The notes beneath the pieces were generated by a model. It worked only from the letters and a program-made list of their open reading frames with translations. It ran no database searches and was not told the DNA's origin. The position numbers were made by a program, and so were the translations under genes. DNA of 64,000 nt, taken from NCBI GenBank assembly GCA_046704725.1, contig JBJKRI010000003.1, forward strand, positions 131,890-195,889, written 5' to 3'. This stretch comes from Candidatus Woesearchaeota archaeon. Lineage in GTDB: Archaea > Nanobdellota > Nanobdellia > Woesearchaeales > SKIA01. Position 1 is the stretch's first letter. Each line of letters opens with the position of its first letter. Below, piece by piece: positions 1-64,000 of this stretch.

Positions 1-576
1 GGCCAGCAGTCTAACCATTTCCTCGTCCATCTCATCCCGTCCGACAAGCGGCTCGCGAAGTTCGCGTTGCCCGAGAACGCTCCGGGCGCCGAGCAAGACC
101 AACTGGCGCAGATGCTGCGCGCGAACCTGCCGCGCATGCTCGGTCCTGCCGCGGGGCGTTTCCCCGTCGCGAAGCAGCCCGAGACGCCTTCTCCGGGAGA
201 GCTCGCAGAACTCATCGCGCAGAACCCCGAGTTCCGCCAGATGCTCATCGAAAAACCCGAGGCTGTCCTCGCTGGCCTCGATGAGAATCCATCCCTCAAG
301 CCGCTCTTCGACGGCGTCGACGTCCATGAGTTGAGCGCGCGGCTCAAGGCGCAGGACGCTGGCGAGGGGCCGAAGGCTCCCGCGATCCCCCGCGCTGTCG
401 ATATCTCCGACGATGACTTGCGCTCGTTTATCGACGGCAACGAGAAGCTCCGCCAGTACCTGCTCGAGGATATCGATACGCTCAAGCGGGCCATCGAGGC
501 GCAGCCCAACCTGCAACGCTTCTTCGAGGACACCACGCCCGAGGCCGTGCGCGAGCGGTACGGAGGCGCTTCATGA
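1..576 (+). CDS. HIT-like family protein with C-terminal helical extension (5' truncated by window)
   Basis: Frame 1 is open from base 1 and reads GQQSNHFLVHLIP, a degenerate HIT motif (GQxVxHxHxHxIP); followed by a repeated L..NP.L helical region. Confidence 0.55.
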   Translation, partial: GQQSNHFLVHLIPSDKRLAKFALPENAPGAEQDQLAQMLRANLPRMLGPAAGRFPVAKQPETPSPGELAELIAQNPEFRQMLIEKPEAVLAGLDENPSLKPLFDGVDVHELSARLKAQDAGEGPKAPAIPRAVDISDDDLRSFIDGNEKLRQYLLEDIDTLKRAIEAQPNLQRFFEDTTPEAVRERYGGAS

Positions 577-1046
577 ACGTCTATGAGGACGGCGCGCTCG
601 TCGTCAGCCTTCCCGAGAAGCCCGCCGTGCCCGGCCACGTCGTCGTCACGCCCGTGCAAGAGGCGTCCCACCTGCGTGACCTTCCTCCCGAGGTGGTCGA
701 GCACTTGTTCACCGTCGCCTCCTTGACGGCCACGGCATTGTTCGAGGGTCTCGGCGCGCAGGGCACGAACATCCTGTGCGTGGAGGGCGACGGCCAGGTG
801 CATATCGATGTCCTGGCGCGGTCGCAGGACGACGGGCTCGACCTATTCTGGGAGCCCAAGCGCGCGGACCCTGCTGATCTGGATGCCGTCGCGTCCCAGG
901 TGAAAGAGCAGTTGTGGTACGTCGGCAAGGAAGAGCGTACCGAGGACAAGGAGGCCGTCGCCGAGGAGGTGCAAAAGACCAAGGAGGAGGTCGATGCCTC
1001 GCCCGAGGACAACTATAAGGTACGTCAGCTCTTCCGCACGCCGTAA
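573..1046 (+). CDS. HIT-like protein, degenerate histidine triad
   Basis: VYED..PAVPGHVVVTP..H N-terminus typical of HIT; triad region reads VHIDVLAR; ATGA overlap with upstream gene. Confidence 0.7.
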   Translation: MNVYEDGALVVSLPEKPAVPGHVVVTPVQEASHLRDLPPEVVEHLFTVASLTATALFEGLGAQGTNILCVEGDGQVHIDVLARSQDDGLDLFWEPKRADPADLDAVASQVKEQLWYVGKEERTEDKEAVAEEVQKTKEEVDASPEDNYKVRQLFRTP

Positions 1047-1078
1047 GGCTTAAGATTCTTGTTGCGGTCCAATGCTGC

Positions 1079-1639
1079 ATGCCTGTCGATTATCTCTCGC
1101 TCATCAGCAAGCACACCTCCGGCGAGGATCCCCGCACGGTCCCTGCGTTCATCATCCATTCCGCGCTCGTCACCAAGAAAGCCCTCGACGTCGCTTCCTC
1201 GTTCTTGGAGCGTCATTCCGACGCGAAGATAGACCTACGGTTGCTCGAGGAGATGGGCATGCTCCACGACATCGGTATTTTCCGGGTCGAGGAGCCGATG
1301 CTCTTCACGCATGGCCCGCAGCCGTACCTGTCCCACCTCACCCGCGGCCGCGAGATCCTCGAGGAGGAAGGCCTTCCGGTCCATGCCCGCGCGGCCATCG
1401 CGCATTCCGGCATCCCTAAGTCGCATGTCGTGGAGAAGGAGTTGCCGCTCGAGCACGTCGATCACTTGCCCAAGACCTCGGAGGAGGAGCTGCTGTACCT
1501 GGCGGACCAGTTCTTCACCAAGCGTTTCAGCCAATTGTTCCAGGAGCGGTCGCTCGAGCAGACGCGTTCCTACGTCGAGAAGCACGGGAAGGACCGCCTT
1601 GCTTTCTTCGATTCTCTCTGGAAGAAGTGGTCGTCCTAG
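1079..1639 (+). CDS. HD-domain phosphohydrolase (HDIG)
   Basis: H..LHDIG..H..G..IL..H..YLAD motifs. Confidence 0.85.
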   Translation: MPVDYLSLISKHTSGEDPRTVPAFIIHSALVTKKALDVASSFLERHSDAKIDLRLLEEMGMLHDIGIFRVEEPMLFTHGPQPYLSHLTRGREILEEEGLPVHARAAIAHSGIPKSHVVEKELPLEHVDHLPKTSEEELLYLADQFFTKRFSQLFQERSLEQTRSYVEKHGKDRLAFFDSLWKKWSS

Positions 1640-2307
1640 AGGTGCTTGAGGATATCTCTGAGGTCGGTCACGCTGTGGGTCGCGGCTTTCTGCAGCTCTG
1701 CGTGTCCCTTGAAGGCGAACGATAGTCCGACGTGCTTGGCGATGGCCACGTCGTTCTTGCCGTCGCCGCAGAACGCGCACTCCGCTACCTCCACATTGTA
1801 TTCGTTGCGGAGCAATTCCACGAAATCCACTTTCGCGTGCAGGTCCGAGGGCAGGATGTTCCAGTACCCGATGGTTCCGTCGTCGTTCCAGAGGTGTTTC
1901 ACGCTCGCGAGCGCGTGCGGGATGCGTAGCTCCTTCTGCGCTTTCCCCGCCTGTTCGAAGAAGCCTCCGCTGATGATGGCGGGCACGATTCCGCGCGCGT
2001 GCAGCCCTTCGAGCAGTTCGTGCGCTCCGTTTCCGTACGGCATCTCCTCGATGAGTTGCCGGAAGCGCGTCTTTGTCAGGCCGTATTTCTGGTGGACGTG
2101 CAGGCTCGCTTCGCACCAGTCGCCGTAGTTGCGGAAGCCCCCTTCCTCCCACTTGCGTACGAGCGCTCGGTCTTCTTCGATAGCTCCTGGCCCGAGCGCG
2201 TGCGGGATGCGCAGCCACAAGGAGTCCCCGTGCTCGGGGTCCGCTCTCGCGCTGTCCTCTCGGAACAGCGTGTTGTCCATGTCGAGGAAGAAGAGCTTGA
2301 TGGTCAT
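1636..2307 (-). CDS. HAD-superfamily phosphatase (phosphoserine phosphatase-like)
   Basis: DMDNTL motif I, ISGG motif II, GDGKND motif IV. Confidence 0.85.
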   Translation of the reverse strand: MTIKLFFLDMDNTLFREDSARADPEHGDSLWLRIPHALGPGAIEEDRALVRKWEEGGFRNYGDWCEASLHVHQKYGLTKTRFRQLIEEMPYGNGAHELLEGLHARGIVPAIISGGFFEQAGKAQKELRIPHALASVKHLWNDDGTIGYWNILPSDLHAKVDFVELLRNEYNVEVAECAFCGDGKNDVAIAKHVGLSFAFKGHAELQKAATHSVTDLRDILKHL

Positions 2308-2388
2308 AGGGCGAAGCATCAGGAGGTGGTATTTACGCTTTCGGGCCGCAACCCTTTAAAAGCGGCTGGCGCTTCCGTTGCTTGTTAC

Positions 2389-2460
2389 GGCGGTTGTAGT
2401 GTAACGGTAACATGGGAGACTGTGGATCTCCAGTAGAGGGTTCGACTCCCTCCTTCCGCC
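2389..2460 (+). tRNA. tRNA-His (GTG) with encoded G-1
   Basis: D arm GTGT/ACAT, anticodon arm GGAGA-CTGTGGA-TCTCC, T arm GAGGG-TTCGACT-CCCTC, discriminator C; TTTAAA box at ~2355. Confidence 0.9.
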
Positions 2461-2461
2461 C

Positions 2462-3004
2462 GTGGAGATCCATTTCCTGACGGGCAACCAGCACAAGCTC
2501 GAGGAGGCGCGCGGTATCCTGCAAGGGCATGACGTCCGTTCCATGAGGATCGACCTGCCGGAGCTCCAGAGCCTCGACCCGCAGGAGATCGTCGAGGCCA
2601 AGCTCTCCGCGGCGGACGCGCACCTCCATGGAAAGCCCTATTTCGTCGAGGACGTCTCGTTCTGGGTCGGCGACACGGGTTTTCCGGGTCCCTTATTCAA
2701 GTTCATGTATTCCGCGCTCGGCAGGGAGGGCGTCGTGCGTTTCGCGCGCGCCTTCGGCCAGGAGACCGCTCGGGCGGTCTGCACCATCGGCTTGCGGCTG
2801 CCCGGAAGGGATCCCGCGTACTTCACCGGTGAGGTCGTCGGTCGCATCGTCGATCCGCGCGGCGATTCTGGTTTCGGCTTCGACCCGATATTCGTTCCGG
2901 ACGGCAGCGAGCTGACCTGGGCGGAGATGGGCTCAAAGCTCAAGAGCGAGGATAGTCATCGTTCGCGGGCGCTTGAGCAGATGGTCGCGTATCTCGGCTC
3001 TTGA
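2462..3004 (+). CDS. rdgB: Non-canonical purine NTP pyrophosphatase (RdgB/HAM1)
   Basis: TGNQHKLEE, VED, GFGFDPIF, SHRSRAL motifs. Confidence 0.93.
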   Translation: MEIHFLTGNQHKLEEARGILQGHDVRSMRIDLPELQSLDPQEIVEAKLSAADAHLHGKPYFVEDVSFWVGDTGFPGPLFKFMYSALGREGVVRFARAFGQETARAVCTIGLRLPGRDPAYFTGEVVGRIVDPRGDSGFGFDPIFVPDGSELTWAEMGSKLKSEDSHRSRALEQMVAYLGS

Positions 3005-3362
3005 TGATATTCTCGATCGCTTCTGAGATAGTATCGCTAAGCAGTCTGCTATCATATCTGCGTTCGCCTGCGCGATATTCCGCAACTTCTCCATGGATTA
3101 CGGCATACCCCATCATAATGACTCCGATGCCGGCCCCGAACTCAGCACCTGCCGCAATAGGAAAACCGCCTGCAAGCGTGTGCGCGTGCTGAATAACTTC
3201 GGGGGTGATATGCGTCGCTGCGCTGTATAGTGCGTCCCGGATGTCATGCGCTTGCTGCAGAAATCCGTAGATTCGCGTCGTTCCATCCACTGCCAAGTAT
3301 GCGCCGACACCAGCATTTATTGCTGAAGATAATACTGCTGCCTTTGAGAATAGTCTTGACAT
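2940..3362 (-). CDS. Hypothetical membrane protein
   Basis: 140-aa ORF with two hydrophobic stretches, AT-rich upstream region, lower GC; overlaps rdgB 3' end. Confidence 0.5.
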   Translation of the reverse strand: MSRLFSKAAVLSSAINAGVGAYLAVDGTTRIYGFLQQAHDIRDALYSAATHITPEVIQHAHTLAGGFPIAAGAEFGAGIGVIMMGYAVIHGEVAEYRAGERRYDSRLLSDTISEAIENIIKSRDTRPSAQAPANDDYPRS

Positions 3363-3575
3363 ATTTGTGTAGACACCCCTCCATTAATAAATGTGTCTAT
3401 TTTACTCACTCATAAGTAGTATTTTAAGCAATTATTTGAATCATTTGCGGCGTTGCGCCCTGTGCAAGAAATTCCATACCTTTTTAAAGCGTCTCGGATT
3501 CGCCCCGGTATCACGCCCGAGTGCAAGCGTCTGAGGGCGGCCGAAAAGGCATTTCTTGCGCTCGATACGATACAC

Positions 3576-4016
3576 ATGGCAGAGAACGCAGACTTCAGGC
3601 ACATCGTCCGCATCGCCAACACAGACTTGGCGGGCGAGAAGAAGATAGTGGACGCCCTGCGCAAGATCAAGGGCGTCAGCTTCATGTTCGCCAGCGCCGT
3701 GTGCACGGCGGCGGGCGTCGACAAGAACGGCCGCATGGGCGACATCAAGGACGCCGACATCAAGAAGCTCCAGGCGGTCCTCGAGCAGCCCGTCAGTGCG
3801 GGCATCCCCGCGTGGATGCTCAACAGGCGCAAGGACTACGAGACCGGCGCGAACAAGCACCTGGTCGTCAACGACCTCTCCTTCACGCACGACAACGACC
3901 TCAAGCGGCTCAAGAAGATCCGTTCCTACCGCGGTGTGCGCCACCAGCACGGCCTGCCCGTGCGCGGACAGCGCACCCGCTCCAATTTCCGAAAGAACAA
4001 GGGGAAGAAGAGATAG
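3576..4016 (+). CDS. rps13: 30S ribosomal protein S13 (archaeal)
   Basis: FRHIVRIANTDL..IKGV..IPAWMLNRRKD..YRGVRHQHGLPVRGQRTRSN. Confidence 0.97.
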   Translation: MAENADFRHIVRIANTDLAGEKKIVDALRKIKGVSFMFASAVCTAAGVDKNGRMGDIKDADIKKLQAVLEQPVSAGIPAWMLNRRKDYETGANKHLVVNDLSFTHDNDLKRLKKIRSYRGVRHQHGLPVRGQRTRSNFRKNKGKKR

Positions 4017-4628
4017 ATGGGAGACATCAAGCGCATCCGGAAGAAGTACGAGACCCCGCGCCATCCGTGGAACCGCGAGCGCATCGACGCCGAGCGCGTC
4101 CAGAAGCGTGACTATGGACTGCGAAACAAGAAGGAGATCTGGAAGTTCGAATCCCTCCTGAAGGGGTTCAAGGACCAGATTAAGGCATTCCCCTCCATGG
4201 AGCCCGCGCAAGCGCAGTTCCAGGAGCAGAAGCTGCGCGAGCGCCTCAAGCGATTGGGCATCGTCACCGACGACACCCCGCTCGGAGAGGTCCTCGGTTA
4301 CGGCGTCGAGGTCATGCTCGACAGGCGGTTGCAGACCATCGTCTTCAAGCGCGGTCTCGCCCGCACGCCCAAGCAGGCGCGCCAGCTCATCAGCCACGAG
4401 CACATCACCGTGGGCGAGCGCACCGTGAACGCCCCGAGCTATATCGTGACCAAGGACGAGGAGTCCACCATCGCGTTCCATCCGTCCAGCCCGCTCTTCC
4501 GTGACGACCATCCCGAGCGGATGCAGCCCGAGGAGCAGCGTGCGCACCGCAAGAAGCACGTGCAAGCGGACGAGGATCCGCAGCCGGAGGTCGTCGAACT
4601 GACCGAGGAGGACAAGGACATTGAGTAG
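4017..4628 (+). CDS. rps4: 30S ribosomal protein S4 (archaeal)
   Basis: [38 protein letters not shown]. Confidence 0.97.
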
Positions 4629-5019
4629 GGACAATGAGCGCTGGGGCATCTGCCACATCTACGCCAGCTACAACAATACCATCATCCATATCACGGACAT
4701 CACCGGGGCGGAGACGATCGCTCTTGCCAGCGGCGGGCAGGTCGTCAAGCAGCACCGCCTGGAGAGCAGCCCGACAGCGGCGATGACGGCGGCCAAGAAG
4801 GCCGGCGAGATCGCGAAAGAGGCGGGCATCAACGCCTTGCATGTCAAGGTCCGCGCGCCGGGAGGCCACAACGGCCCCTCGAACCCCGGTCCCGGCTCCC
4901 AGCCGGCCGTCCGGTCGTTGTCGCGCATGGGTTTCCGCATCGGCCTGATCGAGGACGTCACGCCGGTGCCGCATGACGGTTGCCGCAAGAAGGGCGGTCG
5001 TCGGGGGAGGCGAGTATGA
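4621..5019 (+). CDS. rps11: 30S ribosomal protein S11
   Basis: [42 protein letters not shown]. Confidence 0.97.
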
Positions 5020-5801
5020 ACATGGAGAAGCTCTTCGAGGACGGTAATGTGCTCGCTTTGCACATCACGGGCGTCCTGCCCGCGTACATCAACACGCTGC
5101 GTCGTTACATGGCCAGCCGCGTGCCGACCATGGCGATCGACAGCGTGGAGTTCAAGAGCAACAACAGCATCCTGTACGACGAGATGGTCGCGCACCGTCT
5201 CGGATTGCTCCCCCTCACCACCGACCTGGAGACCTATCGCCTTCCCAAGGAGGAATGGATCGAGCCCACGGGCGATCCCCGCGTCGAGGTCCAGCTCTCG
5301 TTGAAGGTGCCGAAGGTCAAGTCAGAGACCGTGGTCCGCGCCAAGGATCTCTCGACCAAGGACAAGAAGATCGTGCCGGTCTACCCTGACATGCCGATCG
5401 TCAAGCTCATGGAAGGACAGGACATCGAGCTCGTCGCGACCGCTCGCCTCGGTATCGGGGAGGGGCACGCGAAGTGGAGCCCCGGTCACGTCTGGTACCG
5501 CCATTTCCCGCATATCGCCATCAAGAAGCAGCCCAAGGACCCCAAGGCACTGGTTGAGCGCTTCCCCGGCGTGTTCGAGGTCAAGGGCGGCAAGCTCGCG
5601 CTCACCAAGGACGCCGCGTACCGGATGCCCGACATGGATATCGCCGACGACGGGATCGAGGTCTCGTTCGCCGACGACGACTACATCCTCACGGTCGAGA
5701 GTTGGGGACAGCTCACGCCCAAGGAGATAGTGAATCAAGCGTTCAGTGCGTACGACGACCAGCTCGACGAGTTCGCCAAGCTGGTGAAGGAGATCAAATG
5801 A
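5016..5801 (+). CDS. rpoD: DNA-directed RNA polymerase subunit D (Rpo3)
   Basis: [37 protein letters not shown]; no Fe-S cysteines seen. Confidence 0.95.
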
Positions 5802-5883
5802 GGGTGTGCCGGAGTGGTCAAACGGGCACGCTTGAGGGGCGTGTGGCTTAGTGCCTGCGAGGGTTCGAACCCCTTCACCCTCA
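5800..5883 (+). tRNA. tRNA-Leu (GAG)
   Basis: GAGGGTG/CACCCTC acceptor, CACGC-TTGAGGG-GCGTG anticodon arm, long variable arm, GGTTCGAAC T loop; overlaps rpoD stop codon. Confidence 0.95.
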
Positions 5884-5899
5884 GACAACGGAGACAACG

Positions 5900-6229
5900 A
5901 TGAACCAAAAACGGATGCGCCTCATCCAAGAGGCACAAAAGCAGGGCAGCGCGTTCTGGACGCGTGTGGCCGACGACCTCGCCAAGCCTGGCAGGAATCG
6001 GCGCCACGTGAACCTCTCGCGATTGTCGCGCGCGACCAAGGACGGCGAGACCGTCATCGTCCCGGGCAAGGTGCTCGGTGATGGTGAAGTGGCCCATACC
6101 TTCACGGTCGCTGCGTTCGACTTCAGCGAGAGCGCCCGCGTCAAGCTGTCCGCGGCTAAGTGCACCGCCATGACCATCGAGGAGTTCCTCAAGAAGCATC
6201 CCAAGGGCGCGGGGAGGATCATCGGATGA
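5900..6229 (+). CDS. rpl18e: 50S ribosomal protein L18e
   Basis: W..VA..L..P.R....VNLSRL..VIVPGKVLGDG..AAFDFSESA; operon position. Confidence 0.95.
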   Translation: MNQKRMRLIQEAQKQGSAFWTRVADDLAKPGRNRRHVNLSRLSRATKDGETVIVPGKVLGDGEVAHTFTVAAFDFSESARVKLSAAKCTAMTIEEFLKKHPKGAGRIIG

Positions 6230-6627
6230 TCATCGACGCGACCGGCCTGAAGGTCGGACGGCTCTCGACGGTCGTCGCGAAGGCGGCGCTCTCCGGAGAG
6301 AAGGTGGATATCATCAATGTCGAGCGCGCGGTCTTCACTGGCAGCAAGGACGACCTCGTCAAGAAATACATGCAGCGCCATTCCCGTGGCGGTCCGCACT
6401 GGGGACCGTTCTACCCGCGCATGCCCGACCGCCTGGTCCGGCGCATCATCAGGGGCATGCTCCCCTACAAGACGCCGCGCGGACGCGACGCGTTCAAGCG
6501 CGTCATGTGCTACATCGGCAATCCCAAGGACGAGAAGGGCGTGTCTATCGAGGACGCGCACATTGGCGAGACCATGCAGTACGTCACCGTCAAGGAATTG
6601 TGCAATCTCATCGGAGGCAGACAATGA
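6226..6627 (+). CDS. rpl13: 50S ribosomal protein L13
   Basis: IIDA....GRLS..VAK..GPFYPRMPD..RGMLPYK..RGR.AFKR. Confidence 0.96.
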   Translation: MIIDATGLKVGRLSTVVAKAALSGEKVDIINVERAVFTGSKDDLVKKYMQRHSRGGPHWGPFYPRMPDRLVRRIIRGMLPYKTPRGRDAFKRVMCYIGNPKDEKGVSIEDAHIGETMQYVTVKELCNLIGGRQ

Positions 6628-7019
6628 AGCAGATCATCACGACCGGCAAGCGTAAGAGCGCTGTCGCAACGGCCAAGCTCACCGCGGGCACGGGCAAGGT
6701 GCTCGTCAATCACATTCCCGTGGAATCCGCGGGCGCGCGTCTCTACGTATTGCGTATGCGCGAGCCGCTCATCCTCGCTGGCGATGTCGTCAACAAGGTG
6801 GACATCAGCGTCACTACGCACGGCGGCGGAATGGCCGCGCAGGCCGACGCCGTCCGTCTCGCGATCGCGAAAGCCTTGGCCCAGCACAAGAAAGCGCTCG
6901 AACAGGTCTTCTTGGACTACGACCGTACCTTGCTGGTCGCCGACGTGCGTCGCAAGGAGCCGCGAAAGCCCAACACGCGCGGGCATGCGAGATCAAAACG
7001 GCAGAAATCCTATCGGTAG
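6624..7019 (+). CDS. rps9: 30S ribosomal protein S9
   Basis: GKRKSAVA..GGG..AQADAVR..YDRTLLVAD.RRKE..ARSKRQKSYR. Confidence 0.97.
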   Translation: MKQIITTGKRKSAVATAKLTAGTGKVLVNHIPVESAGARLYVLRMREPLILAGDVVNKVDISVTTHGGGMAAQADAVRLAIAKALAQHKKALEQVFLDYDRTLLVADVRRKEPRKPNTRGHARSKRQKSYR

Positions 7020-7097
7020 GGATTCTGGCGCTTGCCATCTCTTTCGCAATTCCTCTCTCGCCGGATAGATTTTTCCGGAACGTCATGCGAACGGCAC

Positions 7098-7553
7098 ATG
7101 AATGGTGAAGACCATCCGTATCGCATGAGAAGTCAACGACGCCATAAGGTGGCAGGCATCGGCAAGCTCGTCGGCATCGGCATGGTCTTCATGGCCGGCG
7201 CGTACGCGCAGAAGTGTGGGAGCGTCACAACGAAGGTCAGCACGGCGTATCATGGTGCGGTCTCGAGCATCAGTCAGGAGTTCCATGGTGGCACCCCCGT
7301 CGCGGCCGAGGATTTCGTCAACGCGCTCAAGCACGACAAGCATCCGGTGCGGTACAGTAACCAGATACTCGGCGCTGTCGTCGCCGGCGCAACAGCGCTC
7401 GACAATCAGGACCGTGCGCAAGCAGCGTCCGCGCTCATCGGCATGACGCCCGACAGCATCGCCTACGAAGTGATCTCGCAGCGCATGCACGCGCTGTCCG
7501 GGAACTATCGCTTGCGCATGCTCGCTGACGCGGCGAAAGACGCGATCAGGTGA
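7098..7553 (+). CDS. Hypothetical protein with N-terminal TM segment
   Basis: ORF fills the gap after rps9; LVGIGMVFMAGAY hydrophobic helix; start uncertain. Confidence 0.55.
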   Translation: MNGEDHPYRMRSQRRHKVAGIGKLVGIGMVFMAGAYAQKCGSVTTKVSTAYHGAVSSISQEFHGGTPVAAEDFVNALKHDKHPVRYSNQILGAVVAGATALDNQDRAQAASALIGMTPDSIAYEVISQRMHALSGNYRLRMLADAAKDAIR

Positions 7554-7977
7554 TCGCGGCGAGCACGTCCTTCTCGGTCTTTCCGGGCTTGTGCTTCCAC
7601 TGCTTGACGATCTTCCCGTCAGCAATCAGGAAGGTCGTGCGCTCGATGCCCATGTACGACTTGCCCATGAACGAGCGCTTCTTCCACACGCCATACTTCT
7701 CGGCAACCTTGTGCTCGGGGTCGGCGAGCATCGTGAACGGGAAGCTGTACTTGTCGCGGAAGTCGCAGACCGCGGACAACGGGTCCGGGCTGACTCCCCA
7801 GACCATCGCTCCGGCCTCGATGAATTTCGGATAAAGCTCCTTGAACTCCTTCGCTTCGATCGTGCATCCGGGCGTGTTCGCTTTGGGATAGAAATAGAGC
7901 ACCACGGTGCCTTTCTTCGGGAGCGTGACTTTCTCGTCCTCTGTGTCTATCAGCGTGAATGTCGGTGCGTTCTCCAT
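7546..7977 (-). CDS. bcp: Peroxiredoxin Bcp/PrxQ
   Basis: VVLYFYPKANTPGCTIEA..GVSPD..ERTTFLI. Confidence 0.95.
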   Translation of the reverse strand: MENAPTFTLIDTEDEKVTLPKKGTVVLYFYPKANTPGCTIEAKEFKELYPKFIEAGAMVWGVSPDPLSAVCDFRDKYSFPFTMLADPEHKVAEKYGVWKKRSFMGKSYMGIERTTFLIADGKIVKQWKHKPGKTEKDVLAAIT

Positions 7978-8100
7978 ACTCGAGCGCAATGCAGCGGCTT
8001 ACTTATCGTTTTCGGGCGTGCACCACTACAATACACTGTATCACCGTCCTTGAATGATTGATAACGTAAGCGTTAAAAGGGGTCGGTCTCGTCTCTGACT

Positions 8101-9492
8101 GTGAAAGGGAAGTTCTCTGCGGGCGTGAAACGCTTCCTGCACGACAACGTCTACATCAACAAGGTCCCGTCGTACGGGAACACCATCTTCTATTCCTTCG
8201 GGATGATCCTCATCACCTTGTTCTTGTTCCTCGGCGTGACCGGGATATTGCTCGCGTTCGCCGGATCGTCGTGGTGGCTGTCCAGCGGCATCGGCACCTA
8301 CGTGCGCAGCGTGCACATGTGGGCCGCACAGGCCTTCCTGCTCTTCTTGCTGCTCCACCTGCTCGTCACTTTCTCCACATCTGCATTCAAGCACAAGAAG
8401 GTCGTCTGGCTCGTCGGCGTCGCGATGTTCTTCTTGTTCATCATCCAGACCGAGTTCGGCTACACGATACGAAATGACTTCTCGTCGCAGTGGCGCGCCC
8501 TCCAGGGAGCGGACTTCTGGAACGGCAACATCCTGGGACATCTCGTCAATCCGTTGAACTACTCGCAGGCCTTCTTCATCCACATCCTGCTCATCCCGCT
8601 CGTTCTCGTCATCGCGGTCATCATCCACTACGGCATCGTCCGGGCGAAAGGCCTCTCCAAGCCCTACAAGAAGGGCATCAAGTACAAGATGGTCGAGGCG
8701 AACCACAAGGTTCTCTACATCCGCGCGCTCATCATCATCGCCGTCGTGCTGCTGCTCGGTTTCATCCTGCCGTCGCCGACGATGCCGCAAGCGACCCTCA
8801 AGCAGGTCTCGACCCAGAGCCCGTCCGCCTTCGCGCATACGGTGATCGAGGAATACACGCATGCATCGGACACCGCGATGTACGATGACACCATCGACCC
8901 ATATACGTTCGACACCAGGACTGTCTTCGTGACCGACCCGTACAAGGCCTATATCAAGTCGAGCGGGAAAAAAGACCGTTTGTCGCAGTTCGAGGCGGCT
9001 CCCCTCAAGGCGCAGGGAACGTACCTCAACACCGCGGCAAGCTATTTCAAGGCGAACGGTTCGCTCGACGAGTCCAATTCTAATCCCATGATATCCGTGG
9101 CGAGCTCGCTCACGATCATGGCGCAGAGCGGCTTGTACGGCGCAGAGCTCAGGACAGACCTGCCGCAGGACAATCCGACGATCGCCTACCGCATGCTGTC
9201 CGACACGGGATACATGGACGCGAAGGCGAACACCCTCGGCCTGAGCCTGGAGAACTACGGGATGCTCAAGGACGAGAAGGGCGGTGGGATATTCCCGCCG
9301 AACTCGTGGTGGATGGCGCCCATCAACCTGCTCGACAACACCGTGCTCAAGAACGATCCTAACCAGGACCGTGACAACGCCGAGGTCGTCGGTATCCTCC
9401 TGCTCTTGCTCGCGACGCTCCCGTGGTTGCCGTTCGTGCGCGAGATCCCCGATAAGCTGCGCTTGTACCTGCTCTTCTGGCGGAAGGGGTGA
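8101..9492 (+). CDS. Cytochrome b/b6 N-terminal-domain membrane protein with large extracytoplasmic domain
   Basis: YSFG..GVTGILLA..RSVHMWAA..LLLHLL..W..GV..FGY..FIHILLIP..IIHY; four heme-ligand His with canonical spacing. Confidence 0.8.
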   Translation: MKGKFSAGVKRFLHDNVYINKVPSYGNTIFYSFGMILITLFLFLGVTGILLAFAGSSWWLSSGIGTYVRSVHMWAAQAFLLFLLLHLLVTFSTSAFKHKKVVWLVGVAMFFLFIIQTEFGYTIRNDFSSQWRALQGADFWNGNILGHLVNPLNYSQAFFIHILLIPLVLVIAVIIHYGIVRAKGLSKPYKKGIKYKMVEANHKVLYIRALIIIAVVLLLGFILPSPTMPQATLKQVSTQSPSAFAHTVIEEYTHASDTAMYDDTIDPYTFDTRTVFVTDPYKAYIKSSGKKDRLSQFEAAPLKAQGTYLNTAASYFKANGSLDESNSNPMISVASSLTIMAQSGLYGAELRTDLPQDNPTIAYRMLSDTGYMDAKANTLGLSLENYGMLKDEKGGGIFPPNSWWMAPINLLDNTVLKNDPNQDRDNAEVVGILLLLLATLPWLPFVREIPDKLRLYLLFWRKG

Positions 9493-9495
9493 GCG

Positions 9496-10584
9496 TTACT
9501 TCTTGCGCTTCTCGGCGATCCGTTCGTGCGCGACTTTCATGCACGCTTCGCGCGCCGTGCACTTCTCTTTCTCGATGATGTCCCACACGTCCTTCACGTT
9601 CCGCTTGATGATGCGTTCGATCTCTCCGAAGACCTCTTCGTGCGTTCCTCCGACGTGCTCGATGTAGCTGCTGATCACACCGCCAGCGTTCGCGAGGATG
9701 TCCGGGATGTTCTGCACGCCCCGTCCTTCCAAAGTCTTCTCTACCTCGTCGGGTATGGGCAGGTTCGCTCCTTGGCTGATGAGTTTCGCGCGCACTTTCT
9801 TCTGGTTGTCGGCGGTGATGACGTTCTTCTGCGCCGCTGGCACGAGGATGTCGCATTCCGCGTAGAGCACCCACATCGAGTCGCGCTTCTCGTGCTCGGG
9901 ATAGTCTTTCAACGGTTTTCGCTGTTCTTTCCACAGTCGCAGCTTGTGCGCGTCCATGCCCTCGGGATCAACCAGTGTGCAGCTGCTGTCCGACGCGGCC
10001 ACCAATCGCGCCCCGTCTTTCTGCATGAATTCGGCGGCCCACGAGCCCACGTTGCCATAGCCCTGGATCGCCACGTCCTTTCCGGCGAGCGTGTCCTTTG
10101 AGCGGCCGAGCAGTTCTCGCACGCTGATGTACACGCCGTGTCCCGTCGAGCCGAGCTCGTGCGGTATGCCCCCCAGGTCTGCGGGCTTTCCGGTCACCGC
10201 TTGCGGCCCGATCTCCTCGGCGATCCACCGCATCTCGCGCTCGGCCATGTTCATGTCGGGCGCTGCCACGTATTTCGTCGGTGCGACGATGTTGATGGCG
10301 TGCGCGAAGGCGCGCACGATCCCTTCTTTCTCCTGCGCGGTGAGCTTCTTGGCGTCGGCGATGATGCCGCTCTTCCCCCCGCCGAAGGGCAGGTCCGCCA
10401 AGGCGTTCTTGAGCGTCATGGCGCGCGCCAGGCCGCAGACCTCTTCTTCGTCCACGGTCGGCGTCATGCGGATGCCTCCTTTGGCCGGTCCGCGCACGGT
10501 GCTGTCCAGGACGGTGATGCCGCGCATCCCTGTCTTGGGGTCGTATACTTTCAGGATGGTCTCTGGTCCGAGGTCGTCGTACAT
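9496..10584 (-). CDS. gdhA: Glu/Leu/Phe/Val dehydrogenase
   Basis: GPAKGGIR..MTLKNA..LPFGGGKSG..APD..QGYGNVG..GAN..PDILANAGGV. Confidence 0.9.
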   Translation of the reverse strand: MYDDLGPETILKVYDPKTGMRGITVLDSTVRGPAKGGIRMTPTVDEEEVCGLARAMTLKNALADLPFGGGKSGIIADAKKLTAQEKEGIVRAFAHAINIVAPTKYVAAPDMNMAEREMRWIAEEIGPQAVTGKPADLGGIPHELGSTGHGVYISVRELLGRSKDTLAGKDVAIQGYGNVGSWAAEFMQKDGARLVAASDSSCTLVDPEGMDAHKLRLWKEQRKPLKDYPEHEKRDSMWVLYAECDILVPAAQKNVITADNQKKVRAKLISQGANLPIPDEVEKTLEGRGVQNIPDILANAGGVISSYIEHVGGTHEEVFGEIERIIKRNVKDVWDIIEKEKCTAREACMKVAHERIAEKRKK

Positions 10585-10668
10585 GTCCTGCTCCCAACCG
10601 CGCTCCCCTTATATATTTCGTGCATGAATCGCAAGGCTTCTGTATTGCGCGTAGAAAGTTATTTGAAT

Positions 10669-10688
10669 GAGTAAGATATTTCTTACTC
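10669..10688. promoter_or_regulatory. Palindromic operator of TA operon
   Basis: GAGTAAGA-TATT-TCTTACTC perfect 8-bp inverted repeat immediately before the antitoxin start. Confidence 0.7.
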
Positions 10689-10689
10689 T

Positions 10690-10959
10690 GTGGCTTCTGT
10701 GGATATCACCCGCCTGTCGAGCAAAGGACAGATCGTCATCCCCAAGGATCTGAGAGAGGGGTTCGAGACGGGCGAACGGCTGCTCGTCATCCGGAAAGGG
10801 GAGGACCTGCTCATCAAGCGCGCGTCGACAGTCCCGGAACGTTTCCTCGACGACCTGGAATTCGCGGTCCGTACGGAAAAAGCGTTACGGGAATACGAGC
10901 GGCATCCACGTAAATCGCTTTCGCCCGAGAAGTTCCTGAGGGAACTCGATACGTGGTAG
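10690..10959 (+). CDS. AbrB/MazE-family antitoxin
   Basis: TRLSSKGQIVIPKDLRE motif. Confidence 0.88.
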   Translation: MASVDITRLSSKGQIVIPKDLREGFETGERLLVIRKGEDLLIKRASTVPERFLDDLEFAVRTEKALREYERHPRKSLSPEKFLRELDTW

Positions 10960-11210
10960 AAGTAGGATACACTGATCGCTTCAGGATTGTCCTGATGAAA
11001 TGCGACAGGCGTTCCAAAACACAGATACGAAAACGTATGCGAAAAGTGCTCGAGAATCCTCTCGTCGGCAAGCCGATGCGCTACGGGCGCAAGGGGACGC
11101 GCGAGGTGTACGTCGGCTCATACCGTCTCTCCTATCTCGTGCTTGATGGTGGATTGCGCATTATCTTCGCCGATATCTACCACAAAGACGAGCAACGGAA
11201 AGATTCTTGA
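10953..11210 (+). CDS. RelE/ParE-family toxin
   Basis: NPLVGKPMRY..REVYVGSYRLSY..IYHKDE; overlaps antitoxin. Confidence 0.85.
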   Translation: MVEVGYTDRFRIVLMKCDRRSKTQIRKRMRKVLENPLVGKPMRYGRKGTREVYVGSYRLSYLVLDGGLRIIFADIYHKDEQRKDS

Positions 11211-11232
11211 AGGTTGGCGCGCCTGCCCTCGC

Positions 11233-11490
11233 ATGCACTCTGTCGTCGTCTACGTCCGGTCCGCTGATCCCTATAGCGTCCGGCTCATCGAGTTCTTGCG
11301 GCGGAAGGGCGTCAGGCCCTTGGTCAAGCACGTCTCGGATGAAGATCCGGACACCTACTTGGAGATGGTCGAGAGGACGGGGGAGTCCGAGCCCCCGCAG
11401 CTCCTCATCGATGGCGAGCACGTCGGTGATTACGAGCGGGTCACGAGCCTCGACCTGCAGGGAAAGTTCGACGAGCTCCTCGAGGACTAA
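11233..11490 (+). CDS. Glutaredoxin-fold protein lacking cysteines
   Basis: Grx3-like layout (VVVY..PY..L..KG..TG...PQ.LIDG.HVG.Y..L..GKFD.LL) with DPYS in place of CPYC. Confidence 0.7.
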   Translation: MHSVVVYVRSADPYSVRLIEFLRRKGVRPLVKHVSDEDPDTYLEMVERTGESEPPQLLIDGEHVGDYERVTSLDLQGKFDELLED

Positions 11491-11528
11491 GCACAACCTT
11501 TTTCAAGGCGCGACGGGTCGCTCTTCTT

Positions 11529-12455
11529 ATGCCTGATCTCGATATCATCATCATCGGCGGCGGTCCCGGCGGCCTCGCGGCAGCGCTGTACGCCAAGCGC
11601 TATGACATGCGCGTCAAGGTCATCATGGGGGAGCCCGGCGGATTGCTCACCACGACCCATATCGTGGAGAACTATCCCGGCATCCTGCCCATGTCTGGCC
11701 CGGACATGATGGACGTCTTCTTGGAGCAGATGAAGCGCTTCGAGGTGGATATGGCGACCGAGTGGGTCAAGACCATCAAGAAGACCGGCGACGGATTCGA
11801 GGTCTGCACGGACGAGAAGTGCCACACGTCCAAGTCAGTCATCCTGGCCACGGGCAGCAAGCACCGCGCGCTCGACGTCCCCGGTGAGAAGGAGTACCAG
11901 ACCAAGGGCGTATCGTACTGCGCGACCTGCGACGGCTTCTTCTTCAGGGACCAGGTCATCACCGTCGTCGGTGGCGGCGACTCCGCGGCGAAAGAGGCTC
12001 TCCTGCTCGCGGACTACGGTTCTCACGTGTACGTCATCGCGCGCTCCACGCTCAAGGGAGAGCCCATCAACAACCGTCGCGTGCGCGAGCATCCGAAGAT
12101 CACGGTCATCGAGGGGACTGTCGTCACCGAGGTCCATGGCGACGGCGAGAAGGTCACGAGCGTCACGCTCTCTAAGGAGTTCGAGGGATCCAAGATGCTC
12201 GAGACCGCGGGGCTGTTCATCGCTATCGGGCACCTTCCGCAGACCGAGCTCGCCAAGCAGCTCGACGTCAAGCTCAATGCGCGTGGGGAGATCGAGATTG
12301 ACCGGACCTCCCGCACGTCCCTCTCGCTCTTCTACGCTGCGGGGGACTGCACCGACACTGTCTGGAAGCAGGCCATCATCAGTGCGGCGGAGGGCTCGCA
12401 GGCTGCCAACAGCGCTTACGAGGATATCACGAAACGTTCGGTCAAGCCGAAATAG
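11529..12455 (+). CDS. trxB: Thioredoxin reductase
   Basis: GGGPGG..VENYPG..GVSYCATCDG..GGGDSA..AAGD. Confidence 0.92.
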   Translation: MPDLDIIIIGGGPGGLAAALYAKRYDMRVKVIMGEPGGLLTTTHIVENYPGILPMSGPDMMDVFLEQMKRFEVDMATEWVKTIKKTGDGFEVCTDEKCHTSKSVILATGSKHRALDVPGEKEYQTKGVSYCATCDGFFFRDQVITVVGGGDSAAKEALLLADYGSHVYVIARSTLKGEPINNRRVREHPKITVIEGTVVTEVHGDGEKVTSVTLSKEFEGSKMLETAGLFIAIGHLPQTELAKQLDVKLNARGEIEIDRTSRTSLSLFYAAGDCTDTVWKQAIISAAEGSQAANSAYEDITKRSVKPK

Positions 12456-12517
12456 GTCTGCCGTCACTGCGCAGAAGAGCAAAAGCTTTAAGACTCCTGC
12501 TTTCGGAATGCCCTGTA

Positions 12518-13069
12518 ATGGCGAGAATGCCTTCACGTTCGAACGTCTGGATTATCCTCGGTGTTGTGCTCGTTGTGCTCGCTGTGGTGTTGCTGGTGAA
12601 TAATCTCGAATCTTCTACCTCCAGCACGGTGACGACCAGTCCGGATGGCACGCTCGCGGGCGGACAGCAGCAGACGACCCCATCACAATCACCGTCCGCC
12701 GCGACCGGCGCGGTCACGTACCAGATTGATGCGTCCGGCGTCAGCGACCTCGCGGGCGTGCAGCTCACGCTCACTTATGATCCTTCTGTCGTGCAGTACG
12801 TGAACGCGACCCCCGGTCCCTTCCTCGGCACGGGCAAGGATATCTTCTACCCGACATCCACTATCCAGACCGCTCCCGGGCTCGTGCGTGACCTCGTCCT
12901 CGTGCGGCTCGCCAAGCAGGGCGTCTCCGGTGGCGGGACGGTCTTCTACGTGCATTTCAAGCGCGTGTCCACGGGCGATCCGAACATCCATATCTCGGAT
13001 GCCCTGGTCGCCAACTCTCAGGCGCAGAAGCTGCCTTCCGCGGATATCCGCGGGCAGCTCGTCGGCTGA
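12518..13069 (+). CDS. Membrane-anchored cohesin-domain protein
   Basis: N-terminal TM helix, S/T/Q-rich linker, then IDASGVSDLAGVQLTLTYDPSVVQYVNATPGPFL..G.GTVFYVHFK cohesin-like beta sandwich. Confidence 0.75.
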   Translation: MARMPSRSNVWIILGVVLVVLAVVLLVNNLESSTSSTVTTSPDGTLAGGQQQTTPSQSPSAATGAVTYQIDASGVSDLAGVQLTLTYDPSVVQYVNATPGPFLGTGKDIFYPTSTIQTAPGLVRDLVLVRLAKQGVSGGGTVFYVHFKRVSTGDPNIHISDALVANSQAQKLPSADIRGQLVG

Positions 13070-13105
13070 GGATACCTTTAAAAAAGGCGCCCGATTCGCA
13101 CCCCT

Positions 13106-13300
13106 ATGATCGTTCCGATACGCTGCATGAGCTGCGGAAAGCCCATCGCCCACCTCTGGGATGAGTTCAAGGAGCGTTCCAAGGCCCAGGACGCGGGTAA
13201 GGTGCTCGACGACCTCGGTCTGACGCGCTATTGCTGCAGGGCCCAGATGCTCGGTCACGTCGACCTCATCGATACGGCCGCCCGCTTCAAGCGATTCTGA
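13106..13300 (+). CDS. rpoN: DNA-directed RNA polymerase subunit N (Rpo10)
   Basis: MIVPIRCMSCGK..LDDLG.TRYCCR. Confidence 0.97.
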   Translation: MIVPIRCMSCGKPIAHLWDEFKERSKAQDAGKVLDDLGLTRYCCRAQMLGHVDLIDTAARFKRF

Positions 13301-13334
13301 AAGCCTTATTAGGGAGGACTCTCCCGTACGGTGC

Positions 13335-13862
13335 ATGGAAGACGACGACGTGCGCAGGTTCCTCAAGAACACCTTTCCAGAGCTGTTGCGGATCACCCGC
13401 GAATACATCAATGAGCTCGATGCGATGAAGGAGCTCTTGCCGGAGGGCCATGAGTCGCAGCTCGAGGATGCGCCCAATGCGGTGGTCTTGTTCGCCCAGC
13501 ATTGGGAGAACGCCCGGGAGCTCAGGGATTCCTTGCGATCAATGGGTGATCTCGATGGATTCTTCGATGCCCTCGTGAAGAAATATCGCTACCTGACGCA
13601 GGGGACTCCCATGTTCGCGGCGTTCAAACTCCTTCGCGACAAGCAAGACGACAACGCAAAAAGGCTCTCCCTAATCGTTGATGGGTGGATCGAGACTGTC
13701 CGCGGTGGTGGGGTCATGGAGGTCCCGATTCCAGGAAACTGTAGGGAGGAACTCTCTCAGCTCCAAAAGATTGCGAATGCCTTTAACACGTCGCTGCACG
13801 CTTTCATGGATGACGTCATCTTTCGGCTGGCGAATCCTTCCAAGACCTTCGGCCCCGCATGA
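13335..13862 (+). CDS. Hypothetical helical protein (ORFan)
   Basis: 175-aa ORF filling the rpoN-leuS gap, GGAGG upstream. Confidence 0.6.
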   Translation: MEDDDVRRFLKNTFPELLRITREYINELDAMKELLPEGHESQLEDAPNAVVLFAQHWENARELRDSLRSMGDLDGFFDALVKKYRYLTQGTPMFAAFKLLRDKQDDNAKRLSLIVDGWIETVRGGGVMEVPIPGNCREELSQLQKIANAFNTSLHAFMDDVIFRLANPSKTFGPA

Positions 13863-13918
13863 AATGAGCTTTGTTGTCGAACGCGATGTTTTTTAAGAGC
13901 GTTTCCTGTCCTCGCCGC

Positions 13919-16900
13919 ATGGATTTCGTCGCGATCGCCGCAAAATGGCAGGAACGCTGGGAAAAAGACGCTATATTCGCCGCAAAAGAGGTTAAAGACG
14001 GCCTATACGTCCTGGAGATGTTCCCCTATCCCAGCGGGACCATGCACATGGGGCACGTGCGCAACTACAGCATCGGCGACGCCCTGGCGCGCTTCCGCTG
14101 GATGCAAGGCCATAGCGTCCTGCATCCCATGGGCTTCGACAGCTTCGGCCTGCCCGCCGAGAACGCCGCCATCAAGCAGAAGGCGGACCCCCGCGCGTGG
14201 ACCGAGAAGAACATCGCGCACATCACCGAGCAGTTCAAGCGCCTCGGATTGTCGTACGATTGGTCGCGCACGCTCGCGACCCACACGCCCGAGTACTATC
14301 GCTGGAACCAATGGCTCTTCCTCGCGTTCCTCGAGAGAGGCCTCGCCTACCGCAAGGAGGCTCCGGTCAATTGGTGTCCGAGCTGCCAGACCGTGCTCGC
14401 GAACGAGCAGGTCATCGACGGCAAGTGCTGGCGCTGTGGAAGCGAGGTGGAGACGCGCAATCTCAAGCAATGGTTCTTCCGCATCACGTCCTACGCCGAG
14501 GAGCTCCTCGCTGACCTCGGCACGCTCGGGGAGTGGCCCGAGCGCGTGCGCACCATGCAGCGCAATTGGATCGGCAAGTCCACCGGCGCGCGCGTGAGCT
14601 TTCCCGCCAAGGACGGCGCGGTCGAGGTGTTCACCACGCGTCCGGACACGTTGTATGGCGTGACCTATCTTGTGCTCTCGCCCGAGCATCCGCTCGTCGC
14701 TCGCTTCACCGTCAAGCAGAAGGAGAATGAGGTGCAGGCCTACATCGCCGCCGCCAAGAAGAAGACTTCCATCGAGCGCACGGCGGAAGGAAAAGAGAAG
14801 ACCGGTGTCTTCACGGGCGGCTCTGTCACGCACCCCCTCACCGGGAAGGAGATCCCTGTCTGGGTCGCTGATTACGTCCTGATGGATTACGGCACCGGAG
14901 CGGTGATGGGCGTTCCCGCGCACGACCAGCGCGACTACGACTTCGCCTCCAAGTACGGCATCCCCATCGTTCCCGTCGTGAAGCCCGAGGACGGCAAGAT
15001 GCCGACGGACCGTGCCTTCGTCGCCGAGGGCACGCTCATCAACAGCGAGGATCTCGACGGCCTGTCCACCGACAAGGCCATCGCCGCTGTCGCAAAGCGC
15101 TTGGCAAGCGACGGTCTCGGCCGGGCCGAGACCCAGTATCGCCTGCGCGACTGGCTGGTCAGCAGGCAGCGATACTGGGGAACGCCGATACCCATCGTCT
15201 ACTGCGAGGAATGCGCGAAGCACGATGTCTTCATGTTCCACGGCTGGGAGGACGGCAAGGACGCCGGCTTCTTCCCTGCGATGCGCGAGCACCTCTCATC
15301 CCTCGGCCACCGGCCGCATGCGGAGAGCTTCCCGGGAACTGACGCACCTGATTTCGACGTCTGGTTCGAGAAAGCGGACGGCATGCTCGATGGGCATGAT
15401 AGGCCGACCGTCATCGGGCATTCCATGGGCGGCCTGCTCTCCCTCAAGCTCGCCGAGAAGCATCCATTGCGGCGGCTCGTGCTCGTCGCTCCCGTCGGCC
15501 ACCGGCCATCGGAGGCGTACTTCACGCAATACAAGGATAAGCTCTCCGAGGAGGACCTCGCTGTCTATCGCGCCTATCAGGACCGCCCTTTGGACGTCGC
15601 TGCCATCAAGGGCAATGTGTCGGACATCACGTTCGTCTTCGGCGGCAAGGACCCTTGGATAACGACGGAGATCCGCGAGAAGTACCGTGCCGAGTTCGGC
15701 GATGTCGCGCATTTCATCGATCTGCCTTTTATGGGGCACATGTCCGAGAGCGAGGGCGTCAAGCGCGTGCCCGAGCTCGAGGCCTTGTTCGTGCAAGAGG
15801 CCGCCGCGGTCCCCGTCCCCGAGAAGGACCTGCCCATCCTGCTCCCGACGGACGTCTCGTTCTCCGGCGAGGGAAATCCCATCGCGACGAGCAAGAGCTT
15901 CGTCGAGACGACCTGCCCGAGGTGCGGCAAGCCCGCGCGACGCGAGACGGACACGATGGATACCTTCGTGGACAGCAGCTGGTACTACCTGCGCTATTGC
16001 GATCCGCACAACGGCGAGCGCATCTTCGATAATGATAAGGCGGACGCCTGGATGCCTGTCGACCAGTACATCGGCGGCATCGAGCACGCCATCCTCCACC
16101 TGCTCTATAGCCGTTTCATCACCAAAGCGACGCGCGACATGGGACTGCATTCCGTGGACGAGCCGTTCGTGCGTCTCATGACGCAAGGCATGGTCCTCAA
16201 GGACGGCGAGAAGATGTCCAAGAGCGTCGGCAATGTCGTCGACCCCTTGCCGCTCATCGACAGGTACGGTCCGGATACCGTGCGTGCCTTCATCCTCTCT
16301 GCATCCTTGCCGGAGAAGGAGATGGAGTGGTCCGACGAGGGTGTCGCGGGTGCGCACCGCTGGCTGCGCCGCGTCGAGGCGCTCTTCGAGAAACAGCAAG
16401 AGCGTAGGGAGCGGACCAGTGCTGATGCGTACTTGCGTAGCGCGGTGCATCGCACCATCAAGGACGTGACCGCGCAGTTCGAGGGCATGCGCTTCTCCCA
16501 CGCGATCAATTCGCTCATGGAGCTCACCGGCGCCATGGCGCGCTACGCCAAGAACGGCGTCCATCCGGACGTGTGGTCCGAGGCGACAGAGGCGCTGCTC
16601 AAGATGGTCGCTCCGATCGCGCCGCACCTGGCCGAGGAGATCTGGCACCGCAACCATGATGATTACATCAGCCTCGCGTCATGGCCTGTCGCGGACGAGT
16701 CCGCCATCGACCGTGCGGCGGAGGCCGGAAGGGACCTTGCCGATCGCACGCGCGATGACCTGCGCGAAGTCCTCTCTATCGTCGACCTCTCGCCGAAAGA
16801 AGCGGTATTGTTCGTTCCCGCCGATTGGAAGTACGCTTTCGTCTCCGCGCTCAAGGACGCATTGGAGGGGTCTTCTGATGCCGGAGCGATCCTCAAGGAG

Positions 16901-17149
16901 CTGATGAAGACCGATCTCAAGCGCCACGGGAAGGAGATCTCTAGGCTCGTCCCGCGCTTCGTCAAGGACCGCTCCAAGCTTCCCGCGCACCTGCTCTCTA
17001 GGGAGGAGGAGGCGGGCGCCTTGTCGGAGGCGGCTTCCGCATTGGGCACGGAGTTCGGCCTGAAAGTGACGGTGTTGGCGGAAGAGAAGGCGAAGGACGC
17101 GAAGGCTTCGCAGGCCTTGCCTGGCAAGCCTGCCATACTTCTACGATGA
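13919..17149 (+). CDS. leuS: Leucine--tRNA ligase (bacterial-type core, archaeal-like C-terminus) with inserted alpha/beta hydrolase domain
   Basis: MFPYPSG.MHMGH, FTTRPDT and [15 protein letters not shown] (CP1 editing), [36 protein letters not shown]-terminal [10 protein letters not shown]. Confidence 0.97.
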
Positions 17150-17796
17150 TATCCGTCCGGCCGTACAAGGATTCCGACCGTTCCGCCGTGCGACGCATCC
17201 ACTTCGATACCTGGCTTGTCGGAAGGTCGTTGCGTATGGTCGGCGCGAGCCGGGAGCGCGTCGACGCGTTCATCAACCCGTACATCACGCGTTGGAAAGA
17301 GCATGCTTTTGTCGCCGTGGACGGAAAGCGTGTGGTCGGCTACGTCGTCGGAGCGTTTCCCGGGGAGGAGCAGGGCAACAACGACCATGTCAGGATCGTC
17401 TTGCGCAATGTGCTGTCCTGGCCCGTCCTCTCGAAGGGCGACAGGCGTTTCTGGGGCTGGCAGCTACGCATCATGCTGTACCTGATGACGCACCCCGGAA
17501 CGGACGTCCTTGCTGTCAAACCACCGAGGGACGCCGCTCACCTGCACGTCAATCTCGCGAAGGACGCGCGCGGCAAAGGTATCGGTAAGAAACTGCTCGA
17601 GACGTTCTTTTCGCATCTGCGAAAGAACAGTATCAAGAAGGTCTTCGCACAGAGCTGGGGCACGCGCATCAATGACACGAGTGGTTTCTGGCGCAAGATG
17701 GGCTTTCGCTTGGCAGCGCATGCGAAGACGCGCTTCTGGAAGGAGTATTTCCCCGAAGAGAGTGTTGAACTGACGATGTGGGTGAAGAAGCCATAG
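17146..17796 (+). CDS. GNAT-family N-acetyltransferase
   Basis: [35 protein letters not shown]; ATGA overlap with leuS. Confidence 0.85.
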
Positions 17797-17803
17797 AGAA
17801 TTT

Positions 17804-18259
17804 CTACGCGGACTTTGCACGTTGCCGGTATGCTGCTGCGGTGACCGGCTGGATATGTGCTTCTTCGAGTTGCTCGACCACCTCTGCGAGCTGGCTCTCT
17901 ATCCATCGTTTCCCGCTCCCGAGCATGCCTGTCTCTGTCCCCATCAGTTCGGTCTCTGATCGATAGACGCTCCGCGTGAATGCTCCTTCCTTGAAATGCT
18001 GCCATTTGTCTCCTCGTGGCAGTGACCCGTCGTGCACGAGTGCGATGGACACCTGCAACAGCCCGTAACTCTTTCCTTTCGTTGTTCCGGCCGGGTTGTA
18101 TGTGCGCAGATGGGCCCAGAGGACGAACGGATCCTCTCGGGCGAGCTTCGTCAATCCGCTCTTCCCCCAGCTCTGACGGCCTGACAATCCCGGAATCGGT
18201 CTGTCGGCGGATTTCACCAGATAATGATGTTGTGGTGCCACTTCGGGCGGGATGTGCAT
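17804..18259 (-). CDS. Hypothetical protein (ORFan)
   Basis: 151-aa ORF with TATATA-like box ~25 bp upstream. Confidence 0.5.
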   Translation of the reverse strand: MHIPPEVAPQHHYLVKSADRPIPGLSGRQSWGKSGLTKLAREDPFVLWAHLRTYNPAGTTKGKSYGLLQVSIALVHDGSLPRGDKWQHFKEGAFTRSVYRSETELMGTETGMLGSGKRWIESQLAEVVEQLEEAHIQPVTAAAYRQRAKSA

Positions 18260-18310
18260 GGCGCTGTAGAGCAGAGGGGGTATATATTCCCTACGTTAGA
18301 GGGACGAGAA

Positions 18311-18573
18311 TGCGTGCCCGGGGGTGGACCGCGCCGGCATGCGCAGCTGACCCTGCGGGTCCCTCCCCCACGCGACCCGCGATACAGGCGTGCGGGCGCT
18401 GAGGTCTGCTCCATTCCTGGCCTGAACCGGTTCACGCCAACGCACCTCACCGAGGACGTGGGATCGACGGTCGCCGCAGGACTGCGCGTGACGGGTATAG
18501 CCGCCCCCCGGGCTTCGGCCCCGGATGAGGACGGTTCTCCGGTGACAGGGCACGCCCGGCGCCCCAGCCTAGC
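18311..18573 (-). ncRNA. ffs: Archaeal SRP (7S) RNA
   Basis: Reverse strand reads CTAGGCTGGGG..CCCTGTCACCGGAGAACCG..GGGGCCGAAGCC (Alu domain) and AACCGGTTCAGGCCAGGAATGGAGCAG (helix 8); TTTATAA box ~25 bp upstream; ends approximate. Confidence 0.9.
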
Positions 18574-18609
18574 AGGGGGAAGAACGGCCTGTCACTTATA
18601 AATGCGGCG

Positions 18610-19590
18610 CTATGGCAGCACGCCCGTCACGATCACGTTGCGCGTGTACAGGTCTCCTGTATCCCCCTGGATGACGCAGACGTTCTCTGTCGTGTTGCGG
18701 ATGATGAGGTTCTGCGAGCCTGAGAGCGGTATCTGGTTGGCCTCCTCGTGCGGTGTGCCTTCCAGGTAGAGGTCTCCCGTGTCCGTGATCCACGCGGTAT
18801 CGCCATTCGCGGTGTGCACGGTGAAAGCGTTGCCCGGCGCGGGTCCCGTGGCGTTGACGTGGATGTCTCCCGCGAGCAATACGCGCCCGTGCTTGTCGAA
18901 GAGCGCGACCAGTCGCCCGTTGTGGTCGGTGATATTCAGGTGTCCGGTCTGCGAGATGCAGTAGCCGACGTGGCACATGTCTCCCGCTGCGCAGTCGCTG
19001 TCGACGTGGCAGTCGCTCGGGATGTTCACGTGCTGGTACGCGCCGGCGGTGTTGTTGATGGTCGTGTTGATGGTCCCGTTCGTGGGGGTCTGGGGCGTGT
19101 TGATGAGCTGCGGCGAGACGTAGTGGATGCTGGAGAGGGTGAAGTTGCCTCCGGTCACGCTGACCTGCAGGTAGAACGGCCCTTCCATCGTCTGGTTGCA
19201 GGTCTGGTCGCACTCCTGATCGAGGATGTGCGTGTACGTCAGGTTCGTCCCGGTGCCCAGCCGCACGACCGTCCCGCCCTTGTTGAGCAGGAAGCTCGCG
19301 TTGCTCGGCGTCGCGGGAGCGGTGTAGCTCGCAACGTGCCACGAGCCGTTCGGCCCGACGAGCTGGACATTCACGCTGCCGCTTCCCGTGTAGCGTCCGT
19401 CGAGCGTGAGGCTGGTCAACTGGTTCGGCAGTGTCAACGGCACGACTCCAGAACCCGTCAGGTTGATGTTGAGGTTCTGCGTCTGCTCACCGACCGCGAC
19501 CGAGAAGCCGCTGATGCCGGTGTTCGCGAACAATGCGAATGTCGCGACGATGCCGAGGAGGAATCCGGAGAGGATGAGCTTCTGGTTCAT
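18610..19590 (-). CDS. Secreted protein with Cys-rich motif and C-terminal triple beta repeat
   Basis: Signal/TM + ISGFSV; CHVDSDCAAGDMCHVGYC; three repeats resembling A.I..TGDLYL. Confidence 0.7.
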   Translation of the reverse strand: MNQKLILSGFLLGIVATFALFANTGISGFSVAVGEQTQNLNINLTGSGVVPLTLPNQLTSLTLDGRYTGSGSVNVQLVGPNGSWHVASYTAPATPSNASFLLNKGGTVVRLGTGTNLTYTHILDQECDQTCNQTMEGPFYLQVSVTGGNFTLSSIHYVSPQLINTPQTPTNGTINTTINNTAGAYQHVNIPSDCHVDSDCAAGDMCHVGYCISQTGHLNITDHNGRLVALFDKHGRVLLAGDIHVNATGPAPGNAFTVHTANGDTAWITDTGDLYLEGTPHEEANQIPLSGSQNLIIRNTTENVCVIQGDTGDLYTRNVIVTGVLP

Positions 19591-21542
19591 TGCAATGTCA
19601 CCACCAGTCCTTGCGCGGAGTTCGTCACCGTGCCTCCGCTGAGCTGCACGGGCGCGTTGTAGTATTCCGGCTGGATGAGTACCTCGATGGTCGAGTCGCT
19701 CGTCGCTGGTTGCAATGCACGTCCGATCACTTCACCGCTCGCTGTCGCTTTGGCGCCCACGCCCGGCGTGGAGGAGATGCCGATGCGGTCGCCGATGCTG
19801 ATGTTACCATTCACTGTGGAGACGCGCATATAAGCCTTTCCGGTCGTCGCGACCGGGTAGCCGCCGCTCTGCGCGGGTCCTGTCACGATGCCGATGATCG
19901 GGTCGTCGGTGTTGTTGGCCTTGACGACGTCGCCGGCGTTCGTGGTGTCGAGCGCGACCAGGTCGCCTCCCGAGAGCAGTTCTGTGGAGTTGTACAGGTC
20001 CGTCGCGGACGCGACGCCGATCGGCTTGCCTTTCTGGAGGCTGTCGATCTCGGCCTGCTGTTGCTGCAATGCCTTCACGATGGTCGGCACCATCGCCGTG
20101 TAGCTCACTGCCAGGTGGCCGTCGGGGGATGTCGCGACCGCTTCTGGTATCGTCGTTTGCACGTTCTGCGCGAGGAAGCCGTGCTGCACGCCTGCCTTGG
20201 GGCGGTCCTTCCAGCTGAAGTCCACCACGTTGAGCCCCTGGATGCGGGTGAGCCCGTTGATTCCTGAGTTCTGTATGCCGGTCTTGAGGCGCTGGTCGCT
20301 TACTGTATAGAGCTGGAATGTGCCGTTGTTGGCGATGTAGCCGACCTGCGTCCCGTTCGCTGTCAGCGCGTTGAGATAGTACGTCGTTCCGCTGCCGTTG
20401 TATGCTCCTGCGCTGATCTGTATGCCGTAGCGGTTGCTGTTGTTGCCGTCGTTCTTGAAGTACGCGGCGTATCCGCTCGGCGCGTTCACGTTCACGCTGA
20501 TGTTGCCGCGCGTGAACAAGGCACCGTTATGCTCGATGTAGAAGCTCGTGTCCCTGTTGCTGCTGTTGGTTCCGTTGCCGATGATGAATGCCTGGTCGCC
20601 CGCGACGTAGCTGTTCCCGGTTCCCTGCAGCGTGTTGTATCGTCCGATGACCGCCTGCGCGTAGCCCTGTGCTGTCAAGCCGAGGCCTCCTGGCACCGAG
20701 CTGTAGTATCCGCTTGCCGTGTTGGCGTTCCCGCCGAGTATCGTGCCGTAGTATCCGCTTGCCGTGTTCCCGGAACCGCCGCCGACGAAAGCGTCCTGTC
20801 CGGCGGTGTTGCCTGACCCGCCTGCGACGACTGCGTAATCATTGTTCGCCAGGTTCTGGTTCCCACCGCCGATGAACGTCTCGTAGCCGGTCGCATTGTT
20901 CTTGTTGCCTCCCGCGACGGTGCTTGTCACGCCGCTCGCGATGTTCTGGCTGCCTCCGCCGATCGATGCTCCGGCATTGCTCGCGGTGTTCTGGTATCCC
21001 CCGCTGACTGTGCTCTGCGCGGCGCTCGCGGTGTTGCGCATGCCGCCGCCCACGACGCTCTGGTTGCCGCTCGCTACTTGTGTGGCGCCGTTCCGGTCGG
21101 TCTGCAGGTCCACCGCGTTGGCTCCGCGAGCGTTGCCGCCGCTGCTGACGATGCTGCCGTTTATCGTGAGCACGCCGTTCACGAACAGTGCTGTGGTGGG
21201 GCTCGAGGTGTTGATGCCGACAAAGCTGTTCGTGTTGTCCACGAAGAACGCTCCCGCGCTCAGGTTGTTCGCGCTGCTAACGAGACTGACCAGCGCGCTC
21301 GTGTTCGTCCAGCCGCCTCCCGAGCCGCCGCCGCTCGGCCAGGTCGTCTGGCAGGACCCTGCCAGGCAGATCCGTGTGGTCGCATTGAGGGTGCCGTCGA
21401 TGGTCACATTGCTCGGGAAGATGAAGTTGCCCGCGGCGAACGTCCCGCCGCCGATCTCGCTCGCGCTGTGCCCGGGGTTCGGCGTGTACGCCATGGCGAG
21501 CGGCAAGAGCAGCAATACCAGGAGGATGAGTGGTTTACGCAT
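19587..21542 (-). CDS. Secreted trimeric fibre/adhesin-like protein with peptidase S74 (intramolecular chaperone) domain
   Basis: Signal peptide; ~14-aa GG..N.A.G..S.V repeats; SDQRLK..GL..I..L..V.F.W..HGFLAQNVQ..IPEAV..Y..MVP.IVKALQ. Confidence 0.8.
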   Translation of the reverse strand: MRKPLILLVLLLLPLAMAYTPNPGHSASEIGGGTFAAGNFIFPSNVTIDGTLNATTRICLAGSCQTTWPSGGGSGGGWTNTSALVSLVSSANNLSAGAFFVDNTNSFVGINTSSPTTALFVNGVLTINGSIVSSGGNARGANAVDLQTDRNGATQVASGNQSVVGGGMRNTASAAQSTVSGGYQNTASNAGASIGGGSQNIASGVTSTVAGGNKNNATGYETFIGGGNQNLANNDYAVVAGGSGNTAGQDAFVGGGSGNTASGYYGTILGGNANTASGYYSSVPGGLGLTAQGYAQAVIGRYNTLQGTGNSYVAGDQAFIIGNGTNSSNRDTSFYIEHNGALFTRGNISVNVNAPSGYAAYFKNDGNNSNRYGIQISAGAYNGSGTTYYLNALTANGTQVGYIANNGTFQLYTVSDQRLKTGIQNSGINGLTRIQGLNVVDFSWKDRPKAGVQHGFLAQNVQTTIPEAVATSPDGHLAVSYTAMVPTIVKALQQQQAEIDSLQKGKPIGVASATDLYNSTELLSGGDLVALDTTNAGDVVKANNTDDPIIGIVTGPAQSGGYPVATTGKAYMRVSTVNGNISIGDRIGISSTPGVGAKATASGEVIGRALQPATSDSTIEVLIQPEYYNAPVQLSGGTVTNSAQGLVVTLQ

Positions 21543-21705
21543 GCTTCTCACCTCCCTTGTCCGGCGTGATGACGCGCAAGAAGACGTTCCCTTCGAGGTC
21601 CTCGACGAAGCGGAATTCCGTGCCGGGTTCCCATCCCTTGTCCCGCACGAGGTCTACTGGGATCGTCAGTTTGTACTGCCCATTATTCTCGACGAGCTTG
21701 ACCAC
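21535..21705 (-). CDS. Small AbrB/SpoVT-like DNA-binding protein (56 aa, below ORF-track cutoff)
   Basis: Manual translation MVKLVENNGQYKLTIPVDLVRDKGWEPGTEFRFVEDLEGNVFLRV; stop overlaps the adhesin start. Confidence 0.75.
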   Translation of the reverse strand: MVKLVENNGQYKLTIPVDLVRDKGWEPGTEFRFVEDLEGNVFLRVITPDKGGEKHA

Positions 21706-21710
21706 GGGAC

Positions 21711-21733
21711 AGCAGTACTTAATAAATACTGCT
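21711..21733. promoter_or_regulatory. Inverted-repeat operator upstream of small AbrB gene
   Basis: AGCAGTA-N9-TACTGCT, with further TACTG copies to ~21777. Confidence 0.55.
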
Positions 21734-21830
21734 TTTATACTTTTCTATGGATGAATAAATACTGAAATAGTACTGGAACTGATCGTTCAATAGATTTATG
21801 TATCGTCATATCCGCTGGATGGACGGGAGG

Positions 21831-22607
21831 ATGGCACACATCGCATTTCTTGGGACGGGCGGGGACGCCTATACCGTCGCGCGGCAGGTCCGTGGCGCCG
21901 GAGGCATCATCATCGAGCTCGAAGGCCAGCAATTCCACCTCGACCCCGGCCCCGGAAGCCTTCCTATGGCAAAACAGATGGGCATCGACCTGCGCAAGAA
22001 CGTCGCGTTGCTCATCACGCACGCGCACCTCAACCACGCGGGCGACGCGAACGCCGTCCTGTCCGCTATGAGCTACGGCGGCATGGACCCGCACGGCGTG
22101 CTCATCGCGTCAGAGAGCGTCATGAGCGGCGCTCCGGGAATCTCCAAAGCGATCTCCTCGTTCCACATGCGCTGCGCGGAACGCGCATTGTCCCTCGTGG
22201 GAGTCCCCCGGGTGGGGATCAACACAGTGAATGTCAACATCCTGCCCGCAGTGCACAACGACCCGACCGCCGTCGGCTTCCAGCTCGTCGCGGGCAAGGA
22301 CCGCATCTCCTACACGGGCGACACGGGATTGACGCGCGAGGTCATCGAGGCCCATCGCGGCGCGACCGTGCTCATCGCGTGCATGCCCCTTCCCGCGGAA
22401 GAGCACTCCGCCACGCTCCTCAACGTCGAGGACGTCATCGAGCTCGCCAACGAGATCGGGCCGCGCACGCTGATCGTCACGCACTTCGGCCACCAGCTCC
22501 TCAAACAGGACGTGCGCGCGATCGGCCGCGACATCAGCAAGCGCGTCAAGGCCCATGTCATCATGGCCGAGGACGGCCTGACGCTCGACTCCAAGACCTA
22601 TCGCTGA
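21831..22607 (+). CDS. MBL-fold metallo-hydrolase
   Basis: FLGTGG..DPGPG..THAHLNH..H..YTGDT..THFG. Confidence 0.88.
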   Translation: MAHIAFLGTGGDAYTVARQVRGAGGIIIELEGQQFHLDPGPGSLPMAKQMGIDLRKNVALLITHAHLNHAGDANAVLSAMSYGGMDPHGVLIASESVMSGAPGISKAISSFHMRCAERALSLVGVPRVGINTVNVNILPAVHNDPTAVGFQLVAGKDRISYTGDTGLTREVIEAHRGATVLIACMPLPAEEHSATLLNVEDVIELANEIGPRTLIVTHFGHQLLKQDVRAIGRDISKRVKAHVIMAEDGLTLDSKTYR

Positions 22608-22646
22608 ATGCGAGGGAATAAATAGGGTCGTCCTCGATATACACGG

Positions 22647-23687
22647 ATGCGATTGTGGTGGCTGGCGATCCTCGCCGTGATAGTTGTAGCCGTCGTGCTA
22701 CTCGTCCGTCCCGGAACGCCGTCTTCAGCGCGGCAGAATCTCCCGGTACGCACGCCAGGAGCGCGCACTCCGAACAATACGCTCCAGGGCAGCAGCGCTC
22801 CCACGAATCCTCCTTCACAGACGAACACGACACCGAGCGCCCCGAAGACCACCACCGCAACAACGCTTACGGACACCATCAACGTGCACGCGATACCGTT
22901 GGGCGACGGCAAGGTCTCGAGCGCGCCCAAGCAAGGATACGTCTATTCCTGCGCCCAGACCTTCCGCACGGGCGGCGCCCAGCACGACGGCAACTGGATA
23001 CACGGCGACACGTGGGACCTCACGCAGAAGCTCTCGGTGCAGGGCGCGCTGCATTGGCCCAACGCGCAGTTCACCGTCACCACACAAGGCGACCGTCGAA
23101 TCATCACGGGAAACGGATTGCCCGTGGATTCGATAACTGGCAATTTCCCCATCAGTCCCAGCGACCCGGCGTACCAGATCGACCGCAACCCGAACACCGT
23201 CACTCCCTACAATCTCTCCCTCTCGCTGCCACTGGACCCGCAAGCGGCGGCGCAGCCGTCGTGCGTCCCCATGGGCATGGTCGGCGTCTCCCTCAACGGC
23301 GTCGCGATCTTCAACGCCCTCGACGCCGCGGGACGCGACGCGGTCGCCCACGAGGTGCAGGACGCCTGTTCGGGTCATCCGCAGGAAGCGGGCATCTATC
23401 ACTACCATGGTCCCAGCCCGTGCATGCCCGGCGTCAACAAGAGCCTCACGCTCGTCGGCTACGCCCTGGACGGCTACGGCATCTACAGCATGTACGACGC
23501 CAACGGCACGGAGATCACCGATTCGCAGCTGGACGCGTGCCACGGCGTGACTTCTGTCGTCCCCTGGGACGGCAAGATGGTCAGGATGTACCACTACGTG
23601 CTCACGCGCGAATATCCCTATACGATCGGTTGCTTCCACGGGACGCCCGTGCATGTCGGGGGGCCGCAGAAGCCCCCGCGTCCCTAG
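22647..23687 (+). CDS. YHYH-domain secreted/membrane-anchored protein
   Basis: GVSLNGV..D.C.GHP..G.YHYH..GYALDGYGIY..LDACHG..YHY..YPY.IGCF.G. Confidence 0.85.
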   Translation: MRLWWLAILAVIVVAVVLLVRPGTPSSARQNLPVRTPGARTPNNTLQGSSAPTNPPSQTNTTPSAPKTTTATTLTDTINVHAIPLGDGKVSSAPKQGYVYSCAQTFRTGGAQHDGNWIHGDTWDLTQKLSVQGALHWPNAQFTVTTQGDRRIITGNGLPVDSITGNFPISPSDPAYQIDRNPNTVTPYNLSLSLPLDPQAAAQPSCVPMGMVGVSLNGVAIFNALDAAGRDAVAHEVQDACSGHPQEAGIYHYHGPSPCMPGVNKSLTLVGYALDGYGIYSMYDANGTEITDSQLDACHGVTSVVPWDGKMVRMYHYVLTREYPYTIGCFHGTPVHVGGPQKPPRP

Positions 23688-24580
23688 AGCCCGAGCGCGA
23701 GCAGGCCGAAGAGCGCCGCGTATCCAACGAAACAGCCCGCTCCCAGGAACGGCATCGCCGGGTAGAACCGGTCCTCTTTCGCGAACACGAACAGCCCGAT
23801 AAGCGACAGCGTCGCAAACACGACGATGACGCCCGACAATCCCAACGCGGCGAGCTTGGAGTAGCCGTTGCGGATGAGGTCCTGGAGCACCGCGCTCATG
23901 AATATCAGGGGAAAAGCGATGTCCCCGCCGCCGAGCACCGCTGTCCGTCCTGATTCGGACTTCCTGGGCTTGCTCGATACAGGCGGAGGCGCGCCAGTCA
24001 GGCGGACCTTCTTCTGCTTCTTGTCGTACGGCACGAGCAGGCCAGCGAAGAGCTGGCTCTGCGTCTGGAACTCTGCCATGCGCACCATATGCTTGCTGCG
24101 CCAGACCGCGTACATGTCGTAGACTGCGATAAGGACAAGGACGCCGGCCGCTATGGGCACTGTCAGCGGCAGCCCTTGGGCGATGATGACCGCGATTCCC
24201 GCATACACGAGGATCTCCGTGACATTGTGCACGATGAGGTTCGGCTTGAAGATCTTCCACGCCGTGAGCCCCAGTGATAAGATGATCGCGACAATCCACG
24301 GCATGATCACATTGAGCGAATAGGTCATGGACAGCCAGACCGCGAGGAAGAACCAGAGCTTCCACACCTTGTAGAGCCGGAACCGGATGAGCGCGAGAAG
24401 GACTATCGTCCCGATGAGCACCCCGATGACCAGCACGCTCGCTCCTTGCGCGGCTTGCCCTGTGGAAACCGTCGGTGGACCTGCCGGAGGCGTTGCGAGC
24501 GCGATGAGGCCGAGACCCACGAGCTGCGCGACCACGAAGAACGCGACGAGCAGCATCGTGACCACGGCGGTGTGCTTCAT
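23684..24580 (-). CDS. Presenilin/signal-peptide-peptidase-like intramembrane aspartyl protease
   Basis: Multi-TM; AVYDMYAVW..KHM..MA, LGGGD, YPAMP motifs. Confidence 0.88.
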   Translation of the reverse strand: MKHTAVVTMLLVAFFVVAQLVGLGLIALATPPAGPPTVSTGQAAQGASVLVIGVLIGTIVLLALIRFRLYKVWKLWFFLAVWLSMTYSLNVIMPWIVAIILSLGLTAWKIFKPNLIVHNVTEILVYAGIAVIIAQGLPLTVPIAAGVLVLIAVYDMYAVWRSKHMVRMAEFQTQSQLFAGLLVPYDKKQKKVRLTGAPPPVSSKPRKSESGRTAVLGGGDIAFPLIFMSAVLQDLIRNGYSKLAALGLSGVIVVFATLSLIGLFVFAKEDRFYPAMPFLGAGCFVGYAALFGLLALGL

Positions 24581-24616
24581 GCGAAGGCTTCTCCCTAGCG
24601 GCTTAAAAGAGTATCG

Positions 24617-26767
24617 CTACCAGCCGGGATCCTGGTCCCAGGCCTTGATCTGGCCCCAATAATAGGACATGGCGTGGTCGGGTCCCTGGTTGAGGTTCCT
24701 TCCGAGGGCGAGGCCGATGATCTTCGTGTTCGGGCCGGTGTTGAAATTCTCGCGGTCGAAGATGAGCGTGTTGTCTATCCAGAACTTGACGACCCCTGTC
24801 CCGTTGCCGAGCTTCCAGAAGACGCGGTAGCGATGCCATTGTCCGTCGTAATACGCGTGGCTCGAGGGGGCAGGCTCCACGAGGAGTCCTGGGTCGGAGG
24901 GCTTTCCCGGACCGTTGTAGTAGAGCGCGATGCCTTCATTCTCCGGAGCGCCCACGGCGAAGTTGTCTCCGGCCTGCCCGATCTTGGCTTCGAACCTGCT
25001 GCTCACGTCCGGCGCGCCGAATAGCCACTTAAGATCCGGATTGCTCTGGCAGCCCCACGATGACGGGGCGACCGTCGTGAAGTCCGTCGGGAATCTCGCG
25101 TACCATTCCACCCAGACTTGCGTGACTGTGTGTGGGAAGACGAGGTTGTCTCCGAGCATGTAGTCCGTGCATCGACTGCTGCTGTTCGTCCTGTTCTCGA
25201 ATGTGTATCGCACTGATTGTGTGAGCGTCCCGTATCCTGTCGTCTTGTCGAGATGGATATCCTGTGGGTTCCAGTATTCGCTGTTGTAGATGCCGCGCGG
25301 GTCGGACAGCAGGTCTGCGGTGCTCGTGTATTCGCTGAAATTCTCGACGAAGAATGGCTGCACGCTCGTCCCTCCACCTGTTCCTCCTCCGGAGCTTGTT
25401 GCGACGGAGAAGCTGATCGGGTAATCGGTGGTGTCGTTGTTTCCTGCTGTGTCTTGGCATTTCACGTAGTAGTTGTATGATTGTCCGTCTGAGAGCCCCG
25501 ACACGGTTGTCGAGTGCATTGTTCCTCCGGTGTTCGAGAACGTGTTCGCCATATTCGCGTATGCGGTGTTGGCTGTTGTGCTGTACTTGCATGTCGCGTT
25601 CTCGTTCGTCGTTACTGACATGGTGGTGCTCGTCGTTCCCGAAGCGAGCGGGCTCGATGGCGAACTACCGCTGATGACTGGAGGTGTGGTGTCCGGTTTG
25701 GGTATCCAGGCGGTCCAGTTATCGAAGTCAATGTTCCCGTTCTGCGCCGGTGACCCGAGCCAGCCGTTCCCGAACACGTCCCAGTGGTCTACGGGCAGGT
25801 AGAATTGCGACATGTCGGCGGGGTCGACGTGGTCCACGCTGTCTTCGAGGAGCGCTCCGTCCACCCAGATTCGCACGCCCCGATGTCCGCTGTTGTATGT
25901 TGTTCCGTTGTCCGTGTATATCTCTATGGTGAATCGGTGCCACTTCCCGTCGTTGTATGCGCTCCAGTGCGGCGGTTCTCCGTTCGCTGTCCTGTAGATG
26001 TCCTGCCCAGAGCAGGAGTTGCTGGATGGTCCGATGAGGAATCGCGCGTCGCTGTACCAGACGCTGCAGCCGGCGATCGTGTTGACGCCGAACTCGTATC
26101 TCCCGCCGTCGTTGCCGCCTGCGGTGTGCCAGAACATGAATCCTTTGATGCCTCCAGTGTATGTGCCGATGGTCGGGTCCCATCCTGGCGTGGTCCGGAA
26201 TTCGCTCGTGAAGAAGAAGTGGTCGTACGGCGCCGCGACCTCTGGGAGCGTCCCGTTCCATGTGCCGACGCCGCGCAAGACCCATTCCGGTCCGATAATC
26301 ATCGCTGTCGTCGTGTTGTTGCCGTAGGAGAGCCGCAATGCTTTTCCTCCATTCCCATCGGGTGTGATTGTGGCGTACGTGTCGGCGTCCGGGCTGTGGA
26401 CTGGATAGGCATTGCGCATGTCGGCCGAGGTCGCGTACTCGTTGAAGTTGTCGTAGAGGACGAGCGAGTCCGCTGAAGCGTTGTACGATGGTTCCGCCAG
26501 TCCATACGTCATTCCGAAGTCGTGCGCGACGTCCACGAGGTCGAAGATGTTGACCACGCCGTCGCCGTTCACGTCGGCCGCGGCGTTGAACGAGCTTCCG
26601 GCATGGATGTTCTGCACGACAAACAGCAAGTCCTGCACGTTCACGACGCCGTCCCCGTTCACGTCGCCAGCGCCTGCGAGGACCGCAGAGCATACGAGCA
26701 ACAGGCTCAGGAGTCCTCCGATGACCAGGCCAGCCCGCATACGCATCGAGACGCATCTACAGACCAC
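24617..26767 (-). CDS. Secreted dockerin-domain protein with two lyase/LamG-like jelly-roll domains and an Ig-like linker
   Basis: Signal peptide; GDVNGDGVVNVQDL..ADVNGDGVVNIFDL duplicated Ca-binding loops; DGKWHRFTI..IWVDG and DGQWHRYRV..FWIDN; true start probably ~26746. Confidence 0.8.
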   Translation of the reverse strand: MVCRCVSMRMRAGLVIGGLLSLLLVCSAVLAGAGDVNGDGVVNVQDLLFVVQNIHAGSSFNAAADVNGDGVVNIFDLVDVAHDFGMTYGLAEPSYNASADSLVLYDNFNEYATSADMRNAYPVHSPDADTYATITPDGNGGKALRLSYGNNTTTAMIIGPEWVLRGVGTWNGTLPEVAAPYDHFFFTSEFRTTPGWDPTIGTYTGGIKGFMFWHTAGGNDGGRYEFGVNTIAGCSVWYSDARFLIGPSSNSCSGQDIYRTANGEPPHWSAYNDGKWHRFTIEIYTDNGTTYNSGHRGVRIWVDGALLEDSVDHVDPADMSQFYLPVDHWDVFGNGWLGSPAQNGNIDFDNWTAWIPKPDTTPPVISGSSPSSPLASGTTSTTMSVTTNENATCKYSTTANTAYANMANTFSNTGGTMHSTTVSGLSDGQSYNYYVKCQDTAGNNDTTDYPISFSVATSSGGGTGGGTSVQPFFVENFSEYTSTADLLSDPRGIYNSEYWNPQDIHLDKTTGYGTLTQSVRYTFENRTNSSSRCTDYMLGDNLVFPHTVTQVWVEWYARFPTDFTTVAPSSWGCQSNPDLKWLFGAPDVSSRFEAKIGQAGDNFAVGAPENEGIALYYNGPGKPSDPGLLVEPAPSSHAYYDGQWHRYRVFWKLGNGTGVVKFWIDNTLIFDRENFNTGPNTKIIGLALGRNLNQGPDHAMSYYWGQIKAWDQDPGW

Positions 26768-26782
26768 GGAATAAAAGCGTAT

Positions 26783-28945
26783 CTACCAGCCCGGATTCGA
26801 CGTGTACATCTTGAAGTCGTCGATGAACACGCTCGTGTTCACATTGAAGCCACTGTTCGCCCATCCCATGAGGTAGCCGTGGGACTGGTAGTTCGTCTGC
26901 CCCGATGGGTCGTAGTACGGGTCGTTGAGGATCTGGATGACGGGCTGCCCGTTGATCCACATCTCCTCTTCTCCGTTGCTTTGGTTGACGTCGGCGACCT
27001 TGATGTGGATGCGTATCTGCGCCCACTGCCCTCTTGTCACGTCAGCACCGACGAAACCTGCGTGGTTCCCGTAGGTGCCTGTCTGATACGAGCTTGATGT
27101 GTCCGGATACAGGACAGTGTCATAATACCCCTGCGCGGTATTGTTGCCTTCGGTCCGGCCGATGTTCATGAAGTTGTCGCCGTTGGACCCTGTCGGCCAC
27201 GTCTGGAATACCGCGCGCGGCATGCCTTGGTAGTTGTCCGCCCAGATGGTGAAGAACTTATCGTTCCCGGAGCTGGAAGGGACGCGCTGGTAGTACTTGT
27301 TCAGTCCGAGTCCTTCGTTCCCGCTCGGGAAGTAGATGTAGTACTCGAACCAGACCTCCTTGCTCGGCGTGAAGTTGAATCGTTGCTCGTCCGAGGCCTG
27401 CGAGGATAGGTTCGGGTTGTAGTTGTTGTATTCCAGACGAAGGCTTTTTGTTCCCGAATGCGCGAGCAGGCTCGAGACTCGCACGGTCACAACGCTTCCG
27501 AGCCACATGAAGTGCTGGTTCCCGGTTCCCGATACGTATGAACCGACAGCGTCGGACTCGAAGCCGTCGGAATACAGGGGCGTCGCGGCGGATGCGGAGG
27601 CGATGACGAACGATACGGGATAGTCGCTCGCGTCCGCGTTCCCCGACGTGTCTTCGCAGCGTATATAGTACGTGTAGGATTGACCGTCGTTGAGTCCCGA
27701 GACGGTCGTGGAATGCGATGTCCCACCGGTCGAGGAGAAGGTATTCGTCATGCTGCTGTATGCTGTTCCTGCTGCGGTGCTATATTTGCATGTCGCGCTC
27801 TCGTTCGTCGTGACGGTCAGTGTGGTGTTCGTCGTTCCTGCATTGAGCGTCCCTGTGGGCGTTCCGTTGCTAATTACGGGTGGTGTGGTGTCCAGCCATC
27901 CCGGGTCTTGCGTGTAGAACGAAAAGTCGTCGACGTAGATGTTCGTGTTGTTCGCGTACTGGTCGTTCGCCCATCCGAGGAGGTATCCGAGCCGCAGGTA
28001 GTTGTGGCTGCTGTTGAACGCGTCGTACAGCGGGTCTGTCGTGCTCTGGAACAGGAGTTTTCCGTTCTTCCAGAGCCGTACGATCCCGTTGTTCTGCCAC
28101 ATGTCCGCTACCTTGATCTCGATGCGTACTTGTGTCCATTTCCCGAGGTCCTTGTCGTTGGTCACGTTGATGAACGGATTCGCGTTCAGCTGCGTGGGCA
28201 GGTTGGGCGGTCCGTAGTCCATGTGATTGCTGCTCGGGTCGGTCCGCGCGGAGTCGATGCGCGTCCCGCCGGGAACTGACGGACTGCTCCACGTCTGGAA
28301 CATCACTGATGGTTTTCCTCCTGGGACTCCTTCGTTGTAGTTCTCCGGCCAGACCGTCCAGAACTTGTTGTTCGTGTTGCTCCCGCCGTGCTGCGCGGCT
28401 GTTGGTTGCCAGAATGAGGCTCCCAGTCCGTTCTTCCCGTCGGGATAGTAGATGTAGAATTGCACCCAGTAGTGCGTCTCCGCAGGGTGGCTGAAGCGTT
28501 GTTCCGCGTTGGCTCCGCCGTTGTACCTGAATCGGAGGCTTTGCGTCCCTGTGTGCGCGACGGCGTTGGTCACGGTGATGCTGTTCCCGCCCCCTGCCCC
28601 GGCATTGCCCCAGAGCCAGCCGTTGTAGCCCCTTCCGGTGACGGTCTGTCCGACGCTGTAGTTCTCGAAGCTCGTGGTGTAGAGCGGGCTTCCGGTGCTC
28701 GTGTAGGTCTTTCCGAAGTCGTGTGCCACGTCGACGAGGTCGAAGATGTTGACCACGCCGTCGCCGTTCACGTCGGCGTTCCCGATGGTTCCTGCGTGGA
28801 TGTTCTGCACGACAAACAGCAGGTCCTGCACGTTCACCACGCCGTCGTTGTTCAGGTCTCCGAAGCCCGCAGCGACCAATGATGCGCAGAGCGCCATCCC
28901 GAGAATGACCGCACCGAGGATAGTGACTGTGTTTCGCATGACCAT
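26783..28945 (-). CDS. Secreted dockerin-domain protein, paralogue, with two internally duplicated lyase-like domains
   Basis: GDLNNDGVVNVQDL..ADVNGDGVVNIFDL; two copies of AHSGT.SLR..EQRF..YIY.P..NKF..W..NY..FQTW..W.Q.RI.IKVAD..GYL.GWAN..DDF..YT..PGW. Confidence 0.82.
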   Translation of the reverse strand: MVMRNTVTILGAVILGMALCASLVAAGFGDLNNDGVVNVQDLLFVVQNIHAGTIGNADVNGDGVVNIFDLVDVAHDFGKTYTSTGSPLYTTSFENYSVGQTVTGRGYNGWLWGNAGAGGGNSITVTNAVAHTGTQSLRFRYNGGANAEQRFSHPAETHYWVQFYIYYPDGKNGLGASFWQPTAAQHGGSNTNNKFWTVWPENYNEGVPGGKPSVMFQTWSSPSVPGGTRIDSARTDPSSNHMDYGPPNLPTQLNANPFINVTNDKDLGKWTQVRIEIKVADMWQNNGIVRLWKNGKLLFQSTTDPLYDAFNSSHNYLRLGYLLGWANDQYANNTNIYVDDFSFYTQDPGWLDTTPPVISNGTPTGTLNAGTTNTTLTVTTNESATCKYSTAAGTAYSSMTNTFSSTGGTSHSTTVSGLNDGQSYTYYIRCEDTSGNADASDYPVSFVIASASAATPLYSDGFESDAVGSYVSGTGNQHFMWLGSVVTVRVSSLLAHSGTKSLRLEYNNYNPNLSSQASDEQRFNFTPSKEVWFEYYIYFPSGNEGLGLNKYYQRVPSSSGNDKFFTIWADNYQGMPRAVFQTWPTGSNGDNFMNIGRTEGNNTAQGYYDTVLYPDTSSSYQTGTYGNHAGFVGADVTRGQWAQIRIHIKVADVNQSNGEEEMWINGQPVIQILNDPYYDPSGQTNYQSHGYLMGWANSGFNVNTSVFIDDFKMYTSNPGW

Positions 28946-28984
28946 TCCCGGGATTCACTGAATAAAAGCCTATTTGCAGATACA

Positions 28985-29008
28985 TTCGTAATAATATAGT
29001 ATTACGAA
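28985..29008. promoter_or_regulatory. Palindromic operator in divergent promoter
   Basis: TTCGTAATA-N6-TATTACGAA perfect 9-bp inverted repeat. Confidence 0.65.
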
Positions 29009-29045
29009 AGATAATGCTTTACTATGCGACCGATATCCGCACGGT

Positions 29046-29495
29046 ATGCGTTTGCTCAACAATGTGCGCTTCACCGCCCTCAGCAAGGGCCTGACGGAGC
29101 GGCAGGCACTCGAGGCGCGCTTCGTGGAGTGGTTCGGCGAAGAGGCACGACCGCTCTTCGAGGAGCAAGACCTCGCCCAGGAAGGCATGAACACCCTCTA
29201 TGCGAGCAAGCTCTGGATCGACAAGCAGCGATTCCTGCGCTTGTTCGTCGAGCGGCTGCAGGAGTTGCCAGAAGATGTGCGGGTGCGCCTGGTGCGCGAG
29301 ACGACCCAGCGTCTCGATACGCGCCTCCACTACTCGTTCCGCTTCGACAAGAGAGCGTTCCTGGATGGAGAGTTGCGTCTCGCCGACAGGGGGGATGTCA
29401 TCCAGGTGCGTTGCAACCTCGCAGCGCACCCGAAGAACGCGCAGAGCGCCGGAAGGGTCGTCGAAGAGCTGTTCAAGCCCGGCACATTTAAATAG
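29046..29495 (+). CDS. Archaeal RNA-binding domain protein (DUF54/PF01877-like)
   Basis: RLD..L.Y.FRFDK.AF..G..RL..GDVIQV...LAAHP. Confidence 0.65.
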   Translation: MRLLNNVRFTALSKGLTERQALEARFVEWFGEEARPLFEEQDLAQEGMNTLYASKLWIDKQRFLRLFVERLQELPEDVRVRLVRETTQRLDTRLHYSFRFDKRAFLDGELRLADRGDVIQVRCNLAAHPKNAQSAGRVVEELFKPGTFK

Positions 29496-29506
29496 CGCTT
29501 TCGCGG

Positions 29507-29971
29507 GTGCCAGATGAGGTGAGATCCGGCCAAGTCTCGATGGAATTCCTGCTCGTGACAGCGGTAGCCATGTTCATCCTGACGACCTCGGCCTTCTTCC
29601 TGTTCAGCTATACGCGCTCCTCGGAGAACCAGAACGCCTTCCAGCAGGCGGCGCAGGCAGGGTACAACATCGTCGACGAGGCTGCGAACGTCTACGTCTA
29701 TGGAGCGGGCAGCTTCGTGACCGTCACCGCCACCATGCCGCAGAACCTCAAGCGCGTGTACACCGTCGAGAACGACACGCTTATCTTCGTGTTCGGCACC
29801 CAACACGGCGAGGTGGAGGTCCCCGTCTTCAGCACCGTGCCCATCAACGGCTCGTTCGCGGACGGCGCGGTCACCGATGTGAATTCGCCTCCCGTGGACG
29901 TGCATAGCGGGCGGACCTCCTACAAGGTCACCTCCATGGGGAAGTGGATCCTCATCAACCAGACTGGATGA
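29507..29971 (+). CDS. Class III signal-peptide (pilin-like) protein
   Basis: RSG|QVSMEFLL followed by hydrophobic helix; start may be 29519. Confidence 0.8.
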   Translation: MPDEVRSGQVSMEFLLVTAVAMFILTTSAFFLFSYTRSSENQNAFQQAAQAGYNIVDEAANVYVYGAGSFVTVTATMPQNLKRVYTVENDTLIFVFGTQHGEVEVPVFSTVPINGSFADGAVTDVNSPPVDVHSGRTSYKVTSMGKWILINQTG

Positions 29972-30366
29972 GACGCGCGCAATCAGCGATAGAGTTCACG
30001 CTCATCACCACAGCGATGCTGCTCATCTTCTCGGTCGCGATCATCGTTGCGCAGAGCAGCTTCCTCAAGATCGCCAAGGACCAGTCCAACGCGGCCGTCG
30101 AGGCCCTCATGGACCAGGTCGAGACGGAGGTAACGCTCGCCGCCAAGGGAGGCGTCGGCTACTCGCGTACCTTCAGCCTTCCCGAAACAATCTCCGGCGA
30201 TCCCTACTCCATCACCATCGACCAGGTCTCGCCGCCGGGCAGCGACGAGCTCGTCGTGATCGCGCAGGGCAAGGAGCATCTCCGTTTCCTCGCCTATGAC
30301 GTGACCGGAAACGTCAAGAAAGGCAATAATACCATCCAGGGCGGGACGCCCATACGTATAAACTAG
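29968..30366 (+). CDS. Class III signal-peptide (pilin-like) protein
   Basis: MRRA|QSAIEFTLI followed by hydrophobic helix. Confidence 0.8.
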   Translation: MRRAQSAIEFTLITTAMLLIFSVAIIVAQSSFLKIAKDQSNAAVEALMDQVETEVTLAAKGGVGYSRTFSLPETISGDPYSITIDQVSPPGSDELVVIAQGKEHLRFLAYDVTGNVKKGNNTIQGGTPIRIN

Positions 30367-30423
30367 TCATCACCCTCGCATAGGACCAAAGCCTTTAAAA
30401 CGCGCTTTGCGCATGCCCGAACG

Positions 30424-30819
30424 ATGCAGCGCCGCGCGCAATCCTGGTCCACCGACGTCGTCCTCGGAGTCGTCATCTTCGGCTTCGTCGTCGTGGCCTT
30501 CACGAGCTTCGCCCTCCTCCAGAAACCGAGCGTCCAGCAGTTGCAGGGCAACGCCGAACGCGTCATGAACGAGCTGCAGCAATCGCAGGGCGCGCAGCCT
30601 CCCGTGCTCAACAACACGTCGCTCGACAATCAGAGCCTCGCCCAACTGTACGCGTCCGGGAATTACCAAACGATCCGGGACCAGCTCAAGATCAAGGGGA
30701 ACTTCTGCATCTACGTCGAGGACCAGAGCGGTCAGGTCGTCTCTGTCGCGGGCAGGAACGGCTGGGGATCCAACGAGCTCCTGATCGGGGGAAAGCCCTG
30801 TGGCACTCCTCTTAGCTGA
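30424..30819 (+). CDS. Class III signal-peptide-like protein
   Basis: RRA|QSWSTDVVLGVVIF; C-terminal FCIY.ED..G..C. Confidence 0.7.
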   Translation: MQRRAQSWSTDVVLGVVIFGFVVVAFTSFALLQKPSVQQLQGNAERVMNELQQSQGAQPPVLNNTSLDNQSLAQLYASGNYQTIRDQLKIKGNFCIYVEDQSGQVVSVAGRNGWGSNELLIGGKPCGTPLS

Positions 30820-31192
30820 GCTCGCGTCCGCGCTCGGCGCGCCCGCCGGCGCGCTCATCGCGTACCTCGTCCCCGACGAGACGTCGTGGTACCCTTCGTA
30901 TTTCCTGCTCGCCGGCGCTGTCTTCGCGGCTGTCGCCGGCGCGCTCTCGGGCTGGCTGGGGCTCGCTATCGCCGGCGTCCTCATCCTGAGCCTGACCAGG
31001 GCGTGGGTGCCCTTGCTTGCGGCCAGCGCCGGAGTGGTCGCCGTCCTCGGCTCGGTGACGGGTGTGGAGCTTCTCCTCCTCTCGCTCTTGTTCTGCGGGG
31101 GCTATCTCTATAGCCGGGGAGCGCGCCGCTCCCTCTGGTGGCTCGCCTTGATGCCAACGGTTATAATCCTCGCGTCGCTCCTGTCGCTATGA
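30800..31192 (+). CDS. Hypothetical membrane protein
   Basis: Highly hydrophobic, overlaps both flanking genes. Confidence 0.6.
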   Translation: MALLLAELASALGAPAGALIAYLVPDETSWYPSYFLLAGAVFAAVAGALSGWLGLAIAGVLILSLTRAWVPLLAASAGVVAVLGSVTGVELLLLSLLFCGGYLYSRGARRSLWWLALMPTVIILASLLSL

Positions 31193-31893
31193 AGGATACG
31201 AAGGGTGTGCTGTGCGCGCTGCTCTCCAGTGGAAAGGACTCTGTCTACGCCATGCACCGGATGCGCCAGCAAGGCTATAGCATCGCGTGCTGCGGCACCG
31301 TCCACTCCCAGAACCCCGACTCCTACATGTATCACACGCCGCTCACGCACGCCGCAGCGCTCCAAGCAGAAGCCATGGGATTGCCGTGCCTCACGGTGGA
31401 TACGGAAGGGGAGAAGGAGGAGGAGGTCGGCGCGCTGCGGACCCTGCTCATCCGGGCGAAAGACACCTACAACATCGACGGTGTTGTCGGTGGAGCGCTG
31501 TATTCCGAGTACCAGCGATCGCGCATCGCTGACGTCTGCGAGGAGCTCGGGCTCGAGCTGCACGCGCCGCTCTGGCATATGGGCCAGGAAAAAGAGGTGC
31601 GCGAGGTCCTCGCCGCGGGCTTCACCTTCGTGCTCACGAAAGTCGCCGCCGAGGGGCTCGATAAGGGGTGGTTGGGACGGCCCATCACCGAGAAGGATAT
31701 CGACGTTCTCTCTGGAAAGCTCGGTCTCAACGTGGCCGGTGAGGGAGGCGAGTATGAGTCATTGGTGCTCGACGGCCCTGGCTTTCTGAAGCGCTTGGAG
31801 CTGTCGGGCGTGCGTGTGGAGTGTGAGGGCAGCGGCGGTTCCGGCGATGTCTGCCGGCTCTCTGCCGATGTCAGGCTAGTGGACAAGCCCTAG
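31189..31893 (+). CDS. dph6: Diphthine--ammonia ligase (Dph6/MJ0570 family)
   Basis: SSGKDS PP-loop, DSYMYH, GALYSEYQ..R, PLW, GEGGEYES.VLDGP.F. Confidence 0.9.
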   Translation: MKDTKGVLCALLSSGKDSVYAMHRMRQQGYSIACCGTVHSQNPDSYMYHTPLTHAAALQAEAMGLPCLTVDTEGEKEEEVGALRTLLIRAKDTYNIDGVVGGALYSEYQRSRIADVCEELGLELHAPLWHMGQEKEVREVLAAGFTFVLTKVAAEGLDKGWLGRPITEKDIDVLSGKLGLNVAGEGGEYESLVLDGPGFLKRLELSGVRVECEGSGGSGDVCRLSADVRLVDKP

Positions 31894-31930
31894 GTGCAGA
31901 TTTATTAAGGCGAATCATTGGGGGATTGGT

Positions 31931-32305
31931 ATGCGCCTTCAGCCCTCGTTGACGCCTGGCCAAGCGTGGAAACGGTTCTTCCTCGCCGCTGGAGCGATAG
32001 TCATCCTCGGGTTGCTCTGCGCGGCCGCGGGCCTTGCGTCGCCGCTCGCGGTCGTCATCGCCATGGTGGTCGCGCTCGCTACAGCAGCGTTCGCGGTGCG
32101 TTTCGGCTTTCGGCATCGCCAGAGCATCCTGTCGCACCCGTCGCGCACGGGTTACGCGCTCGCGGTCCTCGGCGTGCTCTTGGTCGTCCTCGCGATAACC
32201 GAGTGGATTGTCGGCGAGCACGGCTCGTCCCAGGGTCTCGCGGCTTTCTCCGGTGTTGCTCTTGTCGCCTTCGGATTCACTTACCGGGGAGTGTTGGGGA
32301 ACTGA
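31931..32305 (+). CDS. Hypothetical membrane protein (4 TM)
   Basis: Hydrophobic helices; TTTATTAA box upstream. Confidence 0.6.
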   Translation: MRLQPSLTPGQAWKRFFLAAGAIVILGLLCAAAGLASPLAVVIAMVVALATAAFAVRFGFRHRQSILSHPSRTGYALAVLGVLLVVLAITEWIVGEHGSSQGLAAFSGVALVAFGFTYRGVLGN

Positions 32306-33323
32306 GGGCGTCGATCGCCTCTGTGAGCGTTTTCACGGGGATGATGCGCATGTCCGGATATCGTGACGCGTCCACATCGGCCATGTTCTGCTCGGGCACG
32401 AAGAAGACCTGCACTCCCTTCCTGCTCGCGGCGTATGCCTTCAGGCCGGCGCCGTCCACGGGGACAACAGAACCGTTGGCGAGAAGCGTTCCTGTCCCGC
32501 TTACGGTCCGGTTCCGCGTGAGGTCTGTTCCCGTGAGTCGGCTGTACGCGTCGAGCGCGAGCAGGAGATCCCCGCTGGAGCCGTGGAACGCGCCGAGCGT
32601 GATGCTGATGTTGTCTTTGTTCTTCACGCGCTCATGCAGCGTCCCGCCGACAAGTCCGAGGCTCCCGTTCAGGATGGGGGTGGTCACGTTCAGTAGGTGA
32701 TTGTCGCGCTTGACTTCGAGCGTGACGTTCCCGTTCCGGGGCAGGAGGCGCATCATGACGACCAGCTGGTCAACCGTGTCTGTGGCGATGCCGTCGATGC
32801 CGACGATGATATCCCCTTTCTCAAGACCGATCGCCGAGCTGTTCGGCGTCAGGCCTGCTACGGCGACGCCGTCGCCTTCGAGGGTGTAGCTCTCGTTCGC
32901 TGCGCGCAAGGCGGCGATGAGGGAGATGAGCGTGGAGTGCGCGTCGCTCGCGGATACGTGCTGGCTGTACTGCTCTGCCGAGACGTTCGGCCCGACGACC
33001 TCGTCGAGCGGGCGGATCTGCGCGTTGGGCGTCAGCAAGGCACGGACGAGCATGATCGGATTCGCGTCCACGGTCGGTGTGCTCGGCAACGTGACGCTCC
33101 GCTCGAAGATAGTGACTGGCGTGAGCAGGAATGTTCCGGTGTTCGGGTCGGAGACGTTCGAGGTGACGTACTTGGCGACGGGGACGGGGGTCCCTGGAGC
33201 GATGATGTACAGGTTGGTCGGTATCAGGTATAAGAGCGCGACGATGATGAGTGCGCACGCGATGGCGATTGACGCGCTGCGCGTGGTGAGCTTGCGTTTC
33301 AGGAACGGCTCCTTTCGTGCCAC
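32277..33323 (-). CDS. PDZ-domain Lon-like S16 protease (YlbL family)
   Basis: TM, Y.IAPG, PDZ GLEKGDIIVGIDG, GSSGDLLLAL, GTGTL..G.V.PVDG..LK..AA, FFVP. Confidence 0.85.
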   Translation of the reverse strand: MARKEPFLKRKLTTRSASIAIACALIIVALLYLIPTNLYIIAPGTPVPVAKYVTSNVSDPNTGTFLLTPVTIFERSVTLPSTPTVDANPIMLVRALLTPNAQIRPLDEVVGPNVSAEQYSQHVSASDAHSTLISLIAALRAANESYTLEGDGVAVAGLTPNSSAIGLEKGDIIVGIDGIATDTVDQLVVMMRLLPRNGNVTLEVKRDNHLLNVTTPILNGSLGLVGGTLHERVKNKDNISITLGAFHGSSGDLLLALDAYSRLTGTDLTRNRTVSGTGTLLANGSVVPVDGAGLKAYAASRKGVQVFFVPEQNMADVDASRYPDMRIIPVKTLTEAIDALSSPTLPGK

Positions 33324-33449
33324 AGCGCCGCCACGGCGCGACGCTTTTTATGTGTAATGCACGTCTTTCTGCGTGCTCAGAAGAGCGGGCCTATTTGTTT
33401 CTCCTGCGTGATGGAAACATAGATATATGCCTGTCTTCTTTCGCGCGGC

Positions 33450-34730
33450 ATGGGTAGCAGGATTGCGATAGTCGGTACGGGTGGACGAGAGCAGGCGTTG
33501 GAATGGATTCTCAAACAGAGCTCTTCTGTGGAACGTGTGGGATTGTATAAGACCCCGAATGCGGATTCGTTCACGGAGTTTGCGGACGGTTTGATGCAGG
33601 ATGATATTGATCTTGCGGTTATCGGACCGGAGCAGCCGCTCGTGGGCGGGTTGACAGATGTGCTGCGTACCTATTCCTTGCCGACGTTCGGTCCGCAGCA
33701 GACCGCTGCAGAGCTGGTCGAGGGGAGCAAGATTGCCTCGGCGAATCTGATGGATGATTGTCTGATTCCTCAGGCTCATTGGTTGGTGGCTCGTGATTTA
33801 AATGGTGCTCGCGTCAATGCTGAGCGGCTCGGTTCGGCGCGTGGCGTCGTCTTTAAGGCAAACGGTCTACAAGGAGGTAAGGGTGTTCGCGTCTACGATT
33901 CGATTGATGAGGCGGTGCATGACGCTCCTGACTTCATTGATCGCTTCAGTACCCCGTTCCTTGTTTCTGAACGGATGTCCGGTCCGGAACTCTCATACTT
34001 CGCTATCAGCGACGGGATTAACGTGAGCACGATTCCTGTGCCTGTGCAGGACCACAAACGTTTGCTCGAAGATGACCTTGGTCCGAACACCGGCGGAATG
34101 GGAGCGTATTGTCCTGCTGACGTCACTGGTGATATCTGGGACCGCGACCTATTGACTGCATATGTGGATAAGCATATCATGACGCCGCTGATCTGGGGTT
34201 TGTCCAGGGGTTTGTCCGGAGGTGCGCCGTTCGTCGGGGTGGTGTACGCAGGACTGATGGTCACCCCTGGTGGCGTGAAGGTCGTGGAGTTCAACTGTCG
34301 CTTCGGCGATCCGGAGATCCAGGCGCTCACGCAGCTGCTCGATCCGGACCAGTTCTATCGCTTCATCGACGGTGCCGCGAGAGGAAAGATTCCGAGAGAG
34401 GACTGGATCATAAAATCGGGCGCTGCGATGAATGTCGTGCAGGCTTCGAATAAATACGCGATTCCAGGAGCAGAGGTGCCGAAAGGCCTTCCTATCCATG
34501 GACTGTCCGAAGCTCGCAATATCAAGGGATTGACGGTCTTCCTCCCTGGAGCGAAGCAGGTTGGGGATCAGTGGGTCACGAGCGGCGGGCGAGTGGTCAA
34601 TTGCATCGGCTATAGTCCTCTCGGTCTGAAATCAGCCCAAGATATCGCGTATGCTGGTGTGAGAGCAATCTCCTTCGATGGCGAGCAACATCGTCCGGAC
34701 ATCGGACACCAGATGCTCGGGCGAGCATAG
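33450..34730 (+). CDS. purD: Phosphoribosylamine--glycine ligase
   Basis: GTGGRE, IGPEQPL..G, EGSK, GL.GGKGV, QDHKRL..GPNTGGMGAY, EFNCRFGDPE, TSGGRV, RPDIG. Confidence 0.9.
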   Translation: MGSRIAIVGTGGREQALEWILKQSSSVERVGLYKTPNADSFTEFADGLMQDDIDLAVIGPEQPLVGGLTDVLRTYSLPTFGPQQTAAELVEGSKIASANLMDDCLIPQAHWLVARDLNGARVNAERLGSARGVVFKANGLQGGKGVRVYDSIDEAVHDAPDFIDRFSTPFLVSERMSGPELSYFAISDGINVSTIPVPVQDHKRLLEDDLGPNTGGMGAYCPADVTGDIWDRDLLTAYVDKHIMTPLIWGLSRGLSGGAPFVGVVYAGLMVTPGGVKVVEFNCRFGDPEIQALTQLLDPDQFYRFIDGAARGKIPREDWIIKSGAAMNVVQASNKYAIPGAEVPKGLPIHGLSEARNIKGLTVFLPGAKQVGDQWVTSGGRVVNCIGYSPLGLKSAQDIAYAGVRAISFDGEQHRPDIGHQMLGRA

Positions 34731-34733
34731 GAC

Positions 34734-35288
34734 TCACCTGAGCGCTTCGTCCAAGAGTTCGGGGAATTCTGTCGTCCCCATGTCCCGTTCGGTGTAGTGC
34801 CCGTGCTTCGGCAGCGAGACGACTTTCATGTCGAGGTCGCCCTTGATGATGTCGAGGCTGCGCTTGCCGTGCTCCCGTTCATTGTCCGAGGTGAACGCGA
34901 CGATGCTTCCCACGCGATCGTTGATTCCGGGGTCGATGTCGAACAGGCACAGTTCCCGTTCGGCATCCCGATCAGGGATCTTCCATGGCGCGACGAGGAT
35001 GAGCTTCTTGGCTCGTCGTTTCGTCTCGCCGAGCCAGCGCAAGAGGAACGTGGTGCCGCAGCTGTGTCCGATGAGGACCGTGTCCTCAGTCACTCTCTCC
35101 TCCGGGAATGCTTGCTTGAACCGTTCGTATTCTGGCTTCCATGGCTCGGGCATCAACGGCGCGTATGTCTTCACGCCATGCTTCTCGAGCTCGGCCTTGA
35201 GCCAGGGCATCCAGTGCTTGTCGTAGGTGCGCGTCTTCGGGTCGGTCTCCGGACGGCCCGGGCATCCGTGGACGATGATGCAGTTCAT
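34734..35288 (-). CDS. RBBP9/YdeN-family alpha/beta hydrolase
   Basis: IIVHG..HWMPWL..MPEPW.P..IGHSCG..LILVAP..SDN..GHY..EFPELL. Confidence 0.88.
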   Translation of the reverse strand: MNCIIVHGCPGRPETDPKTRTYDKHWMPWLKAELEKHGVKTYAPLMPEPWKPEYERFKQAFPEERVTEDTVLIGHSCGTTFLLRWLGETKRRAKKLILVAPWKIPDRDAERELCLFDIDPGINDRVGSIVAFTSDNEREHGKRSLDIIKGDLDMKVVSLPKHGHYTERDMGTTEFPELLDEALR

Positions 35289-35329
35289 GGTTGACGCTTC
35301 CGGATTGAATGATAAAAAACCTATTCCCT

Positions 35330-35875
35330 TCAGAGCCTGGTCTCGTCCGACTGCTTGACGCGGGCCTTCTTGGTCATCTTGTTCGTGCTCACGTACGCGA
35401 GCACGTCCACGTCCGGGTCGAACAGTTCGATCATGTCGAGGTCCTTTCGCGGGAACAATCGCGCCCCTTCGAGTTCCTCTCCATCCTGCAGCCGCGCTTT
35501 GAGCTTGTCGTACTCCTCTTGCGGCAAGAAGAAGTCCAGGTCCCCGACGTGATGCCGGTAGGGGTCGGGACGTCGGATGTACAGGTGGGTGTACGTCGTC
35601 TCGGGGATGTCGTCGTGGGCGGGGATGACGATGGGTTCGAGCAGCTCGAAGTATTTCTGGTCGGGATCGTCCGAGGGCACGGTCAATTGCTTGCGTATCT
35701 CAACGAGTTTTTCGTACTCGTCATCATAATGGCAGAAGACGCCCATGTTCCCCGCGTTGGCGAGGTACTTTCCGAAGTTGCGCTTGCAGAGCGCGTGGCA
35801 CTCTAAGTGGATGTGCTCGATCGCTTTGCGCAGCGCCTGCTCGTCGGTGATGGGACTGAACCGGTACAGCCGCAT
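35330..35875 (-). CDS. Hypothetical protein (possible VOC-like fold)
   Basis: 181-aa ORF with host-like codon usage; HLYIRRPDP..HVGDLDF. Confidence 0.65.
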   Translation of the reverse strand: MRLYRFSPITDEQALRKAIEHIHLECHALCKRNFGKYLANAGNMGVFCHYDDEYEKLVEIRKQLTVPSDDPDQKYFELLEPIVIPAHDDIPETTYTHLYIRRPDPYRHHVGDLDFFLPQEEYDKLKARLQDGEELEGARLFPRKDLDMIELFDPDVDVLAYVSTNKMTKKARVKQSDETRL

Positions 35876-35899
35876 GACCGCGCTTTGCTGCCGTGATAC

Positions 35900-37042
35900 T
35901 TAATCCCTTCCATCAGGCGATGGAGACGGGGTGCTTGCCCTGGACGGGGATTTCTTCCACAGCGTCCTGTAGTGTTTCTCGTAGGCGCTGATCATCTCCT
36001 TGTTCTCGCTCACAATCACTTGCAGTTGCTCTTCGGTGTAGATGAAGGTGACCACGCGCTCTTTCGAGCCGACGACGCATGCTGGTCCGAGGAGTTCGCG
36101 CTCCAGGAATCGGATGTGGAAGTCCTCTTGCTCCATCGATCGCAATCCGAAGTATTTCCTCGATGATTCGTCGGCGTAGCTGATGAATCGTGCCGGGATG
36201 TTGCGTTTCCTCCGGAGCACGTGCCATCGGTTCGAGAATTCCCGTCCGTATATCTGCGCGAGTTGGTATGAGAATCCGTATCCCCAGAGTCTTTTCGCGC
36301 CGTCGAGCAGTTCCATCCATGCTTTCTGGATTCCTGCGCTGCCTGCGTAGATCCGCACGTCTCTCTCCCAGATGCTTTCGAAGAGCATTGTGGCGTTCTT
36401 CGCGACTTCCTCGCTGTCTATCAGTACTGCGACAGGCACGTCGGTCCAGGTAACTGTGACCACGCCCTTGTCGAAGATGAATTCTGTGGTGAGTGATTGC
36501 TCTTGTTCCGAAAGCAGTTTCGTGCTGGCGCCTGGGAGTTCCACGCCGTCCGACGTCAAGAGTCTGGCTCGCACGCCTCTTTCTTTCGCGCGGTTCGCGA
36601 ATGTGTTGATGAAGACTGGTAGGGCGTTCTGGAATCCTTTCACCGATCCGCTGATGAGCGCTTCCTGTGTGTCTTCGAGTTCTCGCCTGAGCACGGTCCG
36701 CACTCCTTTCGCCGAGGAGAACACTTCTACGAGCGGTTCTTTCGGAGCGTGTTCCTTGTAGCTCTCCAGCGTCTTCACTGTTTCGCGTAGTCGTTCTTCC
36801 CGTTCCTCGAGTATCGTGAGCAATTGTTTGGGGGGTGCGGCCCTGAACGACTTGCGCGAGCCTTGTTTCACGTAGCTCACCAGCCCCATCTCTTCGAGAC
36901 GGGCGAGCCTGTCGTACACGAAGCTCCTGTTCCTGTCGATGCGTTTCGCCAGCTCCGATGCGGAGGTCTCTCCGCTCTTGATGAGCTGCGTGTACAGCTC
37001 TATTTCGGCTTCGGAGAGGCCTAGTTCGCTCAGCGCATCCAT
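35900..37042 (-). CDS. TrmB-family transcriptional regulator with duplicated effector domain
   Basis: LSELGLSEAE..LY..L..AS.LA..RS.VYD.L..LE..GLV..F.A.PP; two VEVF..KG / VRIY.G..G effector-like halves. Confidence 0.85.
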   Translation of the reverse strand: MDALSELGLSEAEIELYTQLIKSGETSASELAKRIDRNRSFVYDRLARLEEMGLVSYVKQGSRKSFRAAPPKQLLTILEEREERLRETVKTLESYKEHAPKEPLVEVFSSAKGVRTVLRRELEDTQEALISGSVKGFQNALPVFINTFANRAKERGVRARLLTSDGVELPGASTKLLSEQEQSLTTEFIFDKGVVTVTWTDVPVAVLIDSEEVAKNATMLFESIWERDVRIYAGSAGIQKAWMELLDGAKRLWGYGFSYQLAQIYGREFSNRWHVLRRKRNIPARFISYADESSRKYFGLRSMEQEDFHIRFLERELLGPACVVGSKERVVTFIYTEEQLQVIVSENKEMISAYEKHYRTLWKKSPSRASTPSPSPDGRD

Positions 37043-37066
37043 TGTTGTGCGATTATAAGACAACAA
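37042..37066. promoter_or_regulatory. Inverted repeat flanking TTATAA in TrmB/SIS divergent promoter
   Basis: TTGTTGT-N11-ACAACAA. Confidence 0.55.
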
Positions 37067-37099
37067 CATTTAATGTATTGCAGTCACTAATAGGTAGTT

Positions 37100-38203
37100 A
37101 TGATTCCGCGTCTGAAACGCTACAAAGGGTTCATCGACAACGAGTATGTCCCTCGCCTGGAACGCAGCAAGGAATACGAGATCGGTGTCATACACGATGC
37201 CATCCGAAAGAAGGTCGACGCCCACGCGTACGACACGATATTGTTCACGGGCATGGGATGCTCGGCCATCGTCTCCGACCTCATAAAGGGGTTGTTCGCG
37301 CACAAGAGGATCCCCCTACACGTGGAGGTCATTAACGACTACGAGATCGACTATCTGCTTGACACGGACGAGCTCGCAAGAGGCAAGACGCTGGTGATCA
37401 TCAGTTCGTACTCGGGGCACTCGAAAGAACCGATACGCGCGTACCACAGGCTCAAGCGGCACACGGACGACATCATATTCCTCACGTCCGGCGGCAGGCT
37501 TGGGAGCATCAGCGAGAAGGAGAACGTCTCCATCATCTACTGGCGGCTCGTCGATCCCGACCGCGAGTACCCGCTCTTCCATGCCCCGCAATACCTCAGC
37601 ATCATGCTCGACATCTTCTATCGCATGGGCCTGATAGACACGAACTACGAAAAGGAGATCCACGAGGCCGCACGCTATGTCGAGGAGCGCTTCACCGAGC
37701 AGGAGGAGTTGACAGCCCAAGCGCTCGCAGAGCAGCTCCACGGCCACAACGTGATACTCATCGCGAACCCGAAATGGTACTTGTCGCTGCTCAAGCTCGC
37801 GAAGATGCATATCAACGAGATTGCCATGGCGCCGTGCCACCGCAACTACATCCACGAGTTCGGCCACAGCGAGGTGGCCACATTGACGAGCCCGAAGCAG
37901 AAGCAGGCGGTGTGGTTCTTCATCGACGGCGATGACGACGACTACACCAAGGAGAAAGTGGATACGATGACTGCGCTGCTGACAAAAGAGGTCCCGCAGA
38001 ACGAGCACGTGACGGTGGCCAAGACGCGGCTGGACCAGGACGGCTTTTTCAAGCAGCTCTTCTTCACGCTGCAGTTCGTCCAATACACGAGCTACTTCCT
38101 GGGCGTCCTCAGCGGTCACGAGTCGAGGGAGCTCATCTCGACCGCTGCCGGGAATCCGTGGTACAACCAGGCGACCATCCGGAAGGAATCTGCCGAGCAG
38201 TGA
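37100..38203 (+). CDS. SIS-domain protein (bifunctional PGI/PMI-like)
   Basis: GMGCSAI..D, ISSYSG..E, TSGG.L, INE.A..E..H.E. Confidence 0.75.
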   Translation: MIPRLKRYKGFIDNEYVPRLERSKEYEIGVIHDAIRKKVDAHAYDTILFTGMGCSAIVSDLIKGLFAHKRIPLHVEVINDYEIDYLLDTDELARGKTLVIISSYSGHSKEPIRAYHRLKRHTDDIIFLTSGGRLGSISEKENVSIIYWRLVDPDREYPLFHAPQYLSIMLDIFYRMGLIDTNYEKEIHEAARYVEERFTEQEELTAQALAEQLHGHNVILIANPKWYLSLLKLAKMHINEIAMAPCHRNYIHEFGHSEVATLTSPKQKQAVWFFIDGDDDDYTKEKVDTMTALLTKEVPQNEHVTVAKTRLDQDGFFKQLFFTLQFVQYTSYFLGVLSGHESRELISTAAGNPWYNQATIRKESAEQ

Positions 38204-38282
38204 TTTGGCCCGTCAGCCACCTCGCCTCTTCGGTGAAGCAGTATTTATTGCTGTCGATGGGCGCATCGACTTGTTGAGGTCT

Positions 38283-39200
38283 CTACGGGAGCTCGCTGAG
38301 CACTGTGTTCGGTTGGGAGATCAAGAAGACGACCATGGCGTGTCCCATCGCGTGGAACACGATGATGGATTCCGCTTCGTTGCTGTCTGCGAGCAATCGC
38401 TGTCCTTCGTCGAAGTAGATGCTCTGCCACAGGTCGTTGATGCGCGCGAACTGTCTTGTGTCTTTCTTCGCGTGCATCTCGAGGAATATCTTGAACATGG
38501 AGAGCGACTTTCGAAGGAGCTTATTGACTTCCTCGCGTACCGGCTCTTTCTCGAGCCTGGAGCGCTTGGTGAAGATGTAGTACACGTGGTATGCAGCGAT
38601 GATGACGCGCTCGAGCAGCAGGTCGAGGAACACTTCGTCGCTGCGAGACATGAAAGGCGTCTTGTGTATCGCGCGCCGGCAGAACAGGGAGTAGCGCCTG
38701 CAGTCCCTGATGAACTGCTCGATCGCTGTCGTGTCGGAGAACGCGTCGTTTTCGACGGCCGTGAGCAGCAATTCGTGGCCGTAGAGGACGACGTTGAAAA
38801 AGCGCTTTTGTATCGTCCGGACCTCCTGCGCCGTCGGCATCGCCGTCTCGCGCACGATGCACCGTCCTTTCCCTTGCTCCACGATCTCGTAGCCGATGAG
38901 GTTCGCCACCGTCTCCTGGATGGTTTCCATCGCGTCGGGATCCATGAACGCGATATCGAGTTCGTCGGTCCCGCGCAGGTAGTTGTTCTCGATCATGATC
39001 CGGTAGTAGTCGGCGATGCCCTTCTCCAGACGCAGCTTTTCGCGTGTGGACGCTGTCTGCGGCTCCGCGGAGACGATCAGGGAGGCGTTCTTTTCTGCGA
39101 CCTCCACTTCGCTCGCTTCCTCGAGATGATATTCTCGTATCCAGCGTATGGGTAGCGTGATCGTGTAGGCGGATTTCTGTCGTATGAGCTTCCTGCGCAT
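38283..39200 (-). CDS. AbrB + PhoU-like phosphate-uptake regulator family protein
   Basis: RKLIRQK.AYTITLP..W; Y..G.D..I; LIGYEIVEQ. Confidence 0.8.
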   Translation of the reverse strand: MRRKLIRQKSAYTITLPIRWIREYHLEEASEVEVAEKNASLIVSAEPQTASTREKLRLEKGIADYYRIMIENNYLRGTDELDIAFMDPDAMETIQETVANLIGYEIVEQGKGRCIVRETAMPTAQEVRTIQKRFFNVVLYGHELLLTAVENDAFSDTTAIEQFIRDCRRYSLFCRRAIHKTPFMSRSDEVFLDLLLERVIIAAYHVYYIFTKRSRLEKEPVREEVNKLLRKSLSMFKIFLEMHAKKDTRQFARINDLWQSIYFDEGQRLLADSNEAESIIVFHAMGHAMVVFLISQPNTVLSELP

Positions 39201-39281
39201 GGATCTGCACTCTTCGTTCGATTGATATACGTTTCGTATATTTACTATGGGACTCATATAAATTGTTAATGATGCTACGAT

Positions 39282-40934
39282 ATGGTGATGAACATACTCG
39301 GTGTGAATGACTTTTCTGGACACGATGTCAGCGCGGCGCTCGTGAGCGCAACTCAAGAGGGCTTGCGCATAGTCGGTGCGAGCGATGAGGAACGGTTTTC
39401 CAATCGGAAGCACCATCCTGGATTCTATAATGGAGGAACAGGTCCAGACAATACGTTAAGATGGCTCCGTGATTATGGTCCTGTCGATAGTTTTGCCCTC
39501 GCATGGGATATGGACATGGATGCGTGGCGTCACCACAAAACAGAGCTGCTCAAAGTCCATCATGCCTGTGGAAGCCGCCTCGACGAGCGCATCAGTGCTG
39601 CGCTTCGGTCCATACGTGACTGGAGCCGAAGGCGAACACGATCCCTTGAGACGCTGGAAATCTTCGCGCCCGTAACTGCTGTCCCACACCATCGTGCGCA
39701 CGCGAGCCTCAGCTACCGCACGTCTCCCTATGATGAGGCCCTTGTCGTCGTGATGGACGGCGCGGGAGAAGCGGTATCGACATCGGTCTTCATGGGGCGG
39801 GGCAATACCCTCACCGAGTTGGCGAACTACCCGATCAGCCAGTCGCTCGGAACCGCGTACAGCATCGTGACCGAATTGCTCGGCTTCGAACATCACAATG
39901 AAGGAAAGACCATGGGGCTCGCGCCCTACGGCGAGCCGATGAAAGAGCCTCTTCTCACGTATGACGTTCAACATGATGAATTTCGGATCAACACGGAACG
40001 GATCTCTGAACTACAGAGATACAATCGCAAACCCGCAGGACGGATAACGCTGCTCCACAAGGATATCGCGGCGACACTGCAGGCCAATCTTACGACAGCA
40101 GTCCTGCGGTTCGTGGAAAAGTGGGTGTCCCGCACGGGCTGCCGGACGGTGTGCCTCGGCGGAGGCATCACGCTCAACTGCAAGACGAACGGCGAACTCT
40201 ACAGATCGGGTGTCGTCGATAAAATGTTCGTCCCTCCCGCATCGAACGACTCTGGCACATCGCTTGGAGCCGCTCTGGAACAGATGTCAGAGATAGTTCC
40301 CCAGTTCGCGCTCGACGTGAAGCGCGCTGATTTCGGCTACCGTGCGGAAGACGTCAAAGGATTGGTTGAATTGGAGGGAAGGCCATACGAACAGATTTCG
40401 CGACCAGAGCTACGGATGGTCGACGATATCCTTTCGGGACGGATAATCGCTGTGTACAATGGAGCCGCGGAGTTCGGTCCGCGCGCTCTTGGTCACCGGT
40501 CGATTCTCGCAGACCCATCCGATAAGACTGTGGTGAAACGGCTCAATTCGTCCGTAAAGCGTCGCGAGTGCTGGCGTCCGTACGGCGTAATGCTCCTCGC
40601 CGAAGATACGCCTCAGCTCTTCGGTCGCGCCTATGACGCGCCGTTCATGAACCTCGCTGTGCGAGCGACGCCGCTCGCGGATAGCCCTCTTGGGGGAGTC
40701 ATCCACGTCGACGGGTCGGTGCGGATACAGACGGTCGACCACAATCAGCCGTTCCAGTACCGTTTGCTTCAGGAGATGAAGAGACGCACAGGATGGGGTG
40801 CGGTGGTCAATACCTCGCTCAACCCTCCCGGACGGCCCATCGCGAACCCGCCTGCCGACGCGTTTTGTATTTTTGACACGACCGGCATAGATGCGCTGTA
40901 CGTTGATGACTTCCGCACGAGCAAGAAGGCATGA
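39282..40934 (+). CDS. Carbamoyltransferase (NodU/CmcH/TobZ family)
   Basis: HD.SAAL..EERFS..KH, HH.AHA, DGAGE, SLG..Y, EGK.MGLAPYG, GG..LNC..N, EFGPRALGHRSIL, HVDGS.R.QTV, NTSLN. Confidence 0.92.
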   Translation: MVMNILGVNDFSGHDVSAALVSATQEGLRIVGASDEERFSNRKHHPGFYNGGTGPDNTLRWLRDYGPVDSFALAWDMDMDAWRHHKTELLKVHHACGSRLDERISAALRSIRDWSRRRTRSLETLEIFAPVTAVPHHRAHASLSYRTSPYDEALVVVMDGAGEAVSTSVFMGRGNTLTELANYPISQSLGTAYSIVTELLGFEHHNEGKTMGLAPYGEPMKEPLLTYDVQHDEFRINTERISELQRYNRKPAGRITLLHKDIAATLQANLTTAVLRFVEKWVSRTGCRTVCLGGGITLNCKTNGELYRSGVVDKMFVPPASNDSGTSLGAALEQMSEIVPQFALDVKRADFGYRAEDVKGLVELEGRPYEQISRPELRMVDDILSGRIIAVYNGAAEFGPRALGHRSILADPSDKTVVKRLNSSVKRRECWRPYGVMLLAEDTPQLFGRAYDAPFMNLAVRATPLADSPLGGVIHVDGSVRIQTVDHNQPFQYRLLQEMKRRTGWGAVVNTSLNPPGRPIANPPADAFCIFDTTGIDALYVDDFRTSKKA

Positions 40935-41668
40935 TGAATCGCCGCATCCTCCGGAATCTAGACGGTACGCTCATCAGGTGGAAACGCATGAGACACTATG
41001 CGAAGCTGTTCCGGAATCCCTGCGGGAACTCCCAAGCGGGGTTCCTCAAGAAAGCCGTGCTCTACCTGCATGTAGCGGACCTTGGAGGGGATTACGCGGA
41101 GTTCGGCGTGTATCGTGGCGAGACGCTCGCGACTGCGTATCACTTCACGCGCCAACCCAATCGCTTGCCCCACCAGGCCAATACGCTTGGCGGGATGCGC
41201 TTTTTCGCCTTCGACTCGTTCGAGGGGCTTCCTGCGCCGACGGGCCTTGACGCGCTGGGCTTCCGTTCGCGTGATTTCCACGAGGGCGCGTACGCGTGCG
41301 ACGAAGAGCGTTTTCGCAAGAACCTGCGACGCCGGCATGTGGATCTGTCCCGGGTGGTCACGGTTCCCGGCTGGTTCTCAGAGACATTGACGACTAATCG
41401 TGACTACGGGCTTTCGCGCGTTGCGCTCGCCTTCATCGATTGCGATCTCTACGAATCGACAGTGCCTGTCCTCGATTTCCTCACGGAGCGTCTGGTCGAC
41501 GGCAGCATCGTCGCTTTCGACGACTGGTACGCTTTCCGCGGGAATCCTGCGAAGGGCCAGCAGCGTGCCTTCGCTGAATGGCGCAGACGCGAGCAAGACC
41601 TAGAAATGACACAGTTCCAGAAGTTCGGATGGCACGGAAACTCGTTCATCATCAACAGAGCAGCTTGA
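40931..41668 (+). CDS. TylF/MycF/NovP-family O-methyltransferase
   Basis: GDY.EFGVY.G, FDSFEGLP, GWF..TL, IDCDLYEST, FDDW. Confidence 0.9.
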   Translation: MMNRRILRNLDGTLIRWKRMRHYAKLFRNPCGNSQAGFLKKAVLYLHVADLGGDYAEFGVYRGETLATAYHFTRQPNRLPHQANTLGGMRFFAFDSFEGLPAPTGLDALGFRSRDFHEGAYACDEERFRKNLRRRHVDLSRVVTVPGWFSETLTTNRDYGLSRVALAFIDCDLYESTVPVLDFLTERLVDGSIVAFDDWYAFRGNPAKGQQRAFAEWRRREQDLEMTQFQKFGWHGNSFIINRAA

Positions 41669-41686
41669 TCGTTCGGGTTTCCTTCA

Positions 41687-41760
41687 TGCTCCCGCGGGGA
41701 TTCGAACCCCGGGCTTACCCTCCGCAGGGGTAAATCATATCCAGGCTAGACTACGGGAGC
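41687..41760 (-). tRNA. tRNA-Arg (GCG)
   Basis: Reverse strand GCTCCCG/CGGGAGC acceptor, TACCC-CTGCGGA-GGGTA anticodon arm, CGGGG-TTCGAAT-CCCCG T arm. Confidence 0.95.
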
Positions 41761-42000
41761 GTTGTGTTGCGGACTTGTCCGGCGTATAAAAAGATGCGCC
41801 TCTGCATCGTGTTGTTTGTGTTGCGCGCACGCGTCTCACGACAAAGCTTAAATACGACCGTCCGGGTATCGGAAGTGGGGGTAACGTGATGGTTGCTTCG
41901 AACCTCACCGCAAGGTTTTTATACAAACCATCACAACCTTTCAAACAGCATCAATCGAAAAGGGACATCGTGATGTATATGTTCCAAACGGTGTAACAGA

Positions 42001-42273
42001 ATGGCAAGGCAAAAACGCATCTTCGACGTTCTCTTCCGGGAAAAGCCCGTGATGATGCTCGTCGCCTTGCTCAATTCCACCAAAGACATGTACGCTTCCA
42101 CACTGGCGAAACAGGTGGACTGCACGTACAGCCACGTCGTCAAGATCCTGCAGGAGATGAACAAGGCGGGCCTTGTCGCGTTCAACCGGCAAGGACGCCT
42201 GAAGATACTCACCCTGACAAAGAAGGGGCAGGACGTGGCGAAGAATCTCGAGAGCGTCCGCCAGACGCTGTAG
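42001..42273 (+). CDS. Winged-helix DNA-binding protein (MarR-like)
   Basis: YAS.LAK.VDCTYSHVVKIL..M...GLV.F..GR.K...LT.KG. Confidence 0.85.
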   Translation: MARQKRIFDVLFREKPVMMLVALLNSTKDMYASTLAKQVDCTYSHVVKILQEMNKAGLVAFNRQGRLKILTLTKKGQDVAKNLESVRQTL

Positions 42274-42323
42274 ACCGGTCGCTGTCTTCGCATACAGTCT
42301 TGTACGAGAGGTGGATAACTGTT

Positions 42324-43406
42324 CTACTTCACGTCGAAGCGGGTGATCTCGAGGAACTCCTTGCCCGTCTTCATGTGGTAGTCCGCGTTCTCGTTGAACT
42401 GGCACAGCTTGGTGATGATCTGCGGCAGCAGGATCTTGTTGCCCCTGTACTCCAACGCCGTGATGATCTCCTGGTCCGAGTCGGCCTCCTGCAGGCCTTC
42501 CATGATCTCTTTCGTACCGGCGCGCGCGACCTTCTTGCGCCGCTTGTCCGACCGCTCCCGTAGGAACGACGCGATGCCGTTCGCCACGTCCTTCTCGGTC
42601 GTCTTGGTCACGAGCTGCAATCCAGGGGACAGGTTCACCTCGAGCACCAACGGCCCGCGGTGAGATATCAGAAGGTCGACGCCGGCGATATCCGCTCCGA
42701 CCGCTTGCGCGGCGCGGATGCACAATTGTTTCGTGGCGGCGTCGAGCTCGAGCTTCTCGCCGTGCCCGCCGCTGTGCAGGTTGGCGCGGATGTCGTGGTC
42801 GCTCGCCACGCGCTGGTACGACGCGACGACCTTGTCGCCGCACACGATCGCTCGCACGTCACGCCCGCCCGTCTCGATGAACTCCTGGATGAGGAACGGC
42901 TGTCGCAACGCCGACAACGCATCGAGTATCCCGTTCGCCACGATCTCGCTGTCCGCGTAGATCACTCCTTTTCCTCCCGTGCCGTTCGGGAACTTGAGTA
43001 TGATAGGGTATGTGAGCTTCTGCAATAATCCTTTCGCGCCATCGATGGTCGAGACGATGTAGGTCGTCGGCATCGGTACGCCCGCTTGGTGCAGCGCCAA
43101 TTGAGTCAGCAGTTTGTCGTGTCCGATGGTGAATGCCGTCGAGCGGATCGGCATGTAGCAGCCGCGTTCCATGATCGCGGTCACCGACTCCAGTAATTGC
43201 GCGTAGCGGAAGCTCCCTTTCGCGTAGATGCAGTCGTAGCGTGGGATGCGCTCCCCGTTGTGCAGCACTTCGGACTTGTCGCCGGAGAAGCTCACCTCCA
43301 TGTCTCGCAGGTCGAGCACGTCCACCTCGTCGAAGTGGCGCTTGAGCGCTTCGGCCGTCCATTTGCTCGACGTGCTCCCCAGGCTGATGAGCGCGACCGA
43401 TGTCAT
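42324..43406 (-). CDS. RimK-family ATP-grasp ligase with C-terminal extension
   Basis: HDKLLT..L..GVPMP.T, YPIILK..G.GGKGV, IQEFI..DVR..V, RANLH.GG, GVDL..LEVN.SPG. Confidence 0.88.
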   Translation of the reverse strand: MTSVALISLGSTSSKWTAEALKRHFDEVDVLDLRDMEVSFSGDKSEVLHNGERIPRYDCIYAKGSFRYAQLLESVTAIMERGCYMPIRSTAFTIGHDKLLTQLALHQAGVPMPTTYIVSTIDGAKGLLQKLTYPIILKFPNGTGGKGVIYADSEIVANGILDALSALRQPFLIQEFIETGGRDVRAIVCGDKVVASYQRVASDHDIRANLHSGGHGEKLELDAATKQLCIRAAQAVGADIAGVDLLISHRGPLVLEVNLSPGLQLVTKTTEKDVANGIASFLRERSDKRRKKVARAGTKEIMEGLQEADSDQEIITALEYRGNKILLPQIITKLCQFNENADYHMKTGKEFLEITRFDVK

Positions 43407-43756
43407 CGTTTCCCTCCTTTGTTCGGGTTGATGAGGAAGCCCTGCTTGAGCACGTCCTGCCCGATGAGCATGCGATACGTCATGTGGCTGCGGTCGGCGA
43501 GGCTGAAGAGTCCTTCGACTCTCTTCCCGCCGAGCTCGATGGTGCAGCGGACCACGGGGCGCACCTTCTTGCCGTTCGCGCTCTTCACGGTCATCACCCG
43601 CTCGATGGGTCCGAGCGAGAGCTCCGCTGCGAGCGACGCGTCCATGCTGCTCGTCTCTGCTCCCGTGTCGATGCGCGCGAGCACCTCTTCTTGCGCGTCG
43701 TGGTCGTGGACGATGATATGCTCGGTGAGGCCGAGGATGACGGGTTTCTCGCTCAT
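43403..43756 (-). CDS. RimK-associated retropepsin-like aspartic protease
   Basis: ILG..E..ARIDTGA..SS..RPVV..FSLADRS.M.Y.MLIG..L..FLINP. Confidence 0.85.
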   Translation of the reverse strand: MSEKPVILGLTEHIIVHDHDAQEEVLARIDTGAETSSMDASLAAELSLGPIERVMTVKSANGKKVRPVVRCTIELGGKRVEGLFSLADRSHMTYRMLIGQDVLKQGFLINPNKGGKR

Positions 43757-43829
43757 GACGCAAGGCACGCACGCTCCGTTTTTAAACGTGCCTGCGGGTC
43801 TTTTATACACTGGGTGCGTGTTATCGCTG

Positions 43830-44381
43830 ATGGCGCGCTTTGAGCAGCCTTCGGATGCGGTCCGTCCCCTTCTCGCCTACGCACACGCCGATTTCGACCG
43901 TTTTTCCCTGCTCCCTGGGCCGGAGGGCGGGCAGGTCCCGTACAAGAAGGTGCTTGAGTGGCGCGTGAGCATCGTCCCGCTCACGAGAGTGAGAAAATCG
44001 CTCTTGCCTCCTGGCCTGAAGACCATCTACATCGTCCATGGCTCCGAGGAGGGTCTTGTCCGTGCCACGTTCAGGCGGGTGATCCGTGTTTCGGCCCTCG
44101 ACGATTTCGTGCGGAACGAACCCGATATTCAGGTGGTCGGGATGGGTGACTACAGTCATGGGGACCAGCGTCTGCTCTATGTCGACGGCTCTGGGACCCG
44201 GTGCAATATCCCGTATCGACATTTGCTGGACGTACGGCTCGAGAGGGCTCTCGCGCTCGTCGACATGATCGCGGATCCGGGGCGAAGATTGCTCGGCGGC
44301 GTTCCTGAGGAGAGCTTCTCTATCCCGCAGCGGTATGCCAAGGCGTTCGCGGACGGCATCGACCCGATCCTCCTTCGATGA
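43830..44381 (+). CDS. Hypothetical protein (ORFan)
   Basis: TTTTATA box at ~43801, ATG at 43830; no recognisable motif. Confidence 0.5.
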   Translation: MARFEQPSDAVRPLLAYAHADFDRFSLLPGPEGGQVPYKKVLEWRVSIVPLTRVRKSLLPPGLKTIYIVHGSEEGLVRATFRRVIRVSALDDFVRNEPDIQVVGMGDYSHGDQRLLYVDGSGTRCNIPYRHLLDVRLERALALVDMIADPGRRLLGGVPEESFSIPQRYAKAFADGIDPILLR

Positions 44382-44384
44382 GGC

Positions 44385-44732
44385 TTACAGCAGCGGTAGT
44401 TCTCGCGTGATGGGATCCACATCCTCCTCGTTTGCGGGCCCGATCGCGCCGCACGTGACCGTGCCCGGAGCGACCACGGTCTTGCCCGCGTCCGTGATGA
44501 CCGCCGTCGCAAGCCCTGCATCCTTGGCCTGCTGGATGTAGCGGTACAGCTCATCCTCGGACGACACTTTCACGACGATCTTCGCCATGCCCTCGGATCG
44601 CCAGGCGGCGTATTCCTCCTTGCTCGCGCGGTGCGCCGCTTCGACCGCTGCGTGCGCTCCCTGCGCCACCGCCTTGCCGGGAGGGAGCTTGAGGTCTTTT
44701 CTGATGAGGATGACCTGCTTGTGCATGTCCAT
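44385..44732 (-). CDS. pth2: Peptidyl-tRNA hydrolase Pth2
   Basis: KQVI.IR.DLK...GK..AQ.AHA..KIVVKV..DAG.T...PGT.T..AIGP. Confidence 0.95.
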   Translation of the reverse strand: MDMHKQVILIRKDLKLPPGKAVAQGAHAAVEAAHRASKEEYAAWRSEGMAKIVVKVSSEDELYRYIQQAKDAGLATAVITDAGKTVVAPGTVTCGAIGPANEEDVDPITRELPLL

Positions 44733-44905
44733 TCAGAACCGCTTTCCCATAAAAAACCCGCAGGTTGAAAAGACGCTCCAAGTTCCCCACGATGCGGGTC
44801 CTGCGGCTCTTAAGCGCCCCGAGCATGGCTCCGGCCGGCGAGGACGCGGCGTGAGTGGCCGCAGGAGCCCGCAATCCTTATAACGGCAAAAGCCGTCCCG
44901 CGGAT

Positions 44906-45079
44906 ATGGATCTCTGGTGGTTCTGGATGCTCGTGGGCGTCGTCTTGCTCGTCGCTGGCGTCTGGCTCATGGCGGATTTCATCGTGCAGTTCGCCAAGCT
45001 CATCGTCGGGCTCATCTTCTTCGTCATCGGCCTGCAATTGCTCGCCGGCGCAAGGCACCCCAAGATCCGTGTGCGCTAG
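44906..45079 (+). CDS. Small 2-TM membrane protein
   Basis: TTATAA box ~25 bp upstream; hydrophobic 57 aa. Confidence 0.6.
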   Translation: MDLWWFWMLVGVVLLVAGVWLMADFIVQFAKLIVGLIFFVIGLQLLAGARHPKIRVR

Positions 45080-45118
45080 ACCGGAAGGCATATAATCTCT
45101 GCTATAGTCTATAGTTTC

Positions 45119-45304
45119 ATGGTGACCACGATTCAGCTCGATGAGTCCACCCGCAACCGCTTGGCTTCATTGAAGGGCTCTCGGACCTACGACGAGGTGA
45201 TCCGGGAATTGCTCGACCGCAAGCAAGGCAAGCCGTCGCGCTTCGGTGTGCACCCCCGCCTGCGTTGGCGTTCCACGGACCGTATGAGGTTCCGCGATGA
45301 GTGA
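45119..45304 (+). CDS. Antitoxin (RHH/VapB-like)
   Basis: TTIQL...TR..L..LK...TYDEVI..LL; CTATAG-T-CTATAG upstream; overlaps PIN gene. Confidence 0.8.
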   Translation: MVTTIQLDESTRNRLASLKGSRTYDEVIRELLDRKQGKPSRFGVHPRLRWRSTDRMRFRDE

Positions 45305-45671
45305 GTACGCCATAGACAGTTCTGTATGGATAGCGTATCTCGAGGGTCGTGAAGATGTGCGCGGATTCATCGAGGAGCAGAGCTTGCGCACGTGTGCCAT
45401 CGCCATCGCGGAGGTCGCTGGGAGCGTGCTGCATTCCGGCAGCGATCCCACGGCGGATGTCGAGTTCATCCGCACCGTCGCGCGCGTCGTCCCCGTCGAC
45501 GACCGGATCGCGGAGCGTGCCTCTCTCCTGCAGGAACGGCAGCGCAAGAGGCGTCCGAAGTTCGGTCTCGCCGATGCGATCCACTATGAATCGGCCGGGG
45601 ATGCCACGTTCCTCACGCTCGACCATGACTTTGCTGGCCTGAAGGGTGTGAAAGTCCTCTCACGTGGTTAG
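45297..45671 (+). CDS. PIN-domain VapC toxin
   Basis: IDSSVWIAY..AE..GLADAI..LTLD.DF. Confidence 0.88.
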   Translation: MSEYAIDSSVWIAYLEGREDVRGFIEEQSLRTCAIAIAEVAGSVLHSGSDPTADVEFIRTVARVVPVDDRIAERASLLQERQRKRRPKFGLADAIHYESAGDATFLTLDHDFAGLKGVKVLSRG

Positions 45672-45962
45672 GCCGAGCCGCTTGATCGCCCCGCAGTGAT
45701 CGCACGTCAATACGCGTCGCTTGTCGTGCACGCGCACCGTGCAGGTCTTTCCCGGGACCAGCAGCGTGTCGCATTTCAGGCAGAAGGTGCGTTTCTCGTC
45801 CGCGATGCGGATGTTGTGCTTCGTCGCCATGTCCCGCAGCATGGCGATGGCTCGTCTGCTCTGCTTCGGGTCGTCCTCCAACCGTTCTTTCGCGAGATGA
45901 TAGAGATAGTTGATACGCTCCTTGGCGATGCGCGTCGCTCTCTGCGTGTCCGGACGGGCCAT
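45660..45962 (-). CDS. rnp4: Ribonuclease P protein component 4 (Rpp21)
   Basis: IAKERI..L..A..KR.FCLKC..L.PG..VR..TCDHCG...R. Confidence 0.9.
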   Translation of the reverse strand: MARPDTQRATRIAKERINYLYHLAKERLEDDPKQSRRAIAMLRDMATKHNIRIADEKRTFCLKCDTLLVPGKTCTVRVHDKRRVLTCDHCGAIKRLGLTT

Positions 45963-46037
45963 GAAGCAGATACGCTCGCGGAGCATAAGAGCGTATTGGT
46001 TCGGAACACGTAAATACGGGCACGCTCCTCCCTCGGT

Positions 46038-46448
46038 ATGGACGCGCTCGACGTTTTCACAGGGGAGTTCACGACAAGGACCGTCCCGCACCGCACGGTC
46101 AAGGGCTCCTGCTATCTCGATGCGCCCCTTTTGGCCGTGGACGCGCCGCTCTTGTACACGAGCGTCCTGCTCGGCCGTCTGCGTATGGATTCCTTCAAGC
46201 CCAGCCTGCCATTGCTGGATCTTCTCGGACCGCTCACGGAGCGCAAGGCGGTCGTGAACGACAAGGCTGCCTGGCTGTTCATCTGCGGAAAGAACATCCT
46301 CAAGGAGGGCATCGTCTCGCTCTCGCACAAGCAAGGCCACGTCCTGGTCTGCAACACGCGCGACGAGGTCCTGGGCTATGGCAAGGTGACTGGAGCGGGC
46401 ATCACCAACAAGCTCGACAGAGGCGATTTCCTCCGGAGGAAGCGATGA
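46038..46448 (+). CDS. NIP7/PUA-domain ribosome biogenesis protein
   Basis: LGR..F.PS..L..VNDKAAWLFICGK.I..G..N..D.GDFLRR. Confidence 0.7.
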   Translation: MDALDVFTGEFTTRTVPHRTVKGSCYLDAPLLAVDAPLLYTSVLLGRLRMDSFKPSLPLLDLLGPLTERKAVVNDKAAWLFICGKNILKEGIVSLSHKQGHVLVCNTRDEVLGYGKVTGAGITNKLDRGDFLRRKR

Positions 46449-46996
46449 GGATCGGCCTCGACCTGGATGGAACGCTCGCGCAGATGTGGGAGCGCATGAC
46501 GCGTGAGCTGCAGGAGGCTGGCCATCCGGTCGAGTACGAGCAGTTCTATCCCCAAGCAGGCTATGCTCCTGTGCTGACCGCGGAAGAGACGCGGAGGTTC
46601 TATGCCGATCACCGGTCCTTGCTGCGACGCTCCTACGATATCTATCCCGGCGTCCGCGCCGTGCTCGACCTGCTCTCGGACAACGAGTTCGTCGCGGTGA
46701 CCACACGGGTCACCGAGGAGGAGCCGTGCCCGGATACGGTCTTCTGGATCGGCAAGCACGCCCTTCCCATACCTCAGGTCGTCCATTCCGCGGACAAGGC
46801 CGCGAGCTGCCGGAAAGAGGGTGTCGATGTCCTCATCGAGGATACTGCCGAGGAGGCGTTGAAGGTCGCTGAAGCGGGCGTTCCCGTATTCTTGTTCGAC
46901 AAGCACTACAACCGTCACGTGGACCATCCGTTGGTCACCCGCTTCACGCATTGGGTGGAAGTCCCTCGGATGGTCCGGCAGATGCAGGACGATTAG
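46445..46996 (+). CDS. 5'(3')-nucleotidase-like HAD protein
   Basis: RIGLDLDGTL..VTTR..K..LIED..YNR. Confidence 0.8.
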   Translation: MRIGLDLDGTLAQMWERMTRELQEAGHPVEYEQFYPQAGYAPVLTAEETRRFYADHRSLLRRSYDIYPGVRAVLDLLSDNEFVAVTTRVTEEEPCPDTVFWIGKHALPIPQVVHSADKAASCRKEGVDVLIEDTAEEALKVAEAGVPVFLFDKHYNRHVDHPLVTRFTHWVEVPRMVRQMQDD

Positions 46997-48147
46997 CGCA
47001 ATGCCGAAACCGCGGGCAGTTCCTCGCCGCCGATGAGCGTGAGGGTCGCTCCCCCGCCGATGCTCACGTGCGACATCTTGTCCGCGAGGCCGAGCATGTG
47101 CACGGCCGCTCCGGAGTCGCCGCCCCCGACGAGCGTGTATGCCTTGCTCCGCGCCAATGCCTCGGCGATCTCTTGCGTCCCGCGTCGGTAGGGTGCCCAT
47201 TCGAATACGCCGACGGGCCCGCCCCAGACGACGGTGCCCGCATGCTCGATCGCCTCTGTGTATCGGGCCAGTGTTTGCGAGCCGACATCCATGATGACCC
47301 ATTGCGGCGGAATCTCCTTGAGCGGGACTTCCCGATGGTCCGCGTGCTCGGAGAACGCGCTGGCTGCGACGACATCCACGGGGAGCAGGAACTTCTCCTC
47401 GGCGTCCCGCAGGAATTCGCCGGCGATCTCGAGGCTGCGCTCGTCCACCTTGCTGGCCCGCACGTCCGCTCCCGACGCCTTGAGGAATGTGTTGGCGAGC
47501 ACGCCGCCCACGATGATATTGTCCGCGTCCGCGAGCAGATGGTTTATGGCGCCGATCTTGTCCGCTTTGGCGCCGCCGACGATGAGGATGAATGGCCGTT
47601 TGGGATTCTCCAGAGCGTGCTTGACCGCGTCGTGCTCTTTTCGCAGGCTCTCTCCAGCGCCGCTCGGCAGCAACGTCGGCAACACCGTGTTGAGCGCGGA
47701 GGCGCGGTGCGCGTCCGGATAGTCGTCGTTCACGTACGCTTGCGCCAGGCGTGCGAGCTCGCGCGCGAATCCCGGGTCCGCTTCCTGCTCGCGCGGGTCG
47801 TATCGCACGTTCTCGAGCATCGCGACAGCGGGCTTTCCCAACCCTTGCACTTCTTTTTCCGCTTCGGCACCGACCACTGCGGCGATGTGCTTGACTGGTT
47901 TTCCCAATAGTTGCGAGAGCCGTGCCGCGATGGGTTTCGTCGAGAGCGCCGGATCAGTTCCTTTCGGGCGTCCCACATGGCCCACGAGCACGATAGCGCA
48001 TCCTCTCTCGAGCAGCGCCTCTATGGTGGGTATGCTCGCGCGCAGTCGTTCGTCGTCTTGCACCTTGCCTTCGTTGAGCGGTACGTCCAGGCTCATCTGC
48101 ATGAGGACGGTCTTCCCTGCGAGATCGATCTCTGTGTAGCTGCGCAC
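46993..48147 (-). CDS. pgk: Phosphoglycerate kinase
   Basis: DVP..D.R..H.GRP..LENVR..AHR..GGAK.DK..GG..ANTF..DVG..WGGP.G.FE..GGGD..HVS.GGGA; start re-picked at GTG 48147. Confidence 0.95.
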   Translation of the reverse strand: MRSYTEIDLAGKTVLMQMSLDVPLNEGKVQDDERLRASIPTIEALLERGCAIVLVGHVGRPKGTDPALSTKPIAARLSQLLGKPVKHIAAVVGAEAEKEVQGLGKPAVAMLENVRYDPREQEADPGFARELARLAQAYVNDDYPDAHRASALNTVLPTLLPSGAGESLRKEHDAVKHALENPKRPFILIVGGAKADKIGAINHLLADADNIIVGGVLANTFLKASGADVRASKVDERSLEIAGEFLRDAEEKFLLPVDVVAASAFSEHADHREVPLKEIPPQWVIMDVGSQTLARYTEAIEHAGTVVWGGPVGVFEWAPYRRGTQEIAEALARSKAYTLVGGGDSGAAVHMLGLADKMSHVSIGGGATLTLIGGEELPAVSALR

Positions 48148-48283
48148 GGGCTTTCGCGCATCGCGGCGTTTAATAAATGCTCCGTCCGATGCGGACATGC
48201 ATATGTATTGGCTTACATATGGATGCGTCGGGAATTATGTGTATTTCCGACAGGTATATATGGAAGACGCGTATGCCCCTGAT

Positions 48284-49237
48284 ATGGAGCGCAAGCTCGT
48301 CAAGCACGGACCCTCGACGTTCATGGTCTCCCTGCCCAAGCGTTGGGTGGACATGCACGACTTCTCCAAGGGGGATTCGATCACCTACGACGAACGCCCG
48401 GAGGCCGTCACGTTCTTCGCCCCGGAGCGCTCGCCGGAAGGGGGCAGCATCGAGGTCGATATGAGCGGCCTGGACCGTACCTCGATCATGTTCCAGTTGC
48501 GCGCCCTCTACCGCCGCGGATTCTCGGATATCACCGTCCGCTTCTCCTCGCCGCAGGTGATGCATCACCGGACCGGCAAGAACTCGCGCGTCTCTTCCAT
48601 CGTCCTCGAAGAGGTGCGTCGCCTCATCGGCATCGAGATCTCCTCGCACAGCAAGAGCACGATCGTGCTAAAGCAGCTCGCCGAGCCGACCTCCGAGGAA
48701 TTGCGGCCCAGCATGCGTCGTGCGTTCTTCCTCCTCAAGGAGGCGTACGTCGATCTTGTCGACGCGCTCCAGAGCAAGGACCTCGTGGAGCTCGGATCGA
48801 TCGAGGAGAAGCACGACGCCATCACCAAACTCGTGAGCTATTGCCTGCGCGTGCTGCATCAGACGCACCATGAGGAGAACCGTCCGTACTTGATGCACGC
48901 GCTCATGCAGCTCGACCTCATCGTCGATCTGCTCAAGTATTTCGTGCGCGACCTGCAGGCGCGCAGCCAGTCCCTCGGGAAGGATTCTATCGGGGTGTTG
49001 CGCGACATCGGCTCGCTCAACGATCTCGTGGAGAAGATGTACTTCTCGTGGGATAACACCGTCGCCAACACCTTCAACCAGCGTCGAGAGGAGGCCAAGA
49101 GCGACGCTCGCGCGGCGTCCGGCACGGAGAAGGAGCACGTCGCGTATCTCCTTCCGCTCCTAGAGATGTATCGCGATCTCGTCGAAACCAGGATGTGCAT
49201 GACCAAGGAGCTGTTCAGCGCCGAGCATGCTCGATAG
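48284..49237 (+). CDS. AbrB + PhoU-like regulator
   Basis: ERKLVKHG.ST.MVSLPK.W..KGD; LYRRG; LIGIEI..; HD.ITK..YCLR.L. Confidence 0.85.
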   Translation: MERKLVKHGPSTFMVSLPKRWVDMHDFSKGDSITYDERPEAVTFFAPERSPEGGSIEVDMSGLDRTSIMFQLRALYRRGFSDITVRFSSPQVMHHRTGKNSRVSSIVLEEVRRLIGIEISSHSKSTIVLKQLAEPTSEELRPSMRRAFFLLKEAYVDLVDALQSKDLVELGSIEEKHDAITKLVSYCLRVLHQTHHEENRPYLMHALMQLDLIVDLLKYFVRDLQARSQSLGKDSIGVLRDIGSLNDLVEKMYFSWDNTVANTFNQRREEAKSDARAASGTEKEHVAYLLPLLEMYRDLVETRMCMTKELFSAEHAR

Positions 49238-50873
49238 CGAGCAGGAGCCGGCGATGCGCATCCAGCACTTCGTCGGCGGCTTTCGCGGTCTGTTCCGGGA
49301 ACGAATAGAGTATGGGTGTGTAGAGCGGATGCCGTTCCTGCGCTTCCGGCGGTTCTTGCGGTTCCCTTTCTCGTCGTTCCAGTAGTTCGCGAGCCCGATC
49401 CTCGTTCGCGAGCGATCGTTGGATGTCGAAGACCTGGACGTTTGGGAATCGGAGCTGTAGCTTACGGATAGCGTCCTTGCTCCGTGTGGTTATCATGGAG
49501 ACCGCTCCTTTCTTCGGGACGGTCTCGACCCCGTATTCGTATCCTTCCTCCGCATAGGTGAACATGAATGCATCGCGTTTCGTATCGAACGCTTCTGGGC
49601 TCACATGGTAGAATCCGCTCGGCCTTCCCGCTCGTTCCTCCTGCCGTTTCGGTCGTGCCGTTGTCCGCGGCATCAACAGGTGCCACGCATTATAGTGCGA
49701 TAGGAAACTGTTCGCGATGAGTGTCTTTCCGCTGCCTTTCGGGCCATAGATAGCCAGGATGATGGTCGGGTATTCGTCGTCGATCTTCGGAAAATTTCGG
49801 GCTTTTCGCTCGCGCACGATCAGACGTTCCACGCGCTTCTCGAGGTCTTCCCGTTTTGTCATGATGTGATGGACGAATCCTCTCTCGAAATCACGGAGCA
49901 GCCCGGTCTCGTTGCTTCCGGTGCGATATGCCCTGCTGGCGTGGGGCCGTGCCATCTGTGCCTGGCGGAGCACTTCTTGTCCGTCCGCTGTCGCGTCCGC
50001 GAGGACCAGGTCGAAGTTCTGTAGTCGCAGCACTTGACGAGCGCGTTGGAACTCGTGCGTGCCGAGGATATTCCTATAGCCCGCGTTCGTCAATTCCTCG
50101 AACGCGTCGCCGAGCGATTTTGTGTCCGCGTCGTAGATGAGTATTCTCCGGTCGCGGTCTTCCGCTTGCGCATCGCCGAGGATCATGTGTACGATCACCT
50201 CCGGGTCGCTGTTCAGGCCGAGGAGCTGGTGCTCGAAAAGACCCGCCGCGAACCGGTCCTCCGGCGAGACGGTCGTTGGCAGGAAGTACGCATCCACTCC
50301 GTACCATCGTAGCGTCCCTCCGATTCCTCCCTGGTCGTCCGCGCTCACTATGGCCGCGAAATAGCGATGCTCATCGAGCCTCTGGTCGAGGGCGGCGTCT
50401 GCCGTGGAATATCTGTCCACCGCGTATCCTGCTTTCTGGAATTGGTCCGCCGTCTCCTCCAATAGCACGTCCGTGAGCCCTTTGCGTTCTGGATCGCTGA
50501 GCATGAGGATGCGTGGTTCCGCATCCCTATAGCGCGTTTCCTGATGGAGCGTTTTGAGTGCTTCGGGTGTCACCATGTGGACATTCTCGGCGGTGTAGTG
50601 CATCCCGCGGGAGTTCAGGACGTATATCGGAGGGGGGAAGCGCTGCTCTCGCTTGGCCAGGCTATTGATCATGTTGATGACCTCAACGGCATCGGCGGCA
50701 TCAGCGTCCACGCCGACGATCCCTCTATCGTCCCGAACGGCTCTACTGAGGAATGTTTGCAGCAATTCGCCCTCAGAAGGATGTTCGGGCGTTAGGCTCT
50801 GCATATCGGCGATGGACAGCACGGAGTCGCCGTATGGTCCGCTCGTAACGAGGTACGCGGTCCGCTTCTCCAC
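49215..50873 (-). CDS. Fusion of degenerate receiver-like domains and a guanylate-kinase-like domain
   Basis: RILIYDAD..L..AGY..FDLVLAD; C-terminal GPKGSGKT, RTTARPKR..E, Y.VS.EAF, YEYG. Confidence 0.6.
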   Translation of the reverse strand: MEKRTAYLVTSGPYGDSVLSIADMQSLTPEHPSEGELLQTFLSRAVRDDRGIVGVDADAADAVEVINMINSLAKREQRFPPPIYVLNSRGMHYTAENVHMVTPEALKTLHQETRYRDAEPRILMLSDPERKGLTDVLLEETADQFQKAGYAVDRYSTADAALDQRLDEHRYFAAIVSADDQGGIGGTLRWYGVDAYFLPTTVSPEDRFAAGLFEHQLLGLNSDPEVIVHMILGDAQAEDRDRRILIYDADTKSLGDAFEELTNAGYRNILGTHEFQRARQVLRLQNFDLVLADATADGQEVLRQAQMARPHASRAYRTGSNETGLLRDFERGFVHHIMTKREDLEKRVERLIVRERKARNFPKIDDEYPTIILAIYGPKGSGKTLIANSFLSHYNAWHLLMPRTTARPKRQEERAGRPSGFYHVSPEAFDTKRDAFMFTYAEEGYEYGVETVPKKGAVSMITTRSKDAIRKLQLRFPNVQVFDIQRSLANEDRARELLERREREPQEPPEAQERHPLYTPILYSFPEQTAKAADEVLDAHRRLLLAIEHARR

Positions 50874-50910
50874 GATGAAGAGAAAGAGCCTGCCCTTTAT
50901 ATTCTCGAGT

Positions 50911-51897
50911 CTATAGACTCGCTATCAGGTCGACCAAGCGGTTGGAGTAGCCCCATTCGTTGTCGTACCACGCGAGCAGCTTGATGGTGCGTTTTTGCAG
51001 CACGTGCGTCTCTAGCGAGTCGAACACGCAGCTGTGGGTGTTTCCCACGATGTCCGTGCTCACCAGCGGCTCCTCCGAGTATTCCATGATGCCTTTGAGG
51101 TGGTGCTCGGCTACGTTCTTGAACAGCTCGTTGAGTTGCTCGACGGTCACGTCTTTCTTGAGCGTGCATGTCAGGTCGGTGATGCTCCCGTCGGGGACCG
51201 GGACGCGGATGGCAAGGCCGGTCACTTTTCCCTTCACGCTGGGGATCGCTTTCTCTACGGCGATGGCCGCGCCGCTCGTCGTCGGCACGATGTTGATGGC
51301 GCACGCCCGCGCGCGGCGCAGGTCCTTGTGCGGCCCGTCCACGTGGCGTTGGTCGCCCGTGTACGCGTGGATGGTGTTGAAGTAGCCGACCTCGATGCCA
51401 AAGTTGTCCTCGAGGACCTTGACCAAGGGTGCGAGGCAGTTGCTCGTGCAGCTCGCCATGCTGATGATGCGCTCGTCCCCGAGCTCGTGCTCGTTGATGC
51501 CGAGGATGATGGTCTTCGTCTCCTCGTCCTTGGCTGGCGCGCTGATGACCACGCGCTTCGCGCCGGCGTCGAGGTGCGCCTGGCATTTCTCCGTCGTCCG
51601 GAAAAAGCCCGTCGATTCGACGACGACGTCCACGTCGTATTCCTTCCACGGCAGCTTGGAGGGGTCCTTCTCCGCGAAGACGCGTATCTTGTTCCCGTCC
51701 ACGATGATGTGCTGGTCATCGTGGCCGATCTCGTTGGGCAGCGTGCCGTGCACGCTGTCGTGCTTGAGCAGGTGCGCGAGCGTCTTGGTGTCCGTGAGGT
51801 CGTTGACCGCCACGACCTCCATGTGCTCCTTGTTGATGCCCGCCCGAAAGACCATGCGTCCGATGCGTCCGAAACCGTTTATCGCTACCCTGACCAT
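50911..51897 (-). CDS. gap: Type I (bacterial-type) glyceraldehyde-3-phosphate dehydrogenase
   Basis: AINGFGRIGR, ASCTSNCLAP, RRARA..NIVP, WYDNEWGYS. Confidence 0.97.
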   Translation of the reverse strand: MVRVAINGFGRIGRMVFRAGINKEHMEVVAVNDLTDTKTLAHLLKHDSVHGTLPNEIGHDDQHIIVDGNKIRVFAEKDPSKLPWKEYDVDVVVESTGFFRTTEKCQAHLDAGAKRVVISAPAKDEETKTIILGINEHELGDERIISMASCTSNCLAPLVKVLEDNFGIEVGYFNTIHAYTGDQRHVDGPHKDLRRARACAINIVPTTSGAAIAVEKAIPSVKGKVTGLAIRVPVPDGSITDLTCTLKKDVTVEQLNELFKNVAEHHLKGIMEYSEEPLVSTDIVGNTHSCVFDSLETHVLQKRTIKLLAWYDNEWGYSNRLVDLIASL

Positions 51898-52070
51898 GCG
51901 TGGCGCGCACGCAACGAGCCATTTAAGGATTTGGTACCACTCGCTCGTACACTCGTTCTTCCCTCCTTTTCGTTGCTTGGCGATTGATGTGCGAACGGCG
52001 CATCGTCGGCGTCATAGGCGATTGGCGAGTCATCTGCAAGCTTTATATTCCGGGCGTCGTGTGATGCGCC

Positions 52071-52385
52071 ATGGCGGTCGAGCTCTCCATGGTATTTGTC
52101 GGTACCTTGCTTCTCGCGCTCCTCGCTTTCTTCTGGCTGAGCGGTCTGCTCATGGCTGGCGTTGACGTCGCGGGTTTCGGCGCGATCGACACGGAGCTTG
52201 TGGACGTGAAGTATCTCATCCGGTACGTGATCACGAGCATCCTCGCGGGTTTTACCGGATTGTACATCTTCGTGCACAATCACAGCACGACGGGCGGTGA
52301 GGCCGTGTCCGCGGCGTTCATCAGCGTCGCGATCTGGGCGGTGATCCTCGTGCTGCTCGATCTCTTCGCCGTCGAGACGGAGTAG
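52071..52385 (+). CDS. Hypothetical membrane protein (3 TM)
   Basis: TTTATATT box ~25 bp upstream; hydrophobic helices. Confidence 0.65.
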   Translation: MAVELSMVFVGTLLLALLAFFWLSGLLMAGVDVAGFGAIDTELVDVKYLIRYVITSILAGFTGLYIFVHNHSTTGGEAVSAAFISVAIWAVILVLLDLFAVETE

Positions 52386-52387
52386 GA

Positions 52388-53332
52388 TTAACTACGTGCC
52401 GCAGCAGTTTCAAGTTTCTTCTGCCTTTCGATGTGGCAGCCGAATCCCACAGCATCTGAAAGTGCTTGCAAGTCTTTTGCGCCCACATAGGCTACCCACA
52501 TGCCAGGCCGATCTTTTCGTTCAGAGATTTTGTGAGAGATATCAACGAGATTAAGGATCCGAGACAGCGTCCTGATCGCGAATTCATCTTTCATCTCTAC
52601 TCGTACGTATCGCTCTCTTGAATTCCTCACAGTCCCTTCTCCTGCAAGGATGCCGCGTGCCCAAGCGATTGCGAGATCCTTTTCCATCAGTATGTCTTCT
52701 ATGCGCTTCCTAGCCAATCCGCTGATAATCCGACAGATCACTGCTGAATAAATTATCACGCGATATTTCGTGATCTTATTGTATTTCCCGAACTTTCTTC
52801 TCGAAATCGGAAGATCCATTGACTGGATCGCTGTCCCTCCAATGGGATCGATCGCCACTAAGCGCGCTTCGATCCCGGGGAACATTTTGGTCAGTGTCCG
52901 CTTGAGAAATGACACGACTGACTGCTCTGAATTCGTGATGATGAGTTTTGACGTGTTTCGATCTCCCTCGGCGTGATACAATCCCATCAACTGGACCATC
53001 TCGTCATCTAGTGAGAGCCATCGTTGGACATTGATCGGCGGGTTTCTCGATCCCCACACATACAGCGAACGCACTTTACTGAATGCGTAGTCGGTGTCTA
53101 TGCCCAATTCATTCAAGAGCTTGATGAAGCGTGGGAACGGGAAGCTCTTCTGTTTCAGGTTCCATCTGAATGCTTCTTTGCTCACTCCTAAACTCCTTGC
53201 CATACTGGCTTGGGACGGCCGCTCGTGTATCCTCGCTTGGATTTCCTTCGATAGGTCTTCCGATAGTTGAGGAAACACCGCCGCATCTTCAGAAAGAAGT
53301 GAATAGACATCTACGTTCATTGCATTTCGCAA
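52388..53332 (-). mobile_element. Free-standing double-motif LAGLIDADG homing-endonuclease-like gene with N-terminal HTH
   Basis: LMGLYHAEG and WARGILAGEG helices; SQASMARSLGVS HTH; visibly lower GC than flanks. Confidence 0.75.
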
Positions 53333-53376
53333 CGATTCGATGCTGTAAAGGCTTGTTGGCGTGGATGTCCAGTGGC

Positions 53377-55767
53377 TCAGTTCTTTTCAACACCCGCGAC
53401 GTTCAGACGTGTTTTCACGGCGGTGTCTGGATTCACGCTGATGCTGTCTATGCCGTTCTCCACGACGAATCTCGCCATCTCCGGCCAGTCTGATACGGCT
53501 TGGCCGCAGAACCCGATGTACTTGCCCTTCTCGGTGCACTTCTTGATGACCTGTGCGATCAGGCTCTTGACGGCGTCGTCGCGCTCGTCGTACACGTGCG
53601 AGACCAGTTCGGAGTCTCTGTCCACGCCGAGCGTGAGCTGCGTGAGGTCGTTTGAGCCGATGCTGTAGCCGTCGAACACCTCGAGGAAGGCGTCGGCGTT
53701 GATCACGTTGCTCGGGATCTCGCACATGGCGTATATCTCGACATCCGGCTGCCGCAGTCCATGCTCGTTGAGTATGGACACGACCTTCTTGCCTTCTGTC
53801 ACAGTGCGGCAGAACGGCACCATGAGCTTGATGTTCGAGAGGCCGTACTCGTAGATGGCCTTGTGGAACGCCTTGCACTCGATGACGAACGCGTCCTTGT
53901 ACTTCGCGTCGTAATAGCGCGACGCTCCGCGCCAGCCGATCATGGGATTGTCCTCTTTCGGCTCGAAGTTCGTGCCGCCGATCAGCGACGCGTACTCGTT
54001 GCTCTTGAAGTCCGCCATGCGCACGATCACGGTCTTCGGATAGAACGCGGCCGCGATGCGCCCGATGCCCTGGGCGAGCCGTTCGATGTAGAAGCCGACC
54101 CTGTCGTCGTATCCTTTGGTGGCGTCGTCGATCTGTTTCTTGGTCCCGTCGTCGAGCGTGTCGTAGTGCAAGAGCGCGAGCGGGTGCACCTTGATGGCGC
54201 TGGTGATGATGAATTCCTCTCTCGCGAGCCCGACGCCGTCGTTGGGCAGGTGCGAGAGCTCGAAGGCCTGGTCGGGGTTGCCGACGTTCATCATGATCTT
54301 GGTCCTCGTCTCGGGTATCTCGTCGAGGTTCTTGCGGTCCACGTCGAACGCGAGCTCCCCTTCGTAGACGTAGCCGGTCTTTCCTTGGCTGCAGTCCACG
54401 GTGACCTTTTGGCCGTTGTGCAGTCGTTCGGTCGAGTCATCCGTGCCCACGACGCATGGGATCCCGAGCTCCCTGCTGATGATGGCGGCGTGGCAGGTAC
54501 GCCCGCCGCGGTTCGTCACGATCGCGGAGGCGATCTTCATGATCGGCTCCCAGTCCGGGTCCGTCATGTCCGTGACCAATACCTCTCCTTCGTTGAACGC
54601 GCCGATGTTGTGCACGTCCTTGATGACGTGCGCCGCTCCCGCGCCGATGCGCTCGCCGACGGACGATCCTTGCACGAGCACGTTGCCCTTTTCCTTCAGG
54701 CGGTATGTCTCGAGCACGTTGGCCTTGTCCTGGCTGTGCACCGTCTCGGGTCGCGCTTGCACGATGAATAGCTCGTTGGTGACGCCGTCCTTCGCCCATT
54801 CCATGTCCATGGGGGTGTAGTGGTCCCGACGTGAGGAGTAGTGCTCCTCGATCGTCGTCGCCCAGGACGCTAATGTCAGTATCTCGTCGTCGGTCAGGCA
54901 GAACTTGTCGCGGTCGGCTTGGGGGACCTCGACGTTCTTCGTGGGCTTCGCGCTGTCGGTCGTGTAGACCATCTTGATGCGCTTCTCCCCGAGCTCCTTG
55001 CCGATGATCGGGCGCTTGCCCTGCTTGAGCGTGGGCTTGAACACATAGTACTCGTCCGGGTTGACGGCGCCTTGCACGACGTTCTCTCCCAGGCCCCAGG
55101 CCGCGGTGATGAATGCGGCGTCCTTGAATCCGGATTCGGTGTCTATGCTGAACATCACGCCGCTGCACGCGCGGTCGCTGCGCACCATCTTCTGCACGCC
55201 CACAGACAGCGCGACGCTGAAATGGTCGAAGCCCTTGTCGACGCGATAGCTGATTGCGCGGTTGGTGAATAGCGATGCGATGCATTTCTTCACGGCTTCG
55301 AGCAGCATGGCGTCTCCGTGGATGTTCAGGAAGGTCTCTTGCTGTCCGGCGAACGATGCGTCGGGCAGGTCTTCTGCTGTCGCCGAGGACCGTACGGCTA
55401 CGTCTGTCATCTCGCCGTACTGCTCGCACAGGTGTGCGTACGATTCCGTGACCGCTTTGCGCAGGTCTTCGGGGAATTGTGCTGCGAGTATCGCGTTTCG
55501 CACGCGCTGTCCGCGCTCGGACAGGTTGTTCATGTCTCGGGTGTCTAGGTCTTTGAGGATGTCCCGGATCTCCTTCATGAGACCTGCGTCTTCCATGAAA
55601 TGGCGATAGGCTGTTGCCGTCAGTGCGAAACCGTTCGGGATGCGGACCCCTTTCTCCTGGAGCCGCCGGTACATCTCTCCCAAAGAAGCGTTCTTGCCTC
55701 CCACGAGGGGGACGTCCTCCATCGCGAGCTGGTCGAACCACAGGATGTGGGCGCTTTGCTTGTCCAC
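53377..55767 (-). CDS. ppsA: Phosphoenolpyruvate synthase
   Basis: VGGKNASLGEM, VAVRSSATAED..SFAGQQ, VQARPETV, GGRTCHAAI..RELG, GWRGASRY, SIGSNDLTQ; GAGGTG SD before GTG. Confidence 0.97.
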   Translation of the reverse strand: MDKQSAHILWFDQLAMEDVPLVGGKNASLGEMYRRLQEKGVRIPNGFALTATAYRHFMEDAGLMKEIRDILKDLDTRDMNNLSERGQRVRNAILAAQFPEDLRKAVTESYAHLCEQYGEMTDVAVRSSATAEDLPDASFAGQQETFLNIHGDAMLLEAVKKCIASLFTNRAISYRVDKGFDHFSVALSVGVQKMVRSDRACSGVMFSIDTESGFKDAAFITAAWGLGENVVQGAVNPDEYYVFKPTLKQGKRPIIGKELGEKRIKMVYTTDSAKPTKNVEVPQADRDKFCLTDDEILTLASWATTIEEHYSSRRDHYTPMDMEWAKDGVTNELFIVQARPETVHSQDKANVLETYRLKEKGNVLVQGSSVGERIGAGAAHVIKDVHNIGAFNEGEVLVTDMTDPDWEPIMKIASAIVTNRGGRTCHAAIISRELGIPCVVGTDDSTERLHNGQKVTVDCSQGKTGYVYEGELAFDVDRKNLDEIPETRTKIMMNVGNPDQAFELSHLPNDGVGLAREEFIITSAIKVHPLALLHYDTLDDGTKKQIDDATKGYDDRVGFYIERLAQGIGRIAAAFYPKTVIVRMADFKSNEYASLIGGTNFEPKEDNPMIGWRGASRYYDAKYKDAFVIECKAFHKAIYEYGLSNIKLMVPFCRTVTEGKKVVSILNEHGLRQPDVEIYAMCEIPSNVINADAFLEVFDGYSIGSNDLTQLTLGVDRDSELVSHVYDERDDAVKSLIAQVIKKCTEKGKYIGFCGQAVSDWPEMARFVVENGIDSISVNPDTAVKTRLNVAGVEKN

Positions 55768-55871
55768 TGCATACTCACCTCTGCATGCTTTCCCCAATCC
55801 CTCGTTTATAAATTCTATGGTGGATTGCCCCTGCCCATACGTTTAAATCGGAAGGCCTCCCGATGCATTCC

Positions 55872-56534
55872 ATGGATTGGAAGGGGTGGGTAGTGGTATT
55901 CGTCCTGCTGTCGCCCTTCGTGCACGCGACCCTCACTGTTCCTGCTGGTGGCGCGGCGAGCTTCCCGCTCACCCTCCAGAACAATCACAGTGTCGCTATC
56001 GCCGTGAACGTGAGCGTGAACGGCGCGACGGTCTCCGGGCGCTCGGAGGTCTCCTTGCAGATCCCCGCCCACCAGAACCGGACGGTAGAGCTCCGCGTGA
56101 CCGCGCCGGCGCACGCTGTTCCCGGCTCGTCCATCCCCGTCACCTACATGATTACGCAAGGGAATTTCTCTCCGGTGAACGGGACGATCACCGCGACGGT
56201 TGCGTCCGGTCCGTCGTCCAACAATCATCTCCTGGCCGCGTTGGGCATCTTGCTCGCGGCAGCGCTCGTCGTGCTCGTCATCATTTATACGCGTCGCACG
56301 CGCGTTCCCAAGGATGCGTTCGTCAGCCATGGCGGCTACGCGACGACGTTGCAGGAGCTCGCGACCCTCATCGACTCCATGCCTGAAGAGGCCTTGCGCG
56401 AGCACCTATCGCTCAACGGCAACGAGATCGCGAACTGGGCGTACTACAAGACCCGCGACGCCGCGCTCTATCGTGCCTTGCGCGACGCACGGGATCGTCA
56501 GACGCTCCTGCAGACCTTGCTCGGTTCGCTTTAG
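55872..56534 (+). CDS. Membrane protein: signal peptide, Ig-like domain, TM, small cytoplasmic domain
   Basis: FPLTLQN..V.LRVTAP..PG Ig-like region; AF....G....TL.EL..I..M..HL..N.IANW C-terminal domain. Confidence 0.65.
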   Translation: MDWKGWVVVFVLLSPFVHATLTVPAGGAASFPLTLQNNHSVAIAVNVSVNGATVSGRSEVSLQIPAHQNRTVELRVTAPAHAVPGSSIPVTYMITQGNFSPVNGTITATVASGPSSNNHLLAALGILLAAALVVLVIIYTRRTRVPKDAFVSHGGYATTLQELATLIDSMPEEALREHLSLNGNEIANWAYYKTRDAALYRALRDARDRQTLLQTLLGSL

Positions 56535-57277
56535 CGCATCGCGTTCCATGAGGCGTCGCCGTACTTGTGCACCGCCAGTTCTCTCGCGCGGTCCTGCTCG
56601 TGCTCTGTCCACCCGCCTGGGTGTGCGTCGTATGCCTTGACGAATGCCTTGCGCAACGCCGCTTCAACCTGTTCTCTCGTCGCTTCCGATTCCTGCGCGA
56701 CGCTTGTGACCGCGCTCTTCACGCTCGTCACGAACGGCTTGTCCGAGAGCTTGCTCTTGTCTGGTGTGAGGTAGCGGAACATACGTTCCGGCTCGACCGA
56801 CAGCAGGATGGTCCCGTGCTGCAAGAGCACGCCGTTGCGTCGCGTCTGGGCGTTGCCGCTGATCTTCTTTTTCCCCACGATCAGGTCGTTGATGGGTCGG
56901 AACTCTGCCTTTATGCCGACGTTCGCGAGCCCCTCGATGAGCACGTCGCAGATCCTCGTGTATGATTCGGTGATGTCGTCGGGGAAGTCCTCTTCCCTGC
57001 CGATGATGCTGTACGTGACCTCTCCTTCATTGTCGTGGTAGACTGCTCCTCCGCCCGTCTGTCGCCGCACGATGTCCACGCCGTCCTGCTTGCACGCTTT
57101 TGTGTCGACTTCGTCGGTCAGGCATTGGAAGTAGCCGATGGAGACTGCGCTCGGTTTCCAGCGGTACAACCGGATGGTGTTGGGCCCGCCGTCCCTGATG
57201 GATTCCATGCACGCCTCGTCGAACGCCATGTTCTGCGCGGCGGTCATCGTCTGCAGCGGGATGATGCGGAAAGTCAC
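56531..57277 (-). CDS. lplA: Lipoate-protein ligase A, catalytic subunit
   Basis: NMAFDE..RLY.W..SIGYFQ..VRRQTGGGAVYHD..NDL..KKISGNAQ..QHGT. Confidence 0.92.
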   Translation of the reverse strand: MTFRIIPLQTMTAAQNMAFDEACMESIRDGGPNTIRLYRWKPSAVSIGYFQCLTDEVDTKACKQDGVDIVRRQTGGGAVYHDNEGEVTYSIIGREEDFPDDITESYTRICDVLIEGLANVGIKAEFRPINDLIVGKKKISGNAQTRRNGVLLQHGTILLSVEPERMFRYLTPDKSKLSDKPFVTSVKSAVTSVAQESEATREQVEAALRKAFVKAYDAHPGGWTEHEQDRARELAVHKYGDASWNAMR

Positions 57278-57546
57278 TCCAATTCCTCCACGGCCGCGAC
57301 GATATCCGCTGTGGTGATTCCCGACAACCGGATGCGCTCGCGCTCCACGACGTAATCGAGCACGTCCTTGAGGTCCGTGCTATCCACGGGGAATCCCTCC
57401 AGCGCTTCTTCCAACGCGGCGATCTTCTCTGGTGGCATGAGGAAGAAATCCCCCGAGAGCTGTGGGGCGGTGATGCGTCCTTCGTTGAGGCCGCACTTGA
57501 GCCGTAGCAGCTTTCCGCCGGGCACTTTCCGTGTCACTGTGCGCAT
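57274..57546 (-). CDS. Lipoate-protein ligase C-terminal subunit (LplB-like)
   Basis: KVPGGKLL..I....SGDFF..P.E.I..LE..L.G. Confidence 0.85.
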   Translation of the reverse strand: MRTVTRKVPGGKLLRLKCGLNEGRITAPQLSGDFFLMPPEKIAALEEALEGFPVDSTDLKDVLDYVVERERIRLSGITTADIVAAVEELE

Positions 57547-57577
57547 GTCCGCATCTCAGGAGAGGCGCTTAAGAATG

Positions 57578-57796
57578 TTATCGTCGCAGGTACGCCCGCA
57601 CCCGTTGCGGGACGTCTTTGAGGTACGTGTAGAGTGGTTTGAGGTCCCTGTGTAGCGCCCGGAGTATCTCGTCTGTGGGGCTTTGGGGGATCTGCGTATC
57701 AATCGCTCGGAAATCGTCGCGCGTTGGCCTTTCGAGCATTTCCTCTATGGGGGGTGCTGGCCGGTCGCGTGGAGCGTCGAATCCCCAGAGTGCCAT
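57578..57796 (-). CDS. Small hypothetical protein
   Basis: 72-aa ORF with TTTATAA box ~25 bp upstream. Confidence 0.4.
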   Translation of the reverse strand: MALWGFDAPRDRPAPPIEEMLERPTRDDFRAIDTQIPQSPTDEILRALHRDLKPLYTYLKDVPQRVRAYLRR

Positions 57797-57899
57797 GTTC
57801 TTAGGAGGGGCTTTTCGCTTATAAACTGATGCTGGTCTTTCTCATTTTTTCCCAAGGTCGAAGCATATGATTTATATATAATGACTACTGACCAGTGAC

Positions 57900-59240
57900 A
57901 TGACTGCAGACCCTCTTGATCTCGGCATGGTGCCCGTCGAGCAACCGGACGGCTCCACGAGATGGACCTGGCCGGAGGTTCGCGCGGACGACAGAGCGAA
58001 AAGAGAGCTCGAAGGCGAGGAGATAGAACGCATCCTCGAATGGGGAAACGGGTATTTCCAGGGCCACAGCCGCGAACTGCTCGAAGGCTTTCTGGACGGA
58101 CGTTGGGATGTGGAGGAACACGAATTGGATCGTATCGAAACACGGGTCCAGCGACTCATGGACAAGGATATCCCTCCGGTCTTCCAGCAAACATGGGAAT
58201 CTGTCTCGAGCGGCTACCACGATGGCCATGGGCGTTTCTTCAAGGAGTATCCGGTTCTCGACGAGATCATCAACATCTTCAAGACAGGTAAAAGCCGACA
58301 TCCGATAGACAGGTCGTATGCTGCGCCAGCGCCGGTCCACAGCATCTTGCACTTCCGTGACTACGCCCTGCGTCCGGACATCGCGAAAACGGTCGAGCTC
58401 GAGCTTCAGCTCCGGGTCCAGCACATCTATCGCGCGCAGTTGCGCGAAAAGGATTCGCGGAGCATCATGTGGAATATCCGCAAGGGATTCAGGCACCTGA
58501 AAAGAGGTCTTGCGGCGATGCCGGCACGTCCGGAGTACCTGTCATACAATCCGGACAAGCGCACGGCTCCGGAAATCGTCAAGAGACGGTTCTGGTACAC
58601 CCGCTTCAAGCCGGACGACATCAAAGCCATCGTCGGCGACTACTGGCAGGCTGTGGAGGAGGAACTGGACGCCGGGAAGTCGCACAGGGGAAGAACTGTG
58701 TTGTTGAATGCGGGGTTCTCCGGGTATCGAGTAGTGAAAAAGCTCTTCCCGGATCAATCTCCTTCTCCCGAAGAGCTCGAGGCGCGCGCCGCTCACGCGT
58801 ATTCACGACGGATAGTGGATGCTGCGGTCCCGAAGAGAGCGTGGGGTCTCGTGACGAAAACGGTCATCGCCGGCCTCGACGATTACGAGAAGAAGGTTCT
58901 CCAAGGGGAAGTGAACGCGTACCTGCGCGAACGTGCGGTCGAACTACGCGATCTGAACAAACCGAAGATCCATGCGTTGAGCGGTATCGGACTGCCGTAT
59001 TCGATCATCGACGACGTGCCCGTAGAACTGGATGCAGTCCACGCACAAGTCGCGAAGCAGGCCACACCGGACGAGGTGGCAGATTCGCTCAGCGGGATAA
59101 ACGCACTTTTCATGCGATATCGTCCCACCACCCGAGCGGTTGTCGAGCAGAAGCTCGCGGAATATCTGCAATCGGCCCCAGACCCGTCTGCGGTTGACGA
59201 ACTCCCTGGTTTCCTCGTCCGGGGCGCGATGAGCCTGTAG
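57900..59240 (+). CDS. Hypothetical protein (ORFan, 446 aa)
   Basis: Long ORF, TTTATATA box upstream, no recognised motif. Confidence 0.65.
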   Translation: MTADPLDLGMVPVEQPDGSTRWTWPEVRADDRAKRELEGEEIERILEWGNGYFQGHSRELLEGFLDGRWDVEEHELDRIETRVQRLMDKDIPPVFQQTWESVSSGYHDGHGRFFKEYPVLDEIINIFKTGKSRHPIDRSYAAPAPVHSILHFRDYALRPDIAKTVELELQLRVQHIYRAQLREKDSRSIMWNIRKGFRHLKRGLAAMPARPEYLSYNPDKRTAPEIVKRRFWYTRFKPDDIKAIVGDYWQAVEEELDAGKSHRGRTVLLNAGFSGYRVVKKLFPDQSPSPEELEARAAHAYSRRIVDAAVPKRAWGLVTKTVIAGLDDYEKKVLQGEVNAYLRERAVELRDLNKPKIHALSGIGLPYSIIDDVPVELDAVHAQVAKQATPDEVADSLSGINALFMRYRPTTRAVVEQKLAEYLQSAPDPSAVDELPGFLVRGAMSL

Positions 59241-59289
59241 CGACACCTTTATAGCCGTTGAGCATAAGCCATCGGTAAGAGGTGAGTCG

Positions 59290-60264
59290 ATGAGTCTTCC
59301 GCTGCTCGAACCGGAATTGCGTCCCGTGCCCAGAGAGGAGTTCATCAAGCGTCTCAAGACCAATATCAAGACACCCAAGCAAGAGGGTGTCAGCAGCCTG
59401 GGAAAGCCCGACTGGCTCAAGATACGCCCGCCCACCGACACCTATCACGACCTGCGTTCGCGTCTGCGGGAGCTCGGTCTTGTGACTGTATGTCAGGAAT
59501 CACACTGTCCGAACATGGCCGAGTGCTGGAGCGGCGGGACAGCGACCTTCATGATACTCGGCGACACGTGCACGCGCGCGTGCAAGTTCTGCGCGGTGAA
59601 AGCGCGCGGCCAGCCCGAGCCGCCCGATCCCGACGAGCCCCGCAAGATCGTTGAGGCCGTCGGATTGATGAAGGCGCGTTACGTCGTATTGACGTGCGTG
59701 GACCGCGACGACCTTCCCGATGGCGGGGCCTCGCACTGGTTCACCGTCATCAGCGAACTCAAGAAAGCCTATCCTGACGTCTTGGTGGAGGCCTTGATCG
59801 GCGACTTCCAGGGCAATGAAGAGCATCTCAAGACGGTGCTCGACAGCGGCGTGGACGTGCTCGCGCACAACGTCGAGACCGTCAAGCGATTGCAATCGAC
59901 GGTCCGCGACCGCCGCGCCAACTACGCGCAGTCGCTCGGCGTGCTGCGCAACGCGAAAATGATGCGCCCCGACATCAAGACGAAGTCTTCGCTCATGGTC
60001 GGCCTCGGCGAGACGTACGAGGAGCTCTGCGAGGCGATGGACGATCTGCGCGCCGTGGACTGCGACATCATCACCTTCGGCCAGTACCTGCGCCCCTCGA
60101 CATGGCATCTGCCGGTCGAGCGCTACATGCCCCCCGAGGAGTTCAAGCGTCTGGAGAGCGACGCGCGCGACAAGGGCTTCTTGTACTGCGCCGCCGGACC
60201 TTTCGTCCGCAGTTCGTACCGTGCCGCCGAGCTCTTCGCCGAGGGACTGCTGCGTCAGAAGTGA
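59290..60264 (+). CDS. lipA: Lipoyl synthase
   Basis: KPDWLK, CQESHCPNMAECW, CTRACKFC, GQYLRP, VRSSY. Confidence 0.96.
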   Translation: MSLPLLEPELRPVPREEFIKRLKTNIKTPKQEGVSSLGKPDWLKIRPPTDTYHDLRSRLRELGLVTVCQESHCPNMAECWSGGTATFMILGDTCTRACKFCAVKARGQPEPPDPDEPRKIVEAVGLMKARYVVLTCVDRDDLPDGGASHWFTVISELKKAYPDVLVEALIGDFQGNEEHLKTVLDSGVDVLAHNVETVKRLQSTVRDRRANYAQSLGVLRNAKMMRPDIKTKSSLMVGLGETYEELCEAMDDLRAVDCDIITFGQYLRPSTWHLPVERYMPPEEFKRLESDARDKGFLYCAAGPFVRSSYRAAELFAEGLLRQK

Positions 60265-61299
60265 CTACAGCGTCCGTTGCACGCACATCCTCTTGAGCGT
60301 CGAGAGCTCTTTCGCGCTCATGGGCTCTCCGTCGACGTGATTGACCTGCCACAGGCCGCTCTCTCGCACCGCTTTGACCGGGGAGCGGTTGCCGAGCCAG
60401 TGCTCGCTCGCATGGCACGACGGGCAGGAAGCGACGGTCGCGATGAGCCGTGCCTCCCACAGCAACCGGTCGTATTTTCGTGCGACGGGTATCGTGCAGA
60501 ACGACAGGTTCTTGCGCAGGTATCGCGTCACGCGCTTCTCCACGGCGCGTTGCTTTTCCATGTCGATGCGTCCTGCGTGCTTCTCCCGCTCTTTGCGCGT
60601 CGTGAGATCGATGTTCCACTGCGCGAGGAATGGGTCGTTCGCGAGCAGGCAGCGCTCGACGTGTTTCCTGAAGATGCTGCGGTCCTTGTTCTCGTCCACG
60701 AAGTGCTGCCGCAATCGCGAACGCAGTTGGTGGTCGCCCGTGTGCGTTCCCACGCGCACGATGCGCGCCCCGCCGTGCGCCTCCTCGCCCTCGTCGAAGA
60801 GCACGTAGATGCCGTCGCGCGTAATGTCCTCTTCCTCGAACGGGAAGCGCTGCCGCGGCAGGGAGCGCAGGAATGCGTGCAGTTCCGCACAGTTCTCCGC
60901 ACGCGAAAGGAAGGCGAGCTGCTTTCCGATGCCAAGTCCCTCCATCGGGATGGTGTGGTGCGTGAGGTACGGTAGCAAGGATTCCCTGTACCGCTCGCCA
61001 GCGAGTATCAGGAAGTCGTCGTGCTGAAGGTCCGCGACACGTCGCAATCGCTGCAGTACGTCTTTCGCCCACCTCTCGCGTTCCGCTTTCCCCATACGGT
61101 TGAGGGTGGTGTCGTACGGCTCGGTCACGGTACCCGGCTTCACCAATCCGTGCTTCGCGCTCAGGATGTAGACGCGATCCGCGTTTTGCGAGGCGTAGCG
61201 GTACGCCTTGCGGAAGAGCGGGCTCGTGTAGAGCTGTTTCGCCCGCGCGGCGTGGTCGAGCTTCTGCGAGACGCACGAGACGAGCGCGATACGCGTCAT
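60265..61299 (-). CDS. DUF6884-like domain fused to GIY-YIG-like nuclease domain
   Basis: ALVSC..K...A..LY.SPLF..ILSAKHGL..EPYD..L; then GIYVLF..IVRVGTH..LRSRL..HF. Confidence 0.6.
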   Translation of the reverse strand: MTRIALVSCVSQKLDHAARAKQLYTSPLFRKAYRYASQNADRVYILSAKHGLVKPGTVTEPYDTTLNRMGKAERERWAKDVLQRLRRVADLQHDDFLILAGERYRESLLPYLTHHTIPMEGLGIGKQLAFLSRAENCAELHAFLRSLPRQRFPFEEEDITRDGIYVLFDEGEEAHGGARIVRVGTHTGDHQLRSRLRQHFVDENKDRSIFRKHVERCLLANDPFLAQWNIDLTTRKEREKHAGRIDMEKQRAVEKRVTRYLRKNLSFCTIPVARKYDRLLWEARLIATVASCPSCHASEHWLGNRSPVKAVRESGLWQVNHVDGEPMSAKELSTLKRMCVQRTL

Positions 61300-61484
61300 C
61301 TTGACCGCCTCATCGCCGTCAAGGTACGGAGCGCCATGGGAGAAGGCCGTCCGTCCTCCTTCTTTACGTTTTACCTTCAAAGAGCGCTATCCTCGCATAT
61401 TCGAGCAGAACGCTTATAAGGGATGGGTTCGGCTGTGGACAGCAGAGGTGAGCACAGAGTGATTCTGCCACGGAGCGTGCGACG

Positions 61485-62558
61485 ATGAGAAAGGACGTCG
61501 CGCACTTCGATATCCCGTACGTCCAGCTCCTCGACGAGGAGGGCAATCCGCAGGGCGACCTGCCGCAATTGTCCGACGATGATATCAGGACGTTGTATTG
61601 GTACATGGTCTTGGGCCGCGCCTTGGACCGCAAGATGCTCACCTTGCAGCGCCAGGGGCGTATCGGCACCTTCGCCTCCACCGAGGGCCAGGAGGCCTGC
61701 CAGGCGGGCAGCGCCTTCCAGTTGCGCAAGGAGGACTGGATGGTCATCGCTTTCCGAGAGAACGTCGCTTGCCTCGTCAGGGGCATCCCCATGCTCAGCA
61801 TCATCCAGTACTGGGGCGGTGACGAGCGCGGCAGCAAGGTCGCGGACGACCAGCGGACCTTGCCGGTCGCCATCCCCGTCGGCAGCCAACCCACGCACGC
61901 TGTCGGCCTCGCCTACGCCGAGCGCTACCGGCACAAGACCGATAACGTCTCCCTCGTGTACTTCGGCGACGGCGCCACCAGCGAGGGGGAGTTCCACGAG
62001 GCGCTCAACCTGTCGGGCGTCTACCAGACACCGACGATCTTCTTCTGCCAGGACAACCAGTACGCCATCAGCGTGCCGCGCGAGCACCAGACCCACGCCG
62101 CGACCCTCGCGCAAAAAGCGGTCGCGTACGGCATCCCCGGCGTGCAGGTCGACGGCAACGATGTGCTTGCTGTCTACCAGGTCACGAAAGACGCGATCGA
62201 GCGTGCGCGAAAAGGCGAAGGACCCACGCTCATCGAGGCGATCACGTATCGTCTCGGCAACCACACCACATCCGATGATTACAAGCATTACCGCAAGGAG
62301 GCCGAGGTCGAGCAGTGGCGCAAGAAGGACCCTGTCGACCGCCTGCGCAAGTTCATGGAGAAGCGCGGCATCTGGAACGCCGAGCACGAGGAGGGCGCGT
62401 GGAAGCACGCGACAGAACTCGTCGAGCAGGCCGTGGACGAGTATGAGAAGCTCGCGCCCCAACCCCCCGAGATGCTCTTCGATTATCTCTACGAGGAATT
62501 GCCTCCCCTCATCGCGCGCCAGAAAGAGGCGTTCCTGAAGGAGGTGCAGCATGACTGA
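61485..62558 (+). CDS. pdhA: Pyruvate/2-oxoacid dehydrogenase E1 alpha
   Basis: LQRQGRIG..GQEA..FGDGATSEGEFHE..NQYAIS..DGND..YR..HTTSDD. Confidence 0.93.
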   Translation: MRKDVAHFDIPYVQLLDEEGNPQGDLPQLSDDDIRTLYWYMVLGRALDRKMLTLQRQGRIGTFASTEGQEACQAGSAFQLRKEDWMVIAFRENVACLVRGIPMLSIIQYWGGDERGSKVADDQRTLPVAIPVGSQPTHAVGLAYAERYRHKTDNVSLVYFGDGATSEGEFHEALNLSGVYQTPTIFFCQDNQYAISVPREHQTHAATLAQKAVAYGIPGVQVDGNDVLAVYQVTKDAIERARKGEGPTLIEAITYRLGNHTTSDDYKHYRKEAEVEQWRKKDPVDRLRKFMEKRGIWNAEHEEGAWKHATELVEQAVDEYEKLAPQPPEMLFDYLYEELPPLIARQKEAFLKEVQHD

Positions 62559-63528
62559 GCGCACCATCATCCAGGCCATCAACAACGCCTTGGACATCGC
62601 TATGGGCCAGGACGAGGGCGTCGTGGTCATGGGCGAGGACGTCGGCCGAGACGGCGGTGTCTTCCGCGCGACCGAGGGCTTGGTGGACAAGTACGGCAAG
62701 GAGCGCGTCATGGACACGCCCATCAGCGAGGCCGGCATCACGGGCATGGCCTTGGGCATGGCGATCGACGGCATGCGCCCGGTCGTCGAGGTGCAGTTCA
62801 GCGGCTTCATCTATCCTGCTTGGCAGGAGATCGTCAGCCACGTCGCTCGCATGCGCAACCGCAGCCGGGGACGCTTCACCGCTCCCATGGTCATCCGCAG
62901 CCCCTACGGCGGTGGCATCAATGCGCTCGAGCATCACAGCGAATCCATGGAGGCCATGTACGCGCACATCCCTGGTCTGAAGGTCGTCATACCGAGCACG
63001 CCGAAAGAGGCGAAGGGCTTGCTGTTGTCCGCCATCCGAGACCCCGACCCTGTATTGTTCCTCGAGCCCAAGAAGGTGTATCGCGCCTTCAAAGAAGAGG
63101 TCCCCGACGACGATTATATGATCCCGCTATCGAAAGCGCGCGTCGTCCAGGAAGGCAATCAAGTGACCGTCATCGCCTATGGCGCCATGCTCCATCACGC
63201 GTTGTCCGCCGTAAAAGACGCCCAGCGCAAGAGCATCAGCTGCGAGGTCATCGACCTGCGCACCATCATGCCGTGGGATGTCGACACCGTCATCGCGAGC
63301 GTGAAGAAGACCGGACGCTGCGTGGTCGTGCACGAGGCGACCAAGACCGCTGGTTTTGCAGCGGAGATCATCGCGACCATCAATGAGGACGCGTTGCTCT
63401 ATCTCGAAGCGCCCGTGGCGCGCGTCACCGGTTACGACATCATCATGCCGCTGCTCAAGAGCGAGAAGAAGCAATTGCCGAGCGCCGACCGGATACTGGA
63501 GGCGATCGAGCGGACGGTGAGGTTCTGA
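62551..63528 (+). CDS. pdhB: Pyruvate/2-oxoacid dehydrogenase E1 beta
   Basis: GEDVG..GGVFRAT.GL..DTPISE..E.QF..HHSES.EA..FLEPK..IDLRT. Confidence 0.94.
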   Translation: MTERTIIQAINNALDIAMGQDEGVVVMGEDVGRDGGVFRATEGLVDKYGKERVMDTPISEAGITGMALGMAIDGMRPVVEVQFSGFIYPAWQEIVSHVARMRNRSRGRFTAPMVIRSPYGGGINALEHHSESMEAMYAHIPGLKVVIPSTPKEAKGLLLSAIRDPDPVLFLEPKKVYRAFKEEVPDDDYMIPLSKARVVQEGNQVTVIAYGAMLHHALSAVKDAQRKSISCEVIDLRTIMPWDVDTVIASVKKTGRCVVVHEATKTAGFAAEIIATINEDALLYLEAPVARVTGYDIIMPLLKSEKKQLPSADRILEAIERTVRF

Positions 63529-64000
63529 TGGACTTCACGTTCCCAGACGTCGGAGAGGGCATCACCGAGGGCAAGCTCGTCGAATGGAGGGTCAAGGAGG
63601 GCGACATGGTCAAGGAGGACCAGGTCCTCGCCGATGTCGAGACCGACAAGGCCGTCGTCGAGATACCCAGCCCGCATGCCGGCACCGTCACCAAGCTCCA
63701 TGGCGCCCCGGGCGACACGATCAAGGTCGGCGACGTATTGGTGAGCTTCGACGACCAGGGCAAGGCCCCGAGCGAGCCGCATGTCTCTGCGCCGCAACCA
63801 AAGAATGCCGACGGCCGCGCGCAGGAGCGCGGCACAAAGCACATCGAATCCACGCTCACGCCGCGCCCGCCCACAGAGGCCGAGCACGATCCGCCCATCG
63901 CCGTTCCTCAACAGGCCGCGAACGCGCAAGGTCCTGTCTCCTCAACCACGCAACGCGTCCTCGCCGCTCCGAGCACGCGTCGTCTCGCCCGCGAGAAGGG
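63528..64000 (+). CDS. pdhC: Dihydrolipoamide acyltransferase E2 (3' truncated by window)
   Basis: MDFTFPDVGEGITEG..VETDKAVVEIPSP lipoyl domain; LAAPSTRRLAREKG peripheral-subunit-binding domain at window end. Confidence 0.93.
   Translation, partial: MDFTFPDVGEGITEGKLVEWRVKEGDMVKEDQVLADVETDKAVVEIPSPHAGTVTKLHGAPGDTIKVGDVLVSFDDQGKAPSEPHVSAPQPKNADGRAQERGTKHIESTLTPRPPTEAEHDPPIAVPQQAANAQGPVSSTTQRVLAAPSTRRLAREK

Follow-up and report, generated by a model that had tools for sequence, protein, structure and literature searches.

Few enzymes are as well studied as the aminoacyl-tRNA synthetases, whose editing and tRNA-binding accessory domains are textbook material; Ile and Met are the residues that leucyl-tRNA synthetase (LeuRS) misactivates. 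The YdeN/RBBP9 family of hydrolases is widespread and still an orphan, and its human member RBBP9 was reportedly found by Shenoy et al. in 2020 to cleave valacyclovir, a nucleoside analogue esterified with L-valine. In the part of PMC8866121 that was available, RBBP9 is described as an aminopeptidase that removes N-terminal residues and is captured as an acyl-enzyme with Leu/Ile, Met, Phe, Tyr or Trp, and the available part of PMC9424281 gives the name Zn2 to a recognised insertion in the LeuRS aminoacylation domain. Here we describe, in a 64,000-nucleotide stretch of archaeal DNA (the window), a LeuRS in which a whole YdeN/RBBP9-type alpha/beta hydrolase is carried as an in-frame cassette. 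A serine hydrolase nested in the Zn2 knuckle of LeuRS, with its active site intact and under purifying selection as strong as that on the host, differs from such accessory domains, and our literature searches found no published description of such a nested hydrolase.

The open frame at 13871-17149 (+) is uninterrupted and encodes 1092 aa when counted from its first TTG (P0001), the numbering we use throughout; the database copy of the protein (P0002) begins at Met17, corresponding to window position 13919, and is 1076 aa long (Table 1). Its assignment as LeuRS comes from the equivalog model TIGR00396 (965 bits against a cut-off of 548.4), whose match is broken by the insert, running over aa 18-450 and then onward past 645, and it is the single LeuRS found in a genome that is 99.7% complete. 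A first zinc knuckle (CPSC at 169 and CWRC at 186) precedes the TTRPDT motif at 255, while the Zn2 region includes CEECAK at 445-450, a ten-residue motif at 646-655 directly after the insert, and CPRCG at 682-686. All four Zn2 cysteines, HIGH, KMSKS and CP1 are undisturbed by the insert, which for HIGH, KMSKS and CP1 the initial annotation, made by a model from the DNA letters, had already read, and every other motif it named, in the LeuRS as in the hydrolase, could be located in the protein. Because these elements are untouched, the synthetase would be expected to retain charging and editing of tRNA-Leu. The full-length AF2 model (pLDDT 88.7, with every 10-residue block at 71 or above) superimposes on the LeuRS structures of T. 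thermophilus, N. gonorrhoeae and E. coli with TMt values of 0.74-0.86. The TIGR00396 match extends only to model position 779 of 843, so that the bacterial C-terminal domain is not recognised; it is the archaeal models NF008957 and TIGR00395 that cover the C-terminus, up to aa 1091. Judged by these profiles, the protein is a hybrid form that is predicted to function as LeuRS but is not of the textbook bacterial type.

Table 1. Coordinates in the window of leuS, its conserved elements and the nested hydrolase
Feature	Position	Strand	Basis or remark
leuS (LeuRS with nested hydrolase)	13919..17149	+	start is Met17 of the frame; end includes stop codon
HIGH motif HMGH, aa 59-62	14045..14056	+	motif location
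CP1 editing domain, aa 231-411, with T-rich TTRPDT at 255-260	14561..15103	+	PF13603, 239.4 bits, positions 1-184 of 185
Zn2 first knuckle, Cys445-x-x-Cys448	15203..15214	+	motifs and alignment of relatives; insert directly after Cys448
YdeN/RBBP9-type serine hydrolase insert, aa 450-645 (196 aa)	15218..15805	+	PF06821, PDB matches, AF2, Foldseek, alignment
Nucleophile Ser518 codon (GHSMGG, 516-521)	15422..15424	+	invariant in 66/66 and 39/39
Triad Asp594 codon (GKDPWI, 592-597)	15650..15652	+	invariant in 66/66 and 39/39
Triad His623 codon (MGHMSE, 621-626)	15737..15739	+	invariant in 66/66 and 39/39
Zn2 second knuckle, Cys682-x-x-Cys685	15914..15925	+	motifs and alignment
KMSKS motif, aa 781-785	16211..16225	+	motif location

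We set the boundaries of the insert against ten insert-less relatives, which read CxxCG(x)VPVP at this point. The hydrolase lies at the tip of the Zn2 knuckle, between the second Cys of the CxxC and the next Gly, joined by linkers of just a few residues; it opens with KHD and closes with VQEAA, followed by AVPVP. The initial annotation had placed it at 15215-15800, against 15218-15805 here. Pfam recognises aa 455-640 as PF06821 (Ser_hydrolase; 35.7 bits against a cut-off of 22, profile positions 3-170 of 172), and the best PDB sequence matches of the insert are RBBP9 (2qs9, E 1.3e-11) and YdeN (1uxo, E 2.2e-9). Modelled alone with AF2 the insert reaches a pLDDT of 97.0 and a pTM of 0.92, and a Foldseek search with this model returned 1uxo (TM 0.82/0.87, rmsd 2.2) and RBBP9 (TM 0.78-0.85), with other folds dropping to about 0.6-0.7. 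Family, fold and conservation therefore all bear out the central claim of the initial annotation, that a whole RBBP9/YdeN-type hydrolase with an intact triad sits in frame in LeuRS.

Besides the triad motifs, the insert carries HDVFMFHGW at 451-459. Across 66 family members Ser518, Asp594 and His623 are the sole invariant columns, and in a narrower set of 39 subfamily members (21 from LeuRS, 16 from FtsY and 2 stand-alone) 29 residues are invariant, namely the triad and 26 more. The triad is complete, and the hydrolase is predicted to be catalytically competent. The dN/dS of the insert is 0.08-0.13 and that of the host 0.08-0.11, ratios by which the cassette is maintained as an enzyme by purifying selection of about the strength acting on its host. 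We consider it very probable that the insert is a real, selected and active hydrolase module.

This arrangement is not confined to the window. Relatives of the same subfamily, at 40-51% identity, occur in LeuRS of DPANN and CPR organisms at the same site and at a second site, and CPR carriers, too, hold a hydrolase of this subfamily (40-48% identity) at the Zn2 site. In all we gathered 49 hydrolase-bearing LeuRS sequences with insertions at three sites, which are occupied by hydrolases of differing YdeN subfamilies; one genome of the same order, for instance, has a divergent YdeN at site B. The subfamily is also carried by the N-terminal linker of FtsY (16 of 36 long matches), by single fusions to L22 and to S19e, and by stand-alone proteins (P0039, P0040). 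Among the best 150 family representatives there were 31 LeuRS and 3 FtsY, and none was IleRS, ValRS, MetRS or another synthetase, so that the suggestion of similar inserts in CPR and DPANN synthetases holds for LeuRS and found no counterpart, within these 150, in IleRS, ValRS or MetRS. A candidate for a second inserted synthetase, a 1330-aa frame at the IleRS locus, proved to owe its length to high-GC read-through ahead of the real start and not to an insert. A pattern scan of genome contigs yielded 6 true subfamily loci, too few to describe a distribution. In the cassette tree one branch splits archaeal-host from CPR-host cassettes (support 79/82), and database sequences of CPR LeuRS house unrelated hydrolases as well (Nudix, Ham1 and GIY-YIG). 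On the sequences assembled here, the design comes back in many ultra-small organisms, archaea and bacteria alike, and strongly favours LeuRS.

Within the lineage of the window the picture is one of presence against an insert-less background. Of 40 relatives, 30 gave a match to this LeuRS type and none of the 30 to the insert; in them the part that corresponds to residues up to 449 adjoins, on contiguous DNA, the part that corresponds to residues from about 645. The core of the window LeuRS falls in its own genus clade together with insert-less sequences (SH-aLRT 99), and a search of 60 genomes of the same order found no subfamily members, the best other score being 64.8 bits against 351.6 for the window. 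Because the relatives are insert-less (30/30) and the LeuRS core is vertical within the genus, the insert is best read as an acquired in-frame cassette, and the data point to a gain in the window lineage. Duplication of a resident gene was considered as a source and rejected: the genome's two other YdeN-like genes are ordinary YdeN types that score 99.8 and 68.3 bits with the family profile, against 164.8 for the insert. Neither a target-site duplication nor a terminal inverted repeat was found at the junctions, which show short chance repeats only. In 30-aa flank windows the similarity to insert-less genus relatives was 0.86, 0.87 and 0.80 and that to insert-bearing LeuRS 0.80, 0.60 and 0.67, so that no mosaic from co-converted flanks is detectable at this window size, in flanks (RQRYWGxPIP..YC and VPVPEKDLP, both near-invariant) too conserved for one to be ruled out. 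For the pair L047/L048, identity is 86% in the insert (dS 0.65) and 76% in the host (dS 2.1). The source is probably a pool of close cassettes circulating among DPANN archaea, with those of CPR bacteria as sister group, and the cassettes of this pool occupy the three LeuRS sites as well as FtsY, L22 and S19e.

What the module might do can be approached through RBBP9. By analogy with it, the likely chemistry would be hydrolysis of an ester or amide bond at a hydrophobic alpha-amino acid with a free amine. We propose that the nested, selected cassette acts as a tethered accessory enzyme, which, next to the synthetase and the translation apparatus, might split leucine-like residues off peptides or aminoacyl esters, in what would be an organism without a leucine pathway; PF00180 (LeuB-type dehydrogenase) was not found in the genome. 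We hold this explanation as a whole tentatively, at somewhat less than an even chance, and the more particular idea, by analogy, of a role tied to aminoacyl or leucine chemistry in this way perhaps a shade more cautiously still. Since the genome already encodes two M24 peptidases and Pth2, the module fills no obvious gap. Moreover, a strictly LeuRS-specific role is weakened by the occurrence of the subfamily in FtsY, L22, S19e and stand-alone proteins, because of which LeuRS cannot be required for hydrolase function. Where relatives had both genes located, the stand-alone YdeN was on a different contig from leuS or more than 100 kb away, and no translation genes adjoin the subfamily member that stands alone in L046. 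In the window, leuS overlaps at its stop codon with a gene for a GNAT acetyltransferase; tblastn gave no matches to the latter at the leuS loci of relatives, which reach little past leuS. As to the RBBP9 chemistry invoked by the initial annotation, N-terminal aminopeptidase activity agrees with the available part of PMC8866121, and hydrolysis of amino-acid esters is drawn from the title of a reference. Taken together, our analysis confirms what that annotation had observed and supports its interpretation in part.

One alternative, an assembly chimera or an intein- or intron-like element excised before the mature protein is made, draws on the one soil metagenome run that was searched (share of words 0.05), in which the matches at 85% likeness were short conserved LeuRS pieces from other organisms and neither junction was bridged. 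We give it almost no credence: the frame is open across 3.3 kb, the GC3 of the insert (0.821) lies inside the sliding-window range of the host gene (0.806-0.908), and the same junction is present in 13 other, independently assembled LeuRS. An intein had already been discounted when the DNA was first read, in agreement with the lack of Hint, intein and LAGLIDADG families among the Pfam matches and with the ends of the insert, KHD...VQEAA and then AVPVP; the junctions also lack terminal repeats, which speaks against an excised element. Nor does the module look like a passenger domain, neutral or in decay, that a permissive loop tolerates, an explanation that we consider very improbable. It is true that the insertion lies in a surface zinc knuckle, that it is missing from all close relatives and that its branch in the insert tree is long (1.06), but that branch length goes together with a shifted amino-acid composition in a high-GC genome, and low dN/dS, residues invariant in 39/39 beyond the triad itself and the high pLDDT of the insert model are all at odds with decay.

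Two further explanations accept the module as an enzyme and differ from ours in its purpose. LeuRS could be a carrier of an active, selected hydrolase unrelated to leucine or tRNA, such as a general esterase, which we think possible though on balance unlikely. LeuRS, FtsY, L22 and S19e would then be permissive, constitutively expressed essential scaffolds that secure expression and retention in a tiny genome, with cassettes moving among leuS alleles through recombination in their near-invariant flanks, an exchange that would be traceless. The spread of the subfamily over FtsY linkers, fusions and stand-alone genes is consistent with this, and because CPR LeuRS also houses Nudix, Ham1 and GIY-YIG, a general carrier role of LeuRS fits as well as a leucine-specific link. 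Furthermore, the cassettes sit in surface loops or hinges, Zn2 is an insertion module in its own right, and the L047/L048 cassette is younger than its host gene. However, IleRS, ValRS and MetRS share the architecture and the zinc knuckles of LeuRS yet contribute none of the best 150 representatives to its 31, and the three LeuRS sites reflect independent entries of several YdeN subfamilies, for which flank homology alone is insufficient. Alternatively, the module might be a third hydrolytic site, a deacylase acting in cis or trans on mischarged or N-blocked aminoacyl-tRNA or on aminoacyl-nucleotide esters and supplementing CP1 editing. In its favour, RBBP9 reportedly cleaves valacyclovir, the module is covalently bound to an enzyme that produces aminoacyl esters, and a GNAT gene overlaps leuS. 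The acyl-enzymes of RBBP9 with Leu/Ile and Met (PMC8866121, available part) point the same way. We nevertheless judge this improbable, considering that CP1 leaves no evident editing gap, that the cassettes in FtsY, S19e and L22 are not near a tRNA acceptor end, that Pth2 is present, and that no tRNA-binding element can be recognised in the small lid-less pocket. The intact CP1 domain (PF13603, 239 bits) argues against the module standing in for a lost editing site. No match to the trans-editing families AlaX, YbaK/ProX or DTD was found in the protein with Pfam and NCBIfam at E up to 0.01, so a deacylase role would be a new use of the alpha/beta hydrolase. We are similarly doubtful of a broader proposal, in which hydrolases of the YdeN/RBBP9 type would serve the translation apparatus by cleaving aminoacyl esters or N-terminal residues and, in LeuRS, FtsY, L22 and S19e, would act on aminoacyl-tRNA, aminoacyl-nucleotide esters or nascent N-termini.

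Should the module act on aminoacyl esters or N-terminal residues, it would add a new tier of salvage or quality control for amino acids in organisms unable to make them, offer a candidate class of physiological substrates for the orphan YdeN/RBBP9 family, and provide a natural case of in-frame enzyme cassette exchange between essential genes. If instead the translation-apparatus proposal were true, LeuRS would gain a third hydrolytic site on a laterally exchangeable cassette, and the orphan family, human RBBP9 included, a physiological role. Even as a carrier, LeuRS would illustrate how reduced genomes park enzymes within essential proteins.

In comparison with the bacterial-type LeuRS that have Zn2 (1h3n and 2bte of T. 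thermophilus, 6q89 and 7nu4 of N. gonorrhoeae, 4aq7 of E. coli), of which 1h3n is 40% identical, the window protein shares HIGH, KMSKS, the four Zn2 cysteines and a CP1 domain that comes after the first zinc knuckle; unlike them it houses a 196-aa enzyme in the Zn2 knuckle, and its last ~145 residues match archaeal LeuRS models only. The insert itself is like YdeN (B. subtilis, 1uxo) and RBBP9 (human, 2qs9, 7oex and 9fcr) in being a lid-less alpha/beta hydrolase of ~190 aa with GxSxG and a Ser-Asp-His triad, although identity is just 15-19%. It is ~20 residues longer than RBBP9 past strand beta-5, the strand that follows the nucleophile helix, and the RBBP9 pocket residues Tyr99, Leu103 and Glu108 have no obvious counterparts when the sequence alignment is inspected by hand. 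Whereas YdeN and RBBP9 are free-standing, the window domain is nested within another enzyme. The pairing of a class Ia synthetase with an unrelated small enzyme also appears in NF040702, known here by its model name ('isoleucine--tRNA ligase, N-acetyltransferase domain-containing'), whose accessory enzyme is of a different class from the window hydrolase. Closest in plan are the LeuRS of CPR/Patescibacteria with Nudix, Ham1 or YdeN-type modules, in which small hydrolases are likewise nested in LeuRS; in contrast to those, the window case is archaeal, holds one module, and was apparently gained in a genus otherwise without an insert.

The domain nested in the window's LeuRS is a folded, triad-bearing YdeN/RBBP9 domain, held under purifying selection. 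Very short linkers join it to a zinc knuckle on the surface of the synthetase, which is otherwise intact and indispensable. The initial annotation had labelled it an RBBP9/YdeN-type serine hydrolase with its triad, and rightly so: it belongs to PF06821, adopts the YdeN/RBBP9 fold and carries the triad in invariant columns, and every sequence motif then quoted was located in its place. When PDB sequences were ranked with a profile built from the insert and two stand-alone near-copies, RBBP9 (PDB ID 2qs9, E 1.3e-11) and B. subtilis YdeN (PDB ID 1uxo, E 2.2e-9) came out best. An AlphaFold2 model of the insert (66 sequences; pLDDT 97.0, pTM 0.92) placed YdeN first in a Foldseek search of the PDB (TM 0.82/0.87, rmsd 2.2), followed by six RBBP9 chains (TM 0.78-0.85), with the next hits, FphI, BioH and feruloyl esterases among them, lower at about 0.6-0.7, and a protein-language-model look-up with the insert likewise returned PF06821 clusters. 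Ser518, Asp594 and His623 are the sole invariant columns of the 66-sequence alignment and are included in the 29 residues invariant throughout the close subfamily of 39 members, so that the triad, on whose conservation among homologous fusions the original proposal had been staked, is kept in all of them.

The host protein is classed as leucine--tRNA ligase by TIGR00396 (leuS_bact, NCBIfam; score 965 bits, cut-off 548), with the class I catalytic core and anticodon-binding domain recognized by Pfam and with the HIGH, KMSKS, T-rich CP1 and GTG/HDQRD motifs all found. It is a hybrid, in which TIGR00396 matches a bacterial-type body up to position 779/843, and only archaeal LeuRS models match the final ~145 aa. 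Residues are numbered here from the TTG of the open frame (P0001, the window's LeuRS); the database copy, P0002, begins at Met17 (window 13919) and has 1076 aa. Both knuckles of the Zn2 module, named in the accessible portion of a LeuRS structure paper (PMC9424281) among the insertions that split the LeuRS aminoacylation domain, are whole (C445, C448, C682, C685). At the junction ten insert-less relatives read CxxC-G-x-VPVP and the window reads CEEC-AK...(196 aa)...QEAA-AVPVP. In three other insert-bearing LeuRS (P0005, P0010 and P0017) the Gly of CxxCG stays C-terminal of the insert, which puts the insertion point directly behind the second Cys of the knuckle. The full-length AlphaFold2 model, from a 28-sequence alignment (pLDDT 88.7, pTM 0.75), holds every 10-residue block at 71 pLDDT or above, both junctions included, and matches the LeuRS of T. 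thermophilus (PDB ID 1h3n, 40% identity), N. gonorrhoeae and E. coli with TMt of 0.74-0.86.

Coordinates of the hydrolase-bearing LeuRS, its insertion sites and RNA genes of the window
Feature	Position	Strand	Details
leuS open frame	window 13871-17149	+	1092 aa counted from first TTG
LeuRS editing domain (CP1)	aa 231-411		PF13603, 239 bits
Inserted hydrolase domain	aa 450-645 = window 15218-15805	+	alignment with ten insert-less relatives
PF06821 Ser_hydrolase	aa 455-640		35.7 bits, cut-off 22 (Pfam)
Site A	Zn2 knuckle		32 proteins among 49 hydrolase-bearing LeuRS
Site B	ahead of CP1, about residues 245-252, window numbering		12 proteins among 49 hydrolase-bearing LeuRS
Site C	within CP1, about residues 372-408, window numbering (rough flank mapping)		6 proteins among 49 hydrolase-bearing LeuRS
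Archaeal SRP RNA	window 18311-18574	-	98.5 bits
tRNA	window 2390-2460	+	

Judged by the archaeal SRP RNA in the window and by the source labels of its closest homologues, the source organism is a small-genome, DPANN-like archaeon (1.18 Mb, 8 contigs, 99.7% complete). A LeuRS model search of this genome found no second LeuRS, the remaining matches lying below the cut-off and appearing from their frame lengths to be its ValRS, IleRS and MetRS. Since the genome has no other LeuRS, we infer that the enzyme has to function with the insert in place. A candidate insert at the IleRS locus (L055 1580-5524 (-), on G000:C4) was rejected as high-GC read-through upstream of the start; the listed ORF there has 1314 aa, the open frame 1330 aa and the likely start is about Met305. 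Adjoining leuS is a GNAT acetyltransferase gene (window 17146-17796 (+), 216 aa; PF13508, PF00583) that begins 4 nt ahead of the leuS stop and is therefore probably co-transcribed with it; no GNAT homologue was seen in the relatives' leuS loci, which are short. Upstream lies a cohesin-domain protein (window 12518-13069 (+), 183 aa; PF00963, 36.9 bits) with a hydrophobic N-terminal stretch, judged by eye. The genome also encodes a stand-alone YdeN-type hydrolase 19 kb downstream of leuS (window 34734-35288 (-), 184 aa; PF06821, 39.3 bits; GHSCG elbow intact), which was rejected as a member of the insert's subfamily and is of ordinary YdeN type, and a third YdeN-like gene (L023 1477-2004 (-) = G000:C3:~46200-46710, 175 aa) without the nucleophile Ser, having AYGMG in place of GxSxG.

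With the insert alone as query, a search of long proteins found 36 matches in addition to that in the window, 40-51% identical to it: 20 are LeuRS and 16, by precomputed Pfam domains, FtsY, where the hydrolase sits within the charged N-terminal linker in the nine sequences inspected. Thirteen of these 20 LeuRS have the insert at the Zn2 site (six with an archaeal-type C-terminus, seven of CPR type) and the other seven at a second site just ahead of CP1; stand-alone subfamily copies number two (194 and 197 aa; 50 and 48% identity). A profile run exhaustively against 1.84 billion representatives returned 1929 proteins at E<=1e-3, 272 at E<=1e-10 and 18 at E<=1e-30. The best 150 of the 1929 comprise 94 of 170-215 aa in length, 31 LeuRS or LeuRS fragments and three FtsY, along with fusions to L22 (one), S19e (one), Nudix (two) and a class A penicillin-binding protein (one). 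The suggestion that similar insertions might occur in CPR/DPANN synthetases thus holds for LeuRS, both CPR type and with archaeal-type C-terminus, and does not extend to other synthetases, none of which is among these best 150; for this check each of the 46 proteins that reach 230 aa or more was compared with local LeuRS and FtsY queries and 20 were also Pfam-scanned, the scan leaving aside three unassigned proteins of 234-255 aa. One of the 49 hydrolase-bearing LeuRS has the domain at both A and C, and within the window's own order the genome G057 carries a divergent YdeN at site B. The subfamily is fused to ribosomal L22 in P0043 and to S19e in P0049, and lies beside a histidine-phosphatase (PF00300) in the FtsY N-terminal linker of P0006/P0045/P0020. 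Five CPR LeuRS (P0004, P0022, P0029, P0054, P0057) contain additional nested enzymes, namely Nudix within CP1, Ham1/ITPase ahead of CP1, GIY-YIG and a tandem pair of hydrolase domains.

The closest homologues carry source labels such as Nanoarchaeota, Woesearchaeota and similar. We compared 40 relatives, 4 from the organism's own genus, 2 more from its family and 34 more from its order. Of these 40, 30 have a hybrid LeuRS like the window's (open frames, where complete, of about 830-950 aa); in the other 10 the match is limited to the C-terminal part, and these appear to carry archaeal-type LeuRS. The insert is absent from 30/30 same-type relatives, the match to <=449 abutting that from ~645 in contiguous DNA, and a profile found no subfamily member among 60 genomes of the same order (best other 64.8 bits vs 351.6 for the window). 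A LeuRS-core tree (hydrolase removed, 30 rows, quick LG+G4), run without the fragment P0028 and without L011, a locus with the same longest open frame length, printed start and junction as L010, places the window's enzyme within its own genus clade (SH-aLRT 99) as sister to an insert-less sequence (92), and the 'site A insert' label requires at least 5 changes on the starred branches. A single gain in the window's lineage is the simplest reading, the alternative being several precise losses, each restoring CxxCG-VPVP. The GC3 of the insert (0.821) lies within the host-gene range (0.806-0.908), so the gain is not recent or the donor was high-GC. The junctions show no target duplications or terminal repeats, and no co-converted flanks are detectable, though recombination in flanks so conserved would be invisible. 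In a carefully searched cassette tree of 39 rows the insert is on a long branch with shifted composition, which again speaks for an old gain or a high-GC donor. FtsY copies form a single clade (100/99) nested within the archaeal LeuRS copies, and one branch, whose support of 79/82 is not decisive, separates the 14 CPR-host copies from 25 archaeal-host copies, among them the window's. In three archaeal LeuRS (L045, L047, L048) Nei-Gojobori dN/dS is 0.08-0.13 for the insert and 0.08-0.11 for the host, values that are approximate, with host dS near saturation. Between L047 (Nanoarchaeota archaeon) and L048 (Euryarchaeota archaeon SM23-78) the inserts are more alike (86% aa identity, dS 0.65) than the hosts (76%, dS 2.1), which suggests that the cassette was exchanged between leuS genes after the hosts diverged.

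As to function, the title of Shenoy et al. 2020, cited in PMC7730578, names RBBP9 as a valacyclovir-activating enzyme. Valacyclovir is an L-valyl ester of a nucleoside analogue. With its Ser swapped for a trapping residue RBBP9 retains individual Leu/Ile, Met, Phe, Tyr or Trp residues in cells, and it removes N-terminal aromatic residues, requiring a free alpha-amine, as the available part of PMC8866121 describes. Trapping, N-terminal removal and valacyclovir together make the family's known chemistry ester or amide cleavage at hydrophobic alpha-amino acids. Considering also that the source genome has no LeuB-type dehydrogenase (PF00180; control positive in 14/14 reference genomes), so that leucine has to be imported, we favour a tethered accessory aminoacyl hydrolase, which would release leucine-like residues from peptides or esters beside the synthetase and the translation machinery. 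We put this forward tentatively, as somewhat short of probable; against it, hand inspection of the printed alignment shows no evident conservation of the residues that line the RBBP9 pocket, and two M24 peptidases are already in the genome.

The insert might instead be an active hydrolase whose task is unrelated, with LeuRS, FtsY, L22 and S19e as mere carriers. This would accommodate both the range of hosts and the presence of other kinds of hydrolase inside CPR LeuRS, but it does not account for the absence of the domain from IleRS, ValRS and MetRS, which resemble LeuRS in architecture, and we think it on balance rather unlikely. Aminoacyl-tRNA deacylation is a distinctly weaker candidate, improbable because with CP1 intact and Pth2 present no gap for it to fill is evident. 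The selection on the insert speaks against a neutral passenger, which is left very improbable, and an artefact or excised element seems scarcely credible.

Searches of the full-text literature on synthetases, CPR/Patescibacteria and DPANN yielded no description of a hydrolase nested in LeuRS; a domain-insertion paper mentioning LeuRS treats, in its accessible part, the editing domain alone as an insert (PMC13114784), and databases name such proteins 'leucine--tRNA ligase', 'alpha/beta fold hydrolase' or 'hypothetical protein'. Synthetases with accessory domains are an already known kind, to which our analysis adds an archaeal example gained inside a genus, the Zn2 insertion point at single-residue precision, one cassette subfamily common to LeuRS, FtsY, L22 and S19e, and a selection test on that cassette.
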